Shown here: positions 1 to 6,609 of the stretch, piece by piece | How the letters are laid out: every line of letters begins with the position of its first letter | How positions within the stretch are numbered: the first letter of the stretch is position 1 | From: a virus | Taxonomy: Duplodnaviria; Heunggongvirae; Uroviricota; Caudoviricetes | Length of the DNA: 6,609 nucleotides | Virus record (IMG/VR): IMGVR_UViG_3300018483_000003 | Span: 1 to 6,609 of that record | Direction: 5' to 3' (one strand) | The notes under the pieces: generated by a model | Database searches by the model: none | What the model was told of the DNA's origin: nothing | The model's input: only the letters and a program-made list of their open reading frames with translations | Program-made: the position numbers and the translations under genes

Positions 1-5
1 GTGCC

Positions 6-31
6 AAAAATAAAGGCCGACTATGCGGCCT
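6..31 (-). terminator. Putative intrinsic terminator downstream of the 100-aa membrane-protein gene
   Basis: Plus-strand GGCCG (15-19) and CGGCC (26-30) form a 5-bp GC stem with a 6-nt loop. On the minus-strand transcript the hairpin is followed by TTATTTTT (complement of plus 6-13). It lies about 68 nt past the ORF stop at 99. Confidence 0.4.
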
Positions 32-98
32 GAAATTACTTAACCAATGATGCTGCATATTCGATAAGGTAAAGTTTTGGAGCAAGCCAAATTTTCAG

Positions 99-401
99 TC
101 AGTCGAAATAATTGAAGAAAACAACAATAGAAGTAATCGCTATTCCTGATGTGACAAGTAGTGATAAAAGAACAATATCTTCATCATCTCCTTTATTCAA
201 TGCAAAAATCATCAGATAAACACACGCTATAATCACCAATACACAGATAGCCTGAATTCCAGCTGATGATACGGCGTGCCACATCAAAAGCTGATGGATG
301 ACATCAGGAATCTGTGCCTGGCTAAATGAAACAGCCGCGTCTATTCCATTACTGGCTTTTTGCAGTAGTTCTACGAGAATCTTGTTTGCTTGTTCTTCCA
401 T
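99..401 (-). CDS. Hypothetical small membrane protein (100 aa, two predicted transmembrane helices)
   Basis: ATG at 401-399 is preceded by GAGGTG (complement of 406-411) at 4-nt spacing. The protein has a hydrophilic N-terminal ~40 aa, then hydrophobic segments VSSAGIQAICVLVIIACVYLMIFAL and LLSLLVTSGIAITSIVVFF separated by the acidic loop NKGDDEDIV. AT-rich relative to the rest of the window by eye. No family recognised. Confidence 0.6.
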   Translation of the reverse strand: MEEQANKILVELLQKASNGIDAAVSFSQAQIPDVIHQLLMWHAVSSAGIQAICVLVIIACVYLMIFALNKGDDEDIVLLSLLVTSGIAITSIVVFFNYFD

Positions 402-511
402 ATCTCACCTCAAATAAGTGGTTTGCTGCCTAATTTCATTTTCTGGCGACCAACACAAGTCACACCCATTTCACTGCGTGGCTTGCTGTAATAAATTCGG
501 TTAGTTCAGAC

Positions 512-534
512 AATAAAAAACCCACCGAAGTGGG
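512..534 (-). terminator. Intrinsic terminator immediately after the 112-aa ORF
   Basis: Minus-strand transcript reads CCCAC-UUCG-GUGGG (plus 521-534), a 5-bp GC stem with a UUCG tetraloop, followed directly by UUUUUUAUUG (complement of plus 511-520). The hairpin abuts the TAG stop at 537-535. Confidence 0.6.
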
Positions 535-873
535 CTATGACCATTTTTTATTTGGATTTCGTTGGTGAGCATGATTAACAACTCTGTGCATTACATCCTC
601 ATATTTTTCATCTTCAATTTTTTCGACATCGCGAGGAAATGGTGTTGCTAATGCTTTGTCAACTTTATCCATTGGGTCTTCATTAATCTTATATTCAGGA
701 CCGTCATCTATAGCATTAAATCCAGGTGTTACACCGTTTTTTAATGCATATGCTATCCTCTTTTCCCATCTCGCTATTCTCCTCCTGTCTCGAGATGTAA
801 GACCTCTATCAGATACTTTTCTGTTTTGTCCGCGGTCAGGATTAACATAAATAGTCTTTTTCACCATAAGCAT
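535..873 (-). CDS. Hypothetical highly charged protein (112 aa from ATG 873; 114 aa if the TTG at 879 is used)
   Basis: ORF in the six-frame track. The ATG at 873-871 lies 2 nt after the N stop codon (TGA, 878-876), suggesting translational coupling; no strong SD. Product is rich in R/K/D/E and I recognise no family. AT-rich, and followed directly by a terminator. Confidence 0.55.
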   Translation of the reverse strand: MLMVKKTIYVNPDRGQNRKVSDRGLTSRDRRRIARWEKRIAYALKNGVTPGFNAIDDGPEYKINEDPMDKVDKALATPFPRDVEKIEDEKYEDVMHRVVNHAHQRNPNKKWS

Positions 874-875
874 AC

Positions 876-1181
876 TCAATAAGCACCGTACGGTAGTTTA
901 CTGTACAATTTTATTTTTTGGACTGCATGTATTTTGTTTCCTAATGGGTTTGAATCCTTGTAATAAATACTTCTATTTTTTCGAACGACTTCTTCTTTCT
1001 TCTTGCAGCAAAGGCTTCCTAGTGAAGCTGCTTTGTCTGCTCTGACGCAACCAGAGAGCTTTAGCGCAATTTTTCGCGCTAGTGCTTCATTACTGCGTCG
1101 CTCGGCAATAAGTTCTGCTCTGCGAGCTTTGTAGCGGCTTTTTGCCGTACCTTTGGATTCTTTCCAGACAATGGTTACCAT
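876..1181 (-). CDS. N: N-type transcription antitermination protein (phage-21-like arginine-rich motif)
   Basis: ATG at 1181-1179 with AAGGAG (complement of 1188-1193) 6 nt upstream. The N-terminus MVTIVWKESKGTAKSRYKARRAELIAERR contains the arginine-rich motif I recall for phage 21 N. The gene lies downstream of boxA/boxB elements and a pL-like promoter. The track ORF extends to 1211 but the longer start lacks an RBS. Confidence 0.8.
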   Translation of the reverse strand: MVTIVWKESKGTAKSRYKARRAELIAERRSNEALARKIALKLSGCVRADKAASLGSLCCKKKEEVVRKNRSIYYKDSNPLGNKIHAVQKIKLYSKLPYGAY

Positions 1182-1291
1182 GATGGTCTCCTTTAAGTGG
1201 CTTTGGCGCATGACGCGTCGAGGTGCTTATCTTCTCGATCGCTGTCTTGCAGCTGCAATTCGCGCCATCCCCAAAACCACTCAAGTTCTGG

Positions 1292-1331
1292 TCTCAACGG
1301 TTAGGTTGAGAGTCCGTTGATGTTAAAGAGC
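1292..1331 (-). promoter_or_regulatory. nutL: boxA (1323-1331) and boxB hairpin (1292-1311)
   Basis: Minus-strand RNA reads GCUCUUUAA (boxA consensus CGCUCUUUA), then UCUCAAC-CUAACC-GUUGAGA, a perfect 7-bp stem with a 6-nt loop. It sits in the N leader between the pL-like promoter and the N start. The same boxA and loop recur at nutR. Confidence 0.7.
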
Positions 1332-1373
1332 CTGCCAATCTGTTCCGTTTGGCTTCCAGCGTCCTGCTGATGG

Positions 1374-1407
1374 CTTAAATTTAAGACTTCTTAATTTATT
1401 GGTCAAG
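1374..1407 (-). promoter_or_regulatory. pL-like promoter with overlapping repressor operator (oL)
   Basis: Minus-strand -35 TTGACC (complement of 1401-1406), 17-bp spacer, -10 TAAATT (complement of 1378-1383). An 18-bp operator ATTTAAGACTTCTTAATT (1379-1396) overlaps the -10 and spacer and matches the oR sites. Confidence 0.55.
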
Positions 1408-1471
1408 TGCATTTTTGAAGAAAACTTAATTTTATGGGCGTGAATTTAGTTTGTCTTTGATTTTTAACGGG

Positions 1472-1497
1472 AAATAAAAAAGGGGCGAAAGCCCCTT
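1472..1497 (-). terminator. Intrinsic terminator overlapping the cI stop codon
   Basis: Stem 1480-1486 (AAGGGGC) pairs with 1491-1497 (GCCCCTT) around a GAAA loop. On the minus strand it is followed by UUUUUAUUU (complement of plus 1471-1479). It lies at the end of cI (stop 1498-1496) and would insulate pL/oL from pRM/pRE transcription. Confidence 0.65.
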
Positions 1498-2146
1498 AAG
1501 GAAGGTTTGCTAGCTTGGCATCAACGACAACGCCAATGATTTTACAGTTCCCATTGATTTCAATCATTGGGTATTGTGGATTGAGTGGTTTCAGGAATTT
1601 TCTACCGGCATCAATAACTAACTTTTTGAATGTCGCCTCGTTTTCTCCTTCAAGTTTGGCGACTACCAGCTTTCCATTACGTGGTTCGACTTCTGGGTCG
1701 ACGAGAATAATCATCCCCTCAGGAATACTCAGTCCTGCCGGGGCAGTCATTGAATCGCCTTTAACGTCGAGCCAAAAAGAGTCTTCAGAACAATCTACCG
1801 TTGTGTCGTACCAGTTATCTATTGCACGCCTATGATATGGCTCTACAGCTTCCATCCAACATCCTGCGCTTACCCAACTAATTAGAGGATACGAACCTCT
1901 TGGATCATGCCTGCTGTGATAGGCAATGTTTGAAAGACTATCCTCTCCTTTCAACAGGTAATCAGGGGAGCACTGCAAAGCCTTGGCTAAGGCCAATAGG
2001 TTTTCGCCATTGGGCTCAGTTTCAGATCGCTCCCATTGGGAAATAGCAACATTAGACACGCCAACCATCTTGCCAAGGGCAGCCTGCCTAATCTTGAGTT
2101 CTTTTCTGCGAGCGCGAATACGCTCACCCATCAGTTGTGTATTCAT
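1496..2146 (-). CDS. cI: CI-type prophage repressor (HTH_XRE N-terminal domain plus LexA/S24-like autocleavage domain; P22 C2-like)
   Basis: 216-aa ORF. HTH motif QAALGKMVGVSNVAISQWE; C-terminal domain with an Ala-Gly cleavage site (VSAGCW), catalytic Ser in GDSM and Lys in KLVVAK. Nearly identical, from memory, to the P22 C2 repressor. Divergent from cro across an operator region. Confidence 0.9.
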   Translation of the reverse strand: MNTQLMGERIRARRKELKIRQAALGKMVGVSNVAISQWERSETEPNGENLLALAKALQCSPDYLLKGEDSLSNIAYHSRHDPRGSYPLISWVSAGCWMEAVEPYHRRAIDNWYDTTVDCSEDSFWLDVKGDSMTAPAGLSIPEGMIILVDPEVEPRNGKLVVAKLEGENEATFKKLVIDAGRKFLKPLNPQYPMIEINGNCKIIGVVVDAKLANLP

Positions 2147-2212
2147 AGTTAAGACATCTTAAATAAACTTGACTTAAGATTCCTTTGGTGGATAATTTAA
2201 GTGTTCTTTAAT
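2147..2212. promoter_or_regulatory. oR region: three repressor operators with pR (rightward) and a pRM-like leftward promoter
   Basis: Three 18-bp sites of form A-TTAAG-N4-CTT-A-T: 2147-2164 AGTTAAGACATCTTAAAT, 2172-2189 ACTTAAGATTCCTTTGGT (weaker second half), and 2195-2212 ATTTAAGTGTTCTTTAAT. Centres are 25 and 23 bp apart. pR has -35 TTGACT (2169-2174) and -10 GATAAT (2191-2196), with cro ATG at 2227. The cI ATG at 2146 abuts the leftmost operator with no SD. Confidence 0.75.
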
Positions 2213-2226
2213 TTCGGAGCGAGTCT

Positions 2227-2412
2227 ATGTACAAAAAAGATGTTATTGACCACTTCGGAACCCAGCGTGCTGTTGCTAAAGCACTAGGCATTAGCGATGC
2301 AGCAGTCTCTCAGTGGAAAGAAGTTATCCCAGAGAAAGACGCCTATCGATTGGAAATCGTTACAGCTGGCGCCCTGAAGTATCAAGAAAGTGCTTACCGC
2401 CAAGCGGCATAA
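2227..2412 (+). CDS. cro: Cro repressor (61 aa, P22-Cro-like HTH protein)
   Basis: ATG at 2227 with GGAG (2216-2219) upstream. HTH motif QRAVAKALGISDAAVSQW. The sequence matches, from memory, P22 Cro almost exactly. First gene rightward of pR. Confidence 0.9.
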   Translation: MYKKDVIDHFGTQRAVAKALGISDAAVSQWKEVIPEKDAYRLEIVTAGALKYQESAYRQAA

Positions 2413-2419
2413 GCAAATT

Positions 2420-2459
2420 GCTCTTTAACAGTTCTGGCCTTTCACCTCTAACCGGGTGA
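2420..2459 (+). promoter_or_regulatory. nutR: boxA (2420-2428) and boxB hairpin (2442-2459)
   Basis: boxA GCTCTTTAA is identical to the nutL copy. boxB is UCACCU-CUAACC-GGGUGA, a 6-bp stem (one G-U pair) with the same CUAACC loop as nutL. It lies between the cro stop (2412) and cII. Confidence 0.7.
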
Positions 2460-2509
2460 GCAAACATCAGCGGCAAATCCATTGGGTGTGCCGCTATAAC
2501 TCAATATCA

Positions 2510-2550
2510 ATATAGGAAAATTAACAAATGGCACAAGCAAGCTACAGCAA
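2510..2550 (-). promoter_or_regulatory. pRE-like CII-activated promoter (TTGC-N6-TTGC motif inside the cII 5' end)
   Basis: Plus strand has GCAA(2537-2540)-N6-GCAA(2547-2550), which is TTGC-N6-TTGC on the minus strand, the CII tetramer site architecture of lambda pRE. A -10-like TATATT follows on the minus strand (about 2512-2517). The position overlapping the cII start matches lambda. Confidence 0.55.
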
Positions 2551-2824
2551 GCCAACACAGCGAGAAATTGATCGCGCTGAAACTGATTTACTCATCAACC
2601 TGTCAACGCTTACCCAGCGCGGTCTGGCAAAGATGATTGGCTGTCATGAATCGAAGATAAGCAGAACGGACTGGAGATTTATTGCTTCGGTTCTGTGTGC
2701 TTTCGGAATGGCATCAGACATCAGTCCGATTAGCAGGGCTTTTAAGTATGCGCTTGATGGACTCACAAAGAAAAAATCCCCGGCTGCCACCGAGGATTCT
2801 GAGCAAATTGATATGCAATTCTGA
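2528..2824 (+). CDS. cII: CII-like transcriptional activator (98 aa)
   Basis: Sits between nutR and the replication genes. The C-terminus KKKSPAATEDSEQIDMQF resembles the lambda CII C-terminus as I recall it (KKRPAATERSEQIQMEF). The central region is HTH-like and the pRE motif is embedded in its 5' end. Confidence 0.75.
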   Translation: MAQASYSKPTQREIDRAETDLLINLSTLTQRGLAKMIGCHESKISRTDWRFIASVLCAFGMASDISPISRAFKYALDGLTKKKSPAATEDSEQIDMQF

Positions 2825-2856
2825 GGTAATTACTGGATCAATCCACAGGAGTAATT

Positions 2857-3003
2857 ATGACAAAACAACTCAGTCCTTACCAGGACAAAATTCACAAACA
2901 CATACTACGTGATCGCTTCCTGTCCAGCTTCAAGCAGCCTGGTCGATTTCGGGCTGAGTTGGAAAAGGTGAAGCTGATGCAGAAGGAGAAAGGTCATGAG
3001 TAA
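2857..3003 (+). CDS. Possible small basic protein (48 aa) between cII and the O-like gene
   Basis: ATG at 2857 with GGAG (2848-2851) 5 nt upstream. Product [48 protein letters not shown]. Its stop (3001-3003) overlaps the O-like start (2996) as ATGAGTAA. Not in the supplied track because of its length. I recall an orf48 annotated at this position in P22, which if correct supports it. Confidence 0.4.
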
Positions 3004-3895
3004 CATATCTAATCTAGCCGAAGCCAGAGAGGCCAGAAGGCTACAACAACCGCATCAAAGCAGCGGTAAGGGGTATGCCTTGCTGCACCGTAAAATTATG
3101 GATGTGCCGTTTTACAAGGACGCAGAAGCAGCGCATCTGTGGGTTCACTTAATCCTCAAAGCAAAGCATACGCCTGAGTATGTAATGACTGACGCAGGAG
3201 AAATTCTGGTAGGCAGAGGGAAGCTACTTGGCGGTAGAAACTCTCTGGCGTTTGAAACAGGACTCAAACCAGATCGCGTTCAGTACCTGCTTAGAAAGTT
3301 CAAAAAACTCGGCATGATTGACTGGGTTTCACACGGTAAATTCTCAGTTTTCTCGGTAGAGAAATATGACGATTATCAGTCAAATTTTGTACCAGCAGAT
3401 TACCAGCAAATTACCACCTCAAAGCCAGCAATACCAATGCCTGCAAGCAATACTGTACCAGCAGATTACCAGCAAATTACCACAGATAAAGAATATAATA
3501 ATATTATCTCTAATACTGACGTATTAGAGAGTGCCACAGCAGACAAAAAGTCTGACAAGAAAAAACCTTCCGTTAGCTGTCAGGATGTTGTCGATGCTTA
3601 CCACGAAATCCTTCCTGAAGCGCCAAGAATCCGCGCACTGAATGACAAGCGTAAAAACCAGATCCGAACGTTCTGGCGCAAAGCCGGAGTGATAACCCGC
3701 CAGCTTGACGGGCATGGGTTCACGATGCAGGACTGGAGAAATTATTTGAGCTACGTAGGCGAAAATTGCCGATGGATGTTCGAAGAGCGCCCAAACCATC
3801 AACGCGGAACCGTCTGGCACAAAAAGGGATTTGATTTCCTGCTTAACGACAATACCTACCTGAAAGTTCGTGAGGGTGAACACGATGACCGATAA
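2996..3895 (+). CDS. Replication initiation protein (lambda O / P22 gp18 analogue) with DnaT-like C-terminal domain
   Basis: 299-aa ORF with AAGGAG (2983-2988) 7 nt upstream. It occupies the O position directly upstream of a DnaB-family helicase and contains internal iterons plus an AT-rich tract. The C-terminal region ([17 protein letters not shown]...WRKAGV) resembles DnaT/primosomal-type loader domains as far as I can recall. Confidence 0.8.
3389..3530. repeat. Iteron-like direct repeats plus AT-rich tract inside the O-like gene (putative ori)
   Basis: An identical 29-bp sequence GTACCAGCAGATTACCAGCAAATTACCAC occurs at 3389-3417 and 3455-3483. Each copy holds three TACCA(G/C) motifs at 11-bp phasing (3390, 3401, 3412 and 3456, 3467, 3478). 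An AT-rich tract follows at 3484-3530 (GATAAAGAATATAATAATATTATCTCTAATACTGACGTATTAGAG). Confidence 0.6.
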
Positions 3896-5321
3896 TTTTT
3901 ATGCGCCGCCCCATAGCATCGAGGCAGAGCAGGCGGTGATTGGTGGATTGCTTCTGGATGATGACAGCAGTGAGCGCGTCCAGAAAGTTCTGGCGATGCT
4001 GAAGCCTGATTCATTTTACGGCCGACCACACAAAATCCTTTTCGAAGAAATAACCAGAATGCACCGGGAGCAAAAGCCAGTAGATGGCCTGACGCTTTTC
4101 GATGAACTGGAGCGTAAATCGTTAACGGCGTCTGTTGGCGGTTTTGCTTATATCGCTGAGATCGCAAAAAACACGCCAAGCGCAGCAAACATCGTTGCCT
4201 ATGCAATGCAGGTTCGTGAAACCGCAATGGAACGCTACGCCATAAACCGCATGACTGAAGCGACGGAATTGCTCTATTCCCGCAACGGAATGACTGCAAC
4301 GCAGAAGTACGAAGCTATTCAGGCGATTTTCACGCAACTGACAGACCATGCAAAAACCGGATCGCGTCGCGGCCTTCGCTCATTTGGTGAGGTCATGGAA
4401 GACTGGGTTAGCGACCTTGAGAAGCGATTTGACCCGTCAGGCGAACAACGAGGAATGAGCACGGGGATCCCATCGCTGGACAGGATGCTGTCACCGAAAG
4501 GTCTGGTGAAAGGCTCTCTGTTTGTCATTGGCGCTCGCCCTAAGATGGGGAAAACGACGCTATACAGCCAGATGGCAATCAACTGTGCAGTGCATGAGAA
4601 AAAGCCTGCTCTGATGTTCAGCCTTGAAATGCCAGGTGACCAGATACTGGAAAAACTGGTAGGGCAGAAGTCAGGTGTTAACCCGAATATTTTTTACCTT
4701 CCGGCGACAAATGACGCTGATGACGGCTATCAGGGTGATTACGATGGTGACTTCAACAGGGCGATCGAAACAGCCAATCGCTTGAGTGAAATCGACATGC
4801 TTTACATCGACGACACGCCGGGATTATCTCTGGCTCAAATCGTCAGCGAAAGCCGTCGAATCAAGCGAGAAAAAGGATGTGTTGGCATGATTCTGGTCGA
4901 TTACCTGACACTAATGACCGCTGAAAAGGCCGATCGCAACGACCTTGCTTACGGCATGATCACCAAAGGACTGAAGAACCTTGCCAAAGAGCTTGATTGC
5001 GTTGTTGTGCTTCTGACGCAGCTTAACCGCGCATTGGAAAGCCGAACCAATAAACGCCCATTACCAAGTGACTCGCGAGATACAGGGCAGATTGAACAGG
5101 ATTGCGATTATTGGGTTGGGATCCATCGGGAAGGTGCTTTTGATGACAGCGTTCCTCCTGGTGAAACCGAACTAATCCTTCGCCTCAATCGTCATGGCAA
5201 TACCGGCACGGTGTATTGCATACAGGCAAATGGCGCTATTTATGACACAGACCAACAGTCTGCTGAAATGCGCCGCCGTGAACGCGAGGAACCGCAGTCC
5301 AAGAAGAAAGGAGGATTCTGA
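3885..5321 (+). CDS. DnaB-family replicative DNA helicase (478 aa)
   Basis: ATG at 3885 with GAGGGTG (3872-3878) upstream, overlapping the O-like stop by 11 nt. N-terminal DnaB signature PHSIEAEQAVIGGLLLD, Walker A GARPKMGKTT and Walker B-like MILVDYLTLM. GTG codons at 3870 and 3876 are possible alternative starts. Confidence 0.9.
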   Translation: MTDNFYAPPHSIEAEQAVIGGLLLDDDSSERVQKVLAMLKPDSFYGRPHKILFEEITRMHREQKPVDGLTLFDELERKSLTASVGGFAYIAEIAKNTPSAANIVAYAMQVRETAMERYAINRMTEATELLYSRNGMTATQKYEAIQAIFTQLTDHAKTGSRRGLRSFGEVMEDWVSDLEKRFDPSGEQRGMSTGIPSLDRMLSPKGLVKGSLFVIGARPKMGKTTLYSQMAINCAVHEKKPALMFSLEMPGDQILEKLVGQKSGVNPNIFYLPATNDADDGYQGDYDGDFNRAIETANRLSEIDMLYIDDTPGLSLAQIVSESRRIKREKGCVGMILVDYLTLMTAEKADRNDLAYGMITKGLKNLAKELDCVVVLLTQLNRALESRTNKRPLPSDSRDTGQIEQDCDYWVGIHREGAFDDSVPPGETELILRLNRHGNTGTVYCIQANGAIYDTDQQSAEMRRREREEPQSKKKGGF

Positions 5322-5349
5322 TGACCATCTACATCAGTGAGCTTGTAAC

Positions 5350-5381
5350 AGGCCTGCTGGTAATCGCAGGCCTTTTTATTT
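5350..5381 (+). terminator. Strong intrinsic terminator after the helicase gene (tR2-like position)
   Basis: Perfect 8-bp stem AGGCCTGC (5350-5357) pairing with GCAGGCCT (5366-5373), an 8-nt loop, then TTTTATTT (5374-5381). It sits between the helicase stop (5321) and the next ORF (5398). Confidence 0.7.
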
Positions 5382-5397
5382 GGGGGAGAGGGAAGTC

Positions 5398-5580
5398 ATG
5401 AATCTTGACGAGCAAGATGCACAAACTATTAGCTCATACATAAGGGCATCAAGACCAGATTACAAAGGTCCGGTATTCGTAGATTTATCTCGCCTTGAGG
5501 AGATTTACATGTGGGAAGCAAAGCTACGTACGCATCTTTTTATTCGTAAGATGACTAGCAACATTACAAAACCAATGTAA
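5398..5580 (+). CDS. Hypothetical protein (60 aa)
   Basis: ATG at 5398 preceded by purine-rich GGGAGAGGGAAG (5383-5394). The track ORF starts at an upstream TTG (5380). Product MNLDEQDAQTISSYIRASRPDYKGPVF...; no family recognised. Confidence 0.5.
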   Translation: MNLDEQDAQTISSYIRASRPDYKGPVFVDLSRLEEIYMWEAKLRTHLFIRKMTSNITKPM

Positions 5581-5594
5581 CTGGAGAGGTGAAT

Positions 5595-5810
5595 ATGAGC
5601 ACACTCGCAGACCTTATTCATGCCGATATGGCGGAAGATGGAGCAAGGCGTAATAGGTACTGGAAATCATCAAGCCTTCCAGTTTGTGAAAGATTCAACC
5701 ACAGGCCAAAACCAAAACGTAGCCGACGAGACAAAGTATTGAAAAAACTCATGCAAATTAACATGGCTGGTTTTGTCAGATTCGTGAGTGAAACGACTAA
5801 CGGGGATTGA
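5595..5810 (+). CDS. Hypothetical basic protein (71 aa)
   Basis: ATG at 5595 with GGAGAGG (5584-5590) upstream; GTG at 5589 is an alternative start. Contains a very basic segment RPKPKRSRRDKVLKK. The stop (5808-5810) is 1 nt before the next ORF's ATG. Confidence 0.5.
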   Translation: MSTLADLIHADMAEDGARRNRYWKSSSLPVCERFNHRPKPKRSRRDKVLKKLMQINMAGFVRFVSETTNGD

Positions 5811-5811
5811 T

Positions 5812-6078
5812 ATGGACGAATCAAGAAAGCAGTTTGAAGAATGGTTTGAAAATTACACCGGATGTGATCCTAAAAATAAAATATACGCCAATATGGTTGA
5901 GATGTATTGGCAAGCGTGGCAGGCATCGCGAGCAGCTATCGAGATTGAGTGTCCTGGAAAAAGAGAGCGTGAGGCATTTTCTACCGATTTCGAGGATGGG
6001 GTCACATTTGGTTATAACGACGCAATTAGTGAATGCGAAGGACGGATTCGCGCTGCTGGAGTCAAAGTGAAGGAGTGA
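5812..6078 (+). CDS. Hypothetical acidic protein (88 aa)
   Basis: ATG at 5812 directly after the previous stop; the track uses GTG at 5788. Product MDESRKQFEEWFENYTGCDPKNKIYANMVEMYWQAWQ...; Trp- and acid-rich. The stop is followed by the ninB RBS. Confidence 0.55.
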   Translation: MDESRKQFEEWFENYTGCDPKNKIYANMVEMYWQAWQASRAAIEIECPGKREREAFSTDFEDGVTFGYNDAISECEGRIRAAGVKVKE

Positions 6079-6080
6079 CG

Positions 6081-6491
6081 ATGAAGCAAACAATCTTCCT
6101 CCGAACTAAGCAACAACAGCAAGCCGCAATCAACGCCATCCTCGCAACACCACTCGATAAAGACAAGCCAGTCACCATCCGCATTACTGACTACAAGCGC
6201 AACCTTGACCAGAACGCAAAATTTCACGCGATGCTGGCGGATATCGCTCGTCAGGTTCAATGGTGCGATAAATGGCTAAAACCAGAACAATGGAAGGTTT
6301 TGTTGATCAGCGGTCATGCAGTGGCAACAAAACAGGAAGCTGATGTTTTGCCCGGCCTTGAAGGCGAATACGTCAACATTCGCGAAAGCAGCGCGCAGAT
6401 GAGTGTGAAGCGTATGGCAAGTCTAATTGAGTACACGACAGCATGGGCTATTGGTCAGGGTGTCAGATTTACCGACAGGAGGTACGAATGA
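6081..6491 (+). CDS. ninB: NinB (Orf-family recombination mediator, 136 aa)
   Basis: ATG at 6081 with AAGGAG (6070-6075) 5 nt upstream. Motifs [33 protein letters not shown] resemble lambda NinB/Orf as I recall it. The track's upstream extension (6033) overlaps the preceding gene and lacks an RBS. Confidence 0.85.
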
Positions 6492-6609
6492 GACGACAGC
6501 GACGAAGTATCACCGACATCATCTGCGAAAACTGCAAATACCTTCCAACGAAACGCTCCAGAAATAAACGCAAGCCAATCCCAAAAGAATCTGACGTAAA
6601 AACCTTCAA
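6488..6609 (+). CDS. ninE: NinE (5' part only; truncated by the window end)
   Basis: ATG at 6488 overlaps the ninB stop as ATGA. The translation [40 protein letters not shown] matches my recollection of the lambda NinE N-terminus. The ORF is open to the window end. Confidence 0.7.

Follow-up and report, generated by a model that had tools for sequence, protein, structure and literature searches.

The pL arm and the gene at 99-401

The window, by which we mean the whole stretch of 6,609 nucleotides analysed here, covers the immunity and early region of a lambdoid prophage in which several genes are P22-like. Its + strand carries cro, cII, O, a DnaB-type helicase gene and ninB, and an Rfam scan of the window returned no match. 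The features that the analysis draws on are as follows.

1496-2146, - strand: cI/C2-type repressor
2420-2429, + strand: nutR boxA, found by pattern search
1322-1331, - strand: nutL boxA, GCTCTTTAAC, found by pattern search
876-1211, - strand: N-like antiterminator, first gene of the pL operon (phrog_271, E 1e-31; weak Pfam N_peptide match)
535-879, - strand: ortholog of HK022 Nun (phrog_5632); maximal ORF, 110-112 aa by gene caller
511-536, - strand: intrinsic-terminator-like hairpin (536->519) with T-run, at the nun end and 5' of the 99-401 gene in the pL transcript (terminator scan)
398-430, no strand assigned: mosaic junction at the ribosome-binding site and start codon, in sequence common to phages with different genes in the slot
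405-411, - strand: Shine-Dalgarno sequence GAGGTGA, read from the sequence upstream of the ATG at 399-401
99-401, - strand: ORF of 100 aa with an ATG start (ORF list, hydropathy and phrog_3054 match)
Residues 1 to about 45 of the 100-aa product: conserved N-terminal helix
Residues about 44-67 of the product: first transmembrane helix (TM1)
Between TM1 and TM2 of the product: short acidic loop, NKGDDED
Residues about 76-99 of the product: second transmembrane helix (TM2)
99-101, - strand: premature stop TGA, which is TGG (Trp101) in intact alleles; the next base is C, giving UGA-C (alignment and allele table)
36-98, - strand: orphaned ancestral 3' end, codons 102-121 (LKIWLAPKLYLIEYAASLVK) with TAA at 36-38, in frame and unchanged
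6-31, - strand: intrinsic-terminator-like hairpin (31->14) with T-run, 4 nt past the ancestral TAA (terminator scan)

The original prediction, made from the letters of this DNA, described 99-401 as the gene for a small membrane protein with a hydrophilic N-terminal region, two strongly hydrophobic helices, a good ribosome-binding site and terminators on both sides, and this description was borne out. The 100-aa ORF and its ATG are present in the ORF list on the - strand, and the GAGG core of the Shine-Dalgarno sequence lies 6 nt from that ATG. In 19-residue Kyte-Doolittle windows the hydrophilic N-terminal region is followed by two peaks, of 2.79 (residues 49-67) and 2.51 (residues 76-94), both above the usual threshold of 1.6. 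Hairpins on the - strand flank the gene at 536->519 and 31->14, from a scan of 2.3 kb that returned 9 such sites where shuffled sequence would give 1.9. The first belongs to a nun segment shared with HK022 (window 518-993), and the second, with its T-run, is near-identical in SPN9CC and HK633, where one stem base differs. The reading frame is not a chance ORF, since its 100-aa product matches phrog_3054 at E 1e-30 (profile positions 1-72 only) and gene calls on 8 public contigs give exactly this protein.

The placement of this gene at the distal end of the pL arm did not hold. On contig L003 the operon continues past 99-401 through a cIII-like 56-aa gene, a 52-aa gene, Rad52-like, SSB and abc2 genes, xis and int, so that the leftward extension proposed with the prediction did uncover further pL genes. 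The longest contig with the exact 100-aa protein is UCXM01000004.1 (assembly GCA_900479515.1). At its prophage end, xis and int adjoin a pectinesterase gene and an aconitase-family gene, a pair which we take to be ybhC and ybhJ, beside the lambda attachment site on the E. coli map.

On the pL strand, nutL, N, nun and the nun terminator all precede the 99-401 gene. A crude scan for a consensus sigma-70 promoter in 402-534 (the 117-nt spacer) found none; a weak or non-sigma-70 promoter within 402-534 is possible. The gene lies within the repressed, N-dependent pL operon, past a terminator, and lacks a consensus sigma-70 promoter; expression in the prophage is therefore not indicated, which weakens the case for protection of the lysogen. 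In the mechanism that we propose, the gene would be transcribed from pL only upon induction or infection, as a delayed-early gene reached by N-antiterminated read-through, and would be silent in the repressed prophage.

Elsewhere in the window, the O-like replication protein (2996-3895) contains, around 3366-3530, a directly repeated peptide ending in (S/D)K that is repeated at the DNA level as well. The HK022 O gene gives a separate 30-nt blastn match at this repeat region. These repeats are probably origin iterons inside the O gene.

The PHROG 3054 family and the truncated window allele

When window positions 1-440 were aligned with Salmonella phage SPN9CC and coliphage HK633 (98% identical), the TGA at 99-101 was found to be TGG in both phages, in which the ORF runs for 20 further codons to a TAA matching window 36-38. 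Intact relatives encode 121 aa; HK633 and SPN9CC have an identical 121-aa allele, and E. coli UID2309220041 has a 121-aa ORF annotated as WP_010835874.1. Their TAA, at the position of window 36-38, lies 4 nt before the downstream hairpin, which accounts for that hairpin seeming 64 nt too distant from the stop in the window. Read through its stop, the window encodes ...FNYFD*LKIWLAPKLYLIEYAASLVK*, so the last residue of the 100-aa product is D100, directly before the C-terminal motif of the family. As every close relative has TGG at 99-101, the window copy is, judged by these alignments, a W101-to-TGA truncation of a 121-aa phage membrane protein. The original prediction was thus right that a gene is present at 99-401, and wrong to take 99-401 as the natural gene unit.

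The allele survey points the same way. The 121-aa type is represented by 27 copies in 17 nucleotide alleles; TGA is confined to the window lineage and TGG is found in the 16 others. The window lineage comprises seven contigs, all identical, from several samples, and because the same mutation recurs in independent assemblies, the truncation is a real allele and not a sequencing error. TGA was found in 1 of 14 IMG/VR contigs with the 30-mer around the stop site, and 79 of 80 IMG/VR loci encoding relatives are intact, the sole exception being the window's own allele. Exact-pattern scans for the TGA/TGG site matched no GTDB representative genome and one metagenome contig (TGG), too few for an allele frequency.

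With translation continued past the TGA, the window sequence has 97-99% identity to the 121-aa type and aligns end to end with phrog_3054 (1-121 against 1-137, E 9e-47). Over the 366 nt compared with the commonest intact allele, differences occur solely at codons 17, 68, 74 and 101, and codons 102-121 are identical. Three changes, W68L, A74E and W101*, are private to the window lineage, in which the allele table records no private synonymous change. This pattern of three private non-synonymous or nonsense changes and zero private synonymous ones would fit relaxed constraint in the window lineage. Among intact close alleles, codons 100-121 have accumulated about 14 synonymous changes against 1 non-synonymous change, which indicates that the tail is translated and under purifying selection.

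The family to which the gene belongs is PHROG 3054, Sf6 gp34-like. A word-indexed search returned 574 relatives of 119-150 aa, every one of them named 'hypothetical', 'phage transmembrane protein' or 'Gene 34 protein', and an exhaustive profile search placed 4,458 clusters at 50% identity in the family at E <= 1e-3, and 1,867 at E <= 1e-10. Nearly all of the 150 matches listed in the PHROG 3054 profile search cover the whole profile. By tblastn the family occurs in 181 phage records, among them many of Vibrio phages and others of P22-like, lambdoid and Pseudomonas phages, of phi92-like myoviruses and of N4-like phages of Salmonella and Klebsiella. Both temperate and virulent phages carry it, the phi92-like and N4-like ones being among the virulent.

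Alignments of 34 and 148 members showed two near-invariant segments, the first ~47 residues and the last 21, with TM1, TM2 and the connecting loop barely conserved. In the larger alignment W101, I104, A107, P108, K109, L112, E114, Y115, A117 and L119 either never vary or are conserved to at least 90%. They fall in the near-invariant C-terminal helix, WLKIWLAPKLYLIEYAASLVK, which is missing from the window product. We compared the window with each of these family traits. In its N-terminal ~47 residues (…GIDAAVSFSQAQIPDV..QLL.W…) all invariant columns are present, and its two transmembrane segments agree with the exactly two hydropathy peaks of 243 of 266 family members. The C-terminal helix, (F)DWLKIWLAPKLYLIEYAASLVK, is in frame past the TGA and untranslated, and for this reason the window gene is a member of PHROG 3054 by descent, in truncated form, and not by full structure. 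Gene 34 of Shigella phage Sf6, HK633 'gp42' and SPN9CC_0015 are likewise homologous to it, with a nearly identical N-terminal 47 aa, the same two-TM hairpin and the same position in the N-to-cIII slot. The window allele differs from these relatives in stopping at codon 101, with loss of the C-terminal helix, and in carrying W68L and A74E.

Whether such an allele still works was considered from both sides. Identity across seven contigs and several samples indicates stable maintenance in one lineage, and the allele could have retained or altered activity. The 100-aa product might be partly active, modified in function or dominant-negative, or read-through of the UGA might supply enough full-length protein. 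In keeping with this, the frame past the stop is intact, with every base unchanged down to the original TAA, and the allele is unchanged in at least seven contigs; such an intact downstream frame makes a small full-length fraction conceivable. Of the termination contexts reported for E. coli, Poole, Brown and Tate are said to have found in 1995 that UGA with a C after it is the weakest. When UGA is read through by a near-cognate tRNA, Trp is inserted, which here is the ancestral residue. A recent mutation would also leave the downstream frame unchanged, however, read-through normally yields a few per cent at most, and the lineage has two more private non-conservative substitutions with zero private synonymous ones. 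On balance we regard a living allele as unlikely. In our proposal the 100-aa product would be inactive or strongly impaired, and tRNA-Trp read-through of the weak UGA-C, which would restore the original Trp, could give full-length protein to the extent of a few per cent at most.

The window copy is most likely a decaying or attenuated accessory gene. Taken jointly, we consider it probable that the window carries a nonsense-truncated PHROG 3054 allele, encoding a disabled or hypomorphic form of a stand-alone early accessory membrane protein. The copy itself is then of little weight, as an ordinary gene of its kind in decay or attenuation.

Other shortened copies, which retain the N-terminal part over 46-112 aa, were seen in E. 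coli, E. albertii and Raoultella on large contigs of the chromosome. Independent shortened copies of this kind show that truncation recurs in resident prophages. Family fragments of 46-81 aa in bacterial chromosomes suggest that the gene is often dispensable there, and are consistent with prophage decay.

A variable slot between N/nun and cIII

The gene immediately 5' of the membrane-protein gene is readily identified. The 535-879 ORF matches phrog_5632 (Nun-like) at E 4.8e-71 and shares 98.2% identity over 114 aa with the nun region of HK022. The soluble Nun protein excludes lambda by arresting RNA polymerase on lambda nut transcripts together with host Nus factors (PMC5386594, PMC4124055). 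The ortholog of a genuine prophage exclusion factor is therefore the neighbour of 99-401; this factor is a soluble arginine-rich-motif protein, with RNA polymerase as its target and without a known membrane partner (PMC5386594).

It had been proposed that the membrane protein may work with the adjacent 112-aa protein as a two-component module. The two genes are adjacent on the same strand in the window, and a Nun ortholog adjoins a family gene in 2 of 80 loci (L075 and L083), with a distant Nun-like ORF in 4 more. Against this, the neighbour is a 98%-identical Nun, a soluble polymerase-arresting protein, and a terminator and a mosaic junction lie between the two genes. Further, HK022 and mEp235 have nun without the membrane-protein gene, HK022 carrying IS903 just 3' of nun and mEp235 an unrelated 207-aa gene that starts at the same junction, and HK633, SPN9CC and most other loci have the membrane-protein gene without nun. 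Because neighbours vary across the 80 loci, these are independently exchanged genes and not a two-gene module, and we think a functional pairing of the two most improbable.

The prophage of the window has both an N-like antiterminator and the 98%-identical HK022 Nun (535-1211). HK022 DNA 5' of nun gives a tblastn match, with 57% identity, to residues 32-111 of the window N-like protein (L093, 3729-4276), which points to a remnant or relative of N next to nun in that phage.

The point of exchange can be placed at the ribosome-binding site and start codon of the membrane-protein gene. SPN9CC matches window positions 1-426, mEp235 matches 409-900 and many phages match 390-430 only; as the same ribosome-binding site and start sequence is common to phages with different cargo, we read it as a mosaic junction. 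The junction, ~40 bp at 398-430, is 95-98% identical in many phages that have no other match in 1-430, Sf101, ECP1, 2B8 and BTP1 being examples. From these alignments, the junction sequence appears to behave as a recombination linker for a cargo slot after N/nun.

What flanks the family gene differs from locus to locus. Among the 80 loci its 5' neighbour may be N, ral, an opposite-strand sieB, nun or a distant Nun-like ORF, or HK633 gp43, and its 3' neighbour a P22 gene-17 homolog, a Sf6 gene-33 homolog, cIII or kil. The gene is thereby shown to be a self-contained cassette, which occupies a variable slot bounded by N/nun and cIII in the lambdoid pL operon. P22 gene 17 was considered as an ortholog by position and rejected, as the two proteins are unrelated and gave no BLASTP alignment. 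It is a positional analogue, the last gene before the terminator and upstream of c3; its product is soluble and acidic, and its homologs often adjoin the family gene.

Contexts outside the pL operon are equally varied. In some podovirus-like prophages the family gene lies between the terminase and portal genes and is encoded on the other strand; elsewhere it follows a DNA methylase. In phi92 its neighbours are an AAA ATPase and a CapR-domain protein; a Vibrio phage has a DUF2800 nuclease next to it, and an N4-like phage a YadA-like adhesin. A conserved partner was sought among the neighbours in phi92, Vibrio and N4-like phages and the other prophages; these neighbours were heterogeneous, and a beta-clamp-like gene was also seen.

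Two of these contexts have details of their own. In L034 (~5965-6405), L040 (~3439-4060), L038 and L042 the family gene stands alone on the opposite strand in the gap between the large terminase and portal genes; a terminator-like hairpin flanks it on each side, and the stretch from the upstream hairpin to the gene contains no consensus promoter. In FSL SP-058, an N4-like virulent Salmonella phage, the neighbour (L012, 4427-5416) has collagen triple-helix repeats and a YadA-like outer-membrane anchor, an unusual cargo for a phage.

Conserved ends, a divergent centre and possible roles

An AF2 model built on the 148-sequence alignment (pLDDT 88, pTM 0.62) has helices at residues 2-70, 74-97, 100-106 and 108-120. 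The N-terminal tail and TM1 form one continuous helix over residues 2-70, the C-terminal helix is broken at P108, and the TM hairpin has a pLDDT of 84-94. In the 243 two-TM members, the Lys and Arg residues that flank the membrane average 2.8 in the loop against 1.3 in the tails, and the N-terminal tail is net acidic. Over these members the positive-inside rule favours an N-out/C-out topology with the conserved helices in the periplasm; the short-acidic-loop subtype of the window is ambiguous. Whichever topology applies, both conserved ends are on one side of the membrane.

The centre of the gene was compared between types of 121, 128, 140, 141 and 149 aa from E. coli-type prophages (e.g. L015, L048, L058, L039, L041). 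The N- and C-terminal coding parts are 60-87% identical even at third codon positions, whereas the central TM1-loop-TM2 region has 44-52% nucleotide identity between types, which is close to random. The family gene is thus, at the level of these comparisons, an intragenic mosaic of discrete length types with an essentially unalignable centre. With flanks so similar at third positions and a centre so near to random, neutral drift of a mere anchor is insufficient, and the centre must owe its divergence either to recombinational swapping or to selection. Conserved ends around a swapped centre are a specificity-module pattern typical of conflict genes, and the swapped centre is the best indirect argument that intact members act in phage or host-defence conflict.

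Searches for relatives outside the family gave little. A Pfam scan of 148 diverse members matched no family in more than one of them, and Pfam, NCBIfam and PADLOC searches with the truncated and full-length protein returned insignificant matches only, driven by transmembrane composition. The PDB contained no sequence match to the family profile and, when the models were compared by Foldseek, no hit below E 1; Foldseek against BFVD gave as its sole match an uncharacterised homolog from Pseudomonas phage Bjorn. A search for domain fusions with just the first 46 residues recovered nothing beyond short family fragments. A literature search, by PHROG number and for small membrane proteins of the early left operon, found no paper on PHROG 3054, and most early-left genes are without known function in reviews of P22-like genomes (PMC8022706). 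The original prediction was to fall if membrane helices were missing or if the protein had clear homology to a characterised non-defence protein. The helices are present and the remote-homology searches returned no such homolog, so on neither count is it refuted. The proposed function in exclusion or abortive infection gains no support from these results either.

Its suggestion that the protein acts in superinfection exclusion or abortive infection, with RexB and SieB as examples, was compared with the known systems. In PADLOC-DB 2.0 no match was significant, the best being generic '2TM effector' models at E 0.06-0.09. Alignment of the family profile by hhalign gave probabilities of 0.07% with lambda RexB, 0.15% with lambda SieB, 0.4% with P22 SieA and 0.3% with T4 Imm, and no relation to lambda Ea10. 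RexB is, like the window protein, a small phage membrane protein of the immunity region, but it is encoded beside cI with its partner RexA, whereas the window gene is in the pL operon; a search for a RexA-like ORF between cI and pL, or elsewhere in the window, found none. RexB is expressed in the lysogen. SieB of lambda and P22 is membrane-associated and encoded in the N-to-cIII region, as is the window protein. It is larger, at ~185-192 aa, and has a promoter of its own that directs transcription against the pL direction; the P22 annotation also gives it an internal Esc start. The window gene is instead on the pL strand without a consensus promoter. The presence of sieB and the family gene together in 6 of 80 loci indicates that the two are not alternatives.

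These comparisons bear on the reading in which the 100-aa protein is a working, prophage-expressed exclusion or abortive-infection protein that shields the lysogen. A two-TM protein in the region where lambda and P22 carry sieB and ral would suit that role, as would the moron-like setting of the family gene in some podovirus-like prophages, where it stands by itself between terminase and portal genes and is read from the other strand, and discrete, highly diverged centre types between conserved ends are what a conflict gene would show. The window copy lacks the invariant C-terminal helix, however, and the interval from the nun terminator to the gene has no consensus promoter. In 10 of the 80 loci N is directly 5' with a stop-to-start gap of at most 10 nt, which places the gene in the repressed pL operon. 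Moreover, the proteins of known systems (RexB, SieB, SieA and Imm) are unrelated to it, the family is common in virulent phages, and chromosomes repeatedly hold truncated copies. We therefore judge protection of the lysogen by this protein to be quite unlikely.

A role outside conflict was also weighed, in which the family would serve lysis timing, as a holin- or antiholin-like protein, or anchor replication or recombination proteins to the membrane. The small two-TM architecture resembles that of class II holins, and in L046 the gene follows lysis-like genes (read from translations only). Neighbours in several phages belong to DNA metabolism (the DUF2800 nuclease, the AAA ATPase, a beta-clamp-like gene and Erf/Rad52), but they differ from phage to phage and include no conserved partner. 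No Pfam holin model matches any of the 148 members, and the prophage has its own holin (PF16080) and lysozyme ~10 kb from the family gene on L003. Such a role in place of one in conflict appears very unlikely. More broadly, host takeover, lysis timing and anchoring of a DNA-metabolism complex are possible family roles.

The absence of a fixed partner, the range across virulent and temperate phages, the placement among early genes, the conservation of the helices across genera and the swapped centre together point to a stand-alone early role. T4 Imm, an early-expressed inner-membrane superinfection immunity protein, offers a functional analogy only. Like PHROG 3054 it is a small, stand-alone, two-TM protein encoded among early genes, and PHROG 3054 also occurs in virulent phages; unlike PHROG 3054, it has neither the long conserved N-terminal helix nor the C-terminal motif. 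In the mechanism that we propose, intact members would act alone through their two conserved extramembrane helices, with the hairpin as anchor. Their target would probably be a conserved envelope component or an incoming competitor phage, and this is the least certain step. We suggest tentatively, by analogy, that intact members may be stand-alone early membrane proteins acting through the conserved helices on an envelope component or an incoming phage, with a logic like that of T4 Imm. By the same analogy, and with least certainty, that logic would be nearer to early-expressed exclusion than to the prophage-expressed Rex and SieB systems.

A more specific reading takes the swapped centre into account. 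It is conceivable, if doubtful, that intact members form a stand-alone, polymorphic determinant in conflicts between phages or between phage and host. Temperate and virulent phages of Gammaproteobacteria alike would use it at the inner membrane, perhaps for early superinfection exclusion or for counter-defence, with the ends providing a shared mechanism and the swapped centre specificity. If this is true, the window allele would be a natural knock-out or a read-through hypomorph. The family is of more interest than the window copy, with its thousands of clusters in temperate and virulent phages, no Pfam model or solved structure, and an unusual architecture of two near-invariant same-side helices joined by a hairpin of discrete, unrelated types. 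Within it, the natural truncation is a ready-made comparison allele.

The annotation of HK633 obscures its intact copy. The 121-aa ORF at 5036-5401 is absent from the annotation of the record, in which 'gp42' corresponds to the last 58 codons of the family gene only (L001, 5036-5768) and 'gp43' (129 aa) is annotated in another frame over the first ~80 nt of the family gene.

Follow-up and report, generated by a model that had tools for sequence, protein, structure and literature searches.

A very probable HK022-type nun gene adjoining the antiterminator gene N of an imm21-type lambdoid prophage

The stretch of viral DNA analysed here (6,609 nucleotides, in the following the window) represents the immunity and early region of a lambdoid phage, of the imm21/P22-c2 type. 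The minus strand carries, in this order, cI (LexA-like repressor), pL, nutL, N and nun; beyond cI follow cro and cII, then the genes of an O-like initiator and of a DnaB-like helicase, and ninB. The coordinates and the basis of each assignment are summarized in Table 1. A strong terminator was predicted 3' of cI by the terminator scan. The nun gene is promoter-proximal in the pL operon and adjoins the immunity region, as is the case for HK022 nun. The arginine-rich motif of the N protein (GTAKSRYKARRAELIAERR) is that of phage 21 N; over its length, the protein is 99% identical to N of phage mEp235 and 80% identical to N of phage 21, with the differences mostly in the C-terminal part. A 30-bp direct repeat (3388-3417 and 3454-3483), which encodes the same run of 10 amino acids twice, lies within the O-like replication gene and is found in HK022 and mEp235 too; presumably, these are iteron-like origin repeats.

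Table 1. Features of the immunity and early region, with positions in the window
Feature	Position	Strand	Basis or remark
Two-TM ORF, 100 aa, two hydrophobic segments	99-401	-	begins 9 nt past the orphan N stop; Shine-Dalgarno GAGGTGAG
Orphan, untranslated phage-21-type N 3' end (...IYYSKPRSEMGVTCVGRQKMKLGSKPLI*)	~410-496	-	3' of the nun terminator
10-bp direct repeat TGTAATAAAT, left copy	487-496	.	overlapping BLAST segments against phage 21; alignment
Intrinsic terminator of nun	512-536	-	AGCCCAC-TTCG-GTGGGTT plus TTTTATTGTC at 536-519, overlaps the TAG stop; terminator scan
nun coding sequence	535-867	-	110 codons plus TAG stop 537-535
Stretch 5' of nun common to HK022 and HK75 (~118 bp)	874-993	-	candidate site of constitutive nun promoter(s)
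Diverged N 3' end, ~26 codons	876-958	-	travels with nun
Antiterminator gene N, phage-21 type, 101 aa	876-1181	-	start ATG 1181, stop TGA 878-876; PHROG 271, E 4.6e-31
10-bp direct repeat TGTAATAAAT, right copy	959-968	.	within N, reads as codons I-Y-Y (minus strand)
nutL boxB, phage-21 type (UCUCAACCUAACCGUUGAGA)	1292-1311	-	phage 21 annotation transferred at 97.9% homology; hairpin fold
boxA GCTCTTTA of nutL	1324-1331	-	coordinates from phage 21 annotation
pL (TTGACC-17-TAAATT)	1378-1406	-	promoter scan; agrees with the phage 21 annotation of the pL start and OL operators
LexA-like repressor gene (cI)	1496-2146	-	ORF listing
cro	2227-2412	+	
nutR boxB, phage-21 type (CACCUCUAACCGGGUG)	2442-2459	+	phage 21 annotation, homology, hairpin fold
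cII	2528-2824		
Genes for O-like initiator, DnaB-like helicase, ninB			3' of cII

The minus-strand ORF at 535-879 reads as 114 amino acids from a TTG (879) and as 112 amino acids from an ATG (873-871) to the TAG stop, the latter being the 112-aa protein of a preliminary description made from the sequence alone. That description placed the start 2 nt after the N stop, which is correct for ATG 873, but a second in-frame ATG (867-865; MVKK...), 8 nt past the N stop, is probably the true start, because the 109-residue protein in PDB 6ALG begins with VKK and the HK022 record annotates MVKK; a weak GAG is the only Shine-Dalgarno sequence 5' of ATG 867. The protein was described as charged and the gene as AT-richer than the flanking phage core, and both statements agree with our data: the protein, as read from its sequence, is rich in arginine towards its N-terminus and acidic in its centre, and the GC content of nun is 36.9%, compared with 41.5% for N, 45.9% for cI, 46.8% for cro, 50.5% for the helicase gene and 45.3% for the window.

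The two further statements of the preliminary description, that the protein belongs to no recognisable family and is uncharacterised, had to be abandoned. The product is identical to Nun in chain N of PDB 6ALG at 108 of 109 residues (E 2.5e-71), and the sole difference (Ser11 to Arg) lies outside both functional regions. Its arginine-rich motif (ARM; DRGLTSRDRRRIARWEKRIAYALKNG) is identical at 26 of 26 positions to the peptide in chain B of 1HJI; HK022 Nun is thus represented by an NMR structure (ARM on lambda boxB) and by a cryo-EM structure (6ALG; C-terminus in RNA polymerase). PHROG 5632 ("Nun-like transcription termination factor") was matched over positions 1-112 of 112 (E 4.5e-71) and is the only weighty PHROG match of the ORF. 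Scans of Pfam, NCBIfam and PADLOC yielded no matching model, and the identification came from PHROGs and the PDB only. With tblastn, nun was found in 30 phage records, at 99.1% identity in HK022, O276, mEp235, mEpX1 and Kapi1 and at 100% in PDP110P1; the group with 94-100% identity comprises HK022, its hybrid O276, HK75, mEp235, mEpX1, Kapi1, PA28, Stx1a-converting phages and PDP110P1, and one distant copy is that of Hafnia phage Pocitis76. In the mEp235 record (GenBank JQ182731), "transcription termination factor Nun" is annotated directly after "antitermination protein N". In all likelihood, the ORF is nun, for a transcription arrest and superinfection-exclusion factor of the HK022 type, carried by an imm21/N21-type lambdoid prophage.

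Nun of HK022 is a prophage factor that blocks superinfection by lambda: its ARM binds nascent lambda nut RNA at boxB, for which it competes with lambda N, its action is stimulated by NusA and NusB as well as NusE and NusG, and its C-terminus wedges into RNA polymerase and blocks translocation, with the arrested complex being freed by Mfd (Kang et al. 2017, eLife; Biomolecules 2015 review). When overproduced, Nun arrests the polymerase without nut as well (Kang et al. 2017; Biomolecules 2015 review). Beyond lambda exclusion no function of Nun is known, and HK022 mutants in nun show normal growth and lysogeny (Gottesman-lab Biomolecules 2015 review). The arrest determinants (H93, H98, H100, R102, K106, K107, W108) lie within residues 87-109, and all residues tested by Kang et al. 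2017 (H93, R94, N97, H98, H100, R102, K106, K107 and W108) are kept in the window, in the segment ...MHRVVNHAHQRNPNKKWS of the C-terminal tail (HAHQRNPNKKWS), which is identical to that of HK022; this segment is also the best-conserved part of the Nun family, down to 41% overall identity. Given the 99% identity to HK022 Nun, the ARM of the protein in the window would bind lambda boxB, and its C-terminal tail would arrest RNA polymerase; its activity in arrest and exclusion is predicted on the same grounds. A superinfecting lambda-type phage would then be unable to express its early operons because Nun would arrest its transcription, and Mfd would release the Nun-arrested complex.

Lambda N (Pfam PF11438 N36 / PF25694) shares with Nun the lambda-boxB-binding ARM and the dependence on Nus factors, but the outcome is antitermination for N and arrest for Nun, and in Nun an unrelated VVNHAHQRNPNKKWS module replaces the C-terminal RNA polymerase-binding region of lambda N. 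A lambda N-type antiterminator was considered as an identity for the ORF and rejected; only the front half aligns, the C-terminal region of N is missing, and Pfam gave no N match.

The UUCG-tetraloop terminator that had been described right after the nun stop was recovered by scan and by folding, and overlaps the TAG stop. Its core (CCCAC-UUCG-GUGGG-U6) folds into a 7-bp stem with a UUCG loop (centroid -10.3 kcal/mol); terminator-like sites in the region numbered 9, against 1.9 expected from shuffles. At the same place, HK022 carries CCCGC-UCAG-GCGGG, i.e. a compensatory pair in the stem relative to CCCAC/GTGGG of the window, and a UCAG instead of a UUCG loop. The hairpin is intact in the window, mEp235 and HK022, and degraded in HK75 and PA28; universal conservation of the terminator was therefore rejected, and the module does not require it.

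As to expression, the preliminary description had nun expressed with N from pL and translationally coupled to N. Transcription from pL stands for lytic growth, but Nun of HK022 works from the repressed prophage, at about 100 nM according to King et al. (2000) as cited by Kang et al. In HK022 and HK75, nun is expressed without an upstream N, so that coupling to N is dispensable; as a necessary feature it was discarded, also because PA28 has lost the N stop. HK022 is homologous to the window over 518-993 (96.4%), and the ~118 bp 5' of nun are near-identical in the window, HK022, HK75 and PA28; in HK022 and HK75 there is no coding constraint on these ~118 bp, because both are without an N gene. 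The constitutive promoter of nun probably lies in these ~118 bp, which in the window are embedded in the 3' end of N. A consensus sigma-70 promoter was found neither by the built-in promoter scan in 874-1000(-) nor by a relaxed -35/-10 scan (860-1200(-)); the best -10 candidates 5' of nun are TAAAAT (913-908) and TAAACT (900-895), each with a poor -35 box. In the X16093 and HK75 records, annotation covers pL, operators and put sites, and no nun promoter.

In the prophage, one or several weak constitutive promoters within the ~118 bp would transcribe nun, and the lysogen would make a low level of Nun; no other early gene would be switched on, because the UUCG terminator would stop the nun transcript. 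After induction, nun would also be transcribed from pL together with N, and polymerase modified by N should pass the nun terminator and enter the downstream genes, by the logic of lambda tL1. The lack of a detectable consensus promoter 5' of nun, the strong terminator after cI and the weak Shine-Dalgarno sequence before ATG 867 would also suit a nun gene that is an inactive hitch-hiker here, i.e. intact but not expressed, the promoter context of HK022 having been lost. This we consider very unlikely, since the 118 bp upstream are at least 96% identical to those of HK022 and HK75, where nun is expressed, since the ORF is intact in 219 complete E. coli genomes, nearly all with at least 94% DNA identity, and since pL would transcribe nun anyway.

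The presumed target of Nun is not represented in the window. Both boxB elements, of nutL and of nutR, were predicted by folding to have a stem unlike that of lambda and a 6-nt loop, and lambda boxB (GCCCTGAARAAGGGC) had no match in the window at up to three mismatches. With nut sites of the phage-21 type and no lambda boxB in the window, the phage's own N-dependent transcription should be spared. Nun should thus be aimed at a heterotypic class of nut sites, with the resident N21 serving the phage's own sites. According to Robert et al. 1987, Nun is reported to spare, or not to bind, phage-21 nut sites (boxB).

Hafnia phage Pocitis76 (OL512804, 2240-2767) encodes an 88-aa Nun homologue (41% identity) 3 nt past its own N. 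This homologue combines a lambda-N-type ARM (MDAQARRREKRK...; Pfam N36, 37 bits compared with a cut-off of 25) with the conserved C-terminal tail of Nun, and the adjoining N of Pocitis76 has a different ARM; the same architecture as in the Pocitis76 homologue is seen in protein cluster P0022. Judged by these motifs, the pair of N and Nun-like protein in Pocitis76 is an example of the same predicted heterotypic logic as in the window. A literature search for the co-occurrence of N and Nun (mEp235, mEpX1, Kapi1) gave incidental mentions only.

It could be argued that Nun is directed at the transcripts of its own phage, where it would antagonise N in order to tune read-through from pL and pR or to silence the prophage, with exclusion of lambda being secondary or absent; nun lies 2-8 nt past N in one operon, the tandem is present in 213 of the 220 nun-bearing genomes described below, and overproduced Nun does not depend on nut. 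Such a role is, however, extremely unlikely in view of the phage-21-type boxB elements with their different stem and 6-nt loop and no lambda-like boxB, of a Nun ARM identical to the one solved on lambda boxB, and of the lambda-N-type ARM of the Pocitis76 protein next to an N with a different ARM.

The assignment as an HK022-type exclusion factor was also compared with the other genes known from this position. The genes sieB, ral, kil and cIII share with nun the genomic neighbourhood and are likewise accessory and mosaic, but have no sequence relationship to it. By record annotations, SieB is an abortive-infection protein of the membrane, Ral is a modulator of restriction, and Kil and CIII have FtsZ and FtsH as their targets; Nun, unlike these, is a soluble factor that binds RNA and RNA polymerase. 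Homology of nun to ral, sieB, kil or cIII was rejected, as the PHROG and Pfam scans gave only Nun and PADLOC gave nothing. Of the earlier proposal for this position, the part concerning accessory cargo or an exclusion gene in the pL-proximal slot holds, but no evidence supports a role in anti-defence, anti-restriction or host takeover, and the 2015 review knows only lambda exclusion. An uncharacterised factor with such a role, made only with N from pL in lytic growth, would fit a slot that holds ral in phage 21 and CUS-3 and sieB plus ral in lambda, as well as an AT-rich cargo gene without a Pfam, NCBIfam or PADLOC model that PGAP names "hypothetical protein" or "transcriptional regulator", but this reading has a negligible probability and is effectively refuted by the 108 of 109 residues shared with a protein of different, defined function and solved structures, by Nun being the sole weighty PHROG match, and by the normal lytic growth and lysogenisation of nun mutants, with no other Nun function known (Biomolecules 2015 review).

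Compared with HK022 (Nun: 6ALG chain N, 1HJI chain B; DNA: X16093 / AF069308), the window has the identical ARM and C-terminal arrest segment, and in both, nun heads the pL operon and has a hairpin terminator in the corresponding position; HK022 differs in having no N gene, in using put RNA, and in an IS903 element 3' of nun, and the window differs in having a complete N21-type gene 5' of nun. The arrangement of N followed by nun within a few nt is shared with mEp235, mEpX1, vB_EcoP_Kapi1, PA28 and Stx1a-converting phages. In mEp235, which is 99.1% identical over window positions 409-4500, the gene past the orphan N 3' end encodes a hypothetical protein of 207 aa, compared with the 100-aa two-TM ORF in the window. 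PA28 differs by the loss of the N stop and by its degraded terminator: in PA28 (KP682381, 1595-2339) and in Stx1a phages, the stop of N is lost through a 1-nt deletion close to the end of the gene, and N as annotated continues for 32 nt into nun, in a different frame.

Among 5426 complete E. coli genomes, 220 carry nun, always on the chromosome, and 213 contain the whole configuration of N, nun and N remnant; some part of window positions 410-1181 (the N21-type gene or its 3' end) is present in 1540 of the 5426. Hence, nun is accessory cargo. Of the features of a moron, an own terminator, a low GC content, and presence or absence with sharp boundaries at a 10-bp repeat relative to phage 21 are seen; for an own promoter, both scans gave no consensus match.

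These boundaries are defined by BLAST against phage 21 (OL657228), which matches window positions 959-2864 and 390-502 (the latter with 95.6% identity to the 3' end of phage 21 N) and is without the stretch between. The two matched segments overlap in the 10-bp direct repeat TGTAATAAAT, the ATTTATTACA repeat of the cassette junctions. Relative to phage 21, the window thus contains a cassette of ~470 bp, in which nun and its terminator follow an alternative, diverged N 3' end (...IYYKDSNPLGNKIHAVQKIKLYSKLPYGAY), and the phage-21-type N 3' end is left as an orphan on its far side; in other E. coli genomes, this 410-496 stretch is annotated as "antitermination protein N". In HK022 (AF069308, 2381-2506), ~118 bp of an N21-type 3' end are kept 5' of nun, in which the N stop TGA has become TGG. 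The retention of this N 3' end with TGG suggests that HK022 descends from an ancestor with N and nun through loss of N.

The front half of Nun is homologous to lambda N (window 538-867(-) compared with lambda N at 1841-2161). Residues ~23-74 of Nun align with residues 1-53 of lambda N, i.e. with the ARM and the NusA-binding region (family profile, hhalign probability 96.3%, E 1.7e-9). For single proteins, the identity to lambda N is 50% over 52 residues in Pocitis76 (E 4e-15) and 29% in the window (E 7e-4). Nun looks like a derivative of a lambda-type N in which the C-terminal antitermination region was swapped for an arrest module. The family is small, with only 22 clusters among the 5.8 billion proteins searched; in all full-length members M[HNY]RVVNHAHQR..KKW is kept, and the ARM varies.

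From these comparisons we derive a tentative scheme, which we would sooner doubt than assert: Nun proteins may form a small family that can be retargeted and that arose from a lambda-type N, in which the tandem of N and nun is the ancestral and majority arrangement and the resident N always uses a different boxB class; HK022 would be a derived N deletion, and the cassette would move by recombination in the 3' end of N, with the orphan N 3' end and the 10-bp repeat as its traces. In a bolder version of the scheme, the orphan would be the relic of a second copy of N that gave rise to nun.

For discovery, the locus means little, since the gene, its mechanism and the N-nun arrangement are already on record in the literature and in GenBank. 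It does reveal an annotation gap: ~4% of complete E. coli genomes, many of them with O26, O157 and Stx1a prophages, carry nun under uninformative names. RefSeq uses "hypothetical protein" or "transcriptional regulator" for nun because there is no Pfam, NCBIfam or PADLOC model, and surveys of prophage defence will miss Nun for the same reason; this also explains why the family went unrecognised from the sequence alone. The N-like front half, the chimera in Hafnia phage Pocitis76 and the cassette boundaries within N provide a picture of a rival's antiterminator turned into a weapon; the same three observations constitute a natural test set for changing the specificity of Nun.

Two minor features flank nun. 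A palindrome, GTACGGTAGTTTACTGTAC then AATTTTATTT, at 888-906(+), inside the 3' end of N and just 5' of nun, scores as terminator-like on the strand antisense to N and nun. On the other side, the 100-aa two-TM ORF (99-401(-)), with a terminator-like hairpin at 14-31(-), had no Pfam, NCBIfam or PADLOC match and matched the first 72 positions only of the 137 of PHROG 3054 (unknown function). This ORF sits in the ral/sieB slot, in which mEp235, phage 21 and strain SC418 have another gene.

Follow-up and report, generated by a model that had tools for sequence, protein, structure and literature searches.

The early control region of a 6.6-kb tailed phage sequence is very probably the native imm21 region of coliphage 21, flanked by HK022-type modules

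The window, that is, the whole stretch of 6,609 nucleotides that was analysed, most probably carries at positions 959-2864 the native imm21 immunity and early-control region of coliphage 21, in a wild HK022/HK97-like Escherichia coli phage or prophage close to mEp235 and Kapi1. We put the probability of this reading at about 95%. The core of the region resembles that of the Salmonella phage P22, and the combination of a P22-like core with a non-P22 N and boxB is the arrangement of phage 21 itself. The imm21 region has long been known, and everything described here occurs in annotated phages and in hundreds of E. coli prophages.

Relationship to phage 21, mEp235 and Kapi1

The blastn searches were run separately for each reference locus, and identity along the window was taken from pairwise global alignments. 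With phage 21 (OL657228), a late-1950s isolate from the sewage of Paris according to its GenBank record, blastn returned 959-2864 as one collinear block of 97.9% identity. The global alignment revealed six differences within 1036-2760 (identity of at least 99.6%) and none within 1319-2516. Furthermore, the OL1-3, OR1-3, nutL, nutR, boxA, pL start, terminator and pRE annotated in phage 21 all transfer to the window at a fixed offset of 4042. The segments collinear with phage 21 (OL657228), lambda imm21 and DE3 are the 5′ part of N, nutL, pL with OL1-3, the terminator and cI, together with OR1-3 and pR, cro, nutR, the tR1 region and most of cII. The window differs from phage 21 in that its N ends in another set of about 27 C-terminal residues, nun is present downstream of N, and the last cII residues and the whole replication module are distinct.

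The mEp235 genome (JQ182731) is collinear with the window over 409-5390 at 98.8% identity but lacks the counterparts of 1-408 and of about 5391-6045, and vB_EcoP_Kapi1 (MT813197) departs from the window after about 2820. The chimeric N and nun are present in both phages. Cro and the repressor are annotated in both, whereas N and Nun are named as such in mEp235 and appear as hypothetical proteins in Kapi1. Over 870-2470, the identity to mEp235 and Kapi1 is uniformly 99.5-99.6% across 100% of the length, a uniformity that the earlier note had itself named as contradicting its proposal of a phage 21 x P22 mosaic, and the mosaic is given up here. The alternative raised in the same note, namely, a native phage-21-like immunity region, is taken as the correct one, in agreement with the collinearity of 959-2864 with phage 21 and with the identity of the cI and Cro proteins. 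With regard to distribution, 438 of the 5,426 complete E. coli genomes contain the 1036-2520 block at a coverage of at least 80%. High identity over all 6.6 kb was not seen for any record in the collections searched, in which coverage of the window peaked at 81-84%.

A laboratory origin, in which the imm21 segment would have been engineered or laboratory-crossed as in a lambda imm21 hybrid or the DE3 prophage of BL21(DE3), draws on the match of DE3, lambda imm21 and lambda h434 imm21 to 959-2470 at 98.7-98.8%; for 870-2470, the lambda imm21 hybrids and DE3 reach the same values over 94% of the length. However, the lambda imm21/DE3 match ends at 959, beyond which the window has nun and an N 3′ end of the HK022 type, and on the right side, where phage 21 has lambda-type O/P, the window encodes an HK022-type O and a DnaB-type helicase. 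Neither lambda-type O/P nor lambda-type sequence left of N is present in the window, and closer and longer matches are given by the wild phages mEp235 and Kapi1 and by natural isolates such as E. coli HS. A laboratory origin was dropped because the flanks are HK022-type and not lambda-type, and its probability is close to nil.

Repressor, Cro and operators, and their kinship to P22

The immunity core comprises the following features:

1496-2146, minus strand: cI repressor, 216 aa, with an N-terminal HTH_3 and a C-terminal Peptidase_S24 domain
2227-2412, plus strand: cro, 61 aa (Pfam P22_Cro, E = 5.7e-28)
1379-1396, 1414-1431 and 1443-1460: left operators OL1, OL2 and OL3, from the pattern search and phage 21 protein_bind features
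2147-2164, 2172-2189 and 2195-2212: right operators OR3, OR2 and OR1, from the pattern search and phage 21 annotation
1378-1406, minus strand: pL promoter, with -35 TTGACC at 1401-1406 and -10 TAAATT at 1378-1383 (consensus scan)
2169-2174 and 2191-2196: -35 (TTGACT) and -10 (GATAAT) of the pR promoter, overlapped by the right operators
1480-1497, minus strand: intrinsic terminator hairpin directly past the cI stop codon, with the phage 21 terminator annotated at the matching place

The cI protein is identical to the full-length phage 21 ORF in 216 of 216 residues, and Cro to phage 21 Cro in 61 of 61. Both are also close to their P22 counterparts, as the earlier note had stated, with 202 of 216 residues shared between cI and C2 (93.5%) and 60 of 61 between the two Cro proteins (98.4%). 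The Pfam matches of cI (HTH_3, E = 6.4e-17; Peptidase_S24, E = 1.2e-30) are accompanied by PDB matches to the P22 C2 structures 1ADR and 2R1J. Its sequence shows the motifs GDSM and FKKL, matching the Ser and Lys catalytic residues of this type, and the Ala-Gly of SAGCW as candidate cleavage site. By its domains and motifs, cI is a LexA-like (S24) repressor, predicted to be self-cleaving.

The operators fit the P22-type 18-bp pattern that the earlier note had described. With up to two mismatches allowed, ANTTAAGNNNNCTTNANT gave 12 strand-matches compared with 2.6 ± 1.7 in shuffled sequences, none of the 200 shuffles reaching 12, and the matches are confined to the two intergenic control regions (OL1, OL2, OR3, OR2 and OR1); OL3 is degenerate. 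OL1 and OR1 match P22 base for base, OR3 differs at one base and OR2 at two, and the 80-bp region between cI and cro holds four differences from P22 in all (95% identity). The pL transcription start annotated in phage 21 maps to 1371.

At the DNA level, P22 is alignable only over 1319-2430, from boxA-L to boxA-R, at 83.5% identity (blastn), and the coding DNA of this segment is 81-90% identical. At the left edge, the boxA block 1321-1331 is conserved, 1332-1342 is unalignable and the homology is continuous from 1343; at the right edge, it is continuous to about 2417, with boxA-R conserved to 2430 and the sequence unalignable from boxB onward. P22 immC shares with the window the gene order, the identical OL1 and OR1 and the conservation of boxA on both sides, but its N counterpart gp24 is 21% identical, its boxB is unrelated, c1 and cII are 23% identical and the other flanking genes differ. 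Between cI and P22 c2, 123 of 651 nucleotides differ; third codon positions account for 100 of these, and the codon differences comprise 96 synonymous and 14 nonsynonymous ones; residues 17-53, including the HTH, are unchanged. Because nearly all of the differences are synonymous, the divergence of P22 and the window is old, and the core from boxA-L to boxA-R is, as aligned, an old homologue of P22 immC.

The edges of the P22 homology lie close to 1332-1373 and 2413-2419, where the earlier note had placed recombination junctions. Together with flanks that are unalignable with P22 and with the high protein identities to C2 and Cro, they would suit a recent recombination that had linked a P22-type C2/Cro/operator module with a phage-21-type N and nut near these positions. 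Nevertheless, the whole interval with these same junctions is found in phage 21 itself, with no differences over 1319-2516, and near-identity to P22 DNA within the module is absent, the 83.5% identity and the overwhelmingly synonymous changes pointing to a long separate descent. Any exchange behind the difference between phages 21 and P22 is older than phage 21 and not a feature of this window. Such a recombinant is highly improbable: the positions mark nearby edges of P22 homology but not junctions of a 21 x P22 recombinant, and, by these comparisons, no P22 DNA has recently recombined into the window.

In the native imm21 region, the conservation of the recognition helix and of the key operators relative to P22 argues that the repressor/operator specificity is probably the same as that of P22. 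A cross-specificity of the phage 21 and P22 repressors was reportedly described by Poteete et al. in 1980, and comparisons of the operator and nut sequences of the two phages are said to be contained in papers of 1980 (Poteete et al.) and 1985 (Franklin).

N and the nut sites

The antitermination elements are as follows:

876-1181, minus strand: N antiterminator, 101 aa, chimeric by sequence comparison with phage 21 and HK022
1292-1311, minus strand: nutL boxB hairpin, with a 7-bp stem UCUCAAC/GUUGAGA and loop CUAACC; the annotated phage 21 stem-loop maps here
2442-2459, plus strand: nutR boxB hairpin, with loop CUAACC and a 7-bp stem; the annotated phage 21 stem-loop maps here
1321-1331, minus strand: boxA-L (GCTCTTTAAC on the transcript strand), annotated in phage 21 at 1324-1331; left edge of the P22 homology
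2420-2430, plus strand: boxA-R (TGCTCTTTAACA region); right edge of the P22 homology

N and both boxB hairpins had been described as phage-21-type. This was borne out for the two boxB sites, which show no base differences from phage 21, and for the arginine-rich motif of N, since residues 8-29 are identical (22/22) to the phi21 N peptide of PDB 1NYB. For N as a whole, it applies only to the 5′ two-thirds of the gene and not to the last 27 codons or so (876-958). Segment by segment, the gene agrees with phage 21 at every base of 1036-1181 and at about 80% of positions in 959-1035, and its HK022-linked 3′ end occupies 876-958. The protein follows phage 21 N residue for residue up to position 57 and loses this identity from about residue 58; the full-length value of 75.5% includes about 27 C-terminal residues of another type, so that the two proteins are not colinear throughout. 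With an N that is only 75.5% identical, the region represents the phage 21 immunity and nut sites with a variant N, and not a complete copy. The Pfam N_peptide match to N is weak and below the cut-off.

The stem sequences of the nutL and nutR boxB differ from each other, and the CUAACC loop is common to both. Structure prediction at the nutL boxB pairs CAACGG with CCGUUG and not the 7-bp stem, which was read directly from the sequence. An Rfam scan (E <= 1) returned as its sole match a chance snoRNA of 18 bits, which places the nut sites outside any curated family. Judged from their sequences, N and boxB belong to a specificity class different from that of P22 gp24. In the diverged E. coli phages N7, JEP4, CUS-3, Gally and IME10, N, repressor and cro were matched together at 83-88%. 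The pairing of this immunity type with an N of the phage 21 kind is therefore old and common and not a one-off.

The nun cassette and the displaced N 3′ end

To the left of the phage-21-type part of N, two further features were recognised:

535-873, minus strand: nun, homologue of the HK022 Nun transcription-arrest (exclusion) protein, directly downstream of N in the pL operon
410-502, minus strand: displaced non-coding relic of a phage-21-type N 3′ end, translating as TNRIYYSKPRSEMGVTCVGRQKMKLGSKPLI and a stop

Nun is identical to HK022 Nun in 109 of 110 residues, and 518-993 is 96.4% identical to HK022. The relic shows 95.6% identity to phage 21 DNA at the 3′ end of N and downstream of it, and its translation matches 30 of 31 residues of the phage 21 N C-terminus. 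HK022 itself lacks the N 5′ part, nut21 and imm21 of the window and has a cI and cro of its own in their place; it is devoid of a full-length N and retains an N 3′-end-like sequence alone, upstream of nun. As these alignments place it, a local junction relative to phage 21 lies inside N, at about 959-1035, with an HK022-type cassette (503-958) providing a new N 3′ end and nun, and the phage 21 N 3′ end evidently survives as a dead copy at 410-502. This anatomy of the N/nun junction is the sole part of the arrangement that may be undocumented. A consensus scan of the minus strand over 876-1000 found no sigma-70 promoter for nun within the N 3′ end; nun promoters were reportedly dealt with by King et al. 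in 2000.

One way to account for this anatomy is that nun and an N 3′ end of its own move together as a cassette of 456 bp (503-958), which took the place of the C-terminal portion in a 21-type N and left the original 3′ end behind as the relic (410-502). We consider this unlikely; if true, it would suggest that diverged N 3′ ends act as homology arms moving nun between lambdoid phages, and the C-terminal part of N would be swappable without a change of nut specificity. The reverse polarity, in which N (with the alternative 3′ end), nun and the 21-type N 3′ end formed the ancestral order and phage 21 lost nun by recombination between the diverged N 3′ ends, is a possible though doubtful reading. 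It is consistent with the recognisable homology of the two N 3′ ends (IYY...QKIKL..SK), with the presence of TGTAATAAAT at both edges of the 456-bp difference and with the fact that many phages and 214 E. coli genomes share the N-nun arrangement. However, identity to phage 21 drops to about 80% in 959-1035, between flanks of 95-100%, so that a one-step deletion from a window-like ancestor does not give phage 21.

cII and the replication module

The right side of the imm21 region contains two annotated elements:

2528-2824, plus strand: cII activator (Pfam Phage_CII, E = 8.6e-35)
2537-2550, minus strand: CII site (pRE), TTGC-N6-TTGC, from phage 21 annotation

The cII gene product is 92.9% identical to that of phage 21. 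Homology to HK022 sets in again near 2522, and that to phage 21 tapers off across 2760-2864; over 2522-5352, which includes cII, DUF2740, O and the helicase, HK022 and the window are 97.8% identical. The alignments thereby place a second local junction relative to phage 21 around cII (2522-2864), with an HK022-type O and a DnaB-type helicase in place of lambda-type O/P.

Proposed switch and implications

By homology with lambda, P22 and phage 21, the window would harbour a lambda-type genetic switch, in which the LexA-like cI and Cro compete for the three pR/pRM operators and for the three at pL. The pL and pR transcripts would bear nutL and nutR, each composed of boxA and a CUAACC-loop boxB, and the arginine-rich motif of N, encoded by the first gene of the pL operon, would bind these sites to render RNA polymerase resistant to termination; cII would next activate pRE.

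The main use of the present analysis lies in correct annotation, the label imm21-type applying to cI, cro, OL/OR, nutL/nutR and the 21-type arginine-rich motif of N. Such a region predicts homoimmunity with phage 21, lambda imm21 and DE3. The likeness to P22 is textbook lambdoid modular evolution, with an immunity core bounded by conserved boxA common to a coliphage and a Salmonella phage, and with N and boxB co-varying as a separate specificity unit. The adjoining nun suggests that a prophage of this type would, as a prediction, exclude lambda too.

Gene Content and Layout of the Window

An ORF map combined with family scans over the window revealed a standard lambdoid early region; promoters and the terminator come from a consensus scan.

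Genes and control sites (coordinates, strand, feature)
99-401, -, 100-aa ORF without family match
535-873, -, Nun homologue
876-1181, -, N
1292-1311, -, nutL boxB hairpin, coinciding with the nutL stem-loop annotated in phage 21
1406-1378, -, pL
1497-1480, -, terminator directly after cI
1496-2146, -, LexA-like repressor (cI), domains HTH_3 and Peptidase_S24
2169-2196, +, pR
2227-2412, +, Cro, P22_Cro family
2442-2459, +, nutR boxB hairpin, coinciding with the annotated phage 21 nutR stem-loop
2528-2824, +, Phage_CII protein (cII)
2857-3003, +, DUF2740 ORF
2996-3895, +, O-like initiator
about 3885-5321, +, DnaB-type helicase
5398-5580, 5595-5810, 5812-6078, +, small ORFs between helicase and NinB
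6081-6491, +, NinB

The C-terminal half of the 99-401 ORF, which lacks a Pfam match, is hydrophobic, and a short conserved stretch spanning its ribosome-binding site and start (390-426) also occurs in phage 21 and P22.

Identity to Phage 21

The earlier note proposed a mosaic of phage-21-type N and nut sites with P22-type repressor, Cro and operators, and offered a native phage-21-like arrangement as the alternative. The mosaic reading is contradicted by the uniform identity of 870-2470 to single phages, megablast giving 100% coverage at 99.6% to Kapi1 and 99.5% to mEp235; phage 21, lambda imm21, lambda h434 imm21 and DE3 cover 94% of the interval at 98.7-98.8%. It is the alternative that is borne out: 959-2864 forms one collinear block with the phage 21 genome (OL657228, published in 2022; PMC9119081), pairwise alignment reveals no difference in 1319-2516 and only six in 1036-2760, and the phage 21 cI and Cro proteins are 100% identical to those of the window. 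Moreover, phage 21 annotations transfer at a constant offset, which places OL1-3, OR1-3, boxA-L, boxA-R, nutL, nutR, the pL start, the terminator, pRE and the CII site. Judged by this uniform identity to phage 21, mEp235 and Kapi1, the window carries the native imm21 region, the immunity region of coliphage 21. The features that the note lists are all present, but they make up the classical, fully annotated imm21 region, and to call it a mosaic is right only in the broad sense, long recognised, in which modules are shared among lambdoid phages.

With regard to the OL657228 record, the repressor (locus 5538-6110) is annotated as 190 aa from an internal Met start, as against 1496-2146 in the window; despite this shorter start, phage 21 has the full 216-codon cI ORF uninterrupted and colinear with P22 C2. 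The record names its three right operators OR2, OR2 and OR3, and the double OR2 looks like an annotation slip.

The 1036-2520 block is covered to at least 80% in 438 of 5,426 complete E. coli genomes, and in 120 records the best match, whether full-length or partial, reaches 99% identity or more.

Nature of the P22 Resemblance

The likeness to P22 noticed earlier is itself genuine. The repressor shares 202 of 216 residues with P22 C2, and Cro 60 of 61 with its P22 counterpart. The 18-bp operator pattern ANTTAAGNNNNCTTNANT, with at most two mismatches, gave 12 strand-matches, all confined to the two control regions, compared with 2.6 ± 1.7 in shuffled sequences; OL1 (1379-1396) and OR1 (2195-2212) are the same as in P22 at every base, OR3 differs by one base and OR2 by two. 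Both boxB hairpins, taken to be of phage 21 type, are so, with a common CUAACC loop and different stem sequences. The P22 alignment is restricted to 1319-2430 (83.5% identity), and its edges lie close to the junctions that had been guessed: on the left, boxA-L (1321-1331) is followed by a gap (1332-1342) and unbroken homology from 1343, and on the right, homology continues past the stop codon of cro and through boxA-R, as far as 2430, and is lost at boxB.

A recent exchange with P22 was rejected on this low identity and on the pattern of changes. The two cI genes differ at 123 of 651 nucleotides, with third codon positions accounting for 100 of these; the codon differences are 96 synonymous and 14 nonsynonymous (16 and 1 in cro). 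Control DNA is more conserved than coding DNA, with 4 differences over the 80 bp between cI and cro and 5 over the 86 bp of pL/OL1-OL2, and the HTH-containing repressor residues 17-53 are unchanged. Together, the excess of synonymous changes, the conserved control DNA and the unchanged HTH point to long divergence under purifying selection, with operator specificity probably retained. Furthermore, N, repressor and cro are matched together at 83-88% in the diverged E. coli phages N7, JEP4, CUS-3, Gally and IME10, so that a 21-like N combined with this type of immunity is an old and common arrangement. Poteete, Ptashne, Ballivet and Eisen in 1980 (J Mol Biol 137:81) and Franklin in 1985 (J Mol Biol 181:75) reportedly already compared phages 21 and P22 in their operator and nut sequences.

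Junctions with the HK022-Like Backbone

The left end of phage 21 homology falls inside N, and the assignment of this gene to the phage 21 type stands for one part only: residues 8-29 agree at every position with the phi21 N peptide whose structure was determined with boxB RNA (PDB 1NYB), and 1036-1181 is identical to phage 21, whereas identity falls to about 80% over 959-1035 and 876-958 is unrelated in detail. Segment 518-993, covering nun and the 3′ end of the N ORF, is 96.4% identical to HK022, a coliphage with the Nun exclusion protein, in which nun is preceded by N-3′-like sequence but a full-length N is missing. The genuine 3′ end of phage 21 N, with the sequence downstream of it, is matched at 95.6% identity by 390-502, and the displaced copy at 410-502 (-) still reads TNRIYYSKPRSEMGVTCVGRQKMKLGSKPLI*, 30 of its 31 residues matching the phage 21 N C-terminus. 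Two diverged N 3′ ends are present, the HK022-linked one in use (876-958, -) and a relic downstream of nun (410-502, -). Compared with phage 21, the window has a 456-bp cassette (503-958) inside N, carrying the alternative 3′ end and nun, and both edges of this difference bear TGTAATAAAT (487-496 and 959-968). The N-nun junction (400-1100) is covered to at least 80% in 214 complete E. coli genomes and also occurs in phages mEp235, Kapi1, mEpX1, PA28 and many Stx1a-converting phages; several of these phage records already carry N-like and Nun-like labels.

To the right, homology to HK022 sets in again at ~2522, just ahead of the cII start, and extends to 5352 at 97.8%, while that to phage 21 fades over the cII C-terminus (2760-2864). 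Beyond cII, where phage 21 has lambda-type O/P, the window carries an O of HK022 type and a DnaB-type helicase. From these alignments, the window appears as an HK022/HK97-like backbone holding one block composed of the 5′ part of N(21), nutL, imm21 and nutR. Segment 5391-6045 (+), with the small ORFs, is missing from mEp235 and patchily shared with HK022, and is one more patch of local mosaicism, in the nin region.

The O-like gene contains, within 3383-3483 (+), two 35-bp direct repeats, AAT(T/A)(T/C)TGTACCAGCAGATTACCAGCAAATTACCAC, 94% identical and 66 bp apart; they contain ATTACCAGCA sub-repeats and encode a repeated 10-letter peptide. By analogy with lambda O, they probably represent iterons of an origin located within the initiator gene.

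Proposed Regulation and the Place of Nun

On the model established for lambda, P22 and phage 21, cI dimers on OR and OL would repress pR and pL and regulate pRM, and prophage induction would proceed via RecA-stimulated self-cleavage of the cI S24 domain. For lytic commitment, Cro would occupy the same operators as cI. N, produced from pL, would contact boxB(21) through its arginine-rich motif and, with boxA and Nus factors, allow RNA polymerase to read through tL and tR1; cII would then switch on pRE at the TTGC-N6-TTGC site (2537-2550).

The Nun copy (535-873, -), identical to HK022 Nun at 109 of 110 residues, lies immediately downstream of the functional-looking N gene. Recognising lambda boxB through an arginine-rich motif of its own, HK022 Nun arrests transcription on lambda DNA (PMC5386594). 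With Nun next to N, the element would possess both an antiterminator for its own nut21 and a lambda-directed transcription-arrest protein and, since its boxB differs from that of lambda, Nun is expected to leave the N system of the phage itself undisturbed.

Follow-up and report, generated by a model that had tools for sequence, protein, structure and literature searches.

Two nut sites with a common boxB loop and different stems in a phage 21-like early control region

Two short elements in a 6,609-nt stretch of viral DNA (Caudoviricetes; IMG/VR record IMGVR_UViG_3300018483_000003, positions 1 to 6,609; hereafter, the window) carry the same boxA and a hairpin with the same CUAACC loop, on stems that differ completely in sequence. 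This raises the questions of whether these are the antitermination sites of a lambdoid phage, which N protein would read them, and what two unlike stems around one loop say about selection on boxB. We find it very probable (around 95%) that the two elements are nutL and nutR of a lambdoid phage whose immunity and N specificity are those of phage 21. The data in support are the sequence, fold, and position of the elements, their identity to the phage 21 sites, the identity of the arginine-rich motif (ARM) of the N protein to a peptide of solved structure, and the co-variation of ARM and boxB among relatives. The finding is already known: the nut sites of phage 21 are annotated in GenBank, the complex of its N with boxB has been solved (PDB 1NYB), and a passage of PMC9074901 refers to a description from the 1980s (Franklin 1985) of these sites with their unlike stems and common loop. 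The value of the analysis is thus in the annotation. It fixes the window as the phage 21-immunity, phage 21-N-specificity early region of a mEp235/Kapi1-like phage, and gives exact coordinates for boxA, boxB, PL, PR, and N.

Position and layout of the two sites

The window represents a lambdoid early control region with the following features.

99 to 401, minus strand: ORF of no assigned function
519 to 536, minus strand: intrinsic terminator after N and nun (scan; 7-bp stem, 4 GC pairs, T-run)
535 to 864, minus strand: Nun homologue
876 to 1181, minus strand: N antiterminator gene (101 aa; ATG at 1181, AAGGAG 6 nt upstream)
1095 to 1160, minus strand: codons of N residues 8-29, the predicted boxB-reading arginine-rich motif (22/22 residues identical to PDB 1NYB chain A)
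1292 to 1311, minus strand: boxB of nutL (7-bp stem UCUCAAC/GUUGAGA, loop CUAACC)
1321 to 1331, minus strand: boxA of nutL (GCUCUUUAACA on the leftward transcript; counterpart of boxA-L of phage 21, OL657228.1)
1378 to 1406, minus strand: PL promoter, TTGACC-17-TAAATT (consensus scan; P22/21-type operators overlap)
1497 to 1480, minus strand: intrinsic terminator after the repressor (scan)
1496 to 2146, minus strand: P22 c2-like repressor
2169 to 2196, plus strand: PR promoter, TTGACT-16-GATAAT, driving cro and nutR (consensus scan; HK629 and mEp235 have a promoter annotation there)
2227 to 2412, plus strand: P22-type cro
2420 to 2430, plus strand: boxA of nutR (GCUCUUUAACA; cro stop codon 8 nt upstream)
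2441 to 2460, plus strand: boxB of nutR (stem (U)UCACCU/GGGUGA(G), loop CUAACC; the 6-bp version is 2442-2459)
2461 to 2527, plus strand: interval from nutR to cII, putative tR1 (Rho-dependent) zone read through by N, by analogy
2528 to 2824, plus strand: cII
2857 to 3003, plus strand: DUF2740 ORF
2996 to 3895, plus strand: O-like initiator
3885 to 5321, plus strand: DnaB-type helicase
6081 to 6491, plus strand: ninB, preceded by small ORFs

The nutL site reads GCTCTTTAA-CATCAACGGAC-TCTCAAC-CTAACC-GTTGAGA on the minus strand (1331 to 1292), and the nutR site reads GCTCTTTAA-CAGTTCTGGCCTT-TCACCT-CTAACC-GGGTGA on the plus strand (2420 to 2459). The respective transcripts are GCUCUUUAA-CAUCAACGGAC-UCUCAAC-CUAACC-GUUGAGA (leftward, 1331 down to 1292) and GCUCUUUAA-CAGUUCUGGCCUU-UCACCU-CUAACC-GGGUGA (rightward, 2420-2459). 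An outer U.G is possible in the nutR stem, giving 7 pairs (2441-2460). The initial annotation had reported an identical boxA at both sites, which is exact and extends to 11 nt (GCTCTTTAACA). Counted from this 11-mer, 9-11 nt separate boxA from the hairpin at both sites, and neither hairpin has a T-run on its 3' side.

The ORFs and the scan for promoters and terminators place nutL between PL and N, nutR just past cro and ahead of cII, and both upstream of terminators. The same layout is found in the annotated records of phage 21 and lambda. The pL start and OL1-3 of phage 21 map to window positions 1371 and 1379-1460. With a leftward transcript starting near 1371, boxA-L lies at about +41 and boxB-L at about +61, and nutL extends from about +41 to +80. 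The tR1 annotation of phage 21 corresponds to window 2507-2510.

The region is closely related to several known phages. Window 959-2530 is 98.8% identical to Escherichia phage 21 (OL657228.1), lambda imm21, and DE3, and window 850-2530 is 99.6% identical to vB_EcoP_Kapi1 and 99.5% to mEp235, which is also the best match of the whole window (98.5% identity, 84% coverage). The curated features of OL657228.1 include boxA-L, stem_loop nutL, the pL start, OL1-3, the OR operators, boxA-R, stem_loop nutR, and tR1. With the coordinate offset used for this comparison (locus = window + 542), its boxA-L, nutL, boxA-R, and nutR fall on window 1324-1331, 1292-1311, 2420-2427, and 2442-2459. A 75-nt segment around nutR is identical to phage 21, and the 75-nt segment around nutL has a single mismatch, in the spacer. 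The records of HK629 and mEp235 have a 'putative Nut boxA' at the matching places.

The Nun gene lies 11 nt past the stop codon of N. Its product is identical to HK022 Nun (PDB 6ALG) at 108 of 109 residues, and its ARM is identical to that of 1HJI. The N-Nun tandem is found in 60 of 80 related loci and is annotated in mEp235.

In the general mechanism of N-dependent antitermination, boxA RNA binds NusB-NusE, the ARM of N binds boxB, and N, NusA, and NusG assemble on RNA polymerase, resulting in a processive termination-resistant complex (PMC8632103). Going by the literature on lambda, P22, and phage 21 for Nus factor recruitment, binding, and antitermination, transcription from PL or PR would yield a linear boxA RNA that recruits the NusB-NusE of the host. 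The arginine-rich helix of the phage-encoded N (residues ~8-29) would bind the boxB hairpin, reading the CUAACC hexaloop and the adjoining upper stem. The RNA loop would tether N, which with NusA and NusG would turn the polymerase termination-resistant. Leftward, the modified polymerase would pass the terminator at 536-519 downstream of N and nun, and beyond; by analogy with lambda tL1, this terminator is a likely target of the N-modified polymerase. Rightward, it would pass the tR1 zone between nutR and cII, and beyond.

Fold, chance expectation, and the cognate N protein

The exact boxA 11-mer occurs twice in the window, where 0.01 matches are expected, and at least two copies were found in 0/200 shuffles. 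This test was used in place of one based on a 9-mer with one mismatch allowed, which gave 3 matches in the window against 2.08 expected and is not significant alone. The CTAACC motif occurs four times over both strands of the window. It is flanked by a stem only at nutL and nutR (7 pairs each), the remaining two copies having 0-1 flanking pairs.

Folding recovered both hairpins as they had been drawn. In isolation, nutL folds as (((((((......))))))) with -7.3 kcal/mol (z -5.8, 0/200 shuffles as good) and nutR as ((((((......)))))) with -6.3 kcal/mol (z -2.05, 9/200 shuffles as good). In a 51-nt context the hairpins are still the MFE or the centroid structure, with fold energies that are ordinary relative to shuffles (z -1.5 and 0.0), and the opposite strands fold into different structures that are equally unremarkable. 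The stability of both hairpins is modest. A scan of the whole window at a permissive E-value against 4227 Rfam families brought up no nut or boxB family, the sole match being a chance snoRNA (E 0.48), so that Rfam contributes neither an independent score for the nut assignment nor an argument against it.

The sites are associated with a fitting N protein. The product of the N gene matches PHROG 271 'anti-termination protein N-like' (E 4.6e-31), and its match to Pfam N_peptide is weak. Its residues 8-29 (ESKGTAKSRYKARRAELIAERR) are identical over 22/22 positions to chain A of 1NYB ('Probable regulatory protein N'), an entry that a passage of PMC6061696 attributes to Cilley & Williamson 2003. 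This structure contains a phage 21 N peptide and a boxB RNA with the CUAACC hexaloop, the fold of which is GNRA-like (UMAC), with a closing C-C pair (PMC12550061). The initial annotation had noted a match to the boxB of phage 21 and an agreement with the arginine-rich motif of N. The first turns out to be a base-for-base identity at both sites, which OL657228.1 annotates at the same positions, and the second is borne out by the 1NYB peptide; by ARM identity and hexaloop, N and the hairpins fall in the same specificity group, so that the mismatch of groups named in the initial annotation as a refuting outcome did not arise. Judged on sequence, the CUAACC hexaloop, the ARM, and the identity of the nut sites assign the system to the phage 21-specificity class of N and boxB.

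Over its full length, N has 80% identity to its phage 21 counterpart. Most of this identity falls in the ~60 N-terminal aa, the first ~57 of which are identical, and a different sequence type is found in the C-terminal ~40 residues (...KDSNPLGNKIHAVQKIKLYSKLPYGAY here vs. the lambda-like ...SKPRSEMGVTCVGRQKIKLGSKPLI in phage 21), namely that of mEp235/HK620. The protein is a mosaic, and the C-terminal difference leaves its RNA specificity unaffected. A comparable C-terminal replacement distinguishes the gp24 of P22 and L, with unchanged specificity (PMC8022706). Since the C-terminus differs from that of phage 21, the part of N that contacts RNA polymerase cannot be equated with the characterised protein.

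Could the hairpins nevertheless have arisen by chance or serve another purpose, for instance as terminators, RNase III sites, or Nun targets? We rejected the common hexaloop as stand-alone evidence against this, since it arises in 420/2000 simulations (21%), and the Nun gene is adjacent. Yet, the 11-nt boxA is repeated (0/200 shuffles), the spacing is fixed, and the positions are correct. Chance is excluded by the conjunction: the 11-mer boxA is present twice, each copy has its hairpin at the proper spacing, the loops are identical, and the genomic positions are correct. The missing T-runs also count against this reading. Nun arrests lambda transcription by binding the boxB of lambda, for which it is specific (PMC5386594), and no lambda-type boxB was found in the window; hence, we rejected Nun targeting of these hairpins, and there is no conflict between carrying Nun and having a phage 21-type nut system. 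The phage 21 annotation, the identity of the nut sites to those annotated there, the match of the ARM to 1NYB, and the 11-mer test effectively refute this reading, whose probability we regard as negligible.

Stem differences and conservation among relatives

With the loop as anchor, not one of the seven pairs is shared by the nutL and nutR stems: both bases are altered in five pairs and a single base in the other two (C-G vs. U.G, and U-A vs. U.G). All seven remain Watson-Crick or G.U in both sites. Among 8 distinct boxB variants, 94.6% of the cells are paired, a share that drops to 19-52% once the partners are slid. These results confirm the initial description of identical CUAACC loops on stems that are wholly different in sequence yet paired. 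The description went on to call this a covariation signature showing that stem structure and loop sequence are selected, which we support with a reservation: pairing is indeed kept in two helices, but these come from one paralogous pair. The "covariation" is best read as a single comparison of two paralogous sites and not as a phylogenetic covariation signal, since each stem is almost invariant over about 80 related loci and no intermediate stems were found there. The contrast between nutL and nutR shows that two different helices are both acceptable; that the sequence of the stem is irrelevant does not follow. We propose that the hairpins combine different helices with one loop because specificity resides in the loop and the helical shape.

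The related loci are 80 IMG/VR loci encoding relatives of N. Their nutL stem is UCUCAAC/GUUGAGA and their nutR stem UUCACCU/GGGUGAG, with almost no exceptions. The loop varies to CUAACA in nutR of HK629-like phages and, in one case, to CUAAUC, and in a few nutR sites the lower stem contains a C/A or A/A mismatch while the upper ACCU/GGGU pairs are kept. These tolerated mismatches and loops suggest that the exact requirements are looser than an identical loop. The 11-nt boxA shows no change across the distinct haplotypes of nutL (26) and nutR (17). Across the nutL haplotypes, boxB has one singleton change and the spacer varies at 4 positions; across those of nutR, changes in boxB fall on three adjacent positions in and just 3' of the loop, and those in the spacer on 6 positions. 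Both boxA and boxB are thus constrained, though overall divergence is low. A collection-wide search for GCTCTTTAA-N10-24-CTAACC gave 131 matches, mostly chance (stems of 0-2 pairs), and no third type of stem; the genuine variants that it added were all nutR-type sites with a mismatched lower stem.

The history of the two stems can be read in another way. The sites could be genuine nut sites whose stems are separately derived or acquired helices, brought to the same loop by convergence or recombination, with no compensatory evolution from one ancestor. The comparison would then say that two helices are tolerated, not that pairing was maintained through change. The lack of intermediates fits this idea, as the ~170 copies of the sites in related loci fall into two types of stem, each almost invariant, and so does the mosaicism of the region, visible in the C-terminus of N, in the swaps of ARM and boxB modules, and in the junction of P22-like c2 and cro with a phage 21-type N. 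However, five of the seven pairs differ on both sides and yet all are paired, which structural constraint predicts whatever the historical route, and P22 behaves alike, with a nutL stem GCGC.../...GCGC and a nutR stem CCGC.../...GCGG around a common GACAA loop. We see a separate origin as a possible, if doubtful, account of the stems. It is also conceivable that stem sequence matters too, such that the helices are not interchangeable and each is selected, with different affinities for N or contacts with NusA tuning leftward relative to rightward antitermination. In dozens of haplotypes the stems are more conserved than the adjoining spacer, and the upper four pairs of nutR (ACCU/GGGU) are kept even when the lower stem has a mismatch. 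However, the loci have diverged little and the flanks 3' of boxB are likewise well conserved, so that the invariance of the stems may reflect recent common ancestry. We consider such tuning unlikely.

A natural swap bears on the recognition of boxB by N. In two of the related loci (L075 and L076), N is ~84% identical to that of the window over residues 34-101 and has a different, unrelated ARM (DNARNRRRARRQAQREQ; DNARNRRRARRQAQREQAMKEQ). At both of their nut sites, UCCCGC-CGAAAU-GCGGGA stands in place of the phage 21 hairpins, and the boxA GCTCTTTAACA is kept together with its flanks, including the end of cro. This type of ARM is that of HK620, HK140, mEp213, and JEP4. ARM and boxB are thus exchanged jointly, as one module on an unchanged scaffold of N and boxA, providing independent comparative support for the predicted recognition of boxB by the ARM. 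The HK620-type pair (ARM DNARNRRRARRQAQREQ with boxB UCCCGC-CGAAAU-GCGGGA) may represent a further specificity class. The swap illustrates how classes of N specificity are exchanged, and it could guide the design of orthogonal RNA-peptide tethering pairs.

Comparison with phage 21, lambda, and P22

We compared the sites with the nut sites of phage 21, lambda, and P22, reading those of the last two from the genome sequences. The boxA GCTCTTTAACA fits the (C)GCUCUU(U)A consensus and can be set beside CGCTCTTA of lambda and CGCTCTTTA of P22. The nut sequences read from the genomes are CGCTCTTA(A/C) with GCCCTGAA(G/A)AAGGGC in lambda and CGCTCTTTA with GCGCTGACAAAGCGC or CCGCCGACAACGCGG in P22, distributed as follows.

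Lambda nutL: CGCTCTTAA ... GCCCTGAAGAAGGGC
Lambda nutR: CGCTCTTAC ... GCCCTGAAAAAGGGC
P22 nutL: CGCTCTTTAAC ... GCGCTGACAAAGCGC
P22 nutR: CGCTCTTTACC ... CCGCCGACAACGCGG

The likeness to phage 21, and also to lambda imm21, DE3, HK629, mEp235, and Kapi1, covers boxA and boxB base for base, an identical ARM of N, and the order, spacing, and position of the sites relative to PL, N, cro, and cII. The differences from phage 21, besides the C-terminus of N, are one base of the nutL spacer (A here, G in phage 21), the presence here of Nun downstream of N, and a DnaB-type helicase in place of lambda P. As to the solved complex, the 1NYB peptide corresponds to residues 8-29 of the N in the window and the hexaloop is CUAACC, 1NYB being an in vitro complex of fragments.

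The same architecture is found in lambda and P22. Lambda has a boxA (CGCUCUUA), a spacer, and a boxB hairpin, at sites upstream of N and after cro, and an ARM at the N terminus of N. In contrast, its boxB has a 5-bp GCCCU/AGGGC stem and a GAAAA or GAAGA pentaloop, so that the stems of its two sites are identical and the loops one base apart, the opposite of the pattern described here. In P22, where the antiterminator is gp24 and boxA is CGCUCUUUA, the boxB stems also differ (GCGCU.../...AGCGC vs. CCGCC.../...GCGG) around a common GACAA loop, and c2 and cro are ~84% identical to those of the window. P22 differs in this pentaloop, in its ARM (GNAKTRRHERRRKLAIERD), and in its N, which is ~32% identical. 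Lambda, P22, and phage 21 have in common the boxA-spacer-boxB plan and the positions of the sites, and loop and ARM are specific to each system. In P22 and phage 21, the loop is retained between nutL and nutR and it is the stem that changes, most extensively in phage 21, whereas lambda retains the stem and changes one base of the loop.

N as a mosaic protein, with Nun beside it

The N gene of the window (876-1181, minus strand, 101 aa) and its neighbour hold the following features.

876 to about 1000, minus strand: the C-terminal ~40 codons of N, of a sequence type unlike phage 21
535-864, minus strand: transcription-termination factor Nun, with 108/109 identities to the Nun of HK022 (PDB 6ALG)

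The first ~57 aa of N are identical to phage 21 N, and the DNA homology to this phage begins only at position 959 of the window. In the C-terminal part, phage 21 N differs, whereas the mEp235/HK620-like phages have the same type as the window. N is a mosaic, and its C-terminal part would, by analogy with lambda, contact RNA polymerase. The Nun gene lies downstream, 11 nt from the stop codon of N, and this tandem is present in 60 of the 80 IMG/VR loci that encode N relatives. The phage therefore combines an N antiterminator of the phage 21 type with an exclusion factor specific for the lambda boxB. No boxB of the lambda type was found in the window.

Variation of boxB and of the arginine-rich motif among relatives

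Among these loci, several differ from the window at the nut sites.

L075: 3726-3810, plus strand, and around 2633, minus strand: alternative nut sites, likewise in L076
L004: about 3871, plus strand, and about 5563, minus strand: variant boxB in nutL and nutR
L002 (HK629), about 2453, and L028, L110, L137, L192 and L176: variant nutR

The N proteins of L075 and L076 have a different arginine-rich motif (ARM), DNARNRRRARRQAQREQ, of the HK620/HK140/mEp213 type, and both nut sites in each locus carry the boxB UCCCGC-CGAAAU-GCGGGA, while boxA and the flanks are unaltered. ARM and boxB are exchanged together as a module, and this pair may represent a separate specificity class.

In L004, both nut sites show a parallel change, with A replacing G immediately 3' of the loop, which turns a C-G pair into a C/A mismatch in nutL and a U.G pair into U-A in nutR. 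The N protein of this locus is 100% identical. The nutR loop reads CUAACA in 9 copies, including HK629, and CUAAUC in one. Some nutR variants have a C/A or A/A mismatch in the lower stem and keep the upper ACCU/GGGU pairs. Such natural nutR variants indicate where change is tolerated.

From cII to the O-like gene, and the immunity region

2773-2800, minus strand: strong terminator-like hairpin (12 pairs and a T-run), antisense to cII at its 3' end
2857-3003, plus strand: small DUF2740 ORF between cII and O
3383-3483 and 3507-3530, plus strand: direct and inverted repeats within the O-like gene

In HK629, the oop RNA terminator is annotated at the place of the hairpin. The DUF2740 ORF carries the label "tail protein" in PHROG 1913, which is implausible given its location between cII and O and looks like an artefact of library annotation. 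The O-like gene contains a 35-nt direct repeat whose copies are 94% identical and lie 66 nt apart, with the sub-repeat CCAGCAnATTACCA inside shifted by 11 nt; after it comes an inverted repeat of 10 bp, which is perfect. These are probably iterons of a replication origin within the initiator gene, where the ori of phage 21 is also annotated.

The repressor and cro (1496-2412) resemble P22 c2/cro, with about 84% DNA identity to P22 and a Pfam P22_Cro match for cro. The operators are also of the P22 type, whereas N and nut are of the phage 21 type and not of the P22 gp24 type. It is known that imm21 and P22 immC are related in this way.

Follow-up and report, generated by a model that had tools for sequence, protein, structure and literature searches.

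An open reading frame of 48 codons lies between the cII-like gene and the replication initiator of the lambdoid phage DNA analysed here. An initial annotation had flagged it as an unannotated basic ORF with a good ribosome-binding site, and had proposed it as a small regulator of replication or lysogeny, or else as a leader peptide. The locus therefore raises three questions: whether this frame encodes a protein, with which of its neighbours it belongs, and what its product might do. Our overall explanation, which we hold to be probable, is that it is a copy of the known DUF2740 gene, genuinely coding, that forms the first cistron of the replication module and putatively acts in trans as a replication accessory. 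The gene itself adds nothing new; what could matter is the pattern by replicon type, in which a small ORF occupies the slot from the oop promoter to the initiator where the phage has its own helicase, and the slot is empty where it has a loader for host DnaB.

The locus and its neighbours

The window, that is, the whole stretch of DNA analysed (6,609 nucleotides, 6.6 kb), is the immunity and replication region of a lambdoid phage, and from position 2400 to 3400, the 1-kb stretch compared, it is ~99% identical to coliphage mEp235. Its genes follow in this order:

First in the gene order, minus strand: Nun-like and N-like genes
1496-2146, minus strand: P22-c2-type repressor
2227-2412: cro, between the repressor and cII
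2528-2824, plus strand: cII-like activator gene (PF05269, E 8.6e-35), upstream neighbour of the small ORF, with its 3' end under oop
2857-3003, plus strand: 48-aa ORF, homologue of DUF2740 / P22 orf48 / HK620 hkaW, from ATG to TAA
2996-3895, plus strand: O-like replication initiator of the HK022 type, 299 aa (PHROG 345, E 9e-88; mEp235 annotation)
3383-3483, plus strand: direct repeats within the O-like gene, probable origin iterons, encoding a repeated PADYQQITT peptide
3885-5321, plus strand: DnaB-family replicative helicase, analogue of P22 gp12 (PF00772, PF03796; mEp235 annotation)
3' of the helicase, last in the gene order: nin-region genes

Calling the direct repeats probable origin iterons rests on analogy with lambda, P22 and HK620. 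In the stretch read 3' of the helicase, no gene for a P-like or DnaC-like loader was found.

The small ORF is a catalogued gene

The small ORF is present as initially described, and its product is basic (12 K+R versus 6 D+E, pI 10.1, charge about +5.8). With 70 ORFs reaching 30 aa or more in the window, of which several span 46-48 aa, a length of 48 codons alone does not exceed chance, and the case for a gene rests on conservation. Here the matches are strong. The product aligns to Pfam PF10872 (DUF2740) over model positions 1-43 of 43 with 99.4 bits (E 8.9e-29), where the curated gathering threshold is 27 bits, and to PHROG 1913 (E 2.7e-28); other Pfam families gave no match. Both this score and its position, overlapping an O/gp18-type initiator in a lambdoid early-right operon, place it in the DUF2740 family. 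By tblastn, homologues occur in 127 phage records, with 100% identity to the copies in HK620 (hkaW), HK022, HK630 and several Stx phages, 85% to P22 orf48 and 58% to an Erwinia phage copy. The curated P22, HK620, mEp235 and Erwinia phage records all annotate the ORF, in mEp235 as gp43, and the PGAP name 'DUF2740 family protein' appears in 400 of 5,426 complete E. coli genomes. The gene is also found on 34 plasmid records, mostly phage-sized (~35-50 kb) and non-mobilizable. Hayes et al. (2012, PMC3349717) described the layout cII-oop-orf-O-P and the absence of orf48 from lambda.

Judged by sequence, the identity of the small ORF with P22 orf48, HK620 hkaW, mEp235 gp43 and DUF2740 is as good as certain. 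It is thus already catalogued and not a new gene: the description 'unannotated' holds only for the length-filtered track that the initial annotation had used, and public records carry the ORF. The P22, HK620 and HK022 members agree with it in family, length, position between oop and the initiator and 8-nt overlap, at 85-100% identity, and nothing material differs; next to the window copy are, as in mEp235, a cII of the HK97 type and an O of the HK022 type.

The family is narrow and restricted to Enterobacterales, with 17 profile matches (E <= 1e-3) among 1.84 billion cluster representatives. None of the 17 is a credible fusion to a larger protein; two apparent ones proved to be a frameshifted c1-orf48 read-through (P0060) and a repeat artefact (P0059). 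The AlphaFold2 prediction is a hairpin of two helices, residues 7-23 and 28-44 (mean pLDDT 80). Fold searches returned generic helical hairpins only, and no homology to a solved structure was found. PADLOC, which covers defence and not anti-defence, and NCBIfam gave no match.

The 5' end lies in a shared junction under the oop promoter

The start of the small ORF sits within sequence elements that are also known from lambda:

2833-2865, plus strand: conserved lambdoid junction CTGGATCAATCCACAGGAGTAATTATGACAAAA, common to the lambda O start in the alignment
2847-2851, plus strand: AGGAG, the small ORF's Shine-Dalgarno, spaced 5 nt from its ATG; lambda gene O uses the same element
2854-2882, minus strand: oop promoter pO, over codons 1-9 of the small ORF, by homology with the P22 record and lambda
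Complement of 2854-2862, minus strand: pO extended -10 TGTCATAAT, containing the ATG of the small ORF
About 2877-2882, minus strand: weak -35 of pO, TGGTAA, read from the sequence
2770-2846, minus strand: oop antisense RNA homologue, complementary to the cII 3' end, with two hairpins, the second being the terminator
2773-2800, minus strand: intrinsic terminator of oop within the cII coding region, a 12-pair hairpin with a T-run after it

The good ribosome-binding site noted initially is therefore borne out, as AGGAG with a 5-nt spacer. The initial annotation had missed that this SD-ATG is the lambdoid junction, that the oop promoter covers the first codons, and that the Shine-Dalgarno of O lies in codons 43-44. 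At the junction, the immunity module and the replication module meet in a mosaic boundary (Hayes et al. 2012, PMC3349717). Lambda has the same Shine-Dalgarno, ATG and oop -10 block, and its oop and terminator are homologous and alike in fold; in lambda, however, the junction ATG starts O, whereas in the window a 48-codon gene comes first and O, which has its own Shine-Dalgarno, starts 139 nt later. According to the alignment, the small ORF is predicted to use the conserved SD-ATG junction from which lambda translates gene O.

Read from the sequence, an oop/pO unit is present, with a promoter where the downstream gene starts, an antisense unit of ~77 nt and a terminator within the cII 3' end. 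The ends of the RNA in the window were placed from lambda coordinates. The oop stretch is 84% identical to lambda, and the transcript from 2846 to 2766 folds at -27.2 kcal/mol (z -3.6) into two hairpins, as lambda OOP does; in P22, the curated annotation has the oop promoter on the same bases and its terminator within the c1 3' end. A consensus promoter scan did not call pO, with its extended -10 and weak -35, and an Rfam scan of the whole window (E <= 1) returned no family covering oop and one chance snoRNA-like match. Codons 1-11 of DUF2740 have dN/dS of ~1 and no third-position excess; this lack of a coding-type substitution pattern points to constraint at the DNA rather than the protein level. 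As the ATG of the small ORF lies inside the oop -10, a start-codon mutation would also hit the oop promoter.

The core of the frame evolves as a protein

We compared homologues from phage records, GTDB genomes, IMG/VR and metagenome assemblies. The conservation and synonymous pattern that the initial annotation had proposed to check came out in favour of coding. The DUF2740 frame is open in all 24 distinct nucleotide versions, and the other five frames carry stops in 22-24 of them. Across the core, the central 30 codons, entropy at codon positions 1, 2 and 3 is 0.32, 0.22 and 0.61, and the pooled Nei-Gojobori dN/dS is 0.21 (pairwise 0.10-0.36). In the two shifted sense frames the same measure is 1.6; in the wobble-matched antisense frame it is 0.28, but that frame is closed by stops. 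Against the divergent copy of locus L221, 19.5 of 19.7 synonymous sites differ while 67% core amino-acid identity is retained, and the frame stays intact in homologues down to 33-58% identity at a length of 46-48 aa. The invariant residues are H13, K14, I16, R18, D19, R20, L22, E34 and K39, together with a C-terminal GHE whose invariance is forced by the overlap with the O start.

These patterns make the small ORF very likely a genuine protein-coding gene, the middle of which (residues ~12-41, the predicted basic helical hairpin) is, by its substitution pattern, under purifying selection. One could instead suppose that the DNA itself is conserved, as a recombination linker or promoter, and that the open frame is incidental. 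An identical 147-nt sequence in 63 of the first 93 loci, between highly mosaic flanks, would fit such a reading, as would the promoter constraint on the 5' end. The codon-position pattern and low dN/dS of the core, the frame kept intact in distant homologues and the closure of the other frames speak against it, and we regard this reading as largely refuted by the comparison and barely tenable.

The 3' end overlaps the initiator gene

At its downstream end the small ORF meets the start of the O-like gene:

2996-3003, plus strand: ATGAGTAA, O-like start overlapping the stop of the small ORF (8-nt overlap; stop TAA 3001-3003)
2983-2988, plus strand: Shine-Dalgarno AAGGAG of the O-like gene, in codons 43-44 of the small ORF, 7 nt before the ATG at 2996

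The overlap of stop and start, already pointed out in the initial annotation, recurs at 8 nt between DUF2740 and the initiator in 120 of 123 scorable loci. The other three are called at 4, 14 and 17 nt (L221, L003 and L223, respectively) and still overlap, and the public record for L003 itself annotates 8 nt; a variant of the overlap sequence, ATGGATAA in L013, leaves the geometry unchanged. The stop/start overlap expected of a translationally coupled pair is thus conserved across relatives. The Shine-Dalgarno of the O-like gene is likewise conserved across loci and is unpaired in the predicted mRNA fold, with no significant structure around the O start (z -1.35). An early rightward transcript from pR would co-express the small ORF and the initiator, and ribosomes ending the small ORF could re-initiate on the overlapping initiator start. 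Coupling by termination-reinitiation is thus possible; coupling by the unmasking of mRNA structure at the O start is not supported. Since O has its own strong Shine-Dalgarno and no masking structure, coupling may contribute little.

An explanation confined to cis effects deserves attention at this point. The ORF could be an adapter or leader that houses pO, uses the junction SD-ATG and passes ribosomes to the initiator, its peptide being inert. Both ends of the ORF do serve two uses, with pO over codons 1-9 and the O Shine-Dalgarno in codons 43-44, and the overlap of stop and start is near universal. Yet the core, where no known overlaps lie, has a dN/dS of ~0.2 and keeps its amino-acid sequence at synonymous saturation, and the O start has its own AAGGAG, unpaired and free of significant masking structure. 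These are not the marks of a leader peptide or uORF, and a pure leader peptide is unlikely.

The small ORF stays with the initiator

The same DUF2740 ORF, often identical in nucleotide sequence, stands between at least five cII types and at least eight initiator types in many combinations. Locus L098 has a ParB-like gene and locus L223 a 249-aa gene inserted upstream of DUF2740, which separates it from cII, and in both the overlap with the initiator is kept; these boundary insertions sit 5' of DUF2740 and never between DUF2740 and O. In L224, which has a YdaS/YdaT-type region and no cII, the order DUF2740, initiator, DnaB helicase is retained. DUF2740 thus stays joined to the initiator even without cII, oop and the junction, and its behaviour in these three loci argues for a first cistron of the replication module rather than a part of the lysogeny circuit. 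We consider membership in the replication module likely. Pairwise DUF2740 identity correlates with the identity of the O N-domain, the O C-domain and the helicase at rho 0.17-0.29, which does not discriminate among them, most copies being near-identical.

Of the two regulatory roles named in the initial annotation, the one in replication accords with this context, and the one in lysogeny is disfavoured. A regulator of lysis and lysogeny would act in concert with cII, cIII or oop and might, for instance, stabilise CII or modulate OOP; DUF2740 adjoins cII and oop and would be co-transcribed from pR, and CIII is a small protein of similar size to the DUF2740 product. Such a regulator would, however, have to serve all of the cII types with which DUF2740 is paired, and to act where cII has been separated (L098, L223) or is lacking (L224). 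Lambda, moreover, has the same cII/oop system without orf48, and DUF2740 tracks replicon type instead. We therefore regard a lysogeny role as highly improbable. The persistence of DUF2740 where the junction, oop or cII is absent or displaced also weighs against an adapter that acts only in cis.

Small ORFs accompany replicons that carry their own helicase

A scan of IMG/VR for the junction itself yielded 120 loci, in which the following ORFs start at the junction ATG:

29 loci: DUF2740 (48 aa)
43 loci: a basic 53-aa ORF (PHROG 1331), unrelated to DUF2740
42 loci: a long gene directly

Within the last group, the lambda type has 26 scorable loci, and in every one lambda O is paired with lambda P and no small ORF is present; in the other direct type, O is paired with an IstB/DnaC-like AAA+ loader. 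DUF2740 and the 53-aa ORF precede the same three replicons, all of which have a DnaB-family helicase or a Toprim-DnaB primase-helicase, and none of the three has a P-like or DnaC-like loader directly after the initiator. Every junction-bearing, scorable helicase-type replicon carries a small ORF (DUF2740 in ~19, the 53-aa ORF in 27). Neither ORF was found in 80 further DnaC-type loci, 46 of them with the junction; in DnaC-type loci, O or an accessory gene of 214 aa begins at the junction ATG.

Helicase-type replicons were then sampled without conditioning on the junction or on DUF2740. In this sample, DUF2740 or the 53-aa ORF is present in all 77 HK022-type loci and in 56 of 76 P22-type loci; the other 20 P22-type loci comprise 19 with an ORF of 86-90 aa (PHROG 2519), which ends 2 nt before the initiator, and one that could not be resolved. 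A small ORF therefore abuts the initiator in 152 of 153 helicase-type replicons (75 of 76 for the P22 type). In our samples the small ORFs are confined to replicons with their own DNA helicase, with one exception: L093, a natural hybrid whose O joins an N-domain of the 286-aa type to a lambda C-domain and is followed by lambda P. Its DUF2740 copy carries E34G at an otherwise invariant residue. The replicon-type pattern may be new. The sampled loci are mostly E. coli and Salmonella prophages, and since they represent few independent lineages (~3-6 helicase types versus 2 loader types), shared ancestry could also yield the association.

The 53-aa and 86-90-aa ORFs are positional alternatives to DUF2740, likewise first in the replication module of helicase-type replicons; they meet the initiator with a 14-nt overlap or a 2-nt gap, and the 53-aa ORF is basic like DUF2740. 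By hhalign, the 53-aa ORF has no homology with DUF2740 beyond 11 residues overlying pO. The 86-90-aa ORF weakly resembles helix 1 of DUF2740 (HKEVKRxRFLxSI; hhalign E 0.002, probability 13%; PHROG 1913 E 0.006), and a weak likeness to the beginning of the O N-domain is seen in its C-terminal half. By position, the 53-aa ORF is presumably the ~54-codon HK97 ORF of Hayes et al.

The filling of one slot by three different small ORFs suggests that the act of translation could matter more than the peptide, and it speaks for the adapter reading described above: three apparently unrelated ORFs (48, 53 and 86-90 aa) each abut the initiator, and each behaves as a cassette joined to several O bodies. 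The O genes of loader-type replicons, on the other hand, need no adapter. Weighing this with the purifying selection on the core, we think it unlikely that the small ORF acts in cis only.

The same distribution bears on whether the gene could be a host-directed passenger, of the 'moron' or counter-defence kind, that rides in the immunity/replication slot and has no role in replication. Its allele is the same irrespective of the types of cII, O and helicase, alternative alleles occupy the slot, accessory genes (ParB-like, 249-aa and 214-aa) insert at the boundary, and the family is as narrow as described above. A passenger would not, however, be expected to overlap the initiator so strictly, nor to follow replicon type, with the slot filled throughout the helicase-type sample save one locus and the small ORF absent from junction-bearing loader-type replicons. 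Inserted genes always lie upstream of DUF2740 and never between it and O, and the lack of a PADLOC match adds to this, within the limits of a defence library. We regard a passenger gene, too, as an unlikely explanation.

Possible roles of the DUF2740 protein

The favoured explanation, a replication accessory, leaves the mode of action to be considered. From sequence and context, the DUF2740 protein may be a trans-acting replication accessory factor, a proposal to which we give slightly less than an even chance; for any specific target our confidence is low at best. The peptide would act in trans in replicons that carry their own helicase. Three different initiator/helicase sets have one and the same DUF2740 protein in front of them. 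P22 and phage L, whose replication proteins reach only 25-29% identity, have a DUF2740 allele in common, and the P22- and L-type initiator/helicase sets are not interchangeable gene by gene (PMC8022706). That one allele serves three unrelated sets makes a conserved host replication component a likelier target than the phage initiator.

A candidate model is that DUF2740 inhibits the host DnaB/DnaC route, which would be dispensable for phages with their own helicase, so that they alone could block it at no cost to themselves; the main alternative would make it a cofactor in the loading of the phage helicase. Both models are conjecture and draw no support from homology. In the wider form of this idea, the DUF2740, PHROG 1331 and PHROG 2519 ORFs would be a required accessory of lambdoid replicons with their own helicase, serving either the shut-down of host DnaB/DnaC or loader-free loading as a cofactor. 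We hold this wider form to be doubtful. If true, it would account for a slot that is occupied in 152 of 153 helicase-type replicons and vacant in loader-type ones, and for the fit of one allele to any initiator/helicase set. P22-type initiators are not known to have a dedicated loader for their DnaB-like helicase, and DUF2740 offers a cheap candidate for phage helicase loading or for disabling the host helicase pathway.

A precedent for the first model is phage 77 ORF104, a small phage inhibitor of the host helicase loader DnaI, which is genetically coupled to the phage's replacement of the host factor (Hood & Berger 2016, PMC4887207). For DUF2740 it offers an analogy of function only: the host phylum differs, and no relation in sequence or fold was found between the two. 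ORF104 has ~52 aa. On this analogy, the gene would be confined to replicons independent of host DnaB, and DUF2740 would be a Gram-negative counterpart of ORF104.

For the second model, the natural comparison is with the lambda P and DnaC loaders, whose distribution in our samples is complementary to that of DUF2740, the L093 hybrid excepted. The loaders have 233-245 aa, however, whereas DUF2740 has 48 and no ATPase domain. By hhalign, DUF2740 matches lambda P with a probability of 0.2% and E. coli DnaC with 0.07%, and it has no match to PF06992 or PF01695. A loader-like activity of DUF2740 is pure conjecture.

Literature and annotation

In the literature we found no paper that assigns a function to P22 orf48, hkaW or DUF2740, none under the name 'DUF2740', and no report of expression or phenotype for the gene. 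In two papers the gene is no more than a passenger inside constructs; a P22 phagemid that contains it, cro-c1-orf48-18-12, is pNAW229 (PMC8585504). The name 'orf48:gnarl1' used by Silas et al. refers to ATI16509.1, an unrelated protein from Klebsiella phage KpV79; the 48 is a library index, and the resemblance is a collision of names. PHROG 1913 is labelled 'tail protein'; as every locus puts the gene in the early-right operon between cII and the initiator, this label is almost certainly an annotation error that has spread into RefSeq.

Genes occupying the slot upstream of the initiator

In 43 of the 120 junction-bearing IMG/VR contigs (L101–L220), the slot of the 48-aa gene, between the oop promoter and the O-like initiator gene, is held by a 53-aa basic ORF (MTKRRKKYQEKEEIRH...), which belongs to PHROG 1331 and has no Pfam match. 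The ORF lies directly 3' of the conserved junction ATG (e.g. L101, L105), runs 14 nt into the initiator gene, and supplies a fixed N-terminus, MGVVKLADYR, to three different initiator bodies. A third slot-filler, an ORF of 86–90 aa (PHROG 2519), lies directly 5' of the initiator in L395, L407, L414, L429 and others among the sampled helicase-type replicons (L386–L465). Weak similarity links its N-terminus to helix 1 of DUF2740, the family of the 48-aa gene, and its C-terminus to the first ~35 residues of the Phage_rep_O domain. The ORF has the look of a conserved chimera in which a DUF2740-like piece is joined to an N-terminal fragment of an initiator.

Locus L093 (IMGVR_UViG_2563366903_000025) is the sole loader-type replicon found with DUF2740. 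Its copy (4001–4147) has the substitution E34G, at a position that is otherwise invariant, and is followed by a natural hybrid initiator: the N-terminal 159 residues match the 286-aa O type at 98% identity, whereas the C-terminal half is lambda O. Lambda P comes next.

The 48-aa gene itself, an early-operon gene, bears the RefSeq name 'tail protein' in mEp235 (gp43), HK620 (hkaW) and an Erwinia phage (ORF62), a name apparently taken from the 'tail' category of PHROG 1913. Given the genomic context of the gene, this label is almost certainly an annotation error, and one that is now spreading. Copies lie at:

Window 2857–3003 (+)
Collected locus L001, 2958–3104
Collected locus L003, 2001–2147
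Collected locus L004, 1501–1647

Sequence elements around the oop promoter and probable origin

Three further elements were located in the window:

2770–2846 (−), homologue of the oop antisense RNA
2873–2886, inverted repeat GTCCT-TACC-AGGAC, within codons 6–10 of the 48-aa gene and over the −35 region of the oop promoter
3383–3483, direct repeats ~35 nt long, internally periodic at 11 nt, inside the O-like gene

The inverted repeat contains a CCAGG (Dcm) site, and its TACCAGGA core is common to the 48-aa gene and the 53-aa ORF (YQDK versus YQEK, respectively); the P22 counterpart is a better palindrome (GTCCTGACCAGGAC). The repeat could be a protein-binding site, or it could be just promoter. 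The oop homologue has a convincing predicted fold yet was unmatched in the Rfam scan even at E <= 1, which suggests that the library scanned contains no OOP model. The direct repeats, translated as the repeated peptide PADYQQITT, are probably origin iterons.

Insertions around the replication module and an early-left gene pair

The cII/oop–replication module boundary is a hot spot at which accessory genes insert, among them a ParB-like gene of 265 aa, a gene of 249 aa and one of 214 aa, the last of which uses the junction ATG itself as its start codon. Such insertions were found at:

L098, 2973–3770
L223, 3255–4004
L140
About 26 of the DnaC-type loci L225–L304

Certain helicase or primase-helicase genes exceed their relatives by 300–350 aa (L077, 826 aa; L041 and L175, 968 aa; L165, 797 aa), and a 164-aa ORF is wedged between the O initiator and the helicase in L028 and L155; both features suggest intein or homing-endonuclease insertions.

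Within one early-left operon of the window, two genes named from the mEp235 annotation are adjacent:

535–879 (−), Nun-like (HK022-type transcription terminator)
876–1211 (−), N-like antiterminator

This pairing is unusual, since in HK022 Nun replaces N.

Follow-up and report, generated by a model that had tools for sequence, protein, structure and literature searches.

In phage lambda (NC_001416), the replication origin (ori-lambda) is located inside the 900-nt initiator gene O, between the parts encoding a DNA-binding N-terminal domain and a partner-recruiting C-terminal domain, and consists of four iterons (gene offset 349–433) followed by an A+T-rich tract of about 40 bp and an inverted repeat with 12-bp arms and a 4-nt gap. 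These iterons are 18–20 bp long, dyad-symmetric, and 20–24 bp apart, and they pair with one another as inverted repeats. Lambda O shows the classical module split, in which the N domain acts with the origin as one specificity unit and the C domain with its partner, a helicase or a loader, as another, the partner in lambda being P, the loader of host DnaB. Iterons also occur at plasmid origins with winged-helix Rep initiators (RepA/pi/RepE), where they are typically 17–22 bp long and accompanied by DnaA boxes. Bacillus phage SPP1, which comes from a different host lineage than the locus studied here, carries oriL within gene 38; oriL is made up of direct repeats and an A+T-rich unwinding element and is bound by the gene's own product, the replisome organiser gp38. 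The phage has a DnaB-family helicase, a loader encoded separately as gp39, and, in addition to oriL, the origin oriR (PMC6316719).

Closer to the present locus, two misc_binding features with O protein as the bound partner, “ori iteron 1” and “ori iteron 2”, are predictive annotations in the record of VT2-Sakai (AP000422; prophage Sp5 of O157:H7 Sakai), while the Sf6 and phage L records label homologous repeat regions as putative origins. For phage L, six 11-bp repeats (TGTCCAACGGA) within gene 18 have been described as the likely origin, and, according to genetics cited in the same work, the replication region can be swapped in full but not in parts (PMC8022706). Our literature search found no experimental test of an HK022-type origin (footprint, ori-plasmid test, or replication-bubble map).

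Here, we analyzed a 6,609-nt stretch of viral DNA (IMGVR_UViG_3300018483_000003:1-6609; the whole stretch is hereafter called the window), in which a first-pass annotation, made from the sequence alone, had proposed a replication origin embedded in the initiator gene. All computational checks, plus the prior AP000422 annotation, supported this proposal, and we estimate a probability of about 85% that the repeat array, situated in the linker-coding part of an O-like gene, serves a lambdoid phage or prophage of the HK022/mEp235 type as its replication origin. The origin is already known, being annotated in public records of the same sequence and described in the literature of a close homologue, and as a discovery it carries little weight: it has been annotated as a putative origin, in a prophage family that is common and includes the Stx2 phage of O157:H7 Sakai. 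Our additions are the synonymous-site constraint, a fixed-length spacer, a compensatory palindrome, a polymorphism of one to four repeat units, and an 11-bp design in distant phages, and these leave the classification unchanged; the conserved inverted repeat, the synonymous-site constraint, and the unit polymorphism are unmentioned in the above records and in PMC8022706. The comparative signatures (synonymous constraint, length-fixed spacer, pairing-preserving palindrome, and whole-unit copy-number variation) are unusually clear, and the locus is valuable as a clear-cut natural case in which the same DNA segment is constrained twice, as a protein linker and as a putative initiator-binding array.

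From its genes (Table 1), the window covers the immunity and replication functions of a lambdoid phage or prophage, and its best whole-window match is phage mEp235 (84% covered, 98.5% identity), followed by HK629 and HK022. The gene at the O position, between cII/orf48 and the gene for a DnaB-type helicase, had been called an O-like initiator in the first pass, and it indeed matched PHROG 345 (“replication initiation O-like”, E 9e-88). Like lambda O, it is 900 nt long; over this full length, DNA identity is 99.4–99.7% to VT2-Sakai, mEp235, and others, while the protein is 99–100% identical to HK022 O and VT2-Sakai O, and O genes with 99–100% identity are also present in Stx1 phages and many others. 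The origin in the HK022, VT2-Sakai, and mEp235 O genes is the same element, with no structural difference, and homologous origins are present in phages L (whose gene 18 is a 65%-identical homologue), ST64T, Sf6, and HK620. The ori region (3300–3620; 321 bp) matched 374 of 5,426 complete E. coli genomes, with at least 80% of the region carried by 227 of the 374. The downstream helicase ORF (Pfam DnaB, E 1.2e-30; DnaB_C, E 2.8e-60), whose start in homologous records is 15 nt further in (window 3885), overlaps the end of the O-like gene with no ORF between the two, whereas SPP1 has its separate loader. The window spans only 6.6 kb, and a second origin, as in SPP1, may exist elsewhere in the genome.

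Table 1 Coordinates of features in the window, with sequence variation in parts of the O-like gene (mean pairwise difference per site among 10 homologues with a TACCAG core)
Feature	Position	Strand	Basis	Variation, all sites	Variation, third codon positions
cI-type repressor	1496–2146	minus			
cro, P22-type	2227–2412				
cII	2528–2824				
orf48	2857–3003				
O-like replication initiator gene (299 aa), containing the putative origin	2996–3895	plus	ORF; PHROG 345 match		
N-terminal winged-helix domain (residues about 30–127), presumed iteron-binding	3083–3376	plus	model, confident	0.174	0.335
Iteron cluster 1, three 11-bp slots TGTACCAGCAG / ATTACCAGCAA / ATTACCACCTC	3388–3420	plus		0.050	0.073
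Spacer, 33 bp (three helical turns)	3421–3453	plus		0.386	0.431
Iteron cluster 2, slots TGTACCAGCAG / ATTACCAGCAA / ATTACCACAGA	3454–3486	plus		0.020	0.020
A+T-rich tract (23 bp, 91% A+T), presumed DNA unwinding element	3484–3506			0.087	0.025
Perfect inverted repeat, 10-bp arms and 4-nt centre, TCTCTAATAC TGAC GTATTAGAGA	3507–3530			0.080	0.000
C-terminal domain (residues about 190–299), presumed helicase-recruiting	3563–3892	plus	pLDDT above 90	0.287	0.464
DnaB-type replicative helicase gene (P / P22 gp12 position)	3870–5321	plus	Pfam DnaB, DnaB_C		
ninB	6033–6491				

A perfect 29-bp duplication had initially been noted in the O-like gene; the exact repeat is real, although it is one base longer, with the 30-bp direct repeat TGTACCAGCAGATTACCAGCAAATTACCAC at 3388–3417 and 3454–3483. 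Its two copies start 66 bp apart, as originally reported, and they are identical in sequence to the two iterons annotated in AP000422 (positions 3393–3422 and 3459–3488 of the VT2-Sakai locus in our set, L001). When two mismatches were allowed, the repeat grew to 35 bp (3383–3417 and 3449–3483), and the 30-bp copy pair is the longest exact repeat in the window, compared with a mean of 12.1 bp and a maximum of 16 bp in shuffled sequences (n = 200). Within this array, the TACCA(G/C) motif recurs at the 11-bp phasing that had been described (starts at 3390, 3401, 3412, 3456, 3467, and 3478, all 2 modulo 11), and six of its ten plus-strand occurrences in the window fall inside one 96-bp stretch. 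The iteron consensus is about WKTACCAGCAR, and the six asymmetric sites form two triplets; with 66 bp (six helical turns) between the triplet starts, all sites face the same way on the helix. The 11-bp sub-repeat (six per origin), rather than the 29/30-bp unit, is the more likely binding unit; the VT2-Sakai record counts two iterons of 30 bp, while the phage L paper, like the present analysis, counts six of 11 bp. The first slot of the spacer (AAAGCCAGCAA, 3421–3431) is a possible degenerate, in-phase fourth iteron, and its xxxGCCAG/xCCAG form is seen in many, although not all, homologues.

These six direct repeats differ from the four longer, dyad-symmetric iterons of lambda, and no inverted repeats were found inside 3388–3486. 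At 3598, TTACCACG shares the phase of the iterons (209 = 19 × 11) and was rejected as an iteron, since phage L, whose iterons are instead GTCCAA, has the same sequence; it belongs to C-domain coding sequence. A search for DnaA boxes (TTWTNCACA, up to one mismatch) found none in 3300–3700, and the eight such sites in the whole window are below the chance mean of 14.7; with the search empty near the origin, a design dependent on host DnaA was rejected. In contrast to iteron plasmid origins, the array of the window lies inside coding sequence and has no DnaA box nearby.

The array is also read as protein, and the repeated 10-residue peptide that had been inferred from the duplication was confirmed at residues 132–141 and 154–163 of the 299-aa product. 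The three sub-repeats of each unit, on the other hand, are read in three different frames (11 mod 3 = 2), so that the 11-bp periodicity leaves no trace in the protein and must be a property of the DNA. An AlphaFold2 model of the initiator, built on an alignment of representative relatives (mean pLDDT 81.6), shows the linker between the N and C domains (residues about 130–190) as disordered, and this stretch corresponds to what the repeats encode, in agreement with their earlier placement in an inter-domain linker. Together, the iterons, the A+T tract, and the inverted repeat encode residues 131–178, wholly inside the disordered stretch.

Downstream of the iterons, the roughly 45-bp AT-rich tract of the first-pass annotation is real (3484–3530; 47 bp, 78.7% A+T) but composite, comprising a shorter A+T-rich tract and the inverted repeat that follows it. 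The resulting order of iterons, A+T-rich tract, and inverted repeat bears out the lambdoid layout that had been proposed, with a tract of 23 bp compared to about 40 bp in lambda and, at the equivalent place, an inverted repeat with 10-bp rather than 12-bp arms. The least stable 30-mer of the window is located here (3486–3515; nearest-neighbour dG −26.4 kcal/mol, compared with a mean of −39.7 and an sd of 3.1), as are the least stable 40-mer and 50-mer, while the next-least-stable 30-mers are all in or beside intergenic or promoter regions. The tract is present in all homologues compared, at 77–95% A+T; excluding Erwinia phage Eho59, where it is 13 bp long with 77% A+T, the range is 81–95% A+T over 21–24 bp.

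The inverted repeat folds as single-strand DNA at −10.1 kcal/mol (z −5.8). Across 90 loci (see below), it occurs in 11 sequence variants, all with perfect 9–11-bp arms, and 9 of the 10 pairs show changes on both sides with no one-sided change. Paired cells make up 97.3% of the alignment, compared to 68% in shuffles, and none of 500 shuffles reached the observed values. The compensatory changes alter the encoded amino acids, indicating that the structure of the inverted repeat is kept at the protein's expense. Selection is thus on its Watson–Crick structure and not on its sequence, and it would probably act as a hairpin or cruciform where the opened region ends. The absence of G-T cells (0 of 110) favours, within a small sample of 11 sequences, a DNA element that pairs on both strands over an RNA stem.

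Comparisons were made with homologous loci, comprising 9 annotated phage loci, 80 IMG/VR loci, and the window (90 loci in total), which collapse to 54 distinct linker regions with whole-protein identities of 35–100%. If the repeats were absent or unphased in homologues, the first-pass reading would have been refuted; instead, all 54 distinct sequences keep 11-bp-phased triplets, followed in every case by an A+T tract and a perfect 9–11-bp inverted repeat. The triplet register is exactly 66 bp, with two loci that differ by whole 66-bp units, and among the 54 distinct sequences no spacer indels were found besides such whole units. In phages L and Sf6, the 3+3 layout, 66-bp register, A+T tract, and inverted repeat are as in the window, with the core GTCCAA instead. 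The unit number varies from one to four: a one-unit variant with three iterons (L047), three-unit variants (L045 and, among the matches listed, 26 protein clusters of 321 aa), and a four-unit variant (one 343-aa cluster, confirmed on its DNA), which alter the linker length in 22-residue steps. Given L047, six sites are not strictly required, unless this prophage is defective.

Substitution patterns within the TACCAG-core homologues (Table 1) separate the array sharply from its surroundings. The iterons vary 8–19 times less than the intervening spacer, and their synonymous sites are 5–20 times less variable than those of flanking coding DNA. Such a spacer, fixed in length and free in sequence between near-constant clusters, is, at the level of sequence comparison, the signature of phased binding sites, and a simple recombination history would not yield this pattern. 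Overall, the comparison of the 90 loci supports a function of the array at the DNA level.

With regard to the initiator protein itself, Pfam and NCBIfam searches with the whole protein and with each domain returned nothing at threshold, a PDB sequence search returned nothing meaningful (one chance hit in the low-complexity linker), and structure-fold matches were to generic winged-helix proteins. Unlike lambda O, the initiator has no match to Phage_rep_O (PF04492), for which the N domain remained without a match even at E up to 10, while against Phage_rep_org_N (PF09681), the family of the N-terminal domain of SPP1-type replisome organisers, the protein scored E 0.097 (13.1 bits; cutoff 23.3). 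The N-domain relatives comprise 4,834 representatives at E up to 1e-3, and among 104 diverse ones profiled against Pfam, PF09681 was found in 20 (best E 7.4e-8) and PF04492 in one (E 7.6e-4); the PHROG relatives are labelled “DnaD-like helicase loader”. Iteron cores fall into five classes (TACCAG, TACCAA, GTCCAA, GTCCAG, and TGCCAA), each limited to one N-domain clade; with the iterons situated within the gene, plain co-inheritance could account for this tracking. We attempted to derive specificity residues in the N domain from class-specific columns, and no assignment was justified, as class and clade are fully confounded.

The modules of the protein and its DNA are split as in classical lambda O. 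Compared with the window, the Sf6 protein has a 100% identical C domain and a 50% identical N domain, and the DNA is 55% identical through the N domain and iterons and 100% and 99% identical from the inverted repeat onward, a jump that indicates a mosaic junction in the A+T tract. In phage Eho59, an N domain and iterons of the same type are joined to a C domain resembling that of lambda O, with a gene for a lambda-P-like loader coming next; this hybrid shows that the C domain is exchangeable with that of lambda. The C domain thus assorts independently of the N domain and iterons.

This anatomy, with its conservation, its modules, and the earlier annotation, suggests a course of initiation in which binding, unwinding, and helicase loading would follow one another as predicted steps. 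By analogy to lambda O at ori-lambda and SPP1 gp38 at oriL, the winged-helix N domain would bind the iterons, probably with one domain per 11-bp site, so that six sites would be filled on one helix face, or seven if the 3421–3431 slot counts. The nucleoprotein complex would then strain the adjacent A+T tract until it opens, the inverted repeat may form a hairpin or cruciform at the bubble edge, and the C domain would bring in the phage DnaB-type helicase encoded by the next gene, there being no lambda-P-type loader present. A phage DnaB-type helicase without a loader would make this a tractable system for understanding how such helicases are loaded.

The same elements might be read in other ways, and the evidence for these was weighed against the origin reading. 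The O-like protein might bind the repeats while the array is mainly regulatory, serving autoregulation of O or helicase expression, or control of copy number and incompatibility through titration or handcuffing, with opening elsewhere. Plasmid iteron arrays have such control roles, the array lies inside the transcription unit, and the one to four units seen among prophages would suit a dosage-type element. We nevertheless consider this improbable, given that the element order is that of ori-lambda, with the repeats directly abutting the window's stability minimum and a conserved inverted repeat, and that the replication module contains no other comparable repeat or A+T-rich element; moreover, a control role would add to the origin role rather than replace it. 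That the repeats instead constitute a peptide module in the flexible linker, acting through its length or as a binding motif with an incidental DNA periodicity, is a reading to which we give very little credence. The duplication is in frame and yields the 10-residue peptide twice, the predicted disorder is typical of repeat-tolerant linkers, and the unit variants change the linker in regular 22-residue steps, but the sub-repeats use all three frames and so do not show in the peptide, the spacer is constant in length and not in sequence, and the 3+3 DNA pattern is shared by clades whose peptides differ. The low variability at synonymous sites of the iterons likewise speaks against a protein-level repeat, and this reading is largely refuted.

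It is also highly improbable, in our assessment, that the hairpin acts in RNA or as an antisense terminator while the repeats are a neutral product of slippage or unequal recombination. The inverted repeat was indeed returned by a scan as a terminator-like site on the minus strand (3530–3507, then a T-rich run), its stem covaries, and the phage L record has software-predicted minus-strand terminators there. However, its stem has only 3 G-C pairs and no G-U or G-T pair in the 110 cells, terminator-like sites in the window are not above shuffles (2 found, 1.4 expected), and no promoter-like site to drive antisense transcription was found in 2800–4000 on either strand. A search of the whole window against Rfam gave no match at E up to 0.1, so that no known RNA family backs a reading at the RNA level, and the strong purifying selection on the iterons is at odds with their neutrality.

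Returning to the origin reading, we also considered whether an HK022-type origin works differently from ori-lambda in biologically relevant ways, which we regard as speculative and rather unlikely as a whole. In its first part, monomeric winged-helix domains, and not dimers, would occupy the asymmetric, head-to-tail 11-bp sites and form a one-sided filament. Further, the inverted repeat, as the only hairpin-forming element, could be a structure-specific entry site for the loader-less DnaB-type helicase, and the number of 66-bp units (1 to 4) could tune initiation strength or incompatibility. Finally, hairpins of palindromic origin repeats have been reported to trigger the OLD and Lamassu defences (preprint 10.64898/2026.07.10.737580), so that the non-palindromic iteron design could represent an escape from origin-sensing immunity. 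The locus could show whether origin architecture affects recognition by such origin-sensing defence systems.

Beyond the lambdoid phages, 11-bp arrays were found just after the N-domain coding part in three distant N-domain relatives. Staphylococcus phage SAP33 has seven tandem 11-mers at this place, the AACCAGCA cores of Pseudomonas phage Orisa01 are spaced 11 and 22 bp apart, and the repeats of a Vibrio phage are likewise 11-bp-periodic. From these sequences, an 11-bp array after the N domain looks like a general trait of the initiator family.

Each 66-bp unit of the origin comprises three iterons and a spacer, and comparison of the window, the homologous loci L047, L045, and L094, and proteins P0001-P0027 revealed that the copy number of this unit differs between natural prophages (see table). 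The four-unit allele was recovered at the DNA level as well, with iterons, A+T tract, and inverted repeat all intact. Within the window, the spacer additionally holds a fourth 11-bp slot, AAAGCCAGCAA, which keeps the iteron phase and is identical to ATTACCAGCAA at 8 of 11 positions; an xCCAG-like sequence is found at this slot in many homologues, though not all, and the slot may represent a degenerate seventh site.

The 11-bp repeat design extends beyond close relatives. Three phages whose initiators are related to the N domain at ~27-31% identity carry 11-bp-periodic direct repeats within their own genes, directly past the part coding for the N domain, and because these distant relatives have them too, 11-bp in-gene iterons look like a general trait of this initiator family.

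Features compared between the window, homologous loci and proteins, and other phages
Feature	Sequence	Coordinates	Strand	Detail
Origin unit	L047			one unit
Origin unit	window	3388-3483		two units
Origin unit	L045			three units
Origin unit	321-aa proteins			three units; 26 clusters
Origin unit	343-aa protein cluster			four units; 35 sequences
Origin unit	L094	1887-2130		four units
Fourth slot	window	3421-3431		11 bp
In-gene repeats	L092, Staphylococcus phage SAP33	1335-1411		11-bp period
In-gene repeats	L091, Pseudomonas phage Orisa01	1028-1153		11-bp period
In-gene repeats	L093, Vibrio phage 1.165.O	1282-1404		11-bp period
Hybrid initiator	L009, Erwinia phage Eho59	986-1936		
A+T tract	window	3484-3506		mosaic junction with Sf6
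orf48	window	2857-3003		48 aa
Nun-annotated ORF	window	535-879	minus	114 aa
Antisense ORF	window	3524-3883	minus	119 aa

The initiator is also exchanged in parts. Eho59 encodes a natural hybrid that combines an N domain of the HK022/L type, with 3+3 iterons (GTGCCAAC/TTGCCATC), and a C domain resembling that of lambda O. The following gene is a lambda-P-like loader, whereas a DnaB-type helicase gene occupies this place in the window. Between the window and Sf6, the mosaic junction falls inside the origin itself, with DNA identity of 55% across the N domain and iterons versus 99-100% from the inverted repeat through the gene end.

A recent preprint (10.64898/2026.07.10.737580) reports binding of the palindromic ori-lambda iterons by the OLD defence system and activation of Lamassu by hairpins in replication origins. 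In contrast to those of ori-lambda, HK022-type iterons are non-palindromic, which might matter for sensing by OLD/Lamassu-like systems.

Among the other ORFs of the window, orf48, situated between cII and O, matches phrog_1913, labelled "tail protein", a label that recurs in several RefSeq phage records; since its place within the replication module is fixed and Pfam assigns it to DUF2740, "tail" is likely a mislabel. The minus-strand 114-aa ORF is annotated as the Nun transcription-termination factor in mEp235 and HK022, which identifies an HK022-like phage as the source. Finally, the 119-aa ORF runs antisense to the region coding for the O C domain. Some records give it as a hypothetical protein (ORF b66 in AP005153), and it probably corresponds to the "HkaW protein" that appears with the HK630 match; the conserved sense frame probably gives rise to this ORF as an artefact.

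Follow-up and report, generated by a model that had tools for sequence, protein, structure and literature searches.

Three small ORFs between the helicase and ninB genes of a lambdoid prophage: members of a variable accessory slot with a possible host-directed role

Introduction

What are the small ORFs that separate the replicative helicase gene from ninB in a lambdoid prophage, and could they be directed at the host or at competing phages? The question is raised by a stretch of 6609 nt (IMG/VR virus record IMGVR_UViG_3300018483_000003, positions 1 to 6609; hereafter the window), for which an earlier note, made from the sequence alone, had described ORFs of 60, 71 and 88 aa with tight spacing in this position. 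The ORF list and the sequence bear out this description, and the ORFs are referred to here as ORF A, ORF B and ORF C (Table 1).

Layout of the slot

The slot is bounded upstream by a DnaB-type helicase gene, the DNA of which is 98.9 % identical to that of phage mEp235, and downstream by the gene for the recombination mediator NinB/Orf. The spacers between ORFs A and B, ORFs B and C, and ORF C and ninB are 14, 1 and 2 nt, respectively. The earlier note had listed three ORFs in this interval, and all three are present, but a fourth that directly follows the helicase gene had been overlooked. It occupies the 76 nt that separate the helicase stop (5321) from ORF A, and would encode a hydrophobic NinA-like peptide (GRAVY 1.13). 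Its ATG shares bases with the helicase stop codon (TGATG), and its own stop codon with the start of ORF A (ATGA). The counterparts in other phages are annotated as NinA in mEp234 and as 'similar to phage 21 NinA' or as boundary sequence bsq6 in Sf6. The match to phrog_5907 and the hairpin that it contains liken this ORF to NinA of phage 21, P22 and Sf6.

Table 1. Features of the window relevant to the slot and its expression
Feature	Position	Strand	Details
N-like ORF	876-1211	-	Weak match to PF25694 N_peptide
Putative nutR	2419..2459	+	boxA-like TGCTCTTTAAC, 2419-2429; boxB-like hairpin TCACC-TCTAACCG-GGTGA, 2442-2459
Helicase	3870..5321	+	DnaB-type replicative helicase, P22 gp12/HK022 P type; upstream slot boundary; Pfam DnaB_C E=2.8e-60, DnaB E=1.2e-30
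NinA-like ORF	5321..5401	+	Hydrophobic, 26 aa, MTIYISELVTGLLVIAGLFIWGRGKS; phrog_5907 E=1.3e-18, 26/27 profile positions
tR2-like intrinsic terminator	5350..5383	+	Inside NinA-like ORF; hairpin 5350-5373, then T-run
ORF A	5398..5580	+	60 aa, ATG 5398, TAA 5580, pI 8.1
ORF B	5595..5810	+	71 aa, ATG 5595, TGA 5810, basic, DUF7301
ORF C	5812..6078	+	88 aa, ATG 5812, TGA 6078, acidic, PF26207
ninB	6081..6491	+	NinB/Orf recombination mediator; downstream slot boundary; PF05772 NinB E=4.2e-54, phrog_72

Are the ORFs genes?

Similar-sized chance ORFs are abundant in all frames of the window according to the ORF list and, because of this, the case for ORFs A-C being genes has to be made from comparative evidence. 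The exact proteins are found in public contigs (277 for ORF A, from Escherichia coli, Salmonella and Shigella; at least 1000 for ORF B; 532 for ORF C), and the reading frames are retained in relatives. In a sample of few, non-independent haplotypes, ORF B had a pN/pS ratio of 0.12 and ORF A one of 0.33, compared with 0.6-2.0 for out-of-frame controls. An Rfam scan of the whole window (E<=1) gave a single match, a chance snoRNA outside the ORF A-C region, and hence no structured RNA accounts for the conserved block formed by ORFs A and B. Judged by these comparisons, ORFs A-C are genuine, conserved genes. The earlier note had named a lack of frame conservation in relatives as evidence against its reading; this was found in part for ORF A (a stop at codon 35, see below).

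Predicted expression from the early operon

The terminator within the NinA-like ORF consists of an 8 bp stem (AGGCCTGC/GCAGGCCT) and an 8 nt loop followed by TTTTTATTT, and is the only terminator-like site within positions 5000-6609. It precedes ORF A. The folding z-score of the hairpin, taken alone, is not significant, but its Sf6 homologue carries the annotation 'terminator, homology to phage lambda tR2' and its mEp235 counterpart that of a rho-independent terminator. A simple consensus scan, which weak promoters could escape, found no sigma-70-like promoter site in the same 5000-6609 interval. Further upstream, mEp235 has an annotated boxA at the position homologous to the putative nutR, the boxB-like hairpin of which we take to be of the phage-21 type.

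The start/stop overlaps (ATGA and TGATG) and spacers of 1-14 nt tie the genes of the slot into one operon. Tight packing with ATGA overlaps is a general trait of nin regions (PMC8022706) and is not peculiar to this locus. We infer from this arrangement that ORFs A-C are translationally coupled, delayed-early accessory genes. N would load at nutR and allow RNA polymerase coming from pR to pass the tR2-like terminator and transcribe ORFs A-C. As transcription would come only from pR after N antitermination, the products would be expected to act during lytic growth and not in the lysogen. An autonomous moron has its own promoter upstream and its own terminator downstream; for ORFs A-C, the simple consensus scan found no promoter, and the one terminator-like site precedes ORF A.

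The slot in related and unrelated phages

By comparison with related genomes, the region from the replication genes to ninB can be identified as a well-known, highly variable accessory site of an mEp235/HK022-type lambdoid prophage. The earlier note had equated it with the position of lambda ren, and the lambda order P-ren-ninB does correspond. Lambda Ren is also of similar size and is non-essential (PMC8022706), but its sequence is unlike those of ORFs A-C. BLASTP of ORF A and ORF B against Ren (NP_040633) returned no alignment and hhalign gave the ORF C family a probability of 0.3 %, in agreement with the earlier opinion that none of the three resembles Ren, and homology to Ren was rejected.

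The slot had also been described as a variable small-gene cluster, and its comparison across relatives shows it to be hypervariable. In about half of 99 loci anchored on the terminator, the terminator region runs directly to NinB or Dam, and the others contain varied combinations of small genes. ORF C is widespread, and mostly found, without ORF B, and there are DUF7301 subtypes without ORF A or ORF C. In other lambdoid phages, the slot occupants with a functional annotation are genes for Lar-like restriction alleviation proteins (phrog_599), Dam methylase and HNH endonucleases, which alternate there. The Lar-like and Dam genes are, as here, small accessory genes downstream of the NinA/tR2 boundary, but they are not homologous to ORFs A-C, which do not contain the Lar zinc-ribbon motif and did not match the Lar or Dam PHROGs. 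In Stx2-1717, the gene immediately after the ORF C relative is Lar-like, and in one further locus (L045) such a gene is fused to the ORF C relative by a frameshift. A slot that holds Lar-like, Dam or HNH genes, or no genes, fits an accessory or counter-defence role without proving it. The genes of the nin region are non-essential in the laboratory (PMC5630979).

ORF C relatives are also present in the virulent phages Seszw, Bas81 and PaoP5. Their neighbours there are other small early genes, clustered together, and NinB is not in the vicinity. In Bas81, a Lar-like gene is close to the ORF C relative.

For the anti-defence or host-modulation role that the earlier note had called typical of such clusters, the evidence is circumstantial. 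The alternation of Lar, Dam and HNH genes, the small-gene clusters of the virulent phages with the Lar-like neighbour in Bas81, the shuffling and diversity of the ORF C modules and the acidic character of most of the ORF C family (see below) can each be seen as a hint of counter-defence, with the Lar and Dam associations amounting to guilt by association.

ORF B

The earlier note had recognized no family for any of the ORFs. This needs correction for ORF B, which belongs to DUF7301, and for ORF C, which belongs to PF26207, although both families are of uncharacterised function. ORF B matches PF23975 (DUF7301) essentially over the full length of the model (E=1.6e-31, 108.6 bits against a cut-off of 27, profile positions 1-64 of 65) and phrog_1785 (E=4.7e-35), which include ST64T Orf-69 and Stx2-1717 gp30, and its homologue in complete genomes is named 'DUF7301 family protein' by PGAP. 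It represents the common subtype, with nothing distinctive, and is 100 % identical to Stx-phage copies. The strongly basic protein pointed out previously is this one (pI 10.35, net charge +6.7), and includes the stretch RPKPKRSRRDKVLKK; its acidic, Trp-rich counterpart is ORF C (pI 4.7, net charge -6.5, 3 Trp).

The ORF is preceded by the Shine-Dalgarno (SD) sequence GGAGAGG. Out of frame, the pN/pS ratio for this segment is 0.8-2.0, and the variable sites are distributed over the three codon positions as 6:7:16. With its in-frame ratio of 0.12, ORF B is under purifying selection. At least four divergent DUF7301 subtypes (35-63 % identity) occupy the same slot in other prophages, and the residues E14, R18, R21, Y22, S26, L28, P29, E32, P38, R45, D46, L49 and L52 are invariant across the subtypes. 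A search of species-representative genome contigs with the DUF7301 profile gave one spurious match only, and the gene is therefore taken to be absent from those genomes. Searches of PDB sequences with ORF B and with the DUF7301 profile found nothing significant. The small basic protein with the conserved motif R-Y-W...S-x-L-P...P-R-D-(R/K)-V-L would most simply be a nucleic-acid binder.

ORF A

ORF A matches phrog_21123 over its full length (E=1.4e-40), with no match in Pfam, NCBIfam or PDB sequences. It is restricted to one lineage and occurs only together with the DUF7301 type found in the window; divergent DUF7301 subtypes occur without it. The suggestion that ORF A is very rare (11 clusters) is contradicted by the 277 contigs that carry the exact sequence. 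For the database cluster that includes ORF A, the representative is a NinX protein unrelated to it.

ORF A may not function as a 60 aa protein at all, being instead a decaying gene, or a short N-terminal peptide or leader that couples NinA to ORF B, with the 3' half drifting. Several observations point this way. Codons 1-34 have a pN/pS ratio of 0.06 and codons 35-60 one of 0.64, and variable sites in the 3' half are spread over the codon positions as 5:6:2. This pattern suits no other frame, and coding on the opposite strand or in a shifted frame was rejected for this half. Codon 35 is a stop in the Stx-type phages examined; it is TAG in phi330 and in 1717, the latter with an additional frameshift, and the same nonsense allele recurs in 10 of 45 IMG/VR loci. 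PGAP omits ORF A in two complete genomes despite an intact frame, and fusions of NinA to ORF A arise via a 1 nt change in a G-run. However, the ORF is exactly 60 codons long in the other 35 of the 45 loci, with no indels despite several substitutions, and it has a good SD-like sequence (GAGAGGG, 6-7 nt upstream), a gene call on hundreds of contigs and the full-length PHROG match. We consider a non-functional or leader ORF A unlikely overall, if less so than the other alternatives discussed below. As part of the accessory set, ORF A would be an auxiliary peptide to the window-type ORF B module that is constrained in its first 34 residues only, and it may be undergoing loss in Stx-type phages.

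ORF C

The assignment of ORF C to PF26207 (Phage_phiTE_015) is based on the precomputed PF26207.1 match for an identical protein sequence (P0001) and for 120 of 120 homologues among the matches listed. In our direct Pfam scan, ORF C was unmatched and no family was shared among 103 relatives, the model set used being one that does not contain PF26207. ORF C also matches phrog_343 (E=6.3e-29), and in a different E. coli genome (H49) PGAP gives the name 'phiTE_015 family protein' to a gene of the corresponding region. The family is large, with at least 585 clusters at 50 % identity from both temperate and virulent phages. Members include Sf6 gp48, HK022 gp59, 933W L0091 and mEp235 gp47, and in HK022, Sf6 and mEp235 the family member lies ahead of NinB, as ORF C does. 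However, the identity of ORF C to records from isolated phages is at most 65 %, and it lacks the CxxCxGxG N-terminal extension of approximately 36 aa that the PHROG profile and part of the family have.

Among the 103 relatives, which share 28-54 % identity and include proteins of Pseudomonas and Aeromonas phages with different neighbours, F8, W36 and G83 are invariant and R5, S39, R40, P48 and K87 are conserved in at least 90 %. The window ORF C carries all eight of these residues, and 90 % of family members are, like it, net acidic. One relative in a Pseudomonas prophage lies near DNA methylase and integrase genes, and another near NinG and MazG. The predicted fold is confident and compact (AlphaFold pLDDT 94). 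Fold searches with the ORF C models found no solved analogue, the BFVD search returned uncharacterised family members only, and a PDB sequence search with the ORF C profile gave nothing significant.

In enterobacterial prophages, ORF C is a mosaic in which the N-terminus, centre and C-terminus are conserved and two variable modules recombine freely. The window version pairs an N module WFENYTGCDPK... with a C module ECPGKRE..., which is one combination among many. There are 28 distinct ORF C proteins in 45 loci in which the adjoining ORF B is at least 95 % identical. Of 50 sequences (the window and 49 loci anchored on ORF A), 42 have an open frame of the ORF C family in this position; another 3 run off the contig end and 2 have a diverged junction between ORF B and ORF C. 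In one locus (L024), an unrelated, coiled-coil-like insert is found between the same two ORF C ends. One and the same C-module type precedes different NinB types and also Lar, and co-adaptation of the modules with the type of NinB was not supported. Mosaicism of this kind can arise by homologous recombination at the conserved linkers, with no need for diversifying selection.

Possible functions

Searches of Pfam, PHROGs, NCBIfam (which gave no match to any of them), PADLOC and PDB sequences placed none of ORFs A-C in a family of known function, nor did fold searches with ORF C, and the database relatives are all annotated 'hypothetical'. Homology to characterised nin-region proteins, which the earlier note had named as what would speak against it, was searched for and none was found. 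The PADLOC-DB defence models (E<=1) matched neither ORFs A-C nor NinA. No match to anti-defence proteins (Ocr, ArdA, Gam, Ral, Lar, Acr, Gad, Tad and others) was obtained via the general PHROGs and Pfam libraries, and Pfam found no toxin or antitoxin domain in ORFs A-C. Literature searches on DUF7301, PF26207, phiTE_015 and peptide strings found no paper, and the ORF A-C sequences are absent from the supplements of an accessory-gene screen (PMC12373910).

Position, conservation and the predicted mode of expression make it very probable that ORFs A-C are real lytic-cycle accessory genes. What they do is a more tentative matter. Our leading reading, that they are genuine N-dependent accessory genes which encode dispensable factors directed at the host or at competitors, is plausible but falls short of being probable, and the specific proposal of a counter-defence or host-takeover role is, at best, equally tentative. 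Under this reading, ORF C would be a small acidic three-helix protein in which a scaffold (F8, W36, S39, R40, P48, G83 and K87) presents two exchangeable surface modules. With low certainty, these modules may attach to a protein that varies among hosts or prophages and block it, with ORF C acting as a counter-defence inhibitor or decoy. The most specific version, in which ORF C has a fold not seen in the PDB and its two modules are shuffled to retarget an inhibitor of host immunity or of a rival prophage, with DUF7301, with or without ORF A, as a second, independent factor, is speculative and we would not expect it to hold in full.

ORF C, and perhaps ORF B, could instead be an accessory factor of phage replication or recombination that works with NinB/Orf or the helicase, the diversity of modules then reflecting co-adaptation with a partner. 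ORF C is nearly always directly upstream of NinB in lambdoid prophages and its last codons carry the NinB SD sequence, the basic ORF B is what would be expected of a nucleic-acid binder, and the methylase-integrase and NinG-MazG neighbourhoods noted above are in keeping with such a role. However, about half of the related phages have NinB without ORF C, the relatives in Seszw, Bas81 and PaoP5 are not near NinB, a single C-module type precedes various NinB types and Lar, and the sequence and fold searches found no similar replication or recombination protein. We regard this alternative as unlikely.

Exclusion and defence functions are often encoded by variable cassettes of small prophage genes, and ORFs A-C could be morons expressed from the prophage that aid the lysogen by excluding superinfecting phages, as a toxin-antitoxin pair or by anti-phage defence. 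A basic ORF B adjoining an acidic ORF C, and an ORF A that is always accompanied by the window-type ORF B, would suit a paired system, but strict co-occurrence of partners was not observed, as ORF C is common without ORF B and DUF7301 subtypes are found without ORF A. The genes are also embedded in the pR operon 3' of the terminator, and their start and stop codons overlap. The cluster lacks a promoter-like site and is not followed by a terminator, PADLOC and the Pfam toxin and antitoxin domains gave no matches, and relatives of ORF C are found in strictly virulent phages, all of which make this explanation improbable.

Finally, it is very improbable that what is conserved in ORF C serves purely as recombination linkers at the DNA level ('boundary sequences'), with the frame itself a by-product without function: the conserved N-terminus, centre and C-terminus do coincide with the points of module exchange, the L024 insert lies between the same ends, the 3' end also provides the ribosome-binding site for the gene that follows and a boundary sequence is annotated nearby in Sf6, but conservation at the protein level, in the form of core residues kept among distant relatives in different neighbourhoods, a confident compact fold and the size of the family, largely refutes it.

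Significance

Since ORF B and ORF C fall in catalogued families of uncharacterised function, this is an ordinary locus without a demonstrated role, a typical uncharacterised nin-region set whose proteins already occur on public contigs by the hundreds. In practice, it is of use as a short, well-defined list of three candidate genes, ORF C first, for anti-defence and host-takeover screens. If the ORF C family does prove to be a modular inhibitor of host defence, it would be a counter-defence family widespread in phages of Enterobacteria, Pseudomonas and Aeromonas, temperate as well as virulent, and the variability of the nin-proximal slot would be explained.

Arrangement of the genes between the helicase and ninB

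The three small genes found between the DnaB-type helicase gene and ninB, here ORF A, ORF B and ORF C, are very probably real accessory genes of the lytic cycle. Their positions and sizes are exactly those read from the sequence in the earlier note, as are the near-zero spacing (14 nt between ORF A and ORF B, 1 nt between ORF B and ORF C, then 2 nt to NinB) and the presence of one basic product and one acidic, Trp-bearing product. Across the cluster, start codons overlap the preceding stop codon or follow it closely, and the Shine-Dalgarno sequence of the gene after ORF C sits in the final codons of ORF C. With the helicase upstream and NinB following, this slot corresponds to the P-ren-ninB interval of lambda, as had been proposed. 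In lambda, the equivalent slot is held by ren, whereas none of the three proteins is similar to Ren, again in agreement with the earlier reading.

The 76 nt 3' of the helicase stop codon are occupied by a NinA-like ORF, which was absent from the earlier note. Its ATG overlaps the helicase stop codon and its own stop codon overlaps the start of ORF A. Members of the same family (phrog_5907) are annotated as NinA in mEp234 and Sf6. The GLLVIAGL stretch of this ORF is encoded by a terminator-like hairpin, the homologue of which in Sf6 is annotated as a lambda tR2 homologue and 'boundary sequence'. This hairpin, upstream of the ORF A-C cluster, is the sole terminator-like site in 5000-6609, and no promoter-like sites were found in the same interval. 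A small number of genomes encode NinA and ORF A as a single protein of 86-87 aa (P0125, P0126 and P0128), the result of an altered GGGGG run ahead of the ORF A start codon. As part of such a fusion, ORF A would be anchored to a membrane helix; alternatively, the fusion could be a homopolymer sequencing error.

Upstream of the slot, the window matches mEp235 at 98.9 % identity over 409-5320 (92 % of the query, 1-5320) and HK022 at 97.7 % identity over 62 % of the same query. The window also codes for a P22 C2-type repressor, Cro, CII, a DUF2740 ORF, an O-like initiator and the helicase. The putative nutR may be of the phage 21 type, which would fit the GTAKSRYKARRAELIAERR motif in the N-like protein.

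Features of the window, with positions in nucleotides
Feature	Position	Strand	Size	Details
ORF at left window edge	99-401	minus	100 aa	C-terminal half hydrophobic; no match in Pfam
Nun-like protein	535-879	minus		HK022 Nun-like termination factor, ends ...NPNKKWS; annotated so in mEp235
N-like antiterminator ORF	876-1211	minus		Adjoins Nun-like gene as in mEp235; weak PF25694 match
Putative nutR	2419-2459	+		Just 3' of cro; boxA-like TGCTCTTTAAC, boxB-like hairpin TCACC-TCTAACCG-GGTGA
NinA-like ORF	5321-5401	+	26 aa	Hydrophobic; phrog_5907, E=1.3e-18
Terminator-like hairpin	5350-5373	+		8-bp G+C-rich stem, then T-run; inside NinA-like ORF
ORF A	5398-5580		60 aa
ORF B	5595-5810		71 aa	pI 10.35; contains RPKPKRSRRDKVLKK
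ORF C	5812-6078		88 aa	pI 4.7; three Trp
NinB	starts 6081

Conservation of the three ORFs in relatives

ORFs this short often arise by chance in the window, and the case that these are genes therefore rests on relatives. The exact ORF A, ORF B and ORF C proteins were found on 277, at least 1000 and 532 public contigs, respectively, from E. coli, Salmonella, Shigella and other Escherichia species. In a comparison set of 49 loci sharing a sequence tag from ORF A (45 IMG/VR loci and 4 annotated records), ORF A and ORF B always occur as a pair with constant spacing; identity to the window is at least 87 % for ORF A and at least 95 % for ORF B. The surrounding genes differ, the 5' neighbour of ORF A being one of two helicase types, an HNH endonuclease or a primase, and the 3' genes being NinB types or Lar. 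Variable sites in ORF B are distributed 6:7:16 by codon position, and its pN/pS is 0.12 versus 0.8-2.0 out of frame. When the window is included, 42 of 50 sequences have an open ORF C-family frame at the equivalent position. The frame is unreadable in five, of which three reach contig ends and two have diverged where ORF B meets ORF C; in the other three, the usual conserved ends flank unrelated inserted sequence or belong to a deleted ORF C variant. The concern that the frames may not be conserved in relatives applies in part to ORF A.

ORF A is less secure as a gene than ORF B. Exactly 60 codons are present in 35 of the 45 IMG/VR loci, and codon 35, GAG, is replaced by TAG in phi330, phage 1717 and 10 of the 45. 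Phage 1717 has an additional frameshift (1-nt insertion). Codons 1-34 have a pN/pS of 0.06 and codons 35-60 one of 0.64, values derived from few, non-independent haplotypes. In two complete genomes, PGAP did not annotate ORF A despite an intact frame. That ORF A alone is a non-functional or truncated gene is doubtful but retains some weight; the early stop codon and the contrast in pN/pS between the two parts favour it, and the predominance of full-length frames argues against it. ORF A may instead assist the window-type ORF B module as an auxiliary peptide, and would be decaying in Stx-type phages. The stretch with the nonsense codon is 2552-2656 in the Stx-type locus L001 (phi330) and about 2540-2740 in L002 (1717). 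In both phages, the front of NinA has given way to the final part of an HNH endonuclease gene, which extends as far as the terminator hairpin.

ORF A belongs to phrog_21123, and no further family was found in Pfam, PHROGs or NCBIfam. In a protein collection clustered at 90 % identity, it was placed under an unrelated 122-aa NinX/DUF2591 representative, and the homologue search therefore badly under-reported its frequency.

Occupancy of the slot and possible roles

ORF B is a member of Pfam DUF7301 (108.6 bits, cut-off 27) and of phrog_1785. A terminator-anchored survey revealed four or more divergent subtypes of DUF7301 (35-63 % identity) that fill the slot in other prophages, are found without ORF A, and share the core R-Y-W/R...S-x-L-P...P...R-D-(R/K)-V-L-x-x-L.

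The slot was compared in 99 IMG/VR loci among the matches listed, anchored on the terminator hairpin, and the variable small-gene content anticipated from the sequence was evident. About half of these lead straight to NinB or Dam. An ORF C-family gene is present in 36 of the 99. Ahead of it, in place of ORF A and ORF B, there is in most cases a membrane protein of 52-54 aa (phrog_1165) or one of 53 aa from phrog_7185. A DUF7301 gene is present in 15. Other occupants among the matches listed are Lar-like restriction-alleviation proteins (phrog_599), Dam and HNH endonucleases. Given this varied occupancy, the slot is a dispensable, combinatorial accessory region. Few occupants are functionally annotated; the Lar-like proteins and Dam are tied to restriction-modification, but the HNH endonucleases have no such link.

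The genes of the nin region are tightly packed with ATGA overlaps (PMC8022706) and non-essential under laboratory conditions (PMC5630979), and ORF A-C can be filed with these accessory genes. Their transcripts would start at pR and need N-mediated read-through of the tR2-like terminator, which would make them delayed-early lytic functions, not morons expressed in the lysogen. The earlier note recognised no family for any of the three. All now have one (DUF7301 for ORF B, PF26207 for ORF C and phrog_21123 for ORF A), though each is of 'unknown function', and no paper mentioning DUF7301, PF26207, phiTE_015 or the peptide strings was found.

The counter-defence or host-takeover role suggested earlier is possible and is put forward tentatively. 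ORF B could be a small basic nucleic-acid binder, and ORF C a small acidic binder or inhibitor in which a conserved scaffold displays exchangeable specificity modules. An accessory role in replication or recombination, acting with NinB, is unlikely. Exclusion or toxin-antitoxin functions expressed from the prophage are quite improbable with transcription expected from pR.

The ORF C family

ORF C is assigned to PF26207 (Phage_phiTE_015) via an identical protein and also matches phrog_343 (E=6e-29). Sf6 gp48, HK022 gp59, 933W L0091 and mEp235 gp47 are fellow members. A profile search of 1.84 billion representatives recovered 585 clusters at E<=1e-3, and by tblastn the family was present in 327 phage records. 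Carriers include temperate P22-like and lambda-like phages and the virulent Skatevirus, Bas81 and Pakpunavirus, in which the relatives sit within small early gene clusters.

In enterobacterial prophages, ORF C is a mosaic of five segments, namely a conserved N-terminus (MDESRKQFEE), a variable N module (at least six types), a conserved centre ((Q)AWQASRAAIE), a variable C module (at least six types) and a conserved end (RAAG(V/I)KVKE). N and C types pair in many combinations: five C types occur with the N type of the window, and seven N types with the window's C type. Among 45 loci, 28 distinct ORF C proteins occur next to a nearly invariant ORF B. L024 has an unrelated coiled-coil-like sequence between the conserved MDESRK... 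and ...GIKVKE ends, and L018, L035 and L044 have a short 63-aa version without the central motif and C module; the ORF C ends therefore behave as exchange points. In a further IMG/VR locus, L045, an ORF C relative is found about 415 nt past the ORF A start. There, a 3'-end frameshift joins it to the downstream Lar-like zinc-ribbon protein, and the RAAGVKVKE coding sequence is read in the +1 frame as CWSQSEGV(T/S)M, running into the start of the next gene.

Among 103 relatives (28-54 % identity), F8, W36 and G83 are invariant, conservation reaches at least 90 % at R5, S39, R40, P48 and K87, and 90 % of members are net acidic. The conserved motifs are thus more than DNA linkers, and the view that ORF C is a by-product of recombination linkers is largely refuted by this protein-level conservation and is scarcely credible. 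An AlphaFold2 model using the 103-relative alignment (pLDDT 94.1, pTM 0.67; only 74.8 pLDDT with a shallow 20-sequence alignment) predicts helices at 3-16, 23-42 and 59-81 and short strands at 44-45 and 85-86. P0152, P0176 and about 10 other relatives have an N-terminal extension of ~36 aa with a DnaJ-like CxxCxGxG...CxC pattern (e.g. MSKCQKCNNTGMCDSGG...ECDC). It corresponds to phrog_343 profile positions 1-35, has no Pfam match and is missing from ORF C of the window.

The genes, their families and the hypervariability of the region are already catalogued, with identical proteins on hundreds of contigs. What goes beyond existing annotations is the half-constrained and frequently truncated state of ORF A, the confidently predicted fold of ORF C, which lacks a solved analogue, and the mosaic of two combinatorially exchanged modules in the ORF C family.
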